Under the pieces are notes generated by a model that ran no database searches, was not told the origin of the DNA, and saw nothing but the letters and a program-made list of their open reading frames with translations. 64,000 bases of DNA from Mytilus edulis (Eukaryota), in assembly GCF_963676685.1 (NCBI RefSeq), contig NC_092346.1, positions 74,710,001 to 74,774,000 of the forward strand, written 5' to 3'. This document shows, piece after piece, positions 1 to 64,000 of the stretch. The first letter of the stretch is position 1; every line of letters begins with the position of its first letter. A program made the position numbers and the translations under genes.

Positions 1-499
1 TTTCAGAAAAATGTACATGCAGTTCTTGTAAATAATGTACTTACTTGCTGCCCCATAACTTGATCTCGAAGCCTGCTGTTTGTTTGCTTTTTTTTTTTAT
101 GTTTTATCTTTTTGCAGTTATTTTTATTTTTTATTTAACCATTTATTTCTTTTGCTTATGCATTACCTTTGCTATAGCTGCATGCAGTCTTTTGTTTGTG
201 CTTAAAGTGTTTAAGTTTGCATGTGCTATTCTTATATAAATACTATGTGCTACTATATATGTGCTGATATTAGACATTTGTTTTAATATATCTTGCTTAG
301 CTTTTATTCTGCATGTGCTATCTGTGTATTAATATATATATGTGATGTCTGTATGTTTGTGTTGTATGTGTATCTGATGTTATTACATGTATGTTTTGTT
401 CAGTCGGTTAAAGAGCTCTTAAGAGCTCATGTTCTTTGTTATTATGTATATATGAAACCCCGACTTTAAATAAAGATTACTTTACTTTACTTTACTTTG

Positions 500-1800
500 T
501 ACCGAAGGTACGGATGGTTCTCTCTGGGCACACTAGCTCCTGTCGTGTTGCTCGTGTTAATGTAAGGTGATACTCTTAATCGGTAATAAGAGGACAGGTG
601 TGTGGTTAACATAAGAATATATCCGACTTCATCTGTGAAACATATATTCCATAACGGTCAATCAATTCGTGATGGTGTCCATAACATTGACGAAAGGATG
701 ACCTCAACTTTGCCACTTTAAGCCCTCATCTTGTTAGCAGGAACATTCACCAGGAAAACCATAAAAAGAAAACCCAAGCTCTAGAATATCGCAGTCGTAT
801 CAACAAGGAGACATTTCATATGCGGGCACTGCTGGCATGTCGCTACATAGAAAAATGGAAAGCTCACAATGAGAGTCGGTTGATAACAACACTTTTCAAC
901 AAAAAAGATGATTGATATCAGCTTTCCCAGTCTATGAGGCAGACTTGACTCTGCTGCATCCTTAATCCAAAGTTCGAGGCGAAATCTTCTGTACCTAGTC
1001 AATAAACATTAAAGTACCATTTATATAGCGAAACGTGAAGTATGAAGTCTGCATAAACTACAATAAGGAATCAAATTGACCAAAAGAGGAGAACAGTGGG
1101 TTTCCATGGGAATTTCGATTGATTGTTGAAAAACGCCCAAACGTAACACATGTGTTGTCCAACAATTAATCAAGCTTTGATAATGTCAATTTTAGACAAT
1201 TCTTTTGGAAGTAGGATTTATCTCTTTCTTAAACAAGTAAGTATGCTGGCCATCTTATTTTATGAAACAACACTTATTTTAATCGGTTAGTAAGTTTGTA
1301 AGGTGTAAAATAAGTTTAAAGGGTAGCAAAGTTCAATGTTTTATTTATACTATTGCAAAAGGAAGAGATGTTCATGGTATGTACTTCAACGGATCTTAGG
1401 AATATTATTTTTTTATAGAATCGACATCTGATGCCCAAGAGAGTAGGGATTTTATAGAAACTCTGCAGCCCGGTTTGCATTTAAAACTAATGTTAATAGC
1501 TTGGAAAGAGATTTCGTTGTAGATCCAGCATAATACCGTTATTAAACAGGACAATTTTGAAAGGTGTGGCATCCAATACAATGAAAAATTACCATAGATA
1601 GTTGAAACTCCAAAGTAAAATAAAATATACCTTTCATTATCCAGGATTTCCTCTTGGATAAATTTCTTTGATGGTACATATTAAGTTCCAACTGAATTAT
1701 CAATACGTGATATTTTATCAGTTTATTAAGCAAAATATGTGATGTGATTTACACTCAAACTCGATATTGTTTTGGGCTTTTTCTAAGGGGAAAATTAAAT
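500..1800 (-). mobile_element. Decayed Naiad/Penelope-like RT relic (different subfamily)
   Basis: Minus-strand remnants in correct order: PLEKAQNNIEFECKSH (about 1790-1740), LDNTCVTFG..FQQSIEIPMETHCSPLL (about 1160-1080), IVSFPF/LCSDMPAVPAY..YSRA (about 870-775); many indels and a small inversion near 875-930. Confidence 0.8.
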
Positions 1801-2113
1801 ATGTGTCACTATACAATTACGTATACTAACTTGTACCTGTTGTTAATGGTAATGTGTATCGCAATTACCTCGCAGCCTTCATCCATATTGAAAGAGCATC
1901 TAGTACGCCTGTTCTGTAACGACTCATTGAAATGTCAGCAGGCCAAAGGAAATAGAGTGACAGATATCATATATTTTCTTTATTATTAAGATTTATGACC
2001 CCTTTTGTAGCTATGTGTATTACAGAAATAACATCAAAACAGCAAAGATAAAGAATAATAGAAATATAACATTTATTACATATGCCAAAAGGAAACTCTG
2101 TTCAGTTATTTCA

Positions 2114-3195
2114 TTAAGAGGGGCACTAGCTACGAGATATTTAAAAAAAATCAAAATAAAATTTAATGAAAGTGAAATAATATTTCTCTTTTAGCAGTCA
2201 TAAGGTTCAATTTCGTCAAAATAAGCTTTCAAAACTCGATCATGAATTACATGTATCACTTACAAGGGAATAATCACACCTCATTAAAGAAATCATTAAA
2301 TCTGTATTCATGTGACCTTAAATTTTTTGAAACTCCTTAGCTAGAGAACCTAGAAAAATCCAATTGCACGATTTTCCTTTATATATATATCTATATTTAT
2401 GGCCAACGGAGATCTTCGAAGATCAACTCGATAGTTAATTAGACTGCTTCTAGATTAAAATACACACGAAACGAAACTACATATTCTCGAGCCAATGATT
2501 GAGATGGCCCAACGCCGTGCAGCACGCTTTATCAAGAGCAATTACTCAAGAGAGCCTGGAACAGTAACAACTCTTCTAGAAGAACTAAATCTAACACCAC
2601 TAGAAATAAGAAGAAAAATAGCACCTATAACGCTCTTTCATAAAGCCATCCATTAAAGAGTTGCTATACCTATTCCAACGCACATTATAAAACCAAGAAG
2701 AACGTCGAGACTCCATCAACCAAACACTAAAAGATACGTACAAATCAGGCCAAACAAAGATATCTACAAATACAGCTTTTTCCCTAGGACCATCAGAGAC
2801 TGGAATAAACTACCAGATGAACTATTAGAGATCGAGAGCAGTGAGGAATTCAAGACCAAACTCACCAAGCTCCTCTGTAGTGGATAGCAACACAGTCAAT
2901 CGATACTAGTAGAAAATGTTTTTAGCACAATTTTGGAACCATTGGTTGTAAATATAGAAAGTTTATTGTCATGTTGAAGGACGTCAAAAGTTAAACTATA
3001 CTTGAGTGATGGGTCGAAGTACCCTTTTCGAGTGACGACATAGAAGCTATGTCGTAGATGTAGATGTAGAATGCCCTGTAAATTGTTTATTTTAGACTTT
3101 TTGTAATTTGAATAAATGTTTTACATTGTTAAGAATAAATATGAGAATTTGAGTCAATTCTTTGAACATGAATTTGAAAGTTAGTGCCCCTTTAA
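2114..3195. mobile_element. MITE with TTAA flanks and AGGGGCACTA termini (Kolobok-like), interrupted by a LINE
   Basis: TTAA-gAGGGGCACTAG at 2114 and TAGTGCCCCT-TTAA at 3182-3195; related pieces at about 3200-3400, 39127-39290 and 44010-44230. Confidence 0.7.
2498..3069 (+). mobile_element. 5'-truncated non-LTR retrotransposon 3' end (RTE-X/CR1-like RT C-terminus)
   Basis: IEMAQRRAARFIKSNYSREPGTVTTLLEELNLTPLEIRRK...YKYSFFPRTIRDWNKLP; (GTAGAT)n tail 3054-3070; AATG duplicated at 2494-97 and 3070-73. Confidence 0.85.
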
Positions 3196-3700
3196 ACAAA
3201 CCTAGAAAAATCCGATTGCACAAGTTCGCCGCTATCATTTATATCTATATTTATGTTCATATCGCTTATATGACCATCGGCAGTCTACGGAGGTAAACTT
3301 GATAGTTAATAAGATGGCGCCTTGGCTCAAATGCACACAAAACGATGATTCATATTATCGAGCCCATGCCTTTTAAATTGTTTTTTTAAAGACTTTTTTT
3401 GGCAAATTAAACTAAGGTTTTTGCAGAAATTCCACAGACTTTAATACATAGATTTTCGTTAGAAATAGAAAACATCAACTGCTCACTTGTTTGTCCATGA
3501 TGTTTTAACGTTTATTTTTTTTTTTTAAGTCCTAAACAACCTTTATCATTCCACAAAACCTGGTGCTGTGTCATAAAAGTCAAGCGAACCCTAGAATGTG
3601 GTCCATATTTACATTTGTTTAACCCAATATCTTTATTTATAAATATGTTTTAAGGAAATCATTGCTAGCACTGCATGCTATCCTCTCAATATCAAGTATC

Positions 3701-4285
3701 AAAGGAGTAGGTTCAGTAAGACCCCTTTTTGGCCTCAAAATATAGCAGTTTTAGAAAATTGTGAAAATGTAATCGTTTAGATATTTATTTCAAAGTAGAA
3801 TGCTTCTGCTACATAAATATGGGCTATTTTTGACAAAACAATGCACATATATCGGGTACTAGCATCATTAAGTCATGCTAAATTACTGAAATCTTCACAA
3901 TTGTAGCATTTTAGTTAAATTTTAGACGGTTTCCGTCTGATATGAAAGTGGCCGCATTCGTGTTCATTCATAATATTGAAATGCAAGTTGTATTTGATGA
4001 TAATACATAATATATATAAAGGTTGAGGATGAACACGGATGCGGCCACTTTCATTTTTGACTAAAATCATCTGAAAAGTGACGATTTTTGGCATATTTGA
4101 TAGATTTTTCATATTTAAGCTTGAATCGGGGCGTTTTAAATGACTTATAAAGTTAAAACCTTCCCCATTAACTAATTGAATCAATTGAAAAAGACACTTT
4201 AAGTGTTTAGAAAGTGTCTAAAATCTTTCGTTAGATGAACTTGAAAATTGAGGCCGAAATCGGCCCTTACAGGACCTACTCCTTT
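3701..4285. mobile_element. MITE with terminal and internal inverted repeats
   Basis: AAAGGAGTAGGTTCAGTAAG (3701) / CTTACAGGACCTACTCCTTT (to 4285); internal IR TGAAAGTGGCCGCAT.CGTGTTCAT (3943) / ATGAACACGGATGCGGCCACTTTCA (4029). Confidence 0.75.
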
Positions 4286-5047
4286 TCAAATAATAGGGAA
4301 AGGCTGTGGATTTTAGATAAAATCTCTACCTGTTTAGCATTGAAAAACAAAAGGGCACATAACCTAAATCTGAAAGTGAAAAAAAATAAAAAAATACACG
4401 ACCATTAAATTGATTGGTTAGTTTTTGAGGCCCCTCAATTGGGGGGTCTAGGTAGTCACATTTATATCGCAAATTTTTTGCCAATATAGTCACATAATCA
4501 TTAATTATTTTTTTAAACAAAATAATCAAATAATTAAAAATACAGTCCTATTTTATCAAATAATCATGAAATATTTTGTCTGATAATTAAATTATCACTA
4601 TAAAAAGGCAATGAAATCACAAAATAACAATAAAAAAACAACGAGGAGACTCGTTTTTAATACCGCTTTAAGCACTAATGTGCTAATTCGTGCTTTATAT
4701 AAGTTGAGTAAGCAAGAGTGCCCTGAAAGAACCATTGATCTTCGGTAGGAAAACTGACAATCCGGGCTTTTTTGTCAGTTTATAGGATTGTGGATTCGGG
4801 CGCACCTGCCACGTGCGGATCGACTAGTAGAAGTGCACAATAATAGTTGATTGCAATATCAATCCACCGAATTTGTTTATCAAAAGGTTAAGAATTATGA
4901 TGAGATAATCTAATGTATTTGTTGTTGATATAATCCGTGTAGTACTTTGCAGGAAGATTTTTTCATTTTCCGAGACCAAGAAAATTGTAAGCCTGCCCTC
5001 CATACAAAGTTTTGTAATGAGTTCTTTCCCTTTGATGTAACTCTTTC

Positions 5048-8000
5048 ATGTTACTAAGCATGGATGCTGAAAATGTGGAAGAGAAGGAAAAAGAAGAGGA
5101 AATACTGAACAAACAATCACCAGAAGAACTTCAAGCAGAAGCAGAAAAGCTGAAAAATGCGGCAAACGAGTTTTTCAAAAGTAAAACAATATTCACAGTT
5201 ATCCTTACGTATTCTTTGTCAGTTCTGTTTGTGCAAAAGATCAGATCACGAGTCAAAGCGAAATGAATCCCCAGTACTTTGGGATCTGTCACATCACGCT
5301 ATTCTAAACAATACTAGTGTAAAATTATATTCCAGTAATGTAGCAGTATTTCTATATTTCGTATTTTACTGCTCTGGTATTATATAATGATCACCAGGTA
5401 GGTCAAAAATGAAGACTAAATTAAGGATGGTGGCAAGTAATTTTGATTTTCTTGTAAGTCTTCATTTAATGATTATTTAAAAGATGAATCTATTTATCAG
5501 ACTTTTCTAATACTACACACAAACTTTACAAGTCTACACATCTAACTTATATAGGCTCAATTAGGCTTAAAATTATTATCTCCCTTGGCAAATATTTCAG
5601 TGATTTTTGGGGAAAGACGGCTTCAAGCCGTCAATCCCCTATGGGATTGACCAGAGTGACACTCCCTCACATCATTCATTTTGATTTTATACATGTTATA
5701 GTGTGGAAAACCCCCCAACAAATCTTACTTAGATTGAAGAGAAGGAGACCCAGAAATGAATAGTTTGACTTTAAACACTTTTTTACACATTTCCCTTCTG
5801 TTTCTCACAAAATTATCGTATCTTGAACTCTCCTTTACACTATTAACGCTTATTCTACAATCCGGAAAATAGTATGACGAGATATTCTAAATATATCCAA
5901 CCTACATTGCATTTTATAGTGACGTCATTCTTGGAAGGTATCCGGTCGTTCCGGCCCCAAACCGATCCGGCCCCAAGTCAATCCGGCCCAAAGTCGATCC
6001 GGCCCAAGTCGATCCGGCCCACGTCGATCCGTCCCCAAGTCGATCCGGCCCCATAATAAAATATGAATAAAGTATATTCACTTGGAGGAATTTGTGACAA
6101 ATTTGAACAGTATAAACGGAATTAGCGAAAAGTGTCGATGATGGATGACAACAGGTAGTAAGTGAAGTATTGGAGTATACTAGTTAAAGAACTATTTTTA
6201 ATCGATACGAAACTGAGTGTTATTGTGTCTCTTTTTATAGCAGCTCTGAGGGGGGATAGGACCTTTATCTGGACTCCGGATTGGGTGTTTTTAAGCTCAG
6301 GATTTCGGGATTGACCCTTTCGGGATCTGGGAATTCTTTTTTTCGAATTTCGGGACCTCGGGATTTCGTGTTTTTAAGCCCGTGATTTCGGGATCAGGAC
6401 CCCTCCTACACCCCCTCCCCCTCAGCTCTAACATATTTTAAAAAGTGAAGATATTTTCCATGTTTTACTCATCATAATGTCTTGTGTAACCAAATCATTA
6501 GTCTAGAATTGGTTTGTTTATTCAACAATTGTCTGATGATTGTGAACTAAGGTGATGTCACTCGTAATCACTTAATTCAATCAAATCCTGATTAATTAAA
6601 GTTACGTAATCAACAAGTTCTTTATAGTTTGATCTTTTGTTTGGTGTATATAATAATAATTAATTGTATTTATATAATCAGCAAATCAAACAACATTTCT
6701 CAATTTGAGAATTTTTAAGAACTTTAAAGAAAAACAATATTTGTGGTTATGTATCAGCTTGGGAATTGGCTTGTATCGTTGTGTATGTAACTATTTGTTA
6801 TTACACAAGATGAAAGACTTGTTAGGATCACAGTCAATTGAAAGAAAATGCTAAATACTGCTGATTAATGTTGATGTTTGAATTCTTTATATACGTTTTA
6901 ATATAATTATACCCAATAATCTTGAAAAGTTGTACTAAAAACATAATCAACCTAGTTGTTTTATACTCACATTATAATAAAAATCATAAACATTTATGAA
7001 TTACAATTAATATATATCTTTATTTTTATTCCTTATAAATTTTTTTTTTATTGGGGCCGGATCGACTTTACATATGGGCCGGATCGACGTGGGGCCGGAT
7101 CGACGTGGGCCGGATTGACTTGGGCCGGATCGACGTGGGGCCGGATCGACCCGAAAGCTTCTTGGAAGAAGCAGGGATATCCTTCACCAGTTCACTGGTT
7201 TAATATTTCAATCATTCTTAGAGATCGTGCACTAATTACAAATTTGTATTTGTTAAATCTAAACATAATATTGTTTACTGTAGATGATTTAAACATCAAC
7301 ATACAATACTTTAATTTGTAGGTCAACAACTTTCAAAATCAACAAAGATCGTGGGGTTACATGAGACAGGGGAAAGAAATGATTTTATTACTTTTTTCGA
7401 GTCCTACTAATCAGAGACAAGAAGCGTCAAAAAGCGACAAGAAGCGTCAAGAAGACTATTTAGCGACAAGAAAAAAATATTCTTCTTGTCGCTTCTTGTC
7501 GCTAAAATTCTTCTTGTCGCTAATTAGTCAGACCACTTTTTCTGTAAAAATTCTGAGAATCTTCCTCCAATTCAGGAGCACCTCAATTGATGAGTAATTA
7601 TCCACTAAAATAAAAGTTAATGTATTTAAACACTTCAAATGTAACATTTCATTGGATTAGTAGTCTTCTATTAAAACTAAATTTTTGTGTACCTACATAA
7701 TCATTGTAATGGTAAAAAAAAAAATAATAAAAATTTGCATTTTGTAGTTTAAACATATTTATTATTTACAAATATTTCAAAATTAAGATTTGGAAACAAG
7801 CTTCACACAGTTTACATCTCTCATATTGTTTGTTTTTATTAGTACCTGATTCCCTGTGATGAGAGTTATAACTCCGAACTTCATAAAATTCATTGGAAAT
7901 TTAAAACTGAATAGATTTTTCAGTCCACACTTTCTAAAGAAAAAACCTAAAAATCCAAGAGAACTGTCACAAAAAATGGAAAATCGCCCGAGCCTGCAGT

Positions 8001-11000
8001 TCAGTAGTACACAATCAAGATTTCAGAAAATATTGTAGTTGTTGTGAAATGACAGAATTCAGTTGAGTTTTATAATTAGCTATCAACTTTAATCAAATGT
8101 TTAGATTTAGAAGATGCAGATCTCTTTCATTGGTCCAAATTGAATCCTAAACTAAGGAAATGAAATTACATAAACAACAATTGATTTCAATATTGTCAAC
8201 CTTTCTACATGTTCTAGCTGTTCTCTTTTTCATTCTTCATATGAAAACTATCAAAAGATACCCCCCTCCCTTTCCAAAAACATAATTAAATAGAAACAAG
8301 GGCTGTCTTTCCCCTCAGAGCTATTCAGCTCTTTGATTGTATTTCTTGCTTATACATCATTTAGAAGCACAAGTTGAAACTTTGCAAACTTATCATGGAA
8401 GAGATGCAGATATAACTATGCATCTTTTTTTCAATCTGTAAGTAGTTTGAAAAAATAATCCCATCTGATTCCCTGACACAAATGCCTGATTCCATCCAAA
8501 TTTTGGTAAAAAACGGGACCATTAATATTGTATTAATGGACTTGAAATATGAGTATGTGTAAATATTTTTGCCCCACAAGAATAAATGTGAATGACTTTT
8601 TTGTGGGATTTTCTCTGTTTAAACATTGGTCTACTGTATTTCTAACTCTTACATGTCTTAGTATTGCCACATGGTATTAATGAAAACATTGACCTTGAAG
8701 AGGAATGATTGCAGTATGAGTGGTAAAGGGGAAATTTACAATATCTTATTTTGATAGTTTCATTATCTAGTATTTCTTGTGTTCATAAATTTATAGAATT
8801 TTCATTGTACTTTTCTTTGCAAATTATTCAGTGCTTTTAATTATGTAAGGTGCATTTTACAGTTGTTGTTATAAATTACCTTTAAATGGTTGAAAAGTGG
8901 ATATCTCATAGGGTAGCATACATGTAGTATACTTTGTTTTTAATTTTCCTTATAAAAGCATCGAAAAATATGTGTTTTTTTGTAAAAATTTTTTTTTTTT
9001 TTTTACCTCTTCAAAGAATGGAGGATTTTTCTTCATCTTAAACACATCTTTTTTGTACCCAAATATACAAAGTCATGTACATGTAACATACACTGAAACT
9101 GTTATATTAAAATTGATTAATTGGTGCATGGTGATTGCTTTACACTGCATCAGCACAAAAAGACTGTTTCACGGCTATAGATGAAACTCAAATAAACATA
9201 AATTAAAATGTTTTATTGCATTTTATGAGTTTGGACCAGGTAATAAACAAATTGTGCACATTGTCTCTCGTGATAATTGTGACCCAATTATTGATTAAAT
9301 ACATGTACATATCAATTATTGATTAAATACATGTACATATCAATTATTGATTAAATACATGTACATATCAATTATTGATTAAATACATATCAATATTGCT
9401 CTGTCAGACTAGAATAGACCATCCTTCAAGTCTATTATTTACAGTACAGATTGTACAATCATCATAATACATCTTTTCTAAAAAAATCTAGTTCATGCAT
9501 AGTAACTTATCTTTGAGACAAAATTTTCAGAATAACTGTATGTAGTGTAGATCGAAAGTTACAAACAAATAAGTACATGTAGCTCCTGGCCAGTATGGTA
9601 TAAGGTTTTAACCCATTTGTTGGTCAGTCTGTCATGTCTGTGCATCAGTCCTGTTCTTGTTATTAAAACTCAACTGAAATTTAAACCACACAACAGAATT
9701 TCATGAAACTTAGCAGTTGAAAGGGACATATTATGTAGATGTGCATATGGACAGGAAATTATGATTCTATTTATCTAGGAGTTGTGCCTCTTTGAACTTA
9801 AAATTTTGGCCTTGATATTCTGATGCATCAATTTGTTGACCCTCTGAAACCACACAATAGAATTTCATGAAACTTTGTAGAAAATAAGGACATAATACAT
9901 GTATGTCACAAGAAATTATTGTCAGTTGACTTAGTTAGAGTTATGAGTCTTTGAACTTGGGAATCTAGTGAGATTTTTTTTGTCACTGTTAATGAGAAGA
10001 CGTGGGGTATGTGAGTGCTCACAAATATTCTTTTATTCATATATGTGTATATTATACACATGTATGAATAAAAGAACACTAAATCTATTGAGAGGCATAC
10101 TTAAATTGCGATAAAAGTTTTTAAAAATTTGCTCAGAAGTATCCAACTGTTTCTTTAATATGCCTGAGAAGTTTCAGACTGTTATTCCACATATTAGTGC
10201 AGAAATGAAATTTCTTGTGGGCATGTTAAAGTTTTTTTATTAGCTCATTCAGTCTAGTACCATGGTTATATCCCTATCAAGCTATACAAGTATTATTATA
10301 TAAAAACATGTATTGTGTTGATAATAGTTTATACTATTATAGATGCAGACTATGTAAAGGCAATAGAATTGTACAGCCAAGCTATTGAAAAATGGCCTCG
10401 TTTAGCAGCATATTATGGGAACAGAAGCTTTGCTTACATCAAAACAGAAATGTTTGGTCTGGCTCTAACAGATGCTACGATGGCATTACAGTTGGACAGA
10501 TCTTACATAAAGGTTGGTTGTTTTAATAGTGGATTATAAAAATGTCAATGTTATTTTTATCTTATTCATTGGTAAGAACAGCCAATGAATCTTTATTTTC
10601 CTAAGTTTTACAATGCTAACTTTCAGTGCTTTGATTACTTAAAATGAATATATGTCAAAACTAAGTATTGACTTGTTAAAAACTTTACATGACTTGTATC
10701 AAAAATGTCATAATTATGAATACATTTCTAAATTCTTAATTAGGGATTAAGACATAAATACTTGTAAAATTATTTTGATCACCTTTCAAAATGTAAGATT
10801 ATAAGCCATTTCCTATTGTAGATAGATAAAGATGTTTTATATTCTTACATAATTGATTTTTTTACCATAAAAGTGTTAATTAAAGAAAAGGTATGTAAGG
10901 GATCATAGTTTAATTAGTGGAATTAAAAAATACCACCCCCAGTTATGTATTTTGATTGGTTAGATAAATTATAAAAGTCATAATACGAAAAGGGTGATTG

Positions 11001-14000
11001 TTTGAAAAGTGTAGTTTTTTTGGGGTGTTTGAGAACAGAATGATAGCTTTGAAAAAGTGATATACTAAAAAGTTATATACAATGAACAACTTTTTCTTAA
11101 TTGAGGATAGTATCAAACCATGGTGACTTAGAGATGTTTAATTCAAAGATGACATGCAATGTAAATATGTACAATATATCTATTTGTGAATAATTAATTT
11201 ATACAAACATTCAATTTTCAAGTTTCATTTACCATTAATTATAACAGTATTGCCGAAAAAGCTAACTATGCTCTACCAACAACCTCTGTGTGAGTTCTCC
11301 TGCAAATAAAATGATCAGAGCTGGGCAACAGAATTATATCTAGTATTCTAGCACCCCAATTTATAGACCGGTGGTGTCCAACAAAATTATATCTAGTATT
11401 CTAGTACCCCCATTTATAGACCGGTGGTGTCCAACAAAATTATATCTAGTATTCTAGTACCCCCATTTATAGACCGGTGGTGTCCAACAGAATTATATCT
11501 AGTATTCTAGTACCCCATTTATAGACCTGTTATATCTAGTATTCTAGTACCCCCATTTATAGACCTGTTATATGTAGTATTCTAGTACCCCCATTTATAG
11601 ACCTGTGGTGTACAATCATTATAATAATAAAACTTCTAAGACACATTTTACCAGAAATAACTTACTGGAAAACTGCTTAACATTTGCAGGTCAATAAACA
11701 GATTTTAAGCTCTCAAAAAAACATTATCTGTTAGCTTATAGGTCTAGAGTGAGATATTGCTTTCATTTAGTTTCTGTTTGTAGGCCTCGATTATTTCAAA
11801 ATTTTCTCCTCTAAAACTTAAGGGTCAGTAGGAAGTTAATCATTCATAGTCTGTTTCTAAATACATGTAATATCTAATAATGAATACAACTTAGGAGATT
11901 TGATTTGAAGTGACAGTAGGAAATGTTACATCAATGGTTGAAAAATTATGATATGTTTTCAAATTCATCTATTTATTTTTTTCAGGCTTACTACAGAAGG
12001 GCATCAGCTAACATGGCGCTGGGGAAGTTCAAACTTGCATTGAAAGATTTTGAAGCTGTAAGCATTATAATTTAACTTTTAAAAACTTGATCTTCAATTA
12101 ATATTACTATATCAAGTGAGTAAATGGTGCTTAACATTCGATAATACTATGATGTACTCTAAGAGGTAAACATGGCCTCTACTTTGGAAATATATCAGCA
12201 TGGCAGCAGAAGGGGACATTCGGTTTATATTCTATGGTCAAATGTTGATATAGCAAATCGCCCTTCTTTTAGGTTAGTCATTACATGGGTCAAGGTACCA
12301 ATGGTAGAATTAGGTGTTCTTTTTCTTTTAAAGAGTTATGCCTTTGGGAAATATTGAATTTATGGAAAATGGTCTTGGTTAGCGCTCACACAGGTACAAT
12401 TCTTGCCAGATTTTTATAAAACTTATAGTGTACTATTGGTGAAGCCCATGTGTGTCTGTTTGAAATGTAATTTATTTCTTTAATAAGATAATCAATGATC
12501 TATTTCAGCAGTCTATAAAATAGGTGCAACACGGGGGACAATGACATTCTTTTATTTTCTATACTTTCATGTCCTTTCCTTTTACTACTGTTTATAAATC
12601 AAAACACTGTTATGCATATTTTTTTCAGGTTGTTAAAGTAAAGCCAAGTGATAAAGATGCAAGGGCAAAGTTTAATGAATGTGGGAAAATAGTAAAAAGA
12701 ATAGCCTTTGAGAAAGCCATTGCAGTAGAGGAAAAGCCAGTGTCAGAAACTATTGACTTGGAATCATTGAGTATGTATAATAAAAGTTGTTTTAGGTATA
12801 TCATGACCAAAACTTTCCGTTTGATTGAAATTTTTCATTCTTTGTCTTTATACAATTTGTAGATTTTATTTATTTTCATATGTGAAAGACTATCAAAAGA
12901 ATGTGTTTTTGTTCTTTGGTAACATATTTATATGCATAGAATATTTTTAGAGAACTGTTAGAATGAATAGCATTGTCTTCCAATGTTTTAGGATCTTCTC
13001 CAACTTTATATTAACACCTGTATTTTTTTTTATCTGTAGCAATTGAAGGAGACTACTCAGGACCAGTGTTAGAGGATGGAAAGGTTACACTTAAATTCGT
13101 ACAAGATTTACTTGATACATTTAGAGACCAGAAGAAATTACACAGTAGATTTGCATTCCAGGTAAACTATGTATATATTTCAAAAAAATCTATAAAAGAT
13201 CCTCAAAGATCCCAATCATACATAGTTGAATTATAATATTCCACTTAACCAAATTATAGTAAATTGAATTACCCCTCTTATTCCATTTAGTTATTTTAGT
13301 TTATAATAGAATATTTCTTTAGTCTGTAACTTGATGTCTCTATTTACCTCCAAACTTTAAAAACTAGTAAAAATCCGGTAGAAAAGTGTTTCTTACATTA
13401 TTTATCTCTGAAAATGCACCCAAAACTATCATGTCTAGCAAGTTCAAGTACTGATGAGATTGGATCAAGATTTTTTTATTGTTATCTGTTAAAAAAATTC
13501 AGGGTACTGAATAGAATATGCATTTGCTTGATACTTAAGATGAAAATGAGGTAAAGGTAACAAAAATATTATGAAATACATCAAAACAATATAAAGAACT
13601 ACATTTTAACCTTTACTTGTTGAGAGCTACTTTACATACCAGTGGTAATGCTTCAGAATTTACCTTTGATATAACTTACTTCAATTTATGAATGGTCTTT
13701 TACTATCTTGTTGTTATCAATGGTATATTTAGTTTTTGTTCATCATAAAATTCAGTTTTATTTCTAACATACAAATATCTCTCACCAGTATCGTGTAGTC
13801 ATCTGTTCTCGATAGTAATCAGTTCTCGATAGCAATGCACATAGTTTAAAATAAAAGTAGTTTGCGAAATCGCACATGTTTTCTATTTGTCTGTATTTCA
13901 AGGACAGAATAGAAACTTGCTTCAAGCAAGCATTAACTAAAAATTTCAAGTTTTCAGACATTTTACAACAGTAAAAATAATATTTTCCGATTTTAGCCTA

Positions 14001-17000
14001 CTTTTCCTTATTCCCAAAATAACCCCAATTTCATCCTCTCGGTTCACCAGCCCAGTAGTCAGCACTTCGGTGTTGACATGAATATCAATTATATGGTCAT
14101 TTGATGGTCTTTTTTATAAATTTTCTGTTTACAAAACTTTGAATTTTTCGAAAAACTAAGGATTTTCTTACCCCAGGAGTAGATTACCTTAGCCGTATTT
14201 GGCACAACTTTTTGGAATTTTGGGTCCTCAATGCTCTTCAACTTAGTATTTGTTTGGCTTTTTAACTATTTTGATCTGAGCGTCACTGATGAGTCTTATG
14301 TAGACGAAACGCGTGCTGGCGTATAAAATTATAATCCTGGTACTTTTGATAACTATTTACACCACTGGGTCGATGCCACTGCTGGTGGACGTTTCGTCCC
14401 CGAGGGTATCACCAGCCCAGTAGTCAGCACTTCGGTGTTGACATGAATATCAATTATATGGTCTTTTTTTATAAATTTTCTGTTTACAAAACTTTGAATT
14501 TTTCGAAAAACTAAGGATTTTCTTACCCCAGGAGTAGATTACCTTAGCCGTATTTGGCACAACTTTTTGGAATTTTGGGTCCTCAATGCTCTTCAACTTT
14601 GTATTTGTTTGGCTTTTTAACTATTTTGATCTGAGCGTCACTGATGAGTCTTATGTAGACGAAACGCGTGCTGGCGTATAAAATTATAATCCTGGTACTT
14701 TTGATAACTATTTACACCACTGGGTTGATGCCACTGCTGGTGGACGTTTCGTCCCCGAGGGTATCACCAGCCCAGTAGTCAGCACTTCGGTGTTGACATG
14801 AATATCAATTATATGGTCTTTTTTATAAATTTTCTGTTTACAAAACTTTGAATTTTTCGAAAAACTAAGGATTTTCTTACCCCAGGAGTAGATTACCTTA
14901 GCCGTATTTGGCACAACTTTTTGGAATTTTGGGTCCTCAATGCTCTTCAACTTTGTATTTGTTTGGCTTTATAACTATTTTGATCTGAGCATCACTGATG
15001 AGTCTTATGTAGACGAAACGCGCGTCTGGCGTATAAAATTATAATCCTGGTACTTTTGATAACTATTCATAAATAGCACATTTTCAAATGTAAACAAAAC
15101 TTAGCTTGAAAAAGAAGGTCAAGTCCACCTACGTTATACACAATTGTAAGATGTGGTGTGACGTTGCTATGGAAAAAAATCTATGCAGTTTGGGTCATAT
15201 CTTATCAACTATAAAAATTAATTCAATTCAATTATCGGAAAAGTAATGCCTTTAAGTATTGTTACTGTGACAGAAAATATTAATAACAGCTATGACAACA
15301 TCTTTTAACATATAAGAATTGGTTCAATAATTTAAAATCATCTAAAATTAATATTCAATGCATATTTTTGTCCTTGAGTGATAATTCCTAGGATATCCGT
15401 TAAAGATGCCTTAATTGATCAATAAAGCTATAATGCATTAAAAAAAAAATGTTTTCTAGCGACAAATGATAGTTAATTGATGCTTTTCTTCAATTTGCGT
15501 AATTTTAAATCTTCTATTAATATCAAACATGCTTACCATACTATACTTTTCACAACTATCGAGAACTGATGACGTATTGCACACAATGTCAAAATTGAGC
15601 ACAACGACAGATGTTTTGATTTTTCTTGATTTACGCAAGAGAAAATCGTGAGGATAATAGGAAATGAATAAAAGTATCTACTTAATTAACACAACCAGCT
15701 TTGACTACATTTATTTGAAGAACTGGCCCTACCGAGCAAACGTTTCTTACATTATCGAGAACCGATAACACAAGGATACACAAACCTTTTGCTGCAACAT
15801 TTATACTCCCTGCATTAGCTGCATTTACTTTAGATAATATTGTCTGTGATTTACTTTCAGATATTATTGCAAATTAAAGACCTATTTAAAAATCAACCTT
15901 CACTGGTAGATATAGATGTGCCAAAGGTAAGGTCAACACAAGGCAATTTTTTACATCGTTAATTTCATCTTGTTGTTCTCAAAATAATTTGATGGTTGCA
16001 AACTATGAAAGAAAGTCAATTATTTCTACAATACATTTAAGATAGCCAATAAAAATATAGAAATACAGGAATAGGATTAAACATTGTTTGTATTGTAGTA
16101 TCTGTGTTTTGACACTAAGTTCATGGTCTACAATATTAATTAATAGTCTATATAAAATTCTATATTATAAACGCTCAATGTTGCCATACCACCTACTAGA
16201 AGATGCCCACAAAATTTCGGTACAAATTGACAAGTGTAGTAACATAGAGTTTAAAAATATAGCATCAGTACCTCAAATGAGCATGCATGAAAGCATACAA
16301 GACAAGTATAGTTAATAGTTGGATATTTTCTCAAAAATTGGTGTTTTCTGTGGAAAAAAGATTTTTTTGTTTCAAAGACAAAATTAAGAAGTATAAAACA
16401 CTACATTTATAAAATACATTCACAAATATTTCCGACTTTGTATAATTTCAGAGGGGCTCGATGAAATCAGTCTCTAAACATAGACACAACTTAAAATAAA
16501 CAATCAGCATATATAGATAGTTAACTCATAATCTAAAAACTTAAAAAAAGGAAATATTTGAATGCAGTTCTCTAAAGAAGTCCACTTTGGGATCACAAAT
16601 TAACAATAGATATAAAGATAAAAAAAAATCTGTATACCAGCTTTATGTGTGTCCATAATTGGTCTTAATAGAAATGATTTATAAATAATGAAATGATTTC
16701 TATTTTCAGGGACAAAAGTTTACTATATGTGGTGATATACATGGGCAGTATTATGATCTACTTAATATATTTAAGTTAAATGGTTTACCGTCTGTAGATA
16801 ATCCTTATGTATCCTTTACAACGTCAGCTTACACAAATCTACAATGATAAGTGGTATTATAGAGTTTGAATGAACTATACTAAACGTATAAAAAATCTAC
16901 AACACTAAGTGGTACTATAGAGTTTGAATGAAATTATAATAAATGTGAAAAATGCTGTATGATGCTAAGTGGTATTATAGAGCTTGAATGAAATTATGAT

Positions 17001-20000
17001 AAATGTAAAAAAAATCTGTTTAATCACAGGGACTGATCAAGGTTTTTTGAAAGGGGTTTAATTGAAGATAAAAGAATATATGATTTTTTAAACTATTTTA
17101 TTCTAAAAAATGATAAACATTAAAAGGGTCGTTAGAACCTGCAAAACCCCTGAATCCATCACTGGATCATATTAAGCTGTTATCTGTTGTTAAGTTACTA
17201 TCTCACTGCTATCTAGATGTTAAAACATAATTTAAGACACAACAATGAGGTTTGTAAGAAAATATAGCATTGAGAACTAAATTCATATTCTTAAAAATAT
17301 ATTACCTTTTTAAGGTAAAAGAGTCTTTTTACACATGTTATATGGGCTGTAAATTTATGTTAGTAAAATTTCCTTAACCTTTGACCAGTTATTTAATGGT
17401 GATTTTGTAGACCGAGGGTCATTCTCTGTAGAATGTATATTTGTTTTATTTAGTTTTAAGCTTTTGTATCCAGATAGTTTTTATATGGCCAGGGGTAAGT
17501 TTTTAGATAAAAATGTATAATTCAAATACATTTTACTTTTAGTTTTTGCGAGAAGTATTTGGAGGGGGTGAGGGATGTAGGATAGAATTTTGATGTATAT
17601 GAAACAAGAAATCCTAGGAAATAACTTAATTTATCACAAGAACAATGTCAACTGAGCAAAAACACAAAACATCTAATAAAAAAAAATAATGTCAAAAACA
17701 TGCAACACAAAAAATAAAAATATACATGAGAATGTTGATGATGATTAATAGATGGTGACATCCAGAGGCTGATATTACATGCATACCAGGACTTACTAAA
17801 AAATGTTATTGTGGTGGTGTGTACATGAATCCTACTTTGTACAAGTCTGAAACAATGAGCTTGATTTTTATGGAGCTAGTTCACAAGTTGATAGTTAGCA
17901 AGAAGATCAGAACACATTATTCTAATTCCAAGTGTACATGACTGCTCTTAGCCTCTTAGTCAACAGTGACCATGTTTGTTAAGAAGCAGCAATTACAAAA
18001 TTTCCAGTCTTTGGTTTGACCCTGCATCTGATCTTTTAATCCTTTTTTGACAATTATTTAAAGCTTTTAATTGATGAAAGCTTGGGATTGATTTTGGAGG
18101 TTATGGTCCTTAAGGTTCGGAATTAGGGGCCCAAAGGGGCCAAAACAAGCATTTATCTAGTGTCAGGACAATAAATTGTGTATAAGTATTTCAATTGTTC
18201 TAAAATTGTACCACAATGTTTAATACCATAAGTAGAAGGTTGGGATATATTTTTAAGGGTTATGGGGCAAACAGTATAGGAATAAAGGACCAAAAACAAG
18301 CATTTTTGTAGTTTCAAGAAAATAAATTGGAGTTATCTTTCTTTGTCCAGAATGGTTGTTGAATCACCTAAAACCAATGCTTTATGAAATCTTCTTTGAG
18401 AATTGGAGTTATCTTTCTTTGTCCAGAATAGTAGTTGAATCAACTTCAATCAAGGCTATATACAATATACAATGCAATATTATTCACTTTACTACCAACT
18501 GATAAATTAAAGCAATCTTTACCATTCAGTGATTACAAGCACTTTGATTACCATTCTAGGGTTATGCCCCTTTACAAGTGGAAAAAAATGAAGATCTTTT
18601 TAGTTTCTGTTCTCTTAACTTAAGTTTGTCTCAACTAAATTTAATGAAATGTGTATATAATGCTTATTACCTCTAAACTCAGTTTAAGTTCCTTTATAAC
18701 GGTATGTGCTAGCGAGGGCATCATCTGTCCCTTTGGACACATTCCCCATTTATTGTTTTAGAAGTTACTATAAAGTTAATTAATATTAATTTTAACCATG
18801 ACTGTATGACATTTTATATTTATTTAAATATTTTATGAAGTATTTAAATGAGTAGTTATTGTTGCAAACTCCATTAGAAATATGAATTGAGATAATTTTT
18901 GAAATAAGGGAAAGGGTGCTCATCAAGGTGAAAAAAAAATGGGGGAGGGGGGGTCAATTTTTCTCATTTCAGATTACAGAAATTAAAAAGAAAATTTCTT
19001 CTTTTAGGATTAATATTCAACAGCATAGTGAATTGCTTAAAATCAAAAAAAGTATTTTAAGTTCATTAGACCACCCTTATTCTGTATCAGAAACATTTAA
19101 ACACAATAAAAATTCAGAGCTGTATCCAGCTTGAATGTTGTGTTCATACTTGCCCCAACCGTTCAGGGTTAGACCTCTGCGGTCGTATAAAGCTGCACCC
19201 TGTGGGGCATCTGGTTATTGATGGAAGAAGCTAGGGTACCTTGGGAGAACCATTGACCTTTGGAAATAAACCTTGCAATCCTTTTCAATTAAATTCAGTC
19301 TAACATACCTCGCCATATAGGGGTTTGAAAACTTTATAGTTGAAAAATTATAATGATCACTCTAGATTAACTACTTAGACCTCATATGCTGTTGACTGTG
19401 TCTTTTATTTAAGATATTACTAAGATATGCTCAGTAAATGTTGTTTTTATGTTTTGTACCGTAATATCTCCTGTTTTTTAAAAATTGTGCAAATAAAGGA
19501 AATGTAGATACACTATTGTAATTAAAACTTTTATGGTATTATTTTATTTTTAGGGAATCATGAAAGTGCAACAATGAATCAGATGTATGGTTTTGAAGGA
19601 GAAGTCAAATCAAAATATCCTTTTCATTATAATACCCCCGCTTTAAAAAAGTGGGGGTATACTGTTTGACCTCTGTCTGTCTATCCATCTGTTAGTCCAT
19701 CTGTCAGTCTGTCCGTCCCATGATTATTTTCTGTGCAGTTTTCTCAAGAACTACAATACAAGGATTTCTGAAATTTGGTTTCAGGGTTTATATAAGTCAG
19801 CTATACCGTGTGATGCATTTTCAGGTTCATCACTCAACAACTTCCTGTTTACTGAAAACTTGTATCATTTAACACATGATAGCCAAGTTGACAATTTTTG
19901 TCGCATTTTTTCTCAGTAACTACATTACATGTTTTTGTGAAATTTGGTTTCAGGGTTTATATAAGTCAGATGGGTTTTCAGATTTATCACTTGACAACTC

Positions 20001-23000
20001 CCTGTTTACCGAAATATTTCGACGGGGATATCATCAGTGAGCAGTAGCTCACAGTTTTACTGGTTTTTAAACAGCTTTACTGTAGACTAAGTTATGCCCT
20101 CCCTGAGGTCAGCAGCCGGGCATTTAATATACATATATGTCAATATACACCATGACTTTTAAGGAAAAATCGCTTCACACAATATTATAAGATCAAAAAA
20201 GGCAATTGACCATCATTACCTCATGATAATGACACTTTACAATACTGGAATATTATTTAACACTCTAAAATGAATGTATTTTGTAAAACAAATGATAAAA
20301 TGTATGAATCAACAATACTATGAATTATATAATGTATGTAGTTAATAATGATAATCCTTAACACATACCACATACAGCAGTAAAATGGCTGACCTGTTTA
20401 CTGAGATATTCAATTTGCTGCCTTTATGTCACTGTATAAATAATAAAATTTTAGTAAGTAATTAACAAAATTAACAAAAGATTGTTTATAGAAAACTTTA
20501 GTCACCTTTCAAAATTTGCTTCAAAGGTGTCGATATTCTGCTAAACATTTCAAATATGTTAACAGGCAAGATTCATGAGGGAGTTGCCATTCATTCTATC
20601 TATCATAAATATAAATAGTAGTCTGTCAATCCTATATCAAGGATTTGCTTGTGTCGCATATATATGATTACTAAAATGAATAGGAATAAAAGAGGATGTG
20701 GGGTTAACACCAAAGAAACAAATCTATGACTTATAACAATCAAAATGGTGCTCTGTTCAATTGCATTACTTTAATCAAGAAGGCTTTCACACATAAGTGA
20801 GATTTAGAAATGTTTATGACAGAAGAATGCTGAAAGTTAGACAGTTGATTTTGAATTTTGAATGACTCCAGACTTTTAGAGGATTGAATGTGGAATTAAT
20901 TGTAAAGTAGCATTGTTCATTTGTATTCCAACTCATTTCTTGGGATATGTCTTTTATTGAAATACAGATTGATATGATCAAAGTCATGGAGACATCTAAA
21001 AAAAACAATAAATGAATAAAAATGGAAACAAACATATTTTCTAAGGGCTGAGATTACTCATATCAGTCATAGTGGAGACTTCAAATCTTGAATGAGTCTA
21101 TTATAAAAAGTAGAACCAGTTTAAATGGTTTTTTTATTTTGATGGTATGTGAGTTAACTCATTAAGTTCTCACATTATTGATGAGCACATATAATAGGGT
21201 TAACCACCAATAAACATGAACACAGTAATTTATAATGTTTAATATTACAGTTAATGCATGGAGGATTGTTCAGGGATGAAAATGTAACATTAGATGATTT
21301 ACGGAAAGTTGATCGTAACAGACAACCTCCAGAAAGTGGTAGGTGTTGCTGTTTTTAATATAGTTTAATGTTTATTATAAAGTTTGATTGCACTGTAACA
21401 TGATATAAAGGTGTTTGTAATTCAATGTGTAATAAATAAGTTTTATTAATTTGCTAAAACTGTAACAGTATGATACATTAGGCTAAAGTAAATATTGGTT
21501 AACTAACTGATATAAGTTTTTTAAGATTGTTAGAATGGGCATTGCAGTTATGTTGCCAGTAACTTTGTTAGAATTGAAATAGTTGAGAGCATTAACAGAA
21601 ACAAAAATTGAATGATTAGCTCTTTTAATTTGTGATTTTTGTGGAAAATACTGAATCTTTTCATTGATTATACAGGACAGATATAATGTAAGATATAAAA
21701 TGTCATTTTTGATAAATATTTACAGGAGCAATGTGTGAACTGTTATGGTCTGATCCCCAGATGATGTGTGGGACAAGTGACAGTAAACGAGGGGTAGGGA
21801 CCATGTTTGGACCAGACGTAACAAAGAAATTTCTTCAGAAAAATAAATTGGACTATATTGTACGGAGTCATGAAGTGAAACAAGATGGATACGAAGTGAT
21901 ACATGATGGCAAATGTATAACAGTCTTCTCTGCTCCTAATTACTGGTATGTCACCATTAATAATGTTTTAAAGCACCTGATATTCTAAATCACAAGTTGA
22001 TGTGCACAACATTATTATTCTTCAATGTTTTTGATGTAATATGTTCTTCATAAAAAGATATAACAATTTCTATTTTGAACAGAACAAAAGCCCAAGAGAT
22101 AACAGTACAATTGCTCCCTGACAAATGACAATAACTTTCATTCTAGATCATTTTCCATTGTTGTGCATATTAATTGAATTTGATAAAGAAAGCATTATTT
22201 ATCTATAAATTTGTTGCTGTAATACATTTAAGCAATAAAGTTTACCATAGAAGCATACAGTTTCAATTTGCAAAGTTGTGTACACATTTATCCTAAAATT
22301 TTAAAAATTTCAATTTCAGTGATCAGATGGGAAATAAAGGAGCCTTTATCAATATCACCGGTGATGACCTGACCCCCAAATTTACATCATTTGAAGCAGT
22401 GGTAAGTGTGATGGTCTGAAAATTGACCATCAATTAAAAATTCACTAAATATAGTTAGTTTTTGCCAGTTATTTATGAGATGGTCATTTATATTTACGTT
22501 AGGATAGTATTGGATTGATAGAGAGGACTTAATGAATGAACAGCAAACTATATCAAATTGAACAGGAAAATGAATGGCATACTGTTCTTTAATTTGACCT
22601 CCTTTTGAAAACCATGATACATAAATGAGTCTTTTTAACAATTATTATTGTTTAGTCCTATTCCTCTTCAAAAATAGTCATCCTGTCTAAAAAGAATAGG
22701 AAATTCGATCATAGAAAAATATTTGATATTTTGAGAAATCATGAGCTCCACTTATGGCTTTGAAACTTTGAAAAGATACATTTATTATTCTATTGAGGTT
22801 AATAACACTAACCATCCCAAACAAAGATTCTCTTTTAAATTATCAAACACATACTTAACAATAAAGATTAAATATTCAATAATGAAAATTTCATATTCTT
22901 TATGTTTACATGTAGTATTAAGTATCTTAAATTCTATATATTTGTATATTTGTATATTTCAGCCACATCCCAATGTGAAACCCATGGCCTATGCAAACCC

Positions 23001-23019
23001 ATTATTTGGATTATTTTGA
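5048..23019 (+). CDS. PPP5C: Serine/threonine-protein phosphatase 5 (TPR domain + PPP catalytic domain), 14 coding exons, 499 aa
   Basis: Exons assembled by hand with consistent phases: 5048-5180, 10343-10512, 11986-12057, 12629-12770, 13040-13161, 15861-15926, 16710-16808, 17389-17494, 19554-19614, 20372-20453, 21251-21338, 21726-21945, 22320-22401, 22963-23019 (1500 nt including stop). TPR motifs ([39 protein letters not shown]); PPP motifs GDIHG, GDFVDRG, RGNHE, HGG, LLWSDP, RSHE, FSAPNY; PP5 C-terminus [12 protein letters not shown]. The start could alternatively be ATG 5060. Confidence 0.97.
5937..7158. mobile_element. Foldback/Mutator-like non-autonomous element in PPP5C intron 1
   Basis: Arms of tandem 15-16-bp GTCGATCCGGCCC(C)AA units (5940-6055) inverted at 7050-7155; 9-bp direct repeat TTCTTGGAA at 5928-5936 and 7159-7167. 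Confidence 0.85.
6248..6423. mobile_element. 176-bp MITE nested in the foldback element
   Basis: Ends GAGGGGG / CCCCCTC, internal TTTCGGGA repeats, flanked by duplicated AGCTCT (6242-47, 6424-29). Confidence 0.7.
7406..7528. repeat. Short palindromic element built from GCGACAAGAA units
   Basis: ACTAATCAGAGACAAGAAG / CTTCTTGTCGCTAATTAGT inverted ends (17 of 19 match). Confidence 0.65.
9285..9393. repeat. 28-bp minisatellite, about 3.7 copies
   Basis: CAATTATTGATTAAATACATGTACATAT repeated in tandem. Confidence 0.9.
11326..11610. repeat. Minisatellite of 52-53-bp units plus shorter 39-bp variants
   Basis: TTATATCTAGTATTCTAGTACCCCATTTATAGACC core repeated six times. Confidence 0.9.
14045..15067 (+). 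mobile_element. Non-LTR retrozyme tandem array (about 355-bp monomer x 2.9) with type I hammerhead motifs, PPP5C intron 5
   Basis: Near-identical units; hammerhead motifs at 14280-14322, 14635-14677 and 14989-15032: GCGTCA-CTGATGA-GTC TTATGTA GAC-GAAA-CGCGCG-TC-TGGCGT. Confidence 0.88.
16809..17388 (+). other. U12-type (minor spliceosome) GT-AG intron of PPP5C
   Basis: 5' splice site GTATCCTTT at 16809; branch site TTCCTTAAC at 17370-17378, about 10 nt before CAG 17386-17388; removal joins ...DNPY|[10 protein letters not shown] in frame. Confidence 0.93.
16835..17015. repeat. About 60-bp tandem repeat x3 inside the GT-AG U12 intron
   Basis: TAAGTGGTA(T/C)TATAGAG(T/C)TTGAATGAA recurring at about 16848, 16906 and 16966. 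Confidence 0.8.
18040..19216. mobile_element. Degenerate Helentron/HINE-like repeat cluster in PPP5C intron 8
   Basis: Internal duplicated blocks (AATTGGAGTTATCTTTCTTTGTCCAGAAT twice; AAACAAGCATTT units) and a hairpin-like 3' end near 19190-19216; boundaries and family assignment approximate. Confidence 0.4.
19615..20371 (+). other. U12-type AT-AC intron of PPP5C
   Basis: 5' splice site ATATCCTTT at 19615; branch site TCCTTAAC at 20355-20362; AC at 20370-20371; removal gives GFEGEVKSK|[13 protein letters not shown], colinear with PP5 orthologues. Confidence 0.93.
19628..20068 (+). mobile_element. Helentron-associated (HINE/DINE-1-like) element in the AT-AC intron
   Basis: 5' hairpin ATACCCCC-GCTTTAAAAAAGT-GGGGGTAT, (GTCY)n-like microsatellite, two internal units of about 170 bp, 3' hairpin GTGAGC-AGTA-GCTCAC and T-run. 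Confidence 0.75.
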
Positions 23020-23449
23020 CAGATGGAAGACTGTAGTGATTCTCAGGAAACATGGACATTATTTTATCATATCTGTATCAAATACAGAGCAAAATATCAC
23101 TGTCTCTCTGTTATTTTGTCTAAAGGCCCTTAAATAAATAAATATTCAGACTATTCCTGTAAGTCAATCAAAACACAGGTATTTTATACTAATTGGAGTT
23201 TCCAGACTTTTGAAGAAATGTATTTATATTTGTCCAAAAGTAGATGGGTAAGATTAGGTTTTAATTCTGCAAATATATTGATAAGTAGAGATTTACAAAG
23301 TGTATGGTTGAATTTCTCATGAGGGGTGCACAAACTCTCTGAAGTGAGTTTATACAGACACCCCCTTTTTAATAACTAGTTAAAGTTAGGGAAACTAGTT
23401 CAGTCAATCTATTCTTCAGAAATGATAAGTGAATTTTCCAAAAATCTTC

Positions 23450-23772
23450 CATCGGATTGGATATGTTCCTTACGTTGTAACTACAATCCCCTTCCCTTTT
23501 ATGAATGTGACCTACTGAATTAGACTATTCACCGGATTTGTTATAACATGAGCAACACAACGGGTGCCACATGTGTAGCAGGATCTACTTACCCTTCTGG
23601 AGCACCTGAGAGTTTTTGGTGGGGTTTGTGTTGCTTATTCTTTAGTTTTCTATGTTGTGACGTGTGTACTATTGTTTGTCTACTTGTCTTTTTAATTTTT
23701 AGCCATGGCATGTCAGTTCAATTTCGATTTATGAGTTTGACTGTCCCTCTGGTATCTTTTGTCCTTCTTTTT
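23450..23772 (+). mobile_element. Dispersed repeat, probable PLE 3'-end derivative, downstream of the PPP5C stop
   Basis: AATGTGACCTAC.GAATTAGACTATT.ACC recurs at 34222; the 3' part resembles 28792-28920 in reverse orientation and the tail of the relic near 500-640. Confidence 0.6.
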
Positions 23773-25131
23773 ACACACTTAGACAGACTTATATTCAGAA
23801 TAGTTTGGTGGTGTATGTATAAAATCTAACAAACTGAAATTGACTAAATACATTGCATTTTTCAATTTTGGACTGAATAAAGTCACATAACTTTGTAGTA
23901 TCAAAAGATAAGGAGCCCAGTTTTCATTTGATTGGTACTAATCATGTATACCTATTTGTTACTTTTGTTCAGCCATCCTTGTATCATCAGGTATTTTTGA
24001 TGATTGACCATTTCACAGTGGTATTTCACCTTTGAAGTCTCTTGTAAAGTACAGTAGGAGTCCTATGATCCACACTTGATTGACTTTTCTGTGTCTAGAT
24101 TCATTTTTCATGAATCAGCAGTTATGGTTCCGGTGATATAAAACACCAAAACTTTCAGTTTTTGTCAAGATTGCAACATTTTGATGTGAAACCAGTATAC
24201 AGTGTGTTAGTGACTATGTTGTCAACATTAAGATTTAGTCTATACGTTGTTAAGTATTTAGTCGAGCATCCACCAGCTAGAACATTCAGACTAAGATACA
24301 TGAACCTTTCTCAATAAAAAATCACCAATCTGGTTGAATGATGTACATCTGTCTATTTTTAAACACAGTATGTAAACCGTGAGATATTTTTTGGTTATTT
24401 GTGTCATTTCATTTTTTTTCAATTGAAAATGTATGTAGGATATATTGGAATGAATTGGTGAATTATCTTTAAAAAAAATAGGCTGATGTACATTATTAAG
24501 CCAGATTTTGGTTTAATTTTGGGGATAAGAAAAGATTTCAAATGCTCTTAAATTTCATATTTGATTTTGGTTTTTAAAACAGTGATTCAGTTGCCACTGT
24601 TGAGTCTTATAAAGAAGAAACACACGCCTGATACTAACTTATAAGCCTGGTAACTTTGAAAGGTTTGTACATACGATAAGTCCATCTCTAAATTGTCTAA
24701 AGTCTAGAAAAGTTGTGAAACAGAACTGTCAAAGAATTGCCATCAAAGCCAAATCCATAGAAAAAACCAACGAAAAACGTTAATATATGACATAAAAAGA
24801 CCATTTATAAAGATCTTGACTGGACAGTAACATTAGTATGTGGGCGGATAATCTATAAGTTTTTTTTTAAGATCCCACCCCTTGTATGATCTTGTATACT
24901 TATACTCTGAATTACTGTTAAGATATAGTCAACATTATTCTATCTGTAGTTTATCTGGTTGCTCAGTTTTGGATTTTTGAACTTTTTTTTTACATTTACT
25001 AGGGAACAAGACATCATCCGCAAACCTAATATTTGAATAAAATACTTAAAAGGTGCAGCTTAAATGTGTTTTAGTTAATCATCTAACCTGGTCATTTATG
25101 CAATATAAGCCAAATATTGCCAGAAAGATTA

Positions 25132-28100
25132 ATGATAAATGAGCTTAGAAATGGAAAATTACTAAATACTAAACTTGTTCAAAGGGTATCCACACGTCTC
25201 AATCTTCAAAATCGGTTATCTAAAAATACTACCATCGCTAACATTTTTAACAATAAAAATCGTGGTTACCCTTCTATCGATAAGTGTCATGCCAAAAAAT
25301 GACTTACATGTCCCCGTCTTTCCACCAACAATACGGTAAGGTCCACGTTTAATGGTCGCACATTTTCCTTAAATTTTGAAACTGATATAACTTGAAAAAC
25401 AAACAGTATTATTTATTTACTCACATGAAACAAACCGGGATGTGGTATTCAGTACGTAGGAGAAACTGGACGATATTTATCTAAACGCACTCAAGAACAT
25501 CTGTATCGTTTTAAAAGACCCAATAAATTCAAAAGTATCATTTACCAACACCTTAAGAAGCACAACCATCCTTTTAAATATTTAGCAGTTCAACCTTTAG
25601 AAGTAGTAAATAAGCAGCCTGGTGAATCGCTTTCAAAGTTTGTACGATCACGGAAAATAATTGAATTAAATTGGATTAAAAAATTACAGACAGTTTACCC
25701 TCTCGGTCTAAATGATAATATCATGGGAATTGGTAATATATCTAGAACCAATTCCGTTAACATTTTGGATATAGTTTCTAAAACTGTTCGTAAAAAACGT
25801 TCTCACGGTCGTAGAACAAATCGCAATCAAAGAAAATTTCGGGCCAATCATACCAATATTTCGGACCTAATTTCCATTTCAAAAAACAACGGCAGACATT
25901 ATCTGTTAACAAAACTCTGTTCGTTACAGGTTAACAGGTTAAATACAATTTTGGAGGATTGCAACACAATTTCATATAGCAGTCCTAAGTATGAAATTGT
26001 TCAAATTATTATGGCATATTGTTATTCTAAATTATTTCCCAAATTTGATCGCCCTAAAGATCATAAAAAACATTTTATTAAAATTAAGTATGTCAATAAA
26101 GGCTTTGATTTTGTAAATATTGCCGGTATATTTAACGACCATTCTGTTAAAGAACAAATTCCTGGATATTTTGACAATACTGAGCTACCTCTTATTTGTT
26201 ATATTTACAAGAAATCTACCCGGAAATTTGTGTTTAATTATAGTCAAATGTGTAAAGATGTTAATATCAGTGAAAATACACCTACTTCATGTAATTGCAG
26301 TAATTCCGAATATATATATTTATGGACCCATTTCCCATGTTATAACAGGAGATCTTAACATCGTTCAAGACCGAGAGTTAAAATCATTCCTCAGTAAAGG
26401 ACCTAAATATCGTCCCCCGTCAATTATTAATTGGAATGAGTGTCGTAATATCATCAACGACTCACTCCATACTTACTGTATGAAATGGATAAAACGGGAA
26501 AAAGCTGACAAAAAATCTTTGGACTCTTTTTTTAATTCAGTAATGAAGATAGTTGATATACGTATTCAACATTTTAAAGAACATTTTACTATAAACAATA
26601 ACCACAATAAACCTATTTCTCGTATCAAACATAAACTAAAAGAACTAGCCAAGGAATTTGTTTTTGTCCCGGCAGATAAAGCTGCTAATAATATTATTAT
26701 TGTTTGACGTAAATTTTACATTGAGGTTCTGAAAAAGGAAATCACCAATTCACCAACATTCCAACTGACTCCATTTTCAGAAAACGAAATCTGTAACAAA
26801 CATAAACTTTTAGCCACCGCTTTACAAGCAGAGCCAAATACAATGAAAGTCCCAACTATGTATTGGCTTCCGAAGCTACACAAAACCCCTTACAAATATA
26901 GATTTATTTCGTCTTCAAGCCATTGTTCAACTACTAAATTGTCTATTCTTCTTACCAGCACACTTGGTACAATTAAAAACCTGATAATAAATTGTTCAAA
27001 TAAGGCCTTCGAAAATAGTGGAATAAATTACTTTTGGAGTGTCAAGAACTCGTTGGAAGTACTTGATAAATTGCATGCTTATATTGGTGATTTTGAATCT
27101 GTTCAAAGTTTTGATTTTTCTACCCTGTATACCACATTGCCTCACATTCTCATTAAGAAAAAATTCACACACCTAATTAAATGGGCATTCAAAAAATCAG
27201 AATGTGAATATATATGTTCAAACTCTTTTAGGTCATTTTTTAGTAGCAATAAACAAAAAAAACTATGTTAATTGGACATGCTTTGATACTATATATGCCC
27301 TTGAATTTTTACTAGATAACATTTTTGTTCGCTTTTGGGATTCCGTATTTCGTCAGATTATCGGAATTCCAATGGGGACTAACTGTGCACCACTTATTGC
27401 GGACCTGTTTTTGTATTGTTATGAGTTACAATTTATGACAAAAATAAGCAAAGACCCATCGAAACAACATCTGATAAACAAATTTAATAATACTTTTAGA
27501 TATTTGGATGATATTTTGGCTCTCAATAATGACGACTTCAGTATGTATATTAATGAAATTTATCCTGTTGAACTTACTTTAAATAAAGCTAATACTAACA
27601 ATGACCACTGCCCTTTTCTCGATCTTGATATCTATATCACTTATGGAAAGCTGAATACTAAAATTTATGATAAAAGGGATGATTTTTCATTTCCTATCGT
27701 TAATTATCCGTTTTTAGATGGTGACGTTCCCTTGTCACCATCTTACGGTGTTTATATATCTCAACTTGTACGATTTGCTCGTGTATGTAACAATGTTTTA
27801 GATTTTAACGAGAGAAATTTATGTATTACTGAAAAATTATTACACCAGGGTTTTCGATATCACAAACTAGTCAAAACATTTACTAAATTTTATCATCGGC
27901 ATAAAGACATCATTCGTAAATATAGCTCAACATGCAGACTTCTAATACGTTCAGGTATTTCACATCCAATTTTTTATGGTAATATTCTTTATAAAGCACA
28001 AAGGTGTCAGTATTCACCTCAGAAACTTACAAAACCTTTGAATAGACTTATTAAGAAGGGATATAATTACGATACTGTTGTCAAGTCATTAAAGATTGCA

Positions 28101-28151
28101 TATTTTGGCGTTAATATTGAGTCACTGATAAGGTCTTTGCATCGGAACTAA
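25132..28151 (+). CDS. Naiad EN-RT polyprotein (about 1000 aa) with 4 in-frame TGA (putative Sec) and 2 frameshifts in this copy
   Basis: ATG 25132; TGA at 25300, 25393, 25426 and 26705; frameshifts in a (TA)n run near 26311-26320 and an A8 run near 27255-27262; true stop TAA 28149-28151. Joins track ORFs 25117, 25723, 26120, 26843 and 27204 into one protein. Confidence 0.85.
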
Positions 28152-28200
28152 ACACATTATTTTTTTAAAAACAGTTGTTGGCATGACACGGGTTATGTTC

Positions 28201-28274
28201 TTCTCATATATGTTATGATGGTATGATACTAAACCCCTAACGGGAAGGATTGTGCCTGATGTTCATATGATGAA
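28201..28274 (+). promoter_or_regulatory. SECIS element (eukaryotic type II) in the Naiad 3' UTR
   Basis: Helix I TCATAT (28204-09) / ATATGA (28265-70); core A-TGAT (28215-19) / TGAT (28257-60); helix II GGTATGATACT / AGGATTGTGCC (10 of 11 pairs including GU); unpaired AAA 28231-33, 11 nt above the quartet; apical mini-stem CCC-CTAAC-GGG. Confidence 0.88.
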
Positions 28275-29814
28275 ATCATAATCTTTCAGTCAGTTTAATT
28301 GAAGTCTGGAGCTGGCATGTCAGTTAACTGCTAGTAGTCTGTTGTTATTTATGTATTTTTGTCATTTTGTTTATTTTCTTTGGTTACATCTTCTGACATC
28401 AGACTCGGATTTCTCTTGAACTGAATTTTAATGTGCGTATTGTTATGCGTTTACTTTACTACATTGGTTAGAGGTATAGGGGGAGGGTTGAGATCTCACA
28501 AACATGTTTAACCCCGCCGCATTTTTGCGCCTGTCCCAAGTCAGGAGCCTCTGGCCTTTGTTAGTCTTGTATTATTTTAATTTTAGTTTCTTGTGTACAA
28601 TTTGGAAATCAGTATGGCGTTCATTATCACTGGACTAGTATATATTTGTTTAGGGGCCAGCTGAAGGACGCCTCCGGGTGCGGGAATTTCTCGCTACATT
28701 GAAGACCTGTTGGTGACCCTCTGCTGTTGTTTTTTATTTGGTCGGGTTGTTGTCTCTTTGACACATTCCCCATTTCCATTCTCAATTTTATGAAAGATAC
28801 CAAAATAATATTCAAATTCATATGTCGAAAACAACTCGCAAATTCATTGCAAAAGACGAAAACAACGTTACGACAACTGTACAGCATAGAAAACTAAAGA
28901 ATGAGCAACACCAAACCCATCAGAAAATGATGTCAAAGGCTACAGAGAAAAGCCTCATGGTAAATGAAAATCCATCCATATAAAATTGATCGTTTAAATT
29001 TTATTTGCTTAATGTACTGCAATTTCAAGCACATCTTTTATGATTCAATGAAATACTAGCAGCTTCAAAAAGTATAATGGACAATATCGATTTTGAAATC
29101 CAAGTTTTGCCGAAATGGTATAATACATTTACATATCGATGAGTGGATTAGGCTCTTAAGAATTATCAGATCTCGAAATACATGTTTTCCCAAAATAAAT
29201 CTATTACCCTACTTTTTAGAAACAAAACGGTTTACTATTCAAGTCCCATAAAGGATATTATTGAGCTGTTTATAACAGCTAAAGAATGCATCAGAACCAA
29301 ATGTTCACTTATGATATAGATAAGGCGATGTGGTTAACAAACGCAACAGTAGTATACCGCTGTTCAAAAGTCATAAATGCATTGAGAAAAAAACAGCATG
29401 GTTACAAACTAAAACCAAGGTAAACACGTTAACTATCAGAGGAAAACAATGGAACAACAGAAACACTGAAGTGCCACAAAAACGAACGCTAACATACATA
29501 GAAACAAACTATTTGATAACAACTGCCACAGGACATTTAAGAAAAAAAGAATGGTTGGTTGAACCTTGTTTTTTTCGGAAGCCAAACCTCCCACTCATTA
29601 TTACCCGGTTTGTTTATTCCTGGCTTGTTTTGGTTTTTTGTTCATATTAGTTTTTGATTACCTTCAACTATTGTGTCGTTTTTGACTGGTGCTTATTAAC
29701 ATACATTAAATACTAGTATCCAATTTTAGTTTAGTTAAATAATTTGCAAATTGTATTCTGTAACATTTTTAAATGGACTAAAGCTTGTGAAGCACGTTTC
29801 AAACAGGACAAGCT

Positions 29815-30010
29815 CTGGAGGTTTAGCTAGCTATGAAACCAGGTTCAATCCACCATTTTCTACATAATAGAATGTCTGTACCGAGTCAGGAATGTGACGG
29901 TTGTTATCCATTCATTTGATGTGCTTTATCTTTTGATTTTGCCATTTGACTAGCGACTTTCCGTTTTGAATTTTTCTCGGAGTTCAGTTTTTTGGTGATT
30001 TTACTTTTTT
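29815..30010 (+). repeat. Dispersed repeat family (GCCTGTACCAAGTCAGGA core)
   Basis: Related copies at about 34300-34495 (+), 52650-52890 (-), 32575-32810 (+), 33150-33400 (-), 44645-44862 (-) and 29335-29590 (-). Confidence 0.75.
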
Positions 30011-30280
30011 TAAAACAGATAACTACTTGGATTCATAGATACGAGTCTTGTATTTGCATACTTGTTTGTGAATTAGTATGACAATCCCGGATCTTGCATG
30101 ATATTATTAATCCCTTTGTAAGGTATAAATGGCTAAATTTCATAACTAAATCTCCGGATGTTTTAAATCTTACCACTCTATATTCAAAATATAGTGTTTG
30201 AGTAGTAAACATCTAGGACGGTGTCTTTAGATCATGAAAAAAATAGCAATTATTTTGATTTACATTGAGTAAAGTTGGCA

Positions 30281-31531
30281 ATGGAATTTGATAACACGAC
30301 ATCACGTCTGGAGGAACTAAACCATGCGCAAGCGCTACGAAACATTCCGATAGTCGTGTATCTTGGATTAGTTGGAATCACGGGATGTATTGGAAATTCT
30401 TTAGTGTTTTACATCTATGCATCAATTTATACAAAATTAAATTCAAGAATTTTCTTACTTTTTCTTGCTGCAATAGACTGGAGCACTTGTGTCATAGATA
30501 TTCCGTTGGAAATAATTATTGTACTTAACGAATACAACTTTCAAGATACATTGCTATGTAAATTTTCCAGAACAGGAAACGCATTAACAACCCTTTATGC
30601 TGGTGGAGTATTGCTTGCAATTGCAGTTGACAGATATTTGAAAATTTGTCGCCCAGTGGGATTTCAAATTTCAAACAGGACGGCCAAATTACTCTGTATT
30701 GCGTTGTTTTTTGTTACACTTCTTCTCATATGGCCTGAATTTGTTATGAATGGTTTGCAAACTGTTGTGATCAAGGGTGAAGGATTAAATGGAACGGACT
30801 GTTCTGTCGGGGATGATTATCAAAAAACAGCATATCCGACGGTCTTCAAGTTTTTCATTTTTATTCTATTCACTGCATCGTTGTCAATAATGATTGTCAT
30901 GTATTGTCTGATCGGGAGAAAAGTGAGATTCTTTGCCTACAAAAATGAAAGGCGTGGAAGCCTGTCTAAGACTAATACGTTGGATAGCACCGAAAACTTA
31001 GACGATGTTTCTAATTTAAATGGGTTACATCTAACTGAGAATTCTAACACCGCTGCAATGAACGAGTATGTTCATGTGTCAATGAGTAAAAGTAAAGATA
31101 ATGTAAACACGACTTATAACAGCAATGACAGTATTGATGACTTAAAATCTATGGATTCACAAACATCTGAGATCGGGACAATTGAGAGAAAGAAACCATT
31201 CAAAATCCAACTATCTACTACCCAGCTGGATCAAATAAAACGCAGAAGAACGTTGGCGCGAAACACAACATATCTTATGTTTATTGTAACGTCTTCATTT
31301 ATCATTGCAGGCATGCCTTACATGATTCTTATAATTCTGAGCAATACCATCGACAACTTTGTGTTGAATTTGAATCCAAGTGGTAGGGTCGTATATGGTT
31401 TCTTCTTGCGATCATATTTTCTTGGTGCTGCTGTGAATCCTATAATATATAGTATATTTGATAGGCGATTTAGACACGCATGTAGAGGAGTGGCGAGGAA
31501 ATTTAAATTAAAGGTCTGCCGAACAGGGTAG
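30281..31531 (+). CDS. Class A (rhodopsin-like) GPCR, intronless, orphan/peptide-receptor-like (copy A)
   Basis: Seven hydrophobic segments; GN in TM1, LAAID in TM2, CK...AVDRYLKICRP, ECL2 Cys, NPIIY, helix 8 DRRFRHAC; N-glycosylation sequon NTT. First ATG is 30281 (the track start 30275 is TTG). Confidence 0.93.
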   Translation: MEFDNTTSRLEELNHAQALRNIPIVVYLGLVGITGCIGNSLVFYIYASIYTKLNSRIFLLFLAAIDWSTCVIDIPLEIIIVLNEYNFQDTLLCKFSRTGNALTTLYAGGVLLAIAVDRYLKICRPVGFQISNRTAKLLCIALFFVTLLLIWPEFVMNGLQTVVIKGEGLNGTDCSVGDDYQKTAYPTVFKFFIFILFTASLSIMIVMYCLIGRKVRFFAYKNERRGSLSKTNTLDSTENLDDVSNLNGLHLTENSNTAAMNEYVHVSMSKSKDNVNTTYNSNDSIDDLKSMDSQTSEIGTIERKKPFKIQLSTTQLDQIKRRRTLARNTTYLMFIVTSSFIIAGMPYMILIILSNTIDNFVLNLNPSGRVVYGFFLRSYFLGAAVNPIIYSIFDRRFRHACRGVARKFKLKVCRTG

Positions 31532-34221
31532 CTTGATGTCTAGTAAGCATATTTCATTAAACATTTGACGTTTATGATATGATATGTCTTGTGTTACTTT
31601 CTTTGTAATGCAATATTAGTGATACTAGCATAATTAAATTGGTAGGATTAATTAAAACTTTGAGAAAATAACAATATACACATTACTTGAATATGACAGT
31701 GTTTTATTTTTGACTTAAATTTTAAATACATTGTGGATCTTCTTTACTCCTAATCTATAAAGACAAGATTTTGATAAATATCAACGATGAAACTAAATGA
31801 AACTAAATAAATTATATTAAAGTATCAATAAAGACGGAGTTGCACATGGGTATTAACATTTCTTTTTTTTTTTGCATTTTAATTTTCCATTAATTTTTCC
31901 ACGAACATTGCTTAATTTGTTTCTTACACTTTTTATGACATCTGTATGTAAAATCTACAATAACTGATAGATATAGAGTGTACGAAGGTCTGAATTCCCT
32001 TTCAAAATATGCAATACTTTGAGCATACCAGCAGTAACTTCGAACTTTCTTTAAAGCGGTTATTTCATACGGAACTTCTGTTACCCAACAGTGTTTTTTT
32101 TTCTTTCTTTAATGCCTTTATCTTTCAGCTCTGTATATTCTGTGTATTAACTTTGATATAATTGACGGACGTGCATTTTCTGGTTTTATGTTGTCTTTCA
32201 ACCGTTTCAACTTTTCTTCCACATATTTTCATTGTATTAAAACATACCTTATTACAGTGAAAACATGGATATTAACGTATTTCTGTTGAATACATGGAGA
32301 ACTGCGATTACGCATTACGTGTAACGCATGTATTGCAGGACACGCTTATCCTGTTGACTAACCCGGTCTCAATCCATTTCTTGTTCATGCGATTCCCTCA
32401 GTTTTCCCTTGTTACCTTAGTAAGTCTTCTTAATCGATTTATAATTTGTCTTAATTTAACAACTGAACATTGTTAACTTCATTTAGGCGAAGTACATAAG
32501 CTTAAGAGTAGACACTTGGAGACATGAATGTAAAATAGAGCTGCTGTCCAGGTAAGATGGCTATTTAGAATCAACTGTTTATACCCACAATTTTTTTTCT
32601 TAAAATGCCCTGTACCAAGTCAGGAAAATGGCCATTGTTATATTATAGTTTTTTTTCTGTGTGTGTTACATTTTAATGTTGTGTTTCTGTTGTGTCGTAG
32701 TTCTCTTATATTTGATATGTTTCCCTAAGTTTTAGTTTGTAACCCGGATTTGTTTTTTCTTTATGGATTTATGAATTTCGAACAGCGGTATACTACTGTT
32801 GCCTTTATTTAGTATACAACTTATAAACGTTGATATAAACTAAGAACTTCAATACAGCGGCTATTGTTTTAGTGTACCTTTTGGACAGAGTCACATATTG
32901 CTCGTAGCGTTTCTACGTATATATACCACACTTGTGAGTCTTATGTTGACAAAAACGCGTTTGGAGAAACGAATTATTAGCCTTGTATACTTGATGAGTC
33001 TCCGGGAAAAAAGGAAATAAGGAATGGGAGTTAGATTTAACAAAATAAGTTATCACTCTTTGTACTGGTTGTCTACTCTCCTTTACGTTTGTTGTTTATC
33101 ATTAAGAATGTAAAAGAATATGCGATTTATATCTTTTGATATTGTATGAAATAAAGGCAACAGTAGATTACCACTGTTCAATAGTCAGAAATCGAAAAAG
33201 CGAAAAAAAACATGGTCACACACCAAATCCGAGGTCAACACATCAACTATAAAAGGAAAACAAGGGAAAAACAGAAACACCGAACTGCCACAATAACAAA
33301 CGCCATATAAACGGTCTATTTGAAAACAACTGCCATTTTCCTGACTTGGTATTGGACATTTTGAGAAAAAATGGTCGGGTAATTTTATGGTTAGCAAAAC
33401 TTCATGCTGATATGGAAATGTTAAAACTACTTTTAAATTGACATTACATGACAGGAATACTAACGCAATAACACTCAGAACAGAAAAATACATAAATACA
33501 TAATTTAATAGTGCATTACAACAAACCATGGATAACATTGGACCCCACCTCTCATGAATTTACAACAGTACATCAGCATACCTCAATAGAATTATGAACT
33601 GTGTGCTACACGAATGTATCAACGCCACAAGAAATGAAGTAAAATAGAATTATACAATTGGAATTGAGGTTTTATTGATGAAATATTTGATTTGTAATGA
33701 TTTATATGCTTTACATGCTCTAATTGGGTCCACTTTATGGTATGATGCAATTTCTAGCAAATTAATACACTATTCGAGCACTAATGTCAAAAACGATTGA
33801 AAGTTAATTTGCAATAATTGCAAAATTTATGCGAATGTAGAGTTTAAATTGAGGTAAGTGTAGTTTACTGATGTTCAATTATCATAAATCGATACAAATG
33901 AAGGTAATATGGAAATGCATGAGCACTAGTAGAGTCGTTCATCATCCGTCATGCTAATCCACACTCGTTCAAAATGTCATCGACCAGGAATTGTTAAAAA
34001 AACGGTAAAAATTACAGATCTTGCAAAAATTCATCATTCCAAGTTGATCAATTTTGAAAATAAAGCCCGAAAAAAGGAGCGTATCAAAATATTTGCTGTC
34101 ATGATTATGAATTAGCTTGAATGAACGAGTTTGCATCTATACATTATGAAACAAGATTAACTTGAAAATATAAGAGTCACAAATGTGACCTACCGAATTA
34201 GACTATTTACCCCTATTTGTG

Positions 34222-34497
34222 ACATTTTTACCTATTGTTTTTGTTGTTTTGTTCACACATCGTTGTCAATATAATGGAATTTGATGCGACTGTCATAGAA
34301 GTAAGAGGTTTAGCTAGCTTTAAAAACAGGTTCAATCCACCATTTTCTACATAAGAAAATGCCTGTACCAAGTCAGGAATATGACAGTTGTTATCCATTC
34401 GTTTGATGTGTTTGAACTTTTGATTTTGCCATTTGATTGGGGACTTTCCTTTTTGAATTTTCCTTGGAGTTCAGTATTTTTATGATTTTACTTTTTG
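34222..34497 (+). repeat. Dispersed repeat family copy (GCCTGTACCAAGTCAGGA core)
   Basis: Close match to 29815-30010 and inverse match to 52650-52850. Confidence 0.75.
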
Positions 34498-35833
34498 TTT
34501 ATAATGGGTAAGTGGTAATTTGGAAATCATTGAAATTAGTTATTGCAACACATTTTTCTGTGTCTGTTAATGCTTGAAATAATTTTTAATGGTTTTCCAA
34601 AATCAAAATGAAAAGCTACGGGTTCTTATAGCTTAATATAGAGAACACTCTTCCGTTGTAGTACTTTCGTGCATCATTTATTTCATGCTGATATTTTTTC
34701 GTTTACCATGTTTACTGGAGATATTCTATACCCAACACAAACTGTATTATGAATTATAGAATCGTTTATTTGTTTAGTTGCACCCCCTGATATTATCAAG
34801 AATATATTTAAAAGCATTTTAGCCGAGATCATGAATTTTAAAGTCGGGCCAGGATTGGCCAGTCAATTAGGAAAATCGAATTATTTTTTTCTCTTTAACT
34901 CTTATATTTTCAACATTGATCCCTGATCCTTCACAGAAAGATTGCATACATTTTGGTGCAGTTTACCTACTGTAAGGGAATTGTTTTAAAGGATTGTTTC
35001 TAATTTTCAAACTTTAAGAAATTGATATTTTTTAAGAAAAAATATTAAAGACGGTACCAATTTTGTGTAATCAAATTTTCCTACATATTCATTAAAACTT
35101 TTACGTCAACTCTCTTGAATTTCTCCTTTTTTCTATACTTCGGAACTTTAATATTATTTCAAGCTAAAAGATAGTTTTAATCAACTTCCCTGGAGTCTTT
35201 AAATAACATTACTTAAACTTAATGTATTTGTATAAGTATTTGTACAATAACTGATTTCCAGCACTACCAAGAGCTCAGAATGTTATTTGCTAAAATACAT
35301 AAATTTTCAAGTCTTATATGAAATGCATTAGACTTCCATATACCCATGTTTTGAATCACAGCTAAGCCTAATTGGACACTGCTGTTGAATTTTGAAACCA
35401 TGGTTCTTTAACTGTGCAATCCGATCGTTTAATTTGTTTTGTTCTATTGAACATTGGTAATTTTAAGGTTCTTCAGAAACGTGTTTCTGTTGATATATAT
35501 ATATTAAAAAAAAGAACAACATGAGAATGACTTAACCAATATTTTTTTTAATGAAAAGGGATAACTTTAACTTTGAATAGTTTGGTGTTCAAATAGTGAA
35601 AAAGCACATTTCTACAATAACTATGAGAATATACAAGATTGCATTTATCTAATCTAAAAACTGTGACGAGGGCTTCTAAAAAAAACAGCGCGACTACATT
35701 GTATTTTTTGTTTGTTACATATTTTTTAAAGGAGATATTAGTTAAGTGTTTTAGGAAATCATTCCCAAGTCTAATTTATTGGTGGAAAAAACTTCCCTAT
35801 CTCCCTTCACAACTTCCTCTGTGAATAGTCAGC

Positions 35834-37018
35834 ATGACTGAACTAAACATTGGTCATCATTGCTTTCTGTTGCAAAACGAGTCGGACAGATTTACTACTG
35901 AATTATTGTTTCTCAAGCAACATGTGCCATCGTGTATCTTCCTTGCGATATGTTTTGTGATTGGTGTAACTGGGAATGCATTTGTACTCTATATATTCTA
36001 CAAACAATTTAAGCAATCAAATTACAGAGTATATGTGCTATTCCTTTCTGGTATAGACATAGTTTTCTGTTTTACAGTGATACCGTTTTATGTTTTCAAT
36101 ATGATTTACTATTGGAACTTTAATATTGAGGAACTTTGGCGTAAGTCACTGAATATCGTCTGCAAGTTGGGATGCTTTATGACGATATTTTTGTCATTGG
36201 CATCGTTAATTATTTTGGTGATCATCGCTGTAGACAGATATATCGTTGTTCGGAAACCTTCGCAGAAAAAGATAGGAGAAGTTCACGCATTGAAAAGCTG
36301 CATTATCGCTTTGCTACTTTCGGGGACATTATCTTGGTACAGCTTCTTAATATATGGAGTAAAGGAACGATGGGACAGCGATATTCAAATTGTAATACAA
36401 AATGTATCACAGTGTACATCTGTTCACAAACTATCATATATTAACAACTACATACTTTTAGCGTGCTCATTATTGCAAGCATCGTTTTTCTCTTTGGCAT
36501 ACGGTGGTATATGGTCAAAAATTAAAATCCATGCCCAGAGGTCGTCGATTGGTTTCAGCAAACGTCGAAGGACAATCATGATATATATAGCTATTACAGC
36601 AGTCTTCTCCATTTCTACTATAATCTCTTTGAGCCTACGTATCGTTACAGAGACCGTTAATAAATATCTGAATTGTCAAAGTGGATATATAGAAGAGTCT
36701 GCTTTTATGTTGTTTTCTCTTTCACACTGTATAAATCATGTCTGTAATCCTATAATATATTACTGGCGTGACATGAGATTCAGGAACGGAGTTAAAAGAA
36801 CGTTATGTTGTTGGTCCGAAGTTTTAAAAATGTCATCGAGACGGTCGGACACTAATTCTATCAAAAGTATAACATCTAAAACAGTAGGCAATAATTCGAT
36901 AAGAAGATGTGCTTATAGTGCTGATTCCATGACAAAGGCTAGCATCGGTGAAGAATCTTCGACGAAAAAGGAAACATTTCATGCTGAATTGTCGAATGAA
37001 GAAAATTTCACTGAATGA
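35834..37018 (+). CDS. Class A GPCR, intronless, more divergent relative
   Basis: 394 aa; GVTGN, LSGID, CKLG...AVDRY, NPIIY, DMRFR; short ICL3; long Ser-rich C-terminal tail. Confidence 0.92.
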   Translation: MTELNIGHHCFLLQNESDRFTTELLFLKQHVPSCIFLAICFVIGVTGNAFVLYIFYKQFKQSNYRVYVLFLSGIDIVFCFTVIPFYVFNMIYYWNFNIEELWRKSLNIVCKLGCFMTIFLSLASLIILVIIAVDRYIVVRKPSQKKIGEVHALKSCIIALLLSGTLSWYSFLIYGVKERWDSDIQIVIQNVSQCTSVHKLSYINNYILLACSLLQASFFSLAYGGIWSKIKIHAQRSSIGFSKRRRTIMIYIAITAVFSISTIISLSLRIVTETVNKYLNCQSGYIEESAFMLFSLSHCINHVCNPIIYYWRDMRFRNGVKRTLCCWSEVLKMSSRRSDTNSIKSITSKTVGNNSIRRCAYSADSMTKASIGEESSTKKETFHAELSNEENFTE

Positions 37019-38544
37019 TAAACATTGTAAATGCTTAGCTAGGACATTATTATAATCTTTATATATTTGTGACAATTTTTCTTTTTTTTAATTCAAAAGA
37101 AAACTATTTGCTTTCCAGGTATTAACACTTATGTGACTACACCGTGTAAAAAAAATTTGGCATTGCACAAGGGCAACGTTTTATCAGTACATGTTTATTA
37201 ATTCTTTAATTAAACTTGATGGAGGTGTACTGATTGATATTTGTTTATAGTTTGCAGTAACAAGTTTATTAGTTGAAATTAGGAATTGAAATAGCTTGGA
37301 ATAACTGCAAACTCGAGTACTCTTAGAACAGTACTTTTTGTCTTTAGTTTTTGTGTTTATTGGAGATCTAATGAACTTACTCTATTTCATCTGACCTGTA
37401 TAGTTCGTTGTTGTTGAGTGTTTTAGCACCACTGTCCCTTGCTAATCTCTCATAACCATATGAATCCCCGGCACATTCTTTGTTTGTCTTCTCAAAATCA
37501 GAAACTCGTCTAGCAGTATTTTTGTTGGTTGCAATATATTTTTGTCATTAGTGTAGTATAAATCAGACCGTTTGTTTCTCTCTTGAAATGTTTTACATTG
37601 TGCCATACTGGTGTTGTCATAAAAGTGTCTTTTTCAGAGGCAGAACAAATGACGAGAGAACAATGGAATAGTCAAGTTCATATGAAAAAGTCGACACAAT
37701 CAATAGTAAATCAAAGCCGATGAGGATTATGATTATTTTTAAACAACACTTGTATACATTACAAAAATGTGTTAAATTGTGTCATTAGAAATATACATGT
37801 AAACACACGATTTGTATGTTCATTATCAAACAAGATGATTGCACAAGAAGCTTGTGAAAATGAAATTCAAAAATTTTGACCTTTGCTACAAATTGTTAAC
37901 AAAGTTTGAAAACTATATACGTACAAAGGCTTAAGAACTTTCACGTCATAATTTGTTGAGAATACCACATAGTCCTAAGCATGTTACAATCTATTTCATC
38001 TATTTTTCACATCAACGTTTACGAGTACACCATCCAGATCCTCTTGTCAAGTGGACTTTGAATGTAGAAATTTTTTCTTTTCGTGAATAAAACAATTCAA
38101 AGTTGTATCTTTTGCACATTTTCATGTAGCCTTCTTGACATATTTGCATGCAATAGTCATATTACAACAATGTCCGTCTGAATTAGCTGAATAACTTTAA
38201 ATTTCAAAAGTTTTTATTTGCTGTAGATAAATCGAAAGTTTGGGTACTTTGTTCCTGCATGCATACATATACGGACAATTTGCATAGTCTAGAGAGGTAT
38301 ACAGCCAACAGTGAGTTGAAGTTGGTCCTCCAGAAATTTATTTGCAAAGCTTAATTTTAAACCAGTTTCACACACATCACCCATAGCTTACTACGAATCA
38401 CCATGGCAACAAACCATAATAAAATATTTTGAAACTCTGCATCTTTATTTGCTTCCATGAAATGGTACATATCATGATGTTATTGTATCGTCATAACATC
38501 AACAATGTTATGTGATTTATTTATATTTCTCAGTGATGTTATTC

Positions 38545-39032
38545 ATGCTCTTCGACTTTGTACTTGTTTGACTTTATAACTATTTTGATCTGAGCGTCGC
38601 TCATGAGTCTTATGTAGACGAAACGCACATCTGGCGTACTAAATTATAATCCTGGTACCCTTGATATCTATTTACACCACTAGGTCGATGTCACTGCTGG
38701 TAGACGTTTCGTCCCCCGAGGGTATCAATAGCCAAGCAGTCTGCACTTCAGTGTTGACATTAAAATCAATTTTATGGTCATTTTTATAAATTTCCTGTTT
38801 ACAAAACTTTGAACTTACCGAAAAACTTAGGATTTTCTTATCCCAGGCATAGATTACCATCGCCGTATTTGGCACAACTTTCGGTATTTGTTTTTGTTCT
38901 CTATCTATACTCTTCAATTTTGTACTTGTTTGGCTTTATAACTTTTTTGATCTGAGCGTCACTGATGAGTCTTATGTAGACAAAACGCGCGTCTTGCGTA
39001 CTAAATTATAATCCTGGTACCTTTGATAACTA
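38545..39032 (+). mobile_element. Retrozyme copy (about 1.3 monomers, two mutated hammerheads)
   Basis: Same family as 14045-15067; hammerheads at 38594-38637 (CTCATGA core mutation) and 38956-38999 (GAAA changed to AAAA). Confidence 0.85.
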
Positions 39033-39319
39033 ATTATGCATTTCCAAACATTATGTGCAAATTTGAAAAAGCTCTCAAAAACTTTGTTTTCTTTGATCAA
39101 AACTGGGCCTAAATGCCTTAAGTCCTTTAAAGGGGCACTAAAACAATAATTTGACTAAAATTCTCATATCCGATTTATAACCTACTAAAACGTATATTTG
39201 AATTGCAATAAGTCAGAAATAAACAGTTACCACTGCATGTACTCGTTAATATTTATCAGTATTTCGTGTATAATTTAGTTGCTGCTTAGTTATATACAAA
39301 AATTTGGGGGGGGGGGTCA

Positions 39320-40485
39320 AATTTTACACTGAAGTAAGGAATGATTGCTTTATTTAGCAGAAAAAGTCAATCCCTTTTGGCATGATATCCTGGTAAAAAA
39401 AGTTAAATGTTGAAAACAATACTGATATTCTGGACCAGTCAATATAGCTAAACCCAAACATCCAAATGGATGGCAAGATAATTTTAAAGGTGACATATAT
39501 TAAAAATTGTATAATTTTTATTAATGATCTTGTGTCAGATAATAATACATTATTCTCATTTTAAAAATAATAAAAAAAAAGTATAATATCAATACTAATT
39601 TTATGGAGTATTATGGTATTTTAAGTGCTATTCCAAAATAGACGGAAAAGTATGATAGAAGGTAGATGTAAACTTGACTTAACTAAATAGATTAGAAGAT
39701 AAAGTTAAAATAGAATCAAAATCTTGTAAATTTTTCTATGAATTATTTCTGGAGGATAACAAAGTATTATCCTTATCTTCCTGTTATAAATGGAAAATAG
39801 ATTTAAATATGCAGATTGAAGATTGGAGTGTTATATATTCCATGCCATTCATTATAACCAGAAAATTGTTTTTACAAAATTTTCAATTTAAGATTGTCCA
39901 TAAGATTCTACCATGTAATTCTTTTTTATTGAAATGTAAACTAAAAGAAACTGAACTATGTTCATTTTGTTCAGAAATTAGAGAAAATATTTTTTCATAT
40001 TTTTTGGGAATGTAATGTAACACAAAACTTCTGGATATCCATTATAGATTGGATTAGAAATTATGACATCATCTTTTCTTTCAGTGCAAAGATGTTAATT
40101 TTAGGTGTGTCTAGGGATTTTGTCAGCTGTAAAATAGTTAATGATATCTTGTTGATATCTAAATACTATATATATAAATGTAGATGTAAGTGCATATTGC
40201 CCACAAAACATGGTGGGATTGAATATTCAAAATATTGGATTAATATAGAAAAATACTCTGTATGTTTCTTAACCCCTGCACAAACAATACAAATGGATCA
40301 GAAGCGGCAATTGATAGAAGCAGCATTTAATTAACAAAATCAATTGTAATATGTATATCTTATTATACCATTAGGGTGTGATCGATCTTACAAGTGTTAC
40401 TTAACTCTTTACACTTTGTGTCTAATACTGTATTATGTTATTTCACATATTTCATCTTAAAAAATAAAACAATTACAAAAAAAAC
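39320..40485 (+). mobile_element. Decayed L1/Tx1-like LINE 3' end with zf-RVT domain and A-rich tail, nested in a MITE remnant
   Basis: LQNFQFKIVHKILPCNSFLLKCKLKETELCSFCSEIREN..HIFWEC (frameshifted), ILLISKYYIYKCR; AATAAA and A-run at 40460-40484. Confidence 0.8.
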
Positions 40486-41723
40486 TTTCGAGATGACCAC
40501 CGGAGACTGCCGATGGTTTAATATATGACCCGATATAAACATAAACATAATGTAAGTACATATCAACCTCGTTCAGTTGGATTTTTCTAGGTCTGTTTGA
40601 TTTCATGTAATAGGTTGAATAAAAAGTTTACTATCGTTTATACCTGAATAAGACTGTTTGTTTGTGGATCGAATCAGTCAACGAAATGGTTCCCATTCGT
40701 TTCACTTCATTCTTTTCCTATTAATGACTGACCACGATTTATGTATGTGTAAATAGTTATCAGAGGTACCAATCTTAAGATATTTGGTTAAACTGAAGGT
40801 CACTTGCATACGGATTCAATGAGGTAGAATTCTATCCTTGCAAATTAATTCTTTGCTGATTTTGACAAAATTGAACCAAGTTGGTTGCTAAAGACGAATT
40901 TTTTTTCTCATTATTTCACTTTATTAGTGATTGAACTTAACAAAATCATATTCTTTTTTTTTCTAAATTATTCAAAAACGACGTTTTTGGTGACACCAAT
41001 AGAACATTTTGAAAGAAGGTATTCACATATAAACAACATTGGAGTGATATTGCACAATCGCTGCTTCGACCAGATGTGCTTCTGTTTTTAATATAAAAAT
41101 GATGAAAGTATATTCTAGTAGATATTCGTATGTTATTTCTGCTTTGAAATTTAATAATTGCATTATTATTTACCACTCAGAACATTCTTTTTAGAGATGT
41201 TAACACAATTTGAATAAATGTTTTATTATTACTAATGTATTTCGAGTGGTTTCATGACGGTTTTTTTTTAATTGTTTATTGTTGGTTACTTTATTGTTAT
41301 TTTTTTTGTAACATGCGTATCAATTCTGACCTGTAACCTTATTCTAGCTACTTTTCTTAGTATATAAGTACTGGTTCAAATACGCACTTCTAACTGTGCA
41401 AATAGATCCTTGCTACAGTTCGGTAAAACTTGTTTTGAAAAGTGTTAGCACTTGACGAGACACGTTTTAGATATACATGTAAGTATACTGGTTCAGGAAT
41501 TGGACCCTTTAGACAGTCACTTCACCGGATCTGGTTTCATATATCAATAATCCATTTGTAAGTTATAAGTAGATACATTTCGTAAGTAAATTCCGGATAT
41601 TACAAATCTTAACACGTACTTCATATTGTAATATATAATTTGTAAGTAGTCCGGAAGTACTGAAAAATGTCTTCAGGTTAAACGAAAGAAACAATTATCG
41701 TGATTTACAGCGCACAAGGAGCA

Positions 41724-42980
41724 ATGGAATTTGATAACACGTCATCACGTCTCGCCGAACTTAACCATGCCGATACGTTGCGACATATACCGATAGCCGT
41801 GTATCTTGGCTTAGTGGGAGTCACGGGATGTATTGGAAATTTAATAGTGTGTTATATCTATGGATCAGTCTATACCCAATCAAATTCCAGAATTTTCCTT
41901 CTTTGTCTAGCTGTAATAGACTTGTGCACTTGCGTCATAGATATCCCTTTGGAAATTATTACTGTACTTAACCAATATAATTTCCAAGAGTCGTTGCTAT
42001 GCAAATTTTCAAGAACAGGAAATTCATTTACCACTCTTTATGGTAGTGGAGTATTGCTTGCAATTGGAGTCGACAGATATTTGAAAATATGTCGACCGAC
42101 AGGATTTCAGATTTCGAACAGGACTGCCAAATTACTCTGTATTGTCTTGTTTTTTGGCACAGCTGTTCTTGTTTGGCCTGCATTTGTTATGTACGGTTTG
42201 AGAACCACCGTTATACAGGGTGAAGGACTGAATGGAACGGAGTGTTCGATATCAGATTTCTATCAAAATTCCGTTTATCCAACAGTTTTTCAGTTTTTAA
42301 TTTTTACTTTGTTCGCTGCGGCGTTATGCATTATGATTGTTATGTATACTCTGATAGGGAGAAAAGTAAGATTCTTTGCTTTTAAACATGAACGACGACG
42401 TAGTCAGTCTAATACATTGGATAGCGACGATAACTTAGACGATGTTCCTAATCTTAAGAGATTACAGCGAGTAGAGAATTCTAACGCTGCAGAAAAGAAC
42501 GAGTATGTTAACATGTCACAAAGTAACGGTAAAGACACCGTGTTCAAGGACAGTTGTAGCAATGTTAACACGGATACTTTGAAATCCCTGGATTCACATA
42601 CCACTGAAATCGGGACAATTGAGAGAAAGAAACGATTTGTACACCAACCATCTACTACCCAACTGGATCAGATAAAACGCAGAAGAAAGCTAGCACGTAA
42701 TACAACATATCTGATGTTCATTGTAACGTTTTCATTTATTATTGCAGGTCTGCCTCATTTAATTCTTATAATTCTGAACAGAATCATTGACAACTTCGTG
42801 TTAAATATGAATGCAGGTGGTAAGGTCGTTTATAGGTTTTTCTTGCGATCATATTTCCTCGGTGCAACTGCAAACCCAATTATATATAGTATATTTGATA
42901 GGAGATTTAGAAACGCGTGCAGAAGTGTAGCTAGGAAATTGAAATCAAAAGTGTGCAGAAGAGAGGAGCATGATGTATAA
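41724..42980 (+). CDS. Class A GPCR, intronless coding region (copy B, paralogue of 30281-31531)
   Basis: Colinear with copy A over its whole length (MEFDNT.SRL.ELNHA, GVDRYLKICRP, QLDQIKRRR.LARNTTYLMFIVT, NPIIYSIFDRRFR). First ATG is 41724 (the track start 41700 is GTG), preceded by acceptor-like TTTACAG 41704-41710. Confidence 0.93.
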   Translation: MEFDNTSSRLAELNHADTLRHIPIAVYLGLVGVTGCIGNLIVCYIYGSVYTQSNSRIFLLCLAVIDLCTCVIDIPLEIITVLNQYNFQESLLCKFSRTGNSFTTLYGSGVLLAIGVDRYLKICRPTGFQISNRTAKLLCIVLFFGTAVLVWPAFVMYGLRTTVIQGEGLNGTECSISDFYQNSVYPTVFQFLIFTLFAAALCIMIVMYTLIGRKVRFFAFKHERRRSQSNTLDSDDNLDDVPNLKRLQRVENSNAAEKNEYVNMSQSNGKDTVFKDSCSNVNTDTLKSLDSHTTEIGTIERKKRFVHQPSTTQLDQIKRRRKLARNTTYLMFIVTFSFIIAGLPHLILIILNRIIDNFVLNMNAGGKVVYRFFLRSYFLGATANPIIYSIFDRRFRNACRSVARKLKSKVCRREEHDV

Positions 42981-45450
42981 TGAACATATTTAATTTTCGA
43001 ACTGCTCGTTGTTCATGATTTGCTCTTTATCTATTGTACATTTAACATGCATTTAATACTTAGTCTAATGAAATAACTAGCCTATACATTGCTAAGATAA
43101 AAAAAAATCTATACCTTTTATGACGTTTCCTTGTGATATCTTTGTAAGTATGAAAACCTGATTCCAGGAAAAATTCTTTGAAGAGGTGTCAAATATGATT
43201 GTCCTACTTTGTGTCTGTATGTGCATCAATGAAATCAACATTTTTTAGAATAATAAATTCATCATTGATACCAGGCTCAAGATTATGTACGCCAGACGCA
43301 CAGATTCATTAATAACACTCATTAATTACGCTCGAATAAGAAAAAATCATTGATCATTCCGTAAGGTTTTAACATATTTAGCTAATTTGAATGAGTTTAC
43401 TTTTTGCCAATTTCAGAGGCCAAAAAATGGCGCGTATCAAACCTACTCTTGGTTTGGTTGTATTCAAATAGGTACGACTTTATGAATATAAAAAATATTA
43501 GCAAAAATTTAAGTACCATACTATTTCCAACAACCATTTTCGCAATTAGAATTCAATTCACAAATTTCGTGCTTTCGCACCGCTTTTCTGTATTTTCTTA
43601 TAACCATATCATATGCACGCTATTGATTTAAAAGGACGTCGAAACATAAGGAACTATATGACCGAAATAGACATGAAAAGAATAATAAAATGCATTTTAG
43701 GTCAACTTTGTCAAAATAATTTCTGAATATGAAAACGGGACATTTAAGAAATGTACGTTTGAATCATGCAATTACGGAATACTGAGTTGAGGATTCCCTT
43801 GAAAAGAGACTAACGGTCCACCAGCAACGATATCGACAATATGCTAGTAAATGAAAATAACATTAAATAAACCAGAGTGTCTGGCGCGCTTTTCTGGATT
43901 TACCTACACCAGGAACACTCAATTCTTAACATTTGAAAGTAAAGAATAGCGTCGAAATGTGAGGAGCTGTATGACCAAAAGTAACTTAAAAAAAGAATGA
44001 CACATTGTTTCTTAAAGGGGCTACAAGATATATAAAAAATCTTAAGTATGATTTTTTTTGTTCAATCATTAATGAAAGTGAAATAATATATCGCTTTTAG
44101 CAGCCAGTATGGTTCAATTTTGTCAGAATAAGCTAAGAAGCATTGATGATGAATTATTCACTTGCAAGTGAATAATTCGACCTCATTGAATCCGAATTCA
44201 TGTGAATTTCTTATTTAACCTCTTAGCTAGAGATGGATTATGCATGATTGGTGTGTGTTAGCTAGGCTATTAAAAGAATAGAATGTCAACTTTGAAAGTA
44301 AAACAAAGGTAAATCATTTGATTGACTGGGTCGATCCACAAAAAATCATTCTTATACAGGTTAAAACGATTATTTACACATCTTTTTAATCTTTGAAATA
44401 TGAAATTAAACAGACTTATAAAAATCCAAACGCACGAGTCTGATATGAATTTATCAACGGTGAATTTTGAATATATATATTATCATGTTGTCATGAGCTA
44501 ATTATACAGTTGATAAAACAATCCACAACTGCATGATTCCATTTATAGATCATATTTGGTAGAAAATCATTAAAAAATATTTGTTGCACTCTTTTCCATT
44601 ATACCAGGAACATATATATACTGTTCCCAGATTATACCAACTTAAATAAAGGTAACAGTAGTCATGATACCGCTGTTAAAAAGTCATAAATCTATTGCGG
44701 GACAACAAATCAGGGAAACACATCAATTATAAGAAGCGAAGCAACAGAAACACTACAGTGTAACAAAAAACAAACGACAATGCAACATACATAGAAACGA
44801 ACTATTAGATAACAACTGCCATATTTCTGACTTGGTACAGGACATTTTAAGAAAAAATGGTGTTAAAATTGATTCACAATTTCATTAAGGTTTAATTGCT
44901 TTGAGTTATAATTGGGCAAGTCATAAATTTAAGTTGAGATGGTTCTGGATATTATAGATTATATTTTGAATTTGAGTTCTTCTTTTTAACGATTTTTAAT
45001 TGCAGTTATTGCTTGCGGACCTGATATGTTTATTTTACAATTGTGAGAAATTTCTGGTCCTCCTTATCATTATTTCGTCTACATAAATCTCATTTCATAA
45101 TTAAGTTTTGTTTTTTTTATATTTTTGTTATACCTTTACTCTTAAAACAGTGATATTAGAAATTGTGTTAAAAATTTTTGTTGCAGTTTATTATTTTTGG
45201 TGGTCTCAATTACAAAAATCGCGTTTTCTTCAGTAATAGGTGCTTTAGTTAATTTGTATTTTGACAAATTGTTATTGTCATTGCTTCACTGATTACGCTT
45301 GAGACAAATTTTCATATTAACTCTTTTGCAAAAAAATGATTATATTTTTGTTATACGTGTAGTGCTATCTCTCATTACTGAAATCAAGTGTATTGTTTAA
45401 TGTCATGATATAATCAAGTTATGATTAAGATTTTCCCTTATGATGGAAGA

Positions 45451-45625
45451 AATAGTTATCAAAAGTACCAGGATTATAATTTTATAGGCCAGACGCGCGT
45501 TTCGTCTACATAAGACTCATCAGTGACGCTCAAATCAAAATAGTTAAAAAGCCAAACAAATACAAAGTTGAAGAGCATTGAGGACCCGAAATTCCAAAAC
45601 ATTGTGCCAAATACGGCCAAGGTAA
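45451..45625 (-). ncRNA. Partial retrozyme monomer with intact type I hammerhead core (45487-45529)
   Basis: Reverse complement GCGTCA CTGATGA GTC TTATGTA GAC GAAA CGCGCG TC TGGC. Confidence 0.82.
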
Positions 45626-46312
45626 GAAAGACTGTATAACTCCATCTGATGGAATCTACAATCCTGAACAAATCTTTTAATATTCCAGTATGTTGGTTGG
45701 TCTTGGATTTATTAAGAGTTCCAACAATATCTTATAACAATATTTCACATAAAAGTTTATCATACTATTTCCCAATATTTTATTTTCAAATTCAAATTCC
45801 TAGCAGGTAAATCTGCTAGATAAAACCGATTTGTTAACCAATGCATTGAAAAAAATAAAGCCACATTTCATTCATTGATCTCTGATGAATAATTCTTTAA
45901 ATTCCCCTTTCTCAAAATCCCATTAAAAGATTTTTGAGCACTTGAAGTTGTATCGTGTGATCTGTAATACTTTGTCTAGTTCCATCTACTAATATACTAT
46001 ATGTTATTAGATTTATCTCATGCTGGTTGATCGAGAAGATAGTGACAATGGAGGGAAATGTTATGATCTGCCAATCTTTCTGGATTAGATTTTGTTCAAA
46101 CATGGTCATTATATTTATTGGCAACATGTCTTATTTGTTTAATCTAACTTAATCAGATGATCAAGAATTAGATTTCCTATACCTATCATATCCATAACTT
46201 CCTATTTTGACTCTTACTTTTTCACTTTTCTGATTGCACCCCAACTTATTTTATTAAGGTTTCTATACAGAGGCAATCTAGTTGGCAGATTCATGTGCAT
46301 ATTGGTCAATAT

Positions 46313-46496
46313 ATAGTTATCAAAGGTACCAGGATTATAATTTAGTACGTCAGACGCGGTTTCGTCTGCATAAGACTCATCAGTGACGCTCATATCAAAA
46401 TATTTATAAAGCCAAACAAGTACAAAGTTGAAGAGCATTGATGATCCGAAATTCCCAAAAGTTGTGCCAAATACGGCTAAGGTAATCTATGCCTGG
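46313..46496 (-). ncRNA. Partial retrozyme monomer with intact type I hammerhead core (46347-46389)
   Basis: Reverse complement GCGTCA CTGATGA GTC TTATGCA GAC GAAA CCGCG TC TGACGT. Confidence 0.82.
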
Positions 46497-46567
46497 AACT
46501 GTTTACTTGAAAGGGTTTCATTGATGTAGATAGCGAAGTTTATAACTGCAAGCCATTGAATTCTAAT

Positions 46568-47360
46568 ACAAGAGGCTGTCACAACGACAGCAAACCGGAT
46601 TTATTAACATTTATTTGTGTCCTGGCAATATCACAAGAACCATAACTAATGAATGTGAAAGTGAAAATCGTCAATATCAAATTTGACCTCCATTTTGTAG
46701 TCAGTATCAACATATTAAAATTTGAAAAGCTTAGATTGAATGGTTCATTAGTAAATGCAACAACGTGAATGGAAACACCATTTTACGATCTTTCAAGAAC
46801 CATAACTCCTGAACGGTAAAAGTCAAAATCGTCATTATTGAACTTGACCTCTATTTTGTCATCAGTAACAACATATAAAAATTTCAAAAGCTTTGGTTGA
46901 ATAGTTTATGAGAAAATGCACGGACACGACTGGAAACACCATTTTTTAATCTTTCAAGAACCATAACTCCTGAACGGTAAAAGTCAAAATCGTCATTATT
47001 GAACTTGACCTCCATTTTGTCATCAGTAACAATATATTAAAATTTGGGAAGCTTTGGTAGAACAGTTCATGCATAAATGCACGGACACGACTGGAAACTC
47101 CATTTTTCAATCTTTCAAGAACCATAACTCCTGAACGGTAAAAGTCAAAATCGCCATTATTGAACTTGACCTTCATTTAGTTGTCAGTAACAACATATTA
47201 AAATTTTAAAAGCTTTGGTTGAACGGTTCATGAGTTAATGCATGGACAACATTGATTGCCGAGTGCCCACCCTCCCGGCCGCCCGCCCGACCTCCCGGCC
47301 GCCTGCCGAACATCCCCAAATCAATAACCGACATTTTTGTCACAAAAATCCGGTTAAAAA
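46568..47360 (-). mobile_element. Helentron/HINE-like element carrying a tandem array of about 160-bp units
   Basis: Subterminal IR AACCGGATTT (about 46593) / AAATCCGGTT (about 47346); about 4 units containing CAAGAACCATAACTCCTGAACGGTAAAAGTC; (CCCG)n-like microsatellite near 47260-47310. Confidence 0.75.
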
Positions 47361-50300
47361 TGAACTGATAACTGTGCTGATCATATCACCTTTCATCCCA
47401 AAATGTTAACTGTGTTTTCCCTGTGGCATTCTGGCAAGATTCGTTATTCATCATTATAAAAATATGATTCAAAGTGACTTATTTAGGCTTTTATCTCATC
47501 TTAAATGAAAAGAAAAGTTTTTGTTTTTTAATGAAAATAAGCAGTGTAATCTTTTGCCCAGGTTTGTAGGTTTTTCCCTAATACTGCATATCAAAATTTA
47601 TTTGATAATATATATTATATATGCATAATATTTAACCAAACATGGCCCAGCCCAATCGATCTTAAATTCTTACTTAAAATATGTTGATAAATTGTTTTCT
47701 TTAGGTATACACCCTACTGCTCTCAACCATAATAAACTAAGTACTACTACTATATGAAAATAAATTTATTGACAAGATTGTTACATCACATTAGTAAAAC
47801 ATTGCACATTGTACACTATAAATGAAAGAGATTCAAAGCTTATAGAGATTACAATACAAAATGTTGACAAAGTATATGTAATACTTAAAATTTATCATTT
47901 AGCACTTAAAATTGTGTATATGATTAATACTTTATAAAAAAGGTCATGGGGTTTTATTCATTTTACATTAACACTTCATTCAAGTATCATGAGTCTTTTG
48001 TGACAACTAAAAAATGTCTATTTAAAGAATTAAATTCTGAAAAAAATTAGTGATGATCTCTTTATAACCCTCAAAGCCTGCAATCGGTACCTAAATAAAG
48101 ATTAAGAAGTTCTAAGATTGCATCATTAACATCACCATAAAATTTGTTTATTTTTTTAAGACATATAGTATCAAGTAATTTTTGCTTCATTCACCTTCCT
48201 CAAATCTAAATTGAGTATTGAGTCAACAATAGTAATATCATATTCATCATTCCTCTAACTGACAAGAGTCTGACCAAATATACACATATCTATGTTTATA
48301 TGTTGAAATCCCCAATATTTGAATAAATAATTAATGTTAATATCTATATGAATTCTTCTGATATGCAGACAAAAACAAATCATTTAAAATAAAATCCCTA
48401 ATTCAAAAACAAAGAAATTATTCTACAAAGTTAAAAAAATTATGCAAGTGTAAAATTTGATAAATATGCATAAAAATTGCATAGATTGTGTAATAAAATG
48501 AACACATTAATAAATAATTACATACATATTGGTAAATAACAATACAAATATAACAAAAACATATCTAACTGAAATTTGTCTAAAACATGAGTCATGAATC
48601 CGAAAAAGGCAACCAGAAAATAGAGTTATATTTAGGTTCATTAAATAAAAAAAAGTGAAATGTTAAAAAAAATATAACAATAAAGACGGAAACTTTAATT
48701 AAATTGTTTTAAGGACTTCCTAATTGTTGATTATTTTCTCATTCCTCACTTCCTTGAACAATTTTGAACTGAGAAGAGTGCAAACCATTTTTGGTCCAAA
48801 TAAAAGACAAAAGTCCTCCATTGTAAAAAAAAAATCAGATGTTGTATGAATGACAATGAGATAATTATCCAACAGAGATGTAAACAACTTATGGCCTTCA
48901 ACATTGAGCAAAACCAATACTGTATAGTTAGCTATAAAATAGGCTCTAGACTGACAAAATGTGAAACAATTCAAAAGAGAAAATCAATGGTCTGATCTAT
49001 GCTTAAATCAGTGAACAAAAAACAAACAGGACTAACAGCTACCAATGACGACCATTCAATCACAGCCTCCCTACTTGGGGTCCTCTTTTGAATTAAAGAT
49101 AAGAAAACCTATACTTTTTGCTGATTCATATCATTTCCAAAATAATTTTATTATTTCTATTAATGGAAAACAATATATAATAAGAAAAAATCCCAATAAG
49201 CGATGGATTTAGATAATGTATTTTTTTTAAGGAAAAGATAGCTTTTCAACTGATGCCTGCTTAATCCCACTATACTTTTACAAATTCAATCTACTAACTG
49301 ATTTTGAAAGATTAGAGAACAACATGTGTTTCCTTTACATAAATAAATACACTTAGCATTAGACTGACAGTCTGTAACCAGTTAATTAATATATCACCAA
49401 ATACGGAGGGATAACTAACTTGACAATAGATATACAATAATTTAGTATAAACATAAATAGTTATCCTGTATAGACTAGATAGTAAATCATTATAAATATA
49501 CAAGTATGTTATATATATATAGGTTTTTAATCTGTTCTTGTTGTTTTCTCTCCTTTAAAGAGAAATCTTTATATTTCTACAGCATGACTTAGTGTAACTT
49601 GATTCTAACACCTTTTACAGGTCACATGCAACATTTTTTTCAAAGTCAGATATGGAATGTGTTGATATACAATCAGCCAACTCCAGGTTTGATCTGTTCA
49701 ATTTTGGGAAAACATTTTGGCTTGAGTTGTAAAGGATAAAAGACTTCTTGGAAAGAAAGGGTTTCCATGATCAAATAATCTACATTATGGTCCTGAAAGA
49801 TGGAATCAATTGGAAATTTGAATTAAATCAGTATTTAGGATCAATCACAGTCAATTGTATCATATACACAATTACTGTTAAAACATTGTTTCAAGCCCCT
49901 TACATGTACATCTATATCTGCTGAACTTTATGGCACTATGTGTGATGGTACTGCACAATAAAATACAAGTCTTTTCACATTTGACCCTAATTTGATTCTA
50001 TGTTTGCTACTCATGGCCCATATGACATCATTCAGGATATAAAACAGGTCTAACAATAAAAAAATATTGCATATGACCTTTAAACACTAGGATAGAGGTG
50101 GTTTATTAATTTCCATTTGTCGACAGGAGATAAACAAATGTTACGCACATAAGGAAAATCTAGTTCAAAAGTAAAAATCTGATCTTTTTTCAGTGCATTA
50201 GTAAGTTCTTGAAGATCTTTATAGATCCACTATATAAAGAATAATTTATGTAACAAACTAAAAATTAGAAAATTTTGTCATTCTAATTGCTGTTTTGTCT

Positions 50301-52025
50301 CCATACTCAATGACCAAACCTTCCTTGTGTTTATTTGTTCTTTGTACTCACATTAAAGCTCAGTGACTGTCAATAGGCTGTGACAATCATACACCATAAA
50401 ATGATATCAAATCAGCAATTCAATCCAAATTTTGTAACTGATTTGAAAAAAACTCATAAATAACAGTATATAAAGGTTATCAGTCTCCCACAAAATAAGT
50501 TATATAAACTCAATGTCTGGAAAACTTGTTTTAAGTTTTCTTTTGCACATGTAGAAATTCTAATTTAAAAACTAAATAGTTTTTTGGTTGTTTTACAAAA
50601 TCAATTATTCAGTGACCAGTCACATTTAATGATGTCAACATCAGGAAAAAGAAAAAGATTTTGGTTGCAAGTGGAACAGATATGTGGTAATCTGTAACCA
50701 TGATAATTCCATGACAAGATAGCTTCAATAAAACTTTTAAAGGGGGAGGAACTAAAACTTATATAATTGGATTCTTTGGTTCAGTAACTTTCTTGTGAGC
50801 AGCAACCCATCTATCAAGGATATCATGAAAACTGAAGCCCTGGAATATCAGCTGGCAGATTTTATATCAACCCATAGGCACTGCTAAAATTTTGCTGAAC
50901 AGAAATGGAACATTCACAATGGGAAAATTTAAATCATCTCTTGTAAGTTTTAAGTCGATCCCTCATTGTCAAATTTAGATGTAACTGAAGATACCAAGCA
51001 GACTTAACTTAATATGTGGATAAGAAATAAAATATTGTACCATGAGGTGAAGATGATTGTAATGAAAAATTGTGCTTTGCTCTTGTTTCATAAAAAATAT
51101 AATGTTTGAAACTTTAACAATCTGTTGGGGGAAAAAAGGGAGGTGAAGAATGCAAAATCATCATTTCCTATTTAAAAAATAAGGAATTCTGCCTATAGTT
51201 CAAAATGAAGTATAAAGTATATAAAAACCTAATATAATGTATACAAAAAAAGTAATATGACACTTTTTGGAAAAGGGAATATGCTTGAATGATATCTACG
51301 AAAGCTTTAGTCAATTCTAAGCAAATACTTAGTAATTTATTAAATACTTTATATTATGAATTTTGAAGGCACTAAGAATTCTTTTCTTCAATATGCACAA
51401 CAACTGAAAAATAAATTATTTCTTTTTGATTAAAAAGAAATACCATATGCCTTCTTTTTTAGCAATAAAATCTAGAATGTTTCTTTCTTATTCTCTTATT
51501 TCAAATAAAGTATCTATTTAATATAATACCAACATGACAATAAATGACATCAAAATGTAACTTTAATTATTTCAATATATTTCAATCTTAGTTTAAACAG
51601 GTTTCACTGTACAAAAAAAACAATAGTCATCACAAAATTTTATTAGAAATGACTTAGAAAGTAAAATATTGCACTTTGTTTATAGTCTAGAGTATTTCTT
51701 TTAAAACAACTAGACAAATAGTTTAACATAATTTATACATTTGATCACTTAACTCACATAAATATCCTGGTATAAAACCATATTACTCCCTAATTATTTC
51801 ATTAAGGATCCTTGATCAATTTTTAGACTGATCAATTTATTAATATCAATATTTTTCTGTTATGATTTATTTGCAATTTTTGAAGAAACTATGCCCTTTA
51901 AAATCAAAGCTTGGAAGCCAAATTACACTTGATATTTGATTACAAAAGCTGATCTGCCATTTAGATTAAATACTGCTGCTTTTGCTAATCTTATATATAT
52001 AGGTTGTATATATCTAAATAAAGTA

Positions 52026-55000
52026 TTATACAAGTGTTTGTAAGGTTTCAAATGTATGGTCATCAATGTAGACAGAAGACACACGATTACTTTGGTATAG
52101 ACTTTCTGGTCGAGCCCGTGGTATAACACATCTAGCTTGTAATTCATCTATGTAGTCTTTGATTAGATGAGCTATCTCATAAGCCTAAAATTATATAAAA
52201 AAAGAAGCTGAAATTCATCTATAGATGTCATAAGATAAAATAAATAAATGGGACACAGATGATTCTTCTGCTTGTATATCATATAAAGTTATAAAGGGAC
52301 ATAACTGAAGAACAGTAAAAGTAACCCAAATTTGAAACTTAGCAGAGTTTTATGGTAATAAGTATTGTGTATTAGTTTCATTTAATTTGGTTGATGCAAA
52401 CTTAGTTTAGAGAACAGAAACGAAAAATTCAACATTTTTTCCATTTGTAAAGGGGCATAACTCTAGAAAATTAAGTGACAACCCATCAATTCAAACTTGA
52501 TCTGTATTTTGTGGTAATGAGCATTGTGTACATGTTTCATAGCATTTGGTTAAGGCAAACAAAAGCTAGAGAATGGAAACAAAAAAATCATCAATTTCTC
52601 CATTTGTGAGAGGGCATAACTGTAGAATGGTTAAAAAGTAACATCACAGAAATACTAAACTTCGTGGAAAATTCAAAATGGAAAGTCCCTAGTCAAATGA
52701 TAAAACGCATCAAACGAGTGGACAACAACTGTCATAATCCTGAATTGGTACAGGCATTTTTAATGTAGAAAATGGTGGAGTAAACCTGGTTTTATAGCGC
52801 TAAACCTCTCACTTGTACGACAGTCTCATCAATTTCCATTATATTGACAATGATGCGTAGACAAAATGTCACAAATAGGGGTACAAAAACAACATCGACC
52901 CCAAAAGTGACTCTCCAAATAATTCAAACTTGATCTGTATTTTGTGGTAATAAGCATTGTGTATAAGTTTCATCACATTTGGTTGAGGCAAACTCAAGTT
53001 AGAGAACAGAAACTAAAAAATTCAGCATTTTTTTCATTTGTAAAGGGGCACAACTCTAGAACAGTTAAAGTAACGCCCCAAACATTCATACTTGATCTTT
53101 TATTTGTATCTTTTGGTAAATTGCATTGTGTATAAGTTTAATAGCATTTGGTTGAGGCAAACTAAAGCTGGAGAATGGAAATGAAAAATCTGTAAATTTT
53201 TCGTTTGTAAAGTGGCATAACTCGAACGGTTAAAAGGACGCCACCATATTTCAAACTTGATCTGTGTTTTGTGGTAATAATCATTGTGTATAATTTCATA
53301 ACATTTGGTCGAGGCAAAATTTAATTGTATGAAAATGGTATAAAGTCATTGTTTTCTATAACGGTGAACATTACAATTACTTTAATTTTTTTTTTATCAA
53401 TGAGTTATTTCAGTACTCATATCTTACTATTTCTGGACAAAAGCAATTATCTTCATTATTCTCATTTCTTCTTTTTAGGTAAACATGAGCAGAACCATTC
53501 ATAATATTTTAACAATTTAAATCATTGCTTTGATTAAACAAAAGCTTGTACACTTGTGTATCACACAGTATATCCTTTTTTTTAAAACTCCAGGTGGGGG
53601 ATCTCCTTCTTAGGAAATTTCTAAATTGTGGTTTGTTTTGTATACATATATTGTTTCATCATGCAATTTAACCCTGGCAATTTTGGCTACTTTTTTTTAT
53701 TCTAAAATAGTTGTCTTATAAACAATTGACATATCTTTTGTCTCAAATCCACAACAAATCATTAAATATATGTTTCTGTTTGGGCTTTTTCCCTTATATA
53801 AGTGTTTCAAGTAGAATCGCACTTTATTACTGTGTTACATAATTATGTCAAGATGTAATTTACGGAGAATGAAATGACAAATAAATATGTTTGGGTGTTT
53901 TTTCATTTACATGATTACTTTGTGATTACTAACCTGATTTGAATTAAACATGTACTTTGATCCTGTTGCCATGTGACCTACTACAATCATAATACTTTTT
54001 ATAGCTGGACTGGAATGAACCACTTCCGTGAAATCATGGGATTCTAAAATATCCTGAAAAGTCCAATTTTTTTTTGTTAAACACTGTAGAAAATGTTTGT
54101 TTATTAAAGACTCTTTTACTGTAAGAAAAAAAAAACAGATTGTGAGAACTAGGTAATATTTTGATAAAAAGATGCATATTCTCATCACACTGTTTTAGTT
54201 AATATTCAAAATTAAATTAAATTAATCATGTTCTTTCACTTGGATCATTTTCAAGTTTAAATCAGTTTTCTTTACAACTTGTTTATTATTTAATATGACT
54301 AATTAAAATAAAACATAAAATCATTTCATATAATTTTCCATTCAAACTTACGAATGTTTTCATCTCCAGTAATGAAACACCTTTCTGGTTTATAGCTAGG
54401 AACAGTAACTTGGGTAGTGATGTTGTATAAGATTGCTGGAAAAAAAAAGATGATAAATAATTCTAATGCAATTATTTTGTATCAATGGTTCTGATTGGAT
54501 GACAGTAAGCGTAAAATTCTCTATCTCCTGGTCTGTAACTAAGGAAGCCGACATTTTGAATTGCTGAATGTATTGACATGTAATTTCTACAATAATAAGC
54601 CAAAAAACTCACATGTTGCACCTAAAAATCTTCTTTTTATCTAATTTTATTACATTTTGAAGCGGCACAGAAGCCAGAAAATGCACAGTGTTTATGTTTG
54701 ACACCAGAAGCATACCTATGACGTCACCTAGTGTAGGGACCAAAAAAGATAACATCTTTTCACGGAATTTTCTTTAATGAAGACCTTACACTGAAATAAT
54801 GATTGAAATTTAATTACGAACTTGTTTTGCTACGCGACAGTAAAACTACCGATGGACGTCCGCAAAGCTTCAAATACAATACAGTTATCTCTTAAACATA
54901 CTGCAATATATTTATGGGTCCAAAATTTTGGCTGAATTTCATACATTTTATTCATATTTTAAAAGCTGTGTCGAAGGTACATCAATACTTCAAAAAATTC

Positions 55001-58000
55001 CATTAAAATAATTATGATGTTAAAATGTCTCTCTTAAGAGTTTTGTGAACATGTGTAATTTGATGTTTCAAACTGCATTTTTGGTGGCAAACATCAAGTG
55101 TTTGCGCCCGCTGATACAGGATAATTTACAAATGCATCTTCAAATATGGACCACACCTGCCTTATTAATATTTATATGGTTATTCCATGAAACTTATGTT
55201 TGCCACCACAAATTTTAATTTTATATTACATGTACAAGTTATCATTAGAATGACACTATCATGACATGGATGATGGTGATAGTTACTATATATCATACCA
55301 CAATGTTGCATAAATATGTTCCACGTTTAGGGTATATTTTGCATGTTTCAAAATGAACATTTTATGAGTATAAGATTAGAATAGTAATAACTGCACTGTA
55401 TTTGGAGAGATGCCAGTAAACATACTTAACTAACATTTGAATTACCAATTGACAATGACAACTCTTCCACAGTACTAATGTTCTATTGAAAACTTACAGT
55501 AAGGACTTGCATAGTATCAGATGAACACAGACATAATGTGGTGTAACTTCACTTCATCAGCCTAATAAAAACCTTGTGTGAACCTATTTCTTTGATTGTA
55601 TCCTTACATTTCAGTTTTATGTTAGAGTGATTGAAAAACTAACTAAAATAAACATTAGTTCCCAGCTGTAGGAAAAGCAATCGCATATAAATTTAAATGT
55701 ATACTTACCTATATTAGCAGAAGGGAAGAATGTTGCAGACATAAATTATCAAATTAAAATCTAAGCAAGAACTTATTTCTGGACTAAAATACTCACCGAA
55801 ACCTCGAATAATGTTGATCCAAACAATGGCCATGATTTGAGCATTTCTATAAAGGTGAGGATTGCCTGGTTTGGTGTCATATCTAAAAGATTTTGGTGAG
55901 CTGCAACTATATCTTCCACTTTTATATTGGCCCTCATGCTACGTGGTAAAATTCTTACTACAGAACTGAAATAGAAATTTAAAATTGCCCAGCATGTAAA
56001 ATTTCAAGTATGAAAAGTGGGTTTATTGTATCAAAATGGTGCTACATAACTGTTTTTCTTTTTAATATTTTGAAAATTCCAGTACACAGCCTCTATTACT
56101 ACAGCTGATTAAAAAAAAAATCAGCTTTTGTTTTATAAAGTTTTGTAGATCTTTGAAACAACAAAATATATTGTACAGATTTCCACAGAACCCTGTGTCT
56201 AGCCTGGCTTGCTGCTCTTAGTGCAGAAGTGTAATGTTCATCGCAAACCCTTATCAGTAAAATAATAGATTTTTTTTTCTTCAGATGGTATTTCTTGATT
56301 TGAAGGAGCTTATTTTCAAAATTAATCAGATTCTGCAAGTATGCAGCATTTGAACAAAAAAATTGATAATAATAAACCAGCTTATCAAGTCTGCAGTGAA
56401 GTATGACCGATTTTTTAACCATTGATGGAAGGTTTATAGCTAAACTGTGTAGTATGCATATCAAATATTACCTGTAGTCTATATCTGCCGTCTTTAGTTC
56501 ATCCATCTCAGACTGAATCTTTAAGGCACAAAGATGAACCTTAATATAAAAGAAACAGAATGTCATGTATGTATGCTTATCGCAAACAGGAAGAAGTTTG
56601 ATGGAACAAAGGAGGTTATATGAGCTCCTTGATGGAACTAAAAATTTGTCAAAAAGTATGAAGCTTATTGCAATAGACATATAGTTATTGAGAAAAATGT
56701 GACAGAAATATGCTTTCCACAGAAGGAAAGAGGTAAAAGTGTAAACTTGCCAGCCTTTCAAATGTATATTCTTTGAAGTTATGCACAATACAGATTTAAC
56801 TTACAGCATCCTCTACAGTTAGTGGTACTCTCTGTTCAAACATATCTTCTATAAGTTGATGGAAGACAAGATCACATTCCACTGGGTCTAGTGGATTAAT
56901 GTAGGGAGAAATAAACAATCGTTTCTGAAAAATACAAAATATTGAAACATCACAATCTTCTCAACACCGTGGCTTTATGCCCAGGATATAATCATTTTTG
57001 AAAGAATGATATGTTAAAACTTTATATTCTATTTTATGGATATTATATTTTGCAATTTCATCTTGAAAAAATGTACAAATATATATTATCTCAGACAGTA
57101 CTGAGTTATGAATACTAATCTTTTTATGGTATGTCTGACATCACTGGAAAGTCTTTATATAACAGAGTATCCTTTTTGTATCTTACCTTGAAAATTAATC
57201 TATTATCCCTAACAGCACCTCTGGAAAGTCTTTCCCATTTACTTAAGGTATCTGATAATTTCTCATCCAAATTCATACAGCGTTCTGGAATCAATTCAGC
57301 ATTTAGATACAAATATTATCACATGAAGTTGTACATTTTTTTTATTGAATTAAAGAAAGAAAATAATATTAAGTTTAAGTTGACTCACCGAATAAAAGTG
57401 TTAATCATTTTGAATAATGTTAATATGGCATTCTTTCTTTTTAAATGTTTCCTTTATCAATAAGAACTTAAATTGGGATGGAGAGTTGTATCATTGGCAC
57501 TTATACAACATCTTTTTTTATTTTTTCATATCTGTTGGGTGCATAATAATCATTCCTATATATAAATACTAATGAATATAAATATTGCAGATTATAACTG
57601 AAATGCAAAAAGTTTCAAATTTGAGTACAATTCATATATTATGCATCAATTATTGAAGCGTCCCACATGATGTCCTAGAGTATAGAGAGTGTGGGTTTGA
57701 TCTATTTGCAGGGTCAAACTAAAAGGTGAAAATTGGTAAATAATGGTCAAGTTTTGTTCCTGATTTATACTATACATGTACATGCATAAAACCTATATTA
57801 TAAATTAATACAATTGATCACTATTTTCTCAAATTGCCTTTGATCCTTCCCCGATCATTTTCCATATCACACTTATCAAGTGATATTGTATTTTCAATAA
57901 GAAGAAAAAGAATGTATGACATTATAAGCCTAGGAAAATAGCAATAAAAAGATTATCAATGGTCTTTCCAACTTCAGGATTTTTTCTGGTCTAAATTTCA

Positions 58001-61000
58001 TCTCAAGGCTGTCAACCTCTAATGATATAGTAGCCCTGAGGTACCTTCTTGTTTAAGAAACCATTGATAATCTTTAAATATACGTGATAGGGAAACCTCA
58101 TACCTTTGATATCATACAAGTCTGTAAAACAAAAATGTATGTGACTTTATCAAGACTGATTGAAATTAATACTCATTACTGTCATCTAAACATGAATTGC
58201 ATAATTGGTTTATGGAATATAGGAATAGATAAAACAGCAAATTCACCTGAAGAAAAGTGATATTAACATTGCCAAAGCAAAACATTGTCATTAAATAATA
58301 CTTTTCTCTTACAATATAGACTAAAGTTGTCACTGTCTTTCAATTTAGTAAATATGTGGTTTAATTGACTTTTGAAAACAGATATTCACTTCTGTTATTA
58401 TCTTATAAATAAACTCACCAGACCCACCAATCTGTTCATAGAGAGCAAAACAATCAGCATCAGACCTCATTCCAATCTTAGCTTTTACTGTTTTTATAAC
58501 CTACAATTTAAAAAGAATAGAATCACATATTTATATCCATGTTATAAGAGAAGTTTTCAAAATACAAATATGAAGAAAGTCAATGTTTTTCATTTCTTTT
58601 ATAAACTCATAGCTTTCGAGGATATTGTTACAGCAGCCTCCCATAATTGATACATATCATTTTCAAGACTTTTTTTTTATATACACTTTTAAACACTTAA
58701 GACCTAATAACCTTATATTATAGGAATATCTAAATGCCCTCCTCAGTTATCTCATATCTTACCTCTTCACAAGTTGCTGCAGAATCAAATTCTATACTCC
58801 TGTTCTCACCATTCATAAAATATACTCTGTCATATATCTGTCGCCTGTAAATATAAAATATATAGTAATTCATCTATCCCTTGTACATATACAATATCCC
58901 CTTATCATATATATATCTGAAGTCTGTAAACCTATACTTTACTTACTTATATATTGTATAACAAATGCTGCTAAAAATGTTCTCATCCGAACTTATAAGG
59001 AATTTTGAAACCTTTTGGTTTGTGCAATGTACCATAATTCTTAAAGGAAACCACCCATATACCCTGTTACAGATTGCATGGGTATCAAATGGAGTTTATC
59101 TGCAACTTGATTAAAAGGCTCTTATTTTTGTAGATCTTATTACTAAGCAGAATTTTCAAATCATTTACCCCAATGTTCTATCTCTAACTCCTAAATATCA
59201 TACAGGAGAAGTTTGATACCAAATATTCAAAGTTTATGATGAGCAAGTGATGACCTCAGTTTAAATCATGCCAGATGAGCAAATAATCAGAAGTTTTTAT
59301 GCAGTCATTGAACTATGAAAATGAGGTGAAAGATGACAGACATATGATAGTAGAAAATATCTGATCATGGATCATCAATATACAAATAAAACAAAAACTT
59401 TACAAACCTATCAATAAGACATTTTATTTCCTTCCTGGATGGTGGAAACTTTCTCTTCCTATGTTCCAAAGTTCTGTTGAAGCACTAAAAATGTAACAAA
59501 AGTTTTATAGCATATAATTGAGTGTTTTTAATATGTCTTCTGTTTACAATTTTTTTGCTATTCTTAAAAGAAATTCAAGCCATTCAAAATTAATTTCTGT
59601 TCATCTATGGTATATCAAGGAAAATAATAGACATTAATAAACTTGTTAAAATAAATGATTCTAGAATACTTGAAGAATTTAAAACTAGCAATGAATTTTC
59701 TTAAAATTCTGGTATTGTGAAAATCCTGAGTTACTGTATAACACAGATGATGCTGAAACTTATTGAGGATTCAAGTTCATGGCTCTACAACACTCAAAAA
59801 AAGTTTCCTTTCCCACTCAAAACAGTGTCAGAGTATATATATAGGAAACATGGAACAAAGATATGGACAGGGTGTTACTCACCTGATCAATTATCAATTA
59901 TATAAATTGCCAAACATATGAAATACGTTTTTCAAATAAAAATAAATGCCTATCAAGCAGAATTCATTGTGTATTTTACCTTGTGACAAAACCTGGCATA
60001 TCTTCCTTCTTCACTAGCAGCATCTAATGAACACTTCCTTAGATGACACTGTATATACTTCTGTACACGTGTATTGGATGGGAAGGTACAACTTGCAGTT
60101 ACTGCCATTAACTGCCAGTTCCTCTTGTTTACTTGACTGTTAGGATCTGAACAATATAATCATAATTTTTTTTTGAAAAAAATGTTTGTAAGCAAAGATT
60201 TAATAAAGATGAAGTGTTACCCATGTTAAATATGTGTGTCCTCATAGTCTGCAAGTCTATCTTTCAAAAATATACTATGTGTTGATTGCAATATAATTGC
60301 CCATATAAGCTATTTATGTTTGGGGAAAAAAGATAAACCATTCTTGTGTTGGTCTTTTTTAAGTGTTTGTTTCTCATTTGGCCTTTGATTATTTAACTGT
60401 GGTCAATTCATTTATCATTCATAACGCTTCTTTTAAACTGAATGAAAAAACAAAGTTTCATGAAAATTGGTTAAATTGTTTTTAAGTTATTGTCCGACAG
60501 GTTGATAACAGTATACCATAATACCTCCTGTAAACAGATGTATAAAAAATAATTAATATACACATTAAATTAAGAAGATTTAGCATTATCTAAAATGCTG
60601 ACTTATGCCATTGTTATTCCATAATTTAACATGTATTTGTGCATGTGTTGTTTCTTGTAGTGTGTGTGTGTGGATGGGTGGATGGATATAGAGGCACTAT
60701 ATTTAGAATTTGATTTTGTATTCTTTTTTAAATGAGTTTTAAGAATCGCATTGAACTAAACATAAATCTATTTCTTTGTGGCAAGATATTTTTAAAAAGT
60801 GCCTTCATATCCTCATACCATACAAACAAATAAATATAAACCAGTCCTTATCTGAGATTCTTACCAGGATGGTCTGTGGTCTGTTTGGCTAGTTGTAGAT
60901 AGAATTCATTACACAGCTGATCATTGTCAAGACATGTATTCATCAAACTTTGTACTAAACTCATCAAGTCTGGCTTCTCATCACCTTTACCTAAATAATG

Positions 61001-62027
61001 TGTCAATAACTTTAACAACAATAATCAAAGATCCAACATAAAATAAAACTATCAAAGGACAAAACTTTTACATAGTAAATATTACTAAAGTGAGATCCCT
61101 AACTTGTCACAAGGCAAATAAACATCAGCTGCATTTTAGACCCATTGGTGGTCATTGGTCGTTATCTGCTCTATGGTTGGGTTGTTGTCTCTTTGACACA
61201 TTCCCCATTTCCATTTCCAATTTTATCAGTTAAAGTATTTTTTTACTTTATTTTTTGCTGAATATTTCAAGTACTGTATAATTACAGAACATAAAATCAT
61301 AGTAGATTTTTCTAGGGATATCTTTCTTGGCTTCTCTCTTTCATTTCTTAATATATCATCAAATTAAGGTACATTTTCATAGATTTCTCCATAGATACCT
61401 TACTTGGCTTCATTATAGATCACTTTGATAGATTCCTCTGTATATTGACAACTTACTTGGCTTCATTATGAAGCATTCTAATATATTCCTCTATAGAAAA
61501 ATTATTTGTCATCTTTTTCTCTCCATAATATATCCTTACAGATACAAATATAATTTAATCAGTAGATTATTTTTCAGTTCATAATACTGTAAACTAACTC
61601 AATTTTGTTTTGCTCTTTCTAATCCGGTTGATGTGATATAATTTTACGATTTTCAAATTTACCTGATGTAACAAGATAAGGAAAGATTCAAGTGTTAATT
61701 TTGTGGGGGCTATTCAAATTTTTCTACTGATGAAATTAGCAAAAATAAATTGCGAGAAAATTATTCAGTTTACAGTATATCATAATTGATTGGAGCATTA
61801 TTCATAAATTTTAATTGCATGACCTACCTGCCTCCTCTACCCCACAATACATAAGTATACAATGGAACATTCTGATAGCTTTCTCTTCCATCTGTGGATC
61901 AGTCAGAGAAACAGTCAGTGGATGTTTAATACAAGATTTACTGTAAGACCAGTAACTATCATCAAAGTTCCCACTCCCTCCTCCAATCGTTGATTTTCTC
62001 ATTCTCTCCATCTTAGATTTGGTAAGT
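52026..62027 (-). CDS. 3' part of a MyTH4-FERM protein, most like the unconventional myosin XXII tail; gene extends beyond the window end
   Basis: Phase-consistent GT-AG exons on the - strand: 62027-61828, 60990-60865, 60146-59980, 59484-59408, 58844-58763, 58500-58419, (58121-58104 micro-exon), 57284-57187, 56924-56805, 56539-56472, 55965-55797, 54435-54352, 54053-53934, 52184-52026. MyTH4: [29 protein letters not shown]...RKFPPSRKEI; FERM: RVYFMNG, LIFKKRLF, WPLFGSTLFEV, EIAHLIKDYI. Myosin class is from recalled similarity only; last exon uncertain. Confidence 0.88.
52235..53320. repeat. Degenerate satellite-like array (units of about 165 bp) interrupted by a dispersed repeat at about 52650-52890
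   Basis: Recurring GGGCATAACTCTAGAA...TTCAAACTTGATCTGTATTTTGTGGTAAT...CATTTGGTTGAGGCAAAC. Confidence 0.75.
57948..58075. repeat. Small inverted-repeat element next to the micro-exon
   Basis: Perfect 16-bp IR AAAGATTATCAATGGT / ACCATTGATAATCTTT. Confidence 0.7.
61130..61226 (+). repeat. Fragment matching the Naiad 3' terminus
   Basis: GGGTTGTTGTCTCTTTGACACATTCCCCATTTCCATT is identical to 28744-28780. Confidence 0.85.
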
Positions 62028-62445
62028 CTGAAAAAAAAGATAAATGCACACTTATTATTTAAACACAAACAAGTACTTTCCAAATGCTAATCTTTCACAT
62101 ATAAGTACAAATACCGGTAGCATTCCACAAAAAAAGTGCACCTCATATAATTTCAGCGAGTACAAAGATACAAAATTACACTTCTCCCTGGTTGTTTAAA
62201 GAACTATTGCTTCAATGTGTACTTAATGTTTGTCTATCGGGGAAATGTATTTTATTTATTGTACCTATAGTGACCGTTGATCTACTTTGGCCATATTGGT
62301 CTCTTTTAGTTGACATTGTATATTTGCTGTCTATTTTTGTAATTTTATCACACATCACATTCACAAATATTGACATAATGGTAGAAAAACTAGAAAGAGA
62401 CTAAATGATATCGACTTAAGAAGATAACTGAGGCTGAAACTACCT

Positions 62446-62937
62446 AAACAAGAATGTGTCCAAAGCACACAGATGCTCCACTCCAACTATCATTTTCCAT
62501 GTTCAATGGACCGTGAAATTGGATAAAAAATATAATTAGGCATTAAAATTAGAAAGATAATATCATAGGGAACATGTGTACTAAGTTGCAAGTTGATTGG
62601 ACTCCAACTTCATCAAAAACTACCTTGACCAAAAACTTTAACCTGAAACATGCCCTTTCATTTTCTATGTTCAGGGGACCGTGAAATTGGGGTCAAAAGT
62701 TTAATTTGGCTTTAAAATTAGAAAGATCATATCATAAGGAACATGTGTACTAAGTTTCAAGTTGATTGGACCTCAACTTCATCAAAAACTACCTTGACCA
62801 AAAACTTTAACCTGAAGCGGGACAGACGGACGAACGAACGGACGAACAGACGTACGGACGAACGGACGTACGGACGAACGGACGCACAGACCAGAAAACA
62901 TAATGCCTCTCTACTATCGTAGGTGGGGCATTAAAAG
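62446..62937 (-). mobile_element. HINE-like element with two internal units of about 170 bp
   Basis: Duplicated GGACCGTGAAATTGG...AAAACTTTAACCTGAA; (GGAC/GAAC)n microsatellite 62818-62890; terminal imperfect hairpin TAATGCC...GGCATTA then A-run. Confidence 0.75.
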
Positions 62938-63148
62938 ATATGTGTTTAAAGTGATTTAAAATTTAGACAAGACTCCCTGAAAACCAAACAAAACTATTTG
63001 AAGGGACCATATTGAGGGCAACATGTGTCTTTACTAACTTAGGGAAACCATAGACAATAGAAGAATACATATATCAACATCTAAACTTGGTGGAAAGGAG
63101 GGGGCTTAGGTTTTGTGTAAGACATTTGAATACTTAGTACATATTAAT

Positions 63149-64000
63149 AACTAGAGGCTCTAAAGAGCCTGTGTTGCTCAGCTTGGTCAATGTGAATATT
63201 AAACAATGGACACAAATGGATTCATGACAAAATTGTGTTTTGGTGATGGTGATGTGTTTGTAGATCTTACTTTACTAAACATTGTTGCTGCTTACAATTA
63301 TCTCTATCTATAACAGTACTTTCTGTGGAAAATGTTATTGAAAATCTTCAAATTTTAAGAAAATTGTTAAAAATTGACTATGAAGGGCAATAACTCCTTA
63401 GGGGGTCAATTGATTATTTTGGTCATACTGACTTATTTTTAGTTCTTACTTTGCTGTTTTGCTGTACATTATTGCTGTTTACAGTTTATCTCTATCTATA
63501 ATAATATTCAAGATAATAAAAAAAAAACAGCAAAATTTCCTCAAAATTACCAATTCAGGGGTCAGATTTGCTCTTAATGCTTTGGTTTTTGAGTTATAAG
63601 CCAAAAACTGCATTTTACCCCATGTTCTATTTTTAGCCATGGCGGCCATCTTGGTTTGTTGGTTGAGTTACCGGACACATTTTTTTAACTAGATACCCCA
63701 ATGATGATTATGGCTAAGTTTGGTTAAATTTGGCCCAGTAGTTTCAGAGGAGAAGATTTTTCTAAAAGATTACTAAGATTTACGAAAAATGGTTAAAAAT
63801 TGACTATAAAGGGCAATAACTCCTAAAGTGGTCAACTGACCATTTTGGTCATGTTGACTTATTTGTACATCTTACTTTGCTGAACATTATTGCTGTTTAA
63901 AGTGTATCTCTATCTATAATAATATTCAAGATAATAACCAAAAACAGCAAAATTTCCATAAAATTACAATTTCAGGGGCAGCAACCCAACAACGGAATGT
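63149..64000 (-). mobile_element. HINE-like element with long internal repeats, truncated by the window end
   Basis: Terminal hairpin AGGCTC-TAAA-GAGCCT; block AAAAATTGACTAT.AAGGGCAATAACTCC...AAAACAGCAAAATTTCC repeated at about 63370 and 63795. Confidence 0.65.

What the first reader, a model, noticed from the sequence alone, without database searches (positions are those of the whole stretch)
25132..28274. Selenoprotein-encoding retrotransposon: Naiad PLE with four Cys-aligned in-frame UGA codons and its own SECIS
Seen: reading on from the 61-aa ORF, the frame stays open through a full GIY-YIG domain except for TGA at 25300 (KCHAKK*LTC), 25393 (DIT*KTNSIIY) and 25426 (YLLT*NKPGC). A fourth TGA at 26705 (DKAANNIIIV*RKFY) lies at the RT start. 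No TAA or TAG interrupts the reconstructed ORF of about 1000 codons despite AT-rich DNA, and a well-formed SECIS follows the real stop. Knowledge: these positions are cysteines in PLE Zn-finger, CxxC and DKG-region motifs; Naiads with an N-terminal GIY-YIG, some encoding multi-Sec selenoproteins in spiders and clams, were reported by Craig et al. 2021 (recalled). Inference: this element recruits the host Sec machinery, so its translation may depend on selenium supply. If the host is a mussel this may extend the known range. Standard pipelines would call it a pseudogene.
Basis: partly seen in the sequence, partly recalled or inferred. Interest (0 to 1): 0.95.

Follow-up and report, generated by a model that had tools for sequence, protein, structure and literature searches.

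The report
Dead copy of selenocysteine-coding mussel retrotransposon
This is a broken, 5'-truncated copy of a young and abundant blue-mussel "Naiad" retrotransposon whose unbroken copies need four UGA codons read as selenocysteine, helped by their own SECIS hairpin; elements of this kind were described in clams and spiders in 2021, so it adds mussels and shows a larger clade, not a new principle.

Summary
TGAs lie at 25300, 25393, 25426 and 26705, a TAA stop at 28149, and a SECIS at 28205-28269. The window copy is dead, though.

The TGAs are not private decay. They are fixed in sister copies (17/17, 18/18, 18/18, 29/30), and some copies keep a 1002-codon frame whose only internal stops are these four.

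All four TGAs sit on four of only nine columns that are Cys in at least 90% of 45 Cys-type Naiads. A second family in the same genome (64% identical, synonymous sites saturated, pN/pS 0.30) shares them and adds a fifth at the CxC motif.

Marine-metagenome relatives form one clade with mosaic Sec/Cys states. Their SECIS lies just 3' of the stop and shows strong covariation.

The host has five tRNA-Sec genes, and an in-silico Me15/Me16 PCR gives the Mytilus edulis product size.

Sec decoding is inferred, not shown. The kind is already published (Craig et al. 2021), so this is a new member in a new host group. This scan already reached the same reading on other copies in this genome.

The parts
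25139..28791 (+). 5'-truncated, frameshifted copy of Sec-Naiad family A. It holds the ORF remnant and the 3' UTR, but has no 5' UTR and no upstream partial copy.
   Evidence: BLAST against 29 other genomic copies gives these limits, at 95-99% identity. Full-length copies have about 320 bp more at the 5' end.
25139..25143 (+). Remnant of the family's start codon. The window reads ATGA-G where other copies read ATGAAG, so the ATG is out of frame here.
   Evidence: Comparison of 5' ends. A 1-base insertion relative to the window appears in 9 copies.
25285..25720 (+). N-terminal GIY-YIG endonuclease region. It holds the CX4UxxC motif (codons 50-58), the GIY...YIG core and the CCHH cysteines.
   Evidence: Alignment with 45 full-length Naiad-type proteins. 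Pfam GIY-YIG passes its cut-off in those relatives at the matching place.
25300..25302 (+). TGA 1 (codon 55), at the second Cys of CX2-5CxxC.
   Evidence: 17/17 copies TGA; 35/35 Cys in Cys-type relatives.
25393..25395 (+). TGA 2 (codon 86), at the Cys just before the GIY motif.
   Evidence: 18/18; 41/41 Cys.
25426..25428 (+). TGA 3 (codon 97), at the first Cys of the CCHH finger between GIY and YIG.
   Evidence: 18/18; 41/41 Cys.
26290..26298 (+). CxC linker motif (TGT AAT TGC). Its first Cys is TGA in family B and in many relatives.
26310..26320 (+). TA run with 4 extra bases, giving a frameshift that is nearly private to this copy.
   Evidence: 26 of 29 copies lack the 4 bases. RNA reads lack them in 9/9, 29/40 and 20/20 reads.
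26705..26707 (+). TGA 4 (codon 522), at the Cys 8 residues after the DKA motif at the start of the RT.
   Evidence: 29/30 TGA, one TGG; 45/45 Cys.
26670..28148 (+). Reverse transcriptase part of the ORF, split here by the A-run frameshift.
   Evidence: 3234 homologues at E<=1e-5. RVT_1 gives weak hits in full-length relatives.
27255..27264 (+). A run with one extra A, giving a second internal frameshift.
   Evidence: 15 of 29 copies have one A fewer, which is in frame. So do 75-85% of RNA reads.
28149..28151 (+). True stop codon, TAA.
   Evidence: 29/29 copies TAA.
28205..28269 (+). SECIS element. It has the AUGA core, an apical AAA, a 3' GA, a 10-bp helix II and a 3-bp mini-stem, and begins 53 nt after the stop.
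   Evidence: Rfam SECIS_1 at 32.3 bits, model R1 at 67.3 bits, covariation across 23 distinct sequences.
28152..28791 (+). 3' UTR of the element.
   Evidence: Copy limits. RNA depth rises steeply towards its end.

Best explanation
Window 25139-28791 is an inactive insertion of a Naiad-type Penelope-like retrotransposon, here called family A, in a Mytilus genome. The family is young (copies about 97-99% alike) and abundant.

Unbroken copies carry one ORF of 1002 codons. It encodes an N-terminal GIY-YIG endonuclease, a CxC linker and a reverse transcriptase. Four conserved, probably metal-binding, cysteines are replaced by UGA.

The transcript's 3' UTR carries a SECIS hairpin. By the standard eukaryotic pathway (SBP2, eEFSec, tRNA-Sec) this would recode the four UGAs as selenocysteine, so the full-length protein is made only through the host's Sec machinery.

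Shown here: the anatomy, fixation of the TGAs, their match to invariant Cys columns, purifying selection across and downstream of the TGAs, a conserved and co-varying SECIS, and host tRNA-Sec genes.

Inferred: that Sec rather than another residue is inserted, and that expression therefore tracks selenium supply.

The window copy itself cannot make the protein. It lacks the 5' UTR and an in-frame start, and it has two internal frameshifts.
For: 1. The TGAs are fixed in 17/17, 18/18, 18/18 and 29/30 sister copies. Three of 17 full-length copies read through all 1002 codons with only these four stops. About a quarter of 74 further scored copies keep the exact 905-codon frame from TGA3 to the stop.
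2. Only nine alignment columns are at least 90% Cys in 45 Cys-type Naiad representatives. The four TGAs occupy four of them; chance is about 3e-9.
3. Family B in the same genome is 64% identical in protein and has TGA at the same four sites, plus a fifth on another of the nine columns. Between A and B, pS is 0.77 (saturated) and pN is 0.23, and this holds in every segment between and after the TGAs.
4. Within family A, private substitutions have N/S 2.99 and include 30 new stops. Substitutions shared by three or more copies have N/S 0.68 and no new stops (Fisher p 1.5e-7).
5. SECIS hits were found in A, B and 28 metagenome relatives, all on the coding strand and just 3' of the stop. None was found in the all-Cys outgroup. 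91% of helix cells are paired against 63% in shuffles and 37-52% when slid, and 12 of 13 pairs show changes on both sides.
6. The relatives form one clade (100/100 support) with TGA at the DKA+8 site in 28 of 30 rows. States at five Cys sites are a mosaic of U or C only.
7. The host has five tRNA-Sec genes above the Rfam cut-off.
8. The sites match those published for Sec-Naiads.
Against: - There is no protein-level or ribosome-level evidence. Sec insertion is inferred from sequence alone.
- The window's SECIS scores 32.3 bits, under Rfam's gathering score of 35. Its minimum free energy is not unusual (z -1.05).
- Four Sec codons served by a single SECIS up to 2.9 kb away would need processive recoding, which is rare.
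- RNA reads cover both strands with a strong 3' bias. They therefore show presence in RNA, not dedicated sense transcription or translation.
- Some TGA-bearing relatives (L062-L064, L085, L086) gave no SECIS hit with my model, although they have 3' sequence.
Confidence: 0.85

Rival explanations
1. The UGAs are read through without selenocysteine, by near-cognate tRNAs inserting Cys, Trp or Arg or by some other recoding. The 3' hairpin would then serve another role, such as RT recognition of the template's 3' end.
For: No protein evidence exists. PLE reverse transcriptases are thought to recognise their own 3' ends, which could also conserve a hairpin. The window's SECIS is just under Rfam's gathering score.
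Against: The hairpin keeps exactly the SECIS signature: AUGA, apical AAA and 3' GA are invariant while the helix co-varies. One relative passes Rfam's gathering score at 38.8 bits. The hairpin is absent from all-Cys relatives. The TGAs occur only at Cys columns, as expected for Cys/Sec exchange. The host has five tRNA-Sec genes.
Confidence: 0.08
2. Families A and B are non-autonomous. The TGAs are real stops, the ORF is dead, and the copies are mobilised in trans by Cys-type Naiads.
For: The genome holds tens of thousands of Naiad-like candidates (54,859 at first look), so trans-acting proteins could exist. Most individual copies, this one included, are broken.
Against: There is strong purifying selection downstream of every TGA: pN/pS is 0.30 with saturated pS, and shared substitutions have N/S 0.68 against 2.99 for private ones. 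No TAA or TAG occurs in 1002 codons of 32% GC DNA. The TGAs are held at the same Cys columns across families whose synonymous sites are saturated. The closest Cys-at-DKA+8 relative (the P0003 family) was not found in this genome.
Confidence: 0.04
3. The four TGAs are private decay of this one copy, or sequencing or assembly errors.
For: This copy does carry private defects: a 4-bp insertion, 5' truncation and a missing base at the start.
Against: The TGAs are present in essentially all other copies. They are also present in metagenome contigs from independent samples and in runs from 13 studies under 4 organism labels. None of the 40 best-supported RNA-read differences shown falls on a TGA codon; 183 further differences were not displayed.
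Confidence: 0.01

Closest known systems
Naiad_Mmer and Naiad_Scon, the selenoprotein-encoding Naiads of the clams Mercenaria mercenaria and Sinonovacula constricta (Craig et al. 2021, PMC8557442)
   Same: They share the architecture: an N-terminal GIY-YIG, a CxC linker, DKA and the RT. UGA sits at the Cys before GIY-YIG, at the first Cys of CCHH and at the Cys 8 residues after DKA. A SECIS lies shortly after the true stop. The hosts are bivalves.
   Different: The host here is a mussel (Pteriomorphia). The clam families have 3 UGAs at Cys sites. Family A adds a fourth at the second Cys of CX2-5CxxC, and family B adds a fifth at the CxC motif.
Naiad_Sdum and Naiad_Smim, the selenoprotein-encoding Naiads of Stegodyphus spiders (Craig et al. 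2021)
   Same: They are multi-Sec Naiads with a SECIS. Naiad_Sdum also has UGA at the second Cys of CX2-5CxxC.
   Different: The spider families use the first Cys of CX2-5CxxC and not the CCHH Cys. The paper considers them an independent origin. They are arthropod hosts, and the paper says chelicerate Naiads lack the IFD.
Ordinary Cys-type Naiads, including those reported from mussels and oysters (Craig et al. 2021)
   Same: Same domain order and the same nine conserved cysteines, the same pLTR and 5'-truncation habits, and high copy number in bivalves.
   Different: They have Cys codons at all sites, and no SECIS was found in the all-Cys relatives sampled. The paper notes a 5-residue insert in the CX2-5CxxC motif of mussel Naiads, which family A (CX4UxxC) lacks.
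Selenoprotein P (SELENOP), the classic multi-Sec protein, very Sec-rich in bivalves (Baclaocos et al. 2019, as cited in PMC8557442)
   Same: Several UGAs in one ORF are decoded processively from 3' UTR SECIS elements. Its bivalve hosts have high Sec capacity.
   Different: SELENOP is a host selenium-transport protein that uses two SECIS elements. Here there is one SECIS, and the Sec residues replace structural or metal-binding Cys of an endonuclease and RT. The two are not homologous.

Membership tests
Naiad clade of Penelope-like elements (Craig et al. 2021) | A single ORF with an N-terminal GIY-YIG endonuclease followed by a C-terminal reverse transcriptase | tested here: met
   The family A translation (X at each TGA) aligns end to end with 45 full-length relatives of 850-1279 aa. 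Those relatives have Pfam GIY-YIG over its cut-off near residues 86-216 and weak RVT_1 near 640-845. Pfam found nothing on the TGA-bounded pieces themselves.
Naiad clade of Penelope-like elements (Craig et al. 2021) | A CX2-5CxxC zinc-finger-like motif upstream of GIY-YIG | tested here: met
   C50-x4-U55-xx-C58. These columns are 34/35, 35/35 and 34/36 Cys in relatives.
Naiad clade of Penelope-like elements (Craig et al. 2021) | A CCHH motif with its two Cys between GIY and YIG | tested here: met
   U97 and C102 lie between IIY and YVG, and both columns are 41/41 Cys in relatives. The two His residues were not checked separately.
Naiad clade of Penelope-like elements (Craig et al. 2021) | A CxC linker motif, and DKA in place of DKG | tested here: met
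   C385-N-C387 at window 26290-26298, and PADKAANN at 26672-26695.
Naiad clade of Penelope-like elements (Craig et al. 2021) | Pseudo-LTRs (partial tandem upstream copy) and frequent 5' truncation | tested here: met
   Several full-length copies have an upstream partial copy that ends at the element's 3' end and is followed by the 5' UTR. One such locus shows two SECIS hits. 13 of 30 sampled copies are 5'-truncated. The window copy is truncated and has no pLTR.
Naiad clade of Penelope-like elements (Craig et al. 2021) | No canonical hammerhead ribozyme | tested here: met
   No hammerhead family appears among Rfam matches up to E 10 over 24500-29500.
Naiad clade of Penelope-like elements (Craig et al. 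2021) | An IFD insertion between RT motifs 3(A) and 4(B), and a (TA)n target preference | not tested
   Not examined. Flanks seen in RNA-read loose ends are AT-rich, but no target-site analysis was done.
Selenoprotein-encoding Naiads | In-frame UGAs at conserved Cys positions, fixed in the family | tested here: met
Selenoprotein-encoding Naiads | A SECIS in the 3' UTR after the true stop | tested here: met
   Located at 28205-28269, 53 nt after the TAA. It is conserved and co-varies across 23 distinct sequences. The Rfam score for this copy is 32.3, under the gathering score of 35; a relative scores 38.8.
Selenoprotein-encoding Naiads | The coding sequence downstream of the UGAs is under purifying selection | tested here: met
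   pN/pS is 0.25-0.39 in every segment, with pS saturated. Shared substitutions have N/S 0.68 against 2.99 for private ones.
Selenoprotein-encoding Naiads | The host has Sec-decoding machinery | tested here: met
   Five tRNA-Sec matches at 77-79.6 bits, over the cut-off of 47. SBP2, eEFSec and the other factors were not searched.
Selenoprotein-encoding Naiads | Selenocysteine is actually incorporated at the UGAs | not testable with these tools
   This needs proteomics, 75Se labelling, ribosome profiling or a reporter assay.

The most novel reading that the evidence does not exclude
Sec-Naiads are not four isolated curiosities. They form a large monophyletic clade, abundant in marine samples, with two recently active lineages in the blue mussel. 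Within the clade, five of the nine conserved cysteines have switched repeatedly between Cys and Sec, giving patterns from one to five Sec, including a CxC-motif Sec not reported before and Sec-to-Cys reversals. The elements have also scattered at least hundreds, probably thousands, of working-type SECIS hairpins across all 14 chromosomes, which is raw material for new host selenoproteins.
Probability: 0.65. Interest if true: 0.7.

Novelty: new member of a known kind. Interest (0 to 1): 0.55.

Why it matters
Selenoprotein-encoding transposons are known from only four families in four species (Craig et al. 2021). Four points would matter if the reading holds.

1. A mussel family with thousands of near-identical copies, some with unbroken frames, would be the most tractable system so far for testing whether a mobile element really depends on the host's Sec machinery.
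2. The mosaic of Sec and Cys at the same five metal-binding cysteines across relatives is a natural experiment on Cys/Sec exchange.
3. Every insertion, 5'-truncated ones included, delivers a SECIS. That makes the idea that TEs seed new selenoproteins directly testable in this genome.
4. On the practical side, standard TE and gene pipelines will annotate these elements as pseudogenes or as split ORFs. The protein databases already hold them cut exactly at the Sec sites.

Tried and rejected
I used the metagenome scan instead.
No further genomic copies could be cut out, and no genome-wide census was possible.
- Pfam on the TGA-bounded pieces found nothing relevant. The domains were established through full-length Cys-type relatives instead.
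- The protein atlas gave no useful taxonomy.
- The paper's supplementary files are not held. The clam and spider Sec-Naiad sequences could therefore not be placed in my tree, and the shared-versus-independent origin question for those published families stays open.
The two primers were searched separately instead.
- Thermodynamic folding alone does not single out the window's SECIS (z -1.05). Covariation does.
- RNA reads cover both strands and are dominated by the 3' end, so I do not count them as evidence of element-driven expression or of translation.
- Model R1 found no SECIS in some TGA-bearing relatives (L062-L064, L085, L086). I did not pursue this with filters off.
Copies were only compared and counted.
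Full report
**1. What is in the window**

It also confirms a TAA stop at 28149.

Rfam finds a full-length SECIS_1 match at 28205-28269 on the + strand. It scores 32.3 bits with E 0.0014, against a gathering score of 35.

The coding sequence in this copy is not one frame. It runs in frame 1 up to about 26320, in frame 2 up to about 27262, then in frame 0.

**2. Limits and state of this copy**

A DNA search of the window's own genome (1.37 Gb) gave 3,493 first-look candidates. All 40 scored ones were 95-100% identical.

BLAST of the window against 29 fetched copies places the element at 25139-28791. Compared with them, the window copy has these defects:
- 4 extra bases in a TA run at about 26310-26320, absent from 26 of 29 copies.
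- One extra A at 27255-27264, absent from 15 of 29 copies.
- One base missing just after the family's start codon: ATGA-GCTT here against ATGAAGCTT in the others.
- No 5' UTR. Full-length copies carry about 320 bp there, and several of them have a partial upstream copy (pseudo-LTR) in front of it.

This insertion is therefore dead.

**3. The TGAs belong to the family**

TGA is present in 17/17, 18/18, 18/18 and 29/30 copies at the four sites; the one exception is a private TGG. The stop is TAA in 29/29.

Three of 17 full-length copies read 1002 codons with only these four internal stops. About a quarter of 74 further scored copies keep the exact 905-codon frame from the third TGA to the stop.

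In an unbroken copy (32% GC), frame 0 has four TGAs and the final TAA. The other five frames have 49-130 stops each.

**4. The TGAs sit on invariant cysteines**

A full HMMER search with the piece between TGA3 and TGA4 found 2,789 relatives, among them many full-length proteins of 850-1279 aa. I aligned 45 of these with families A and B, writing X at each TGA.

Only nine columns in that alignment are at least 90% Cys. Family A's TGAs fall on four of them: codons 55, 86, 97 and 522. The chance of that is about 3e-9.

In the terms of Craig et al. 2021, the four sites are:
- codon 55: the second Cys of CX2-5CxxC;
- codon 86: the Cys before GIY-YIG;
- codon 97: the first Cys of CCHH;
- codon 522: the Cys 8 residues after DKA.

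The full-length relatives carry Pfam GIY-YIG at the N-terminus and weak RVT_1 hits at the C-terminus. That is the Naiad domain order.

**5. A second family and selection**

The same genome holds a second family, B (loci). It is 64% identical to A in protein. It has TGA at the same four sites, plus a fifth at the first Cys of the CxC motif, which is another of the nine conserved-Cys columns.

Between A and B, synonymous differences are saturated (pS 0.77) while pN is 0.23. The same pattern holds in each segment before, between and after the TGAs.

Within family A, substitutions private to one copy have N/S 2.99 and include 30 new stops. Substitutions shared by three or more copies, which arose in replicating lineages, have N/S 0.68 and no new stops (Fisher p 1.5e-7).

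So the whole ORF, including everything downstream of each TGA, has been under selection for protein function. That is incompatible with the TGAs acting as terminators.

**6. SECIS**

Family B has its own SECIS_1 match (28.4 bits) about 135 nt after its stop. The rest of the A and B 3' UTRs barely aligns.

A scan of metagenome contigs returned 66 related loci. Rfam found SECIS_1 in several of them, one above the gathering score at 38.8 bits.

I built a covariance model from nine of these hairpins. It found 30 matches among 68 sources.
- All 30 are on the coding strand.
- Wherever the frame is intact, the hit begins within a few to about 140 nt after the stop.
- There were no matches in the all-Cys outgroup loci.
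- The 64-kb window holds only the one match.

On the 23 distinct sequences, 91% of helix cells are paired, against 63% in shuffles and 37-52% when the partners are slid. Twelve of 13 pairs show changes on both sides. In the nine-sequence seed alignment, UGA of the AUGA core, the apical AAA and the 3' GAU are invariant.

**7. A clade with mosaic Sec/Cys states**

In the metagenome loci, the codons at A positions 55, 86, 97, 385 and 522 are almost always TGA or a Cys codon. The other four conserved cysteines stay Cys almost throughout.

The patterns, written in the order 55-86-97-385-522, run from CCCCU through CCUCU, CUUCU, CUUUU and UUUCU (family A) to UUUUU (family B and others).

An RT tree (IQ-TREE) puts A, B and 28 other rows in one clade with 100/100 support.
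- Position 522 is TGA in 28 of the 30 rows.
- The two exceptions are nested inside the clade. They still carry TGA at the CxC site and keep a SECIS hit, strong in one (57.5 bits) and weak in the other (19.9 bits, E 0.15). One of them (L053, the P0003 family) is the sister of family A.
- The all-Cys outgroup sits on very long branches, so the root and the direction of change are not secure.

The hosts of the metagenome contigs are unknown.

**8. Host**

The genome has five tRNA-Sec genes above Rfam's cut-off.

The Mytilus species-diagnostic primers Me15 and Me16 each match once, perfectly and facing each other, on contig C4. They span 180 bp. PMC4057270 gives 180 bp as the M. edulis product and 126 bp as the M. 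galloprovincialis product. It matches the genome exactly but differs by one A from the sequence printed in that paper.

Near-identical sequence occurs in runs from 13 studies under four coded organism labels, six of them RNA libraries.

**9. RNA**

Three transcriptome runs of organism A cover the element on both strands. Depth is 10-60x over the ORF and rises to about 1,400x at the 3' end. It is zero in the 5' flank.

Most reads lack the window's 4-bp and 1-bp insertions. None of the 40 best-supported differences shown falls on a TGA codon, but 183 further differences were not shown.

This shows that the family is present in RNA. It does not show translation.

**10. Comparison with what is known, and novelty**

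Craig et al. 2021 described Sec-Naiads in two clams and two spiders, with three or four UGAs and a SECIS just after the stop. They used mussel Naiads in their comparisons but reported no Sec type there. Full-text searches found no later report of one.

Family A is therefore a new member of a published kind, in a new host group and with a new combination of sites. The five-Sec family B, the CxC-site Sec and the mosaic clade go beyond the paper, but they lie outside this window.

Earlier follow-ups in this scan reached the same reading on other copies of this genome. My tests agree with them.

Noticed in passing
window 28380-28791: RNA-read depth climbs about 50-fold over the last 400 nt of the 3' UTR, from roughly 20-60x on the ORF to roughly 1,400x. 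Many reads have loose ends at 28737-28741. This suggests the 3' tail is shared with far more numerous truncated copies or with other families or short non-autonomous elements.
   Followed up: no
window 27255-27264 and sister copies: The A-run length is polymorphic. About half of the sampled genomic copies have the frameshifting extra A, yet 75-85% of RNA reads have the in-frame length. Either transcription is biased to in-frame copies or the 29-copy genomic sample is unrepresentative.
   Followed up: partly
own genome, contig C7 74.82-75.37 Mb and C1 49.15 Mb: There are five tRNA-Sec genes above the Rfam cut-off. Four of them score identically and lie within about 560 kb on C7.
   Followed up: no
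own genome, contig C10 14.40-14.44 Mb (also C945): A tandem array with a period of about 895 bp and more than 40 units. Each unit holds an 81-nt tRNA-like sequence that scores 45.9 bits against the tRNA-Sec model, just under its cut-off of 47. Its identity was not examined.
   Followed up: no
own genome, all 14 large contigs: All 150 scored matches to the SECIS model score 60.9-72.2 bits, and the rough first-look candidate count was 302,640. TE-borne SECIS hairpins are therefore scattered genome-wide.
   Followed up: partly
L053-L108 (marine metagenome contigs): Dozens of diverged Naiad families from marine metagenomes carry one to five TGAs at the same Cys columns. Public protein databases hold their ORFs cut exactly at those sites, for example proteins ending in ...DKAANNxxxV.
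   Followed up: yes
L073, L066, L103 and others: In some relatives a further TGA lies within a few codons of the SECIS or of the ORF end, and probably acts as the real stop there. Craig et al. suggested the same for Naiad_Mmer.
   Followed up: no
L043:440-585: A long inverted repeat upstream of a 5'-truncated family B copy gives a weak miRNA-precursor match (MIR7723, 36.7 bits against a gathering score of 200). It is probably an unrelated MITE-like hairpin.
   Followed up: no
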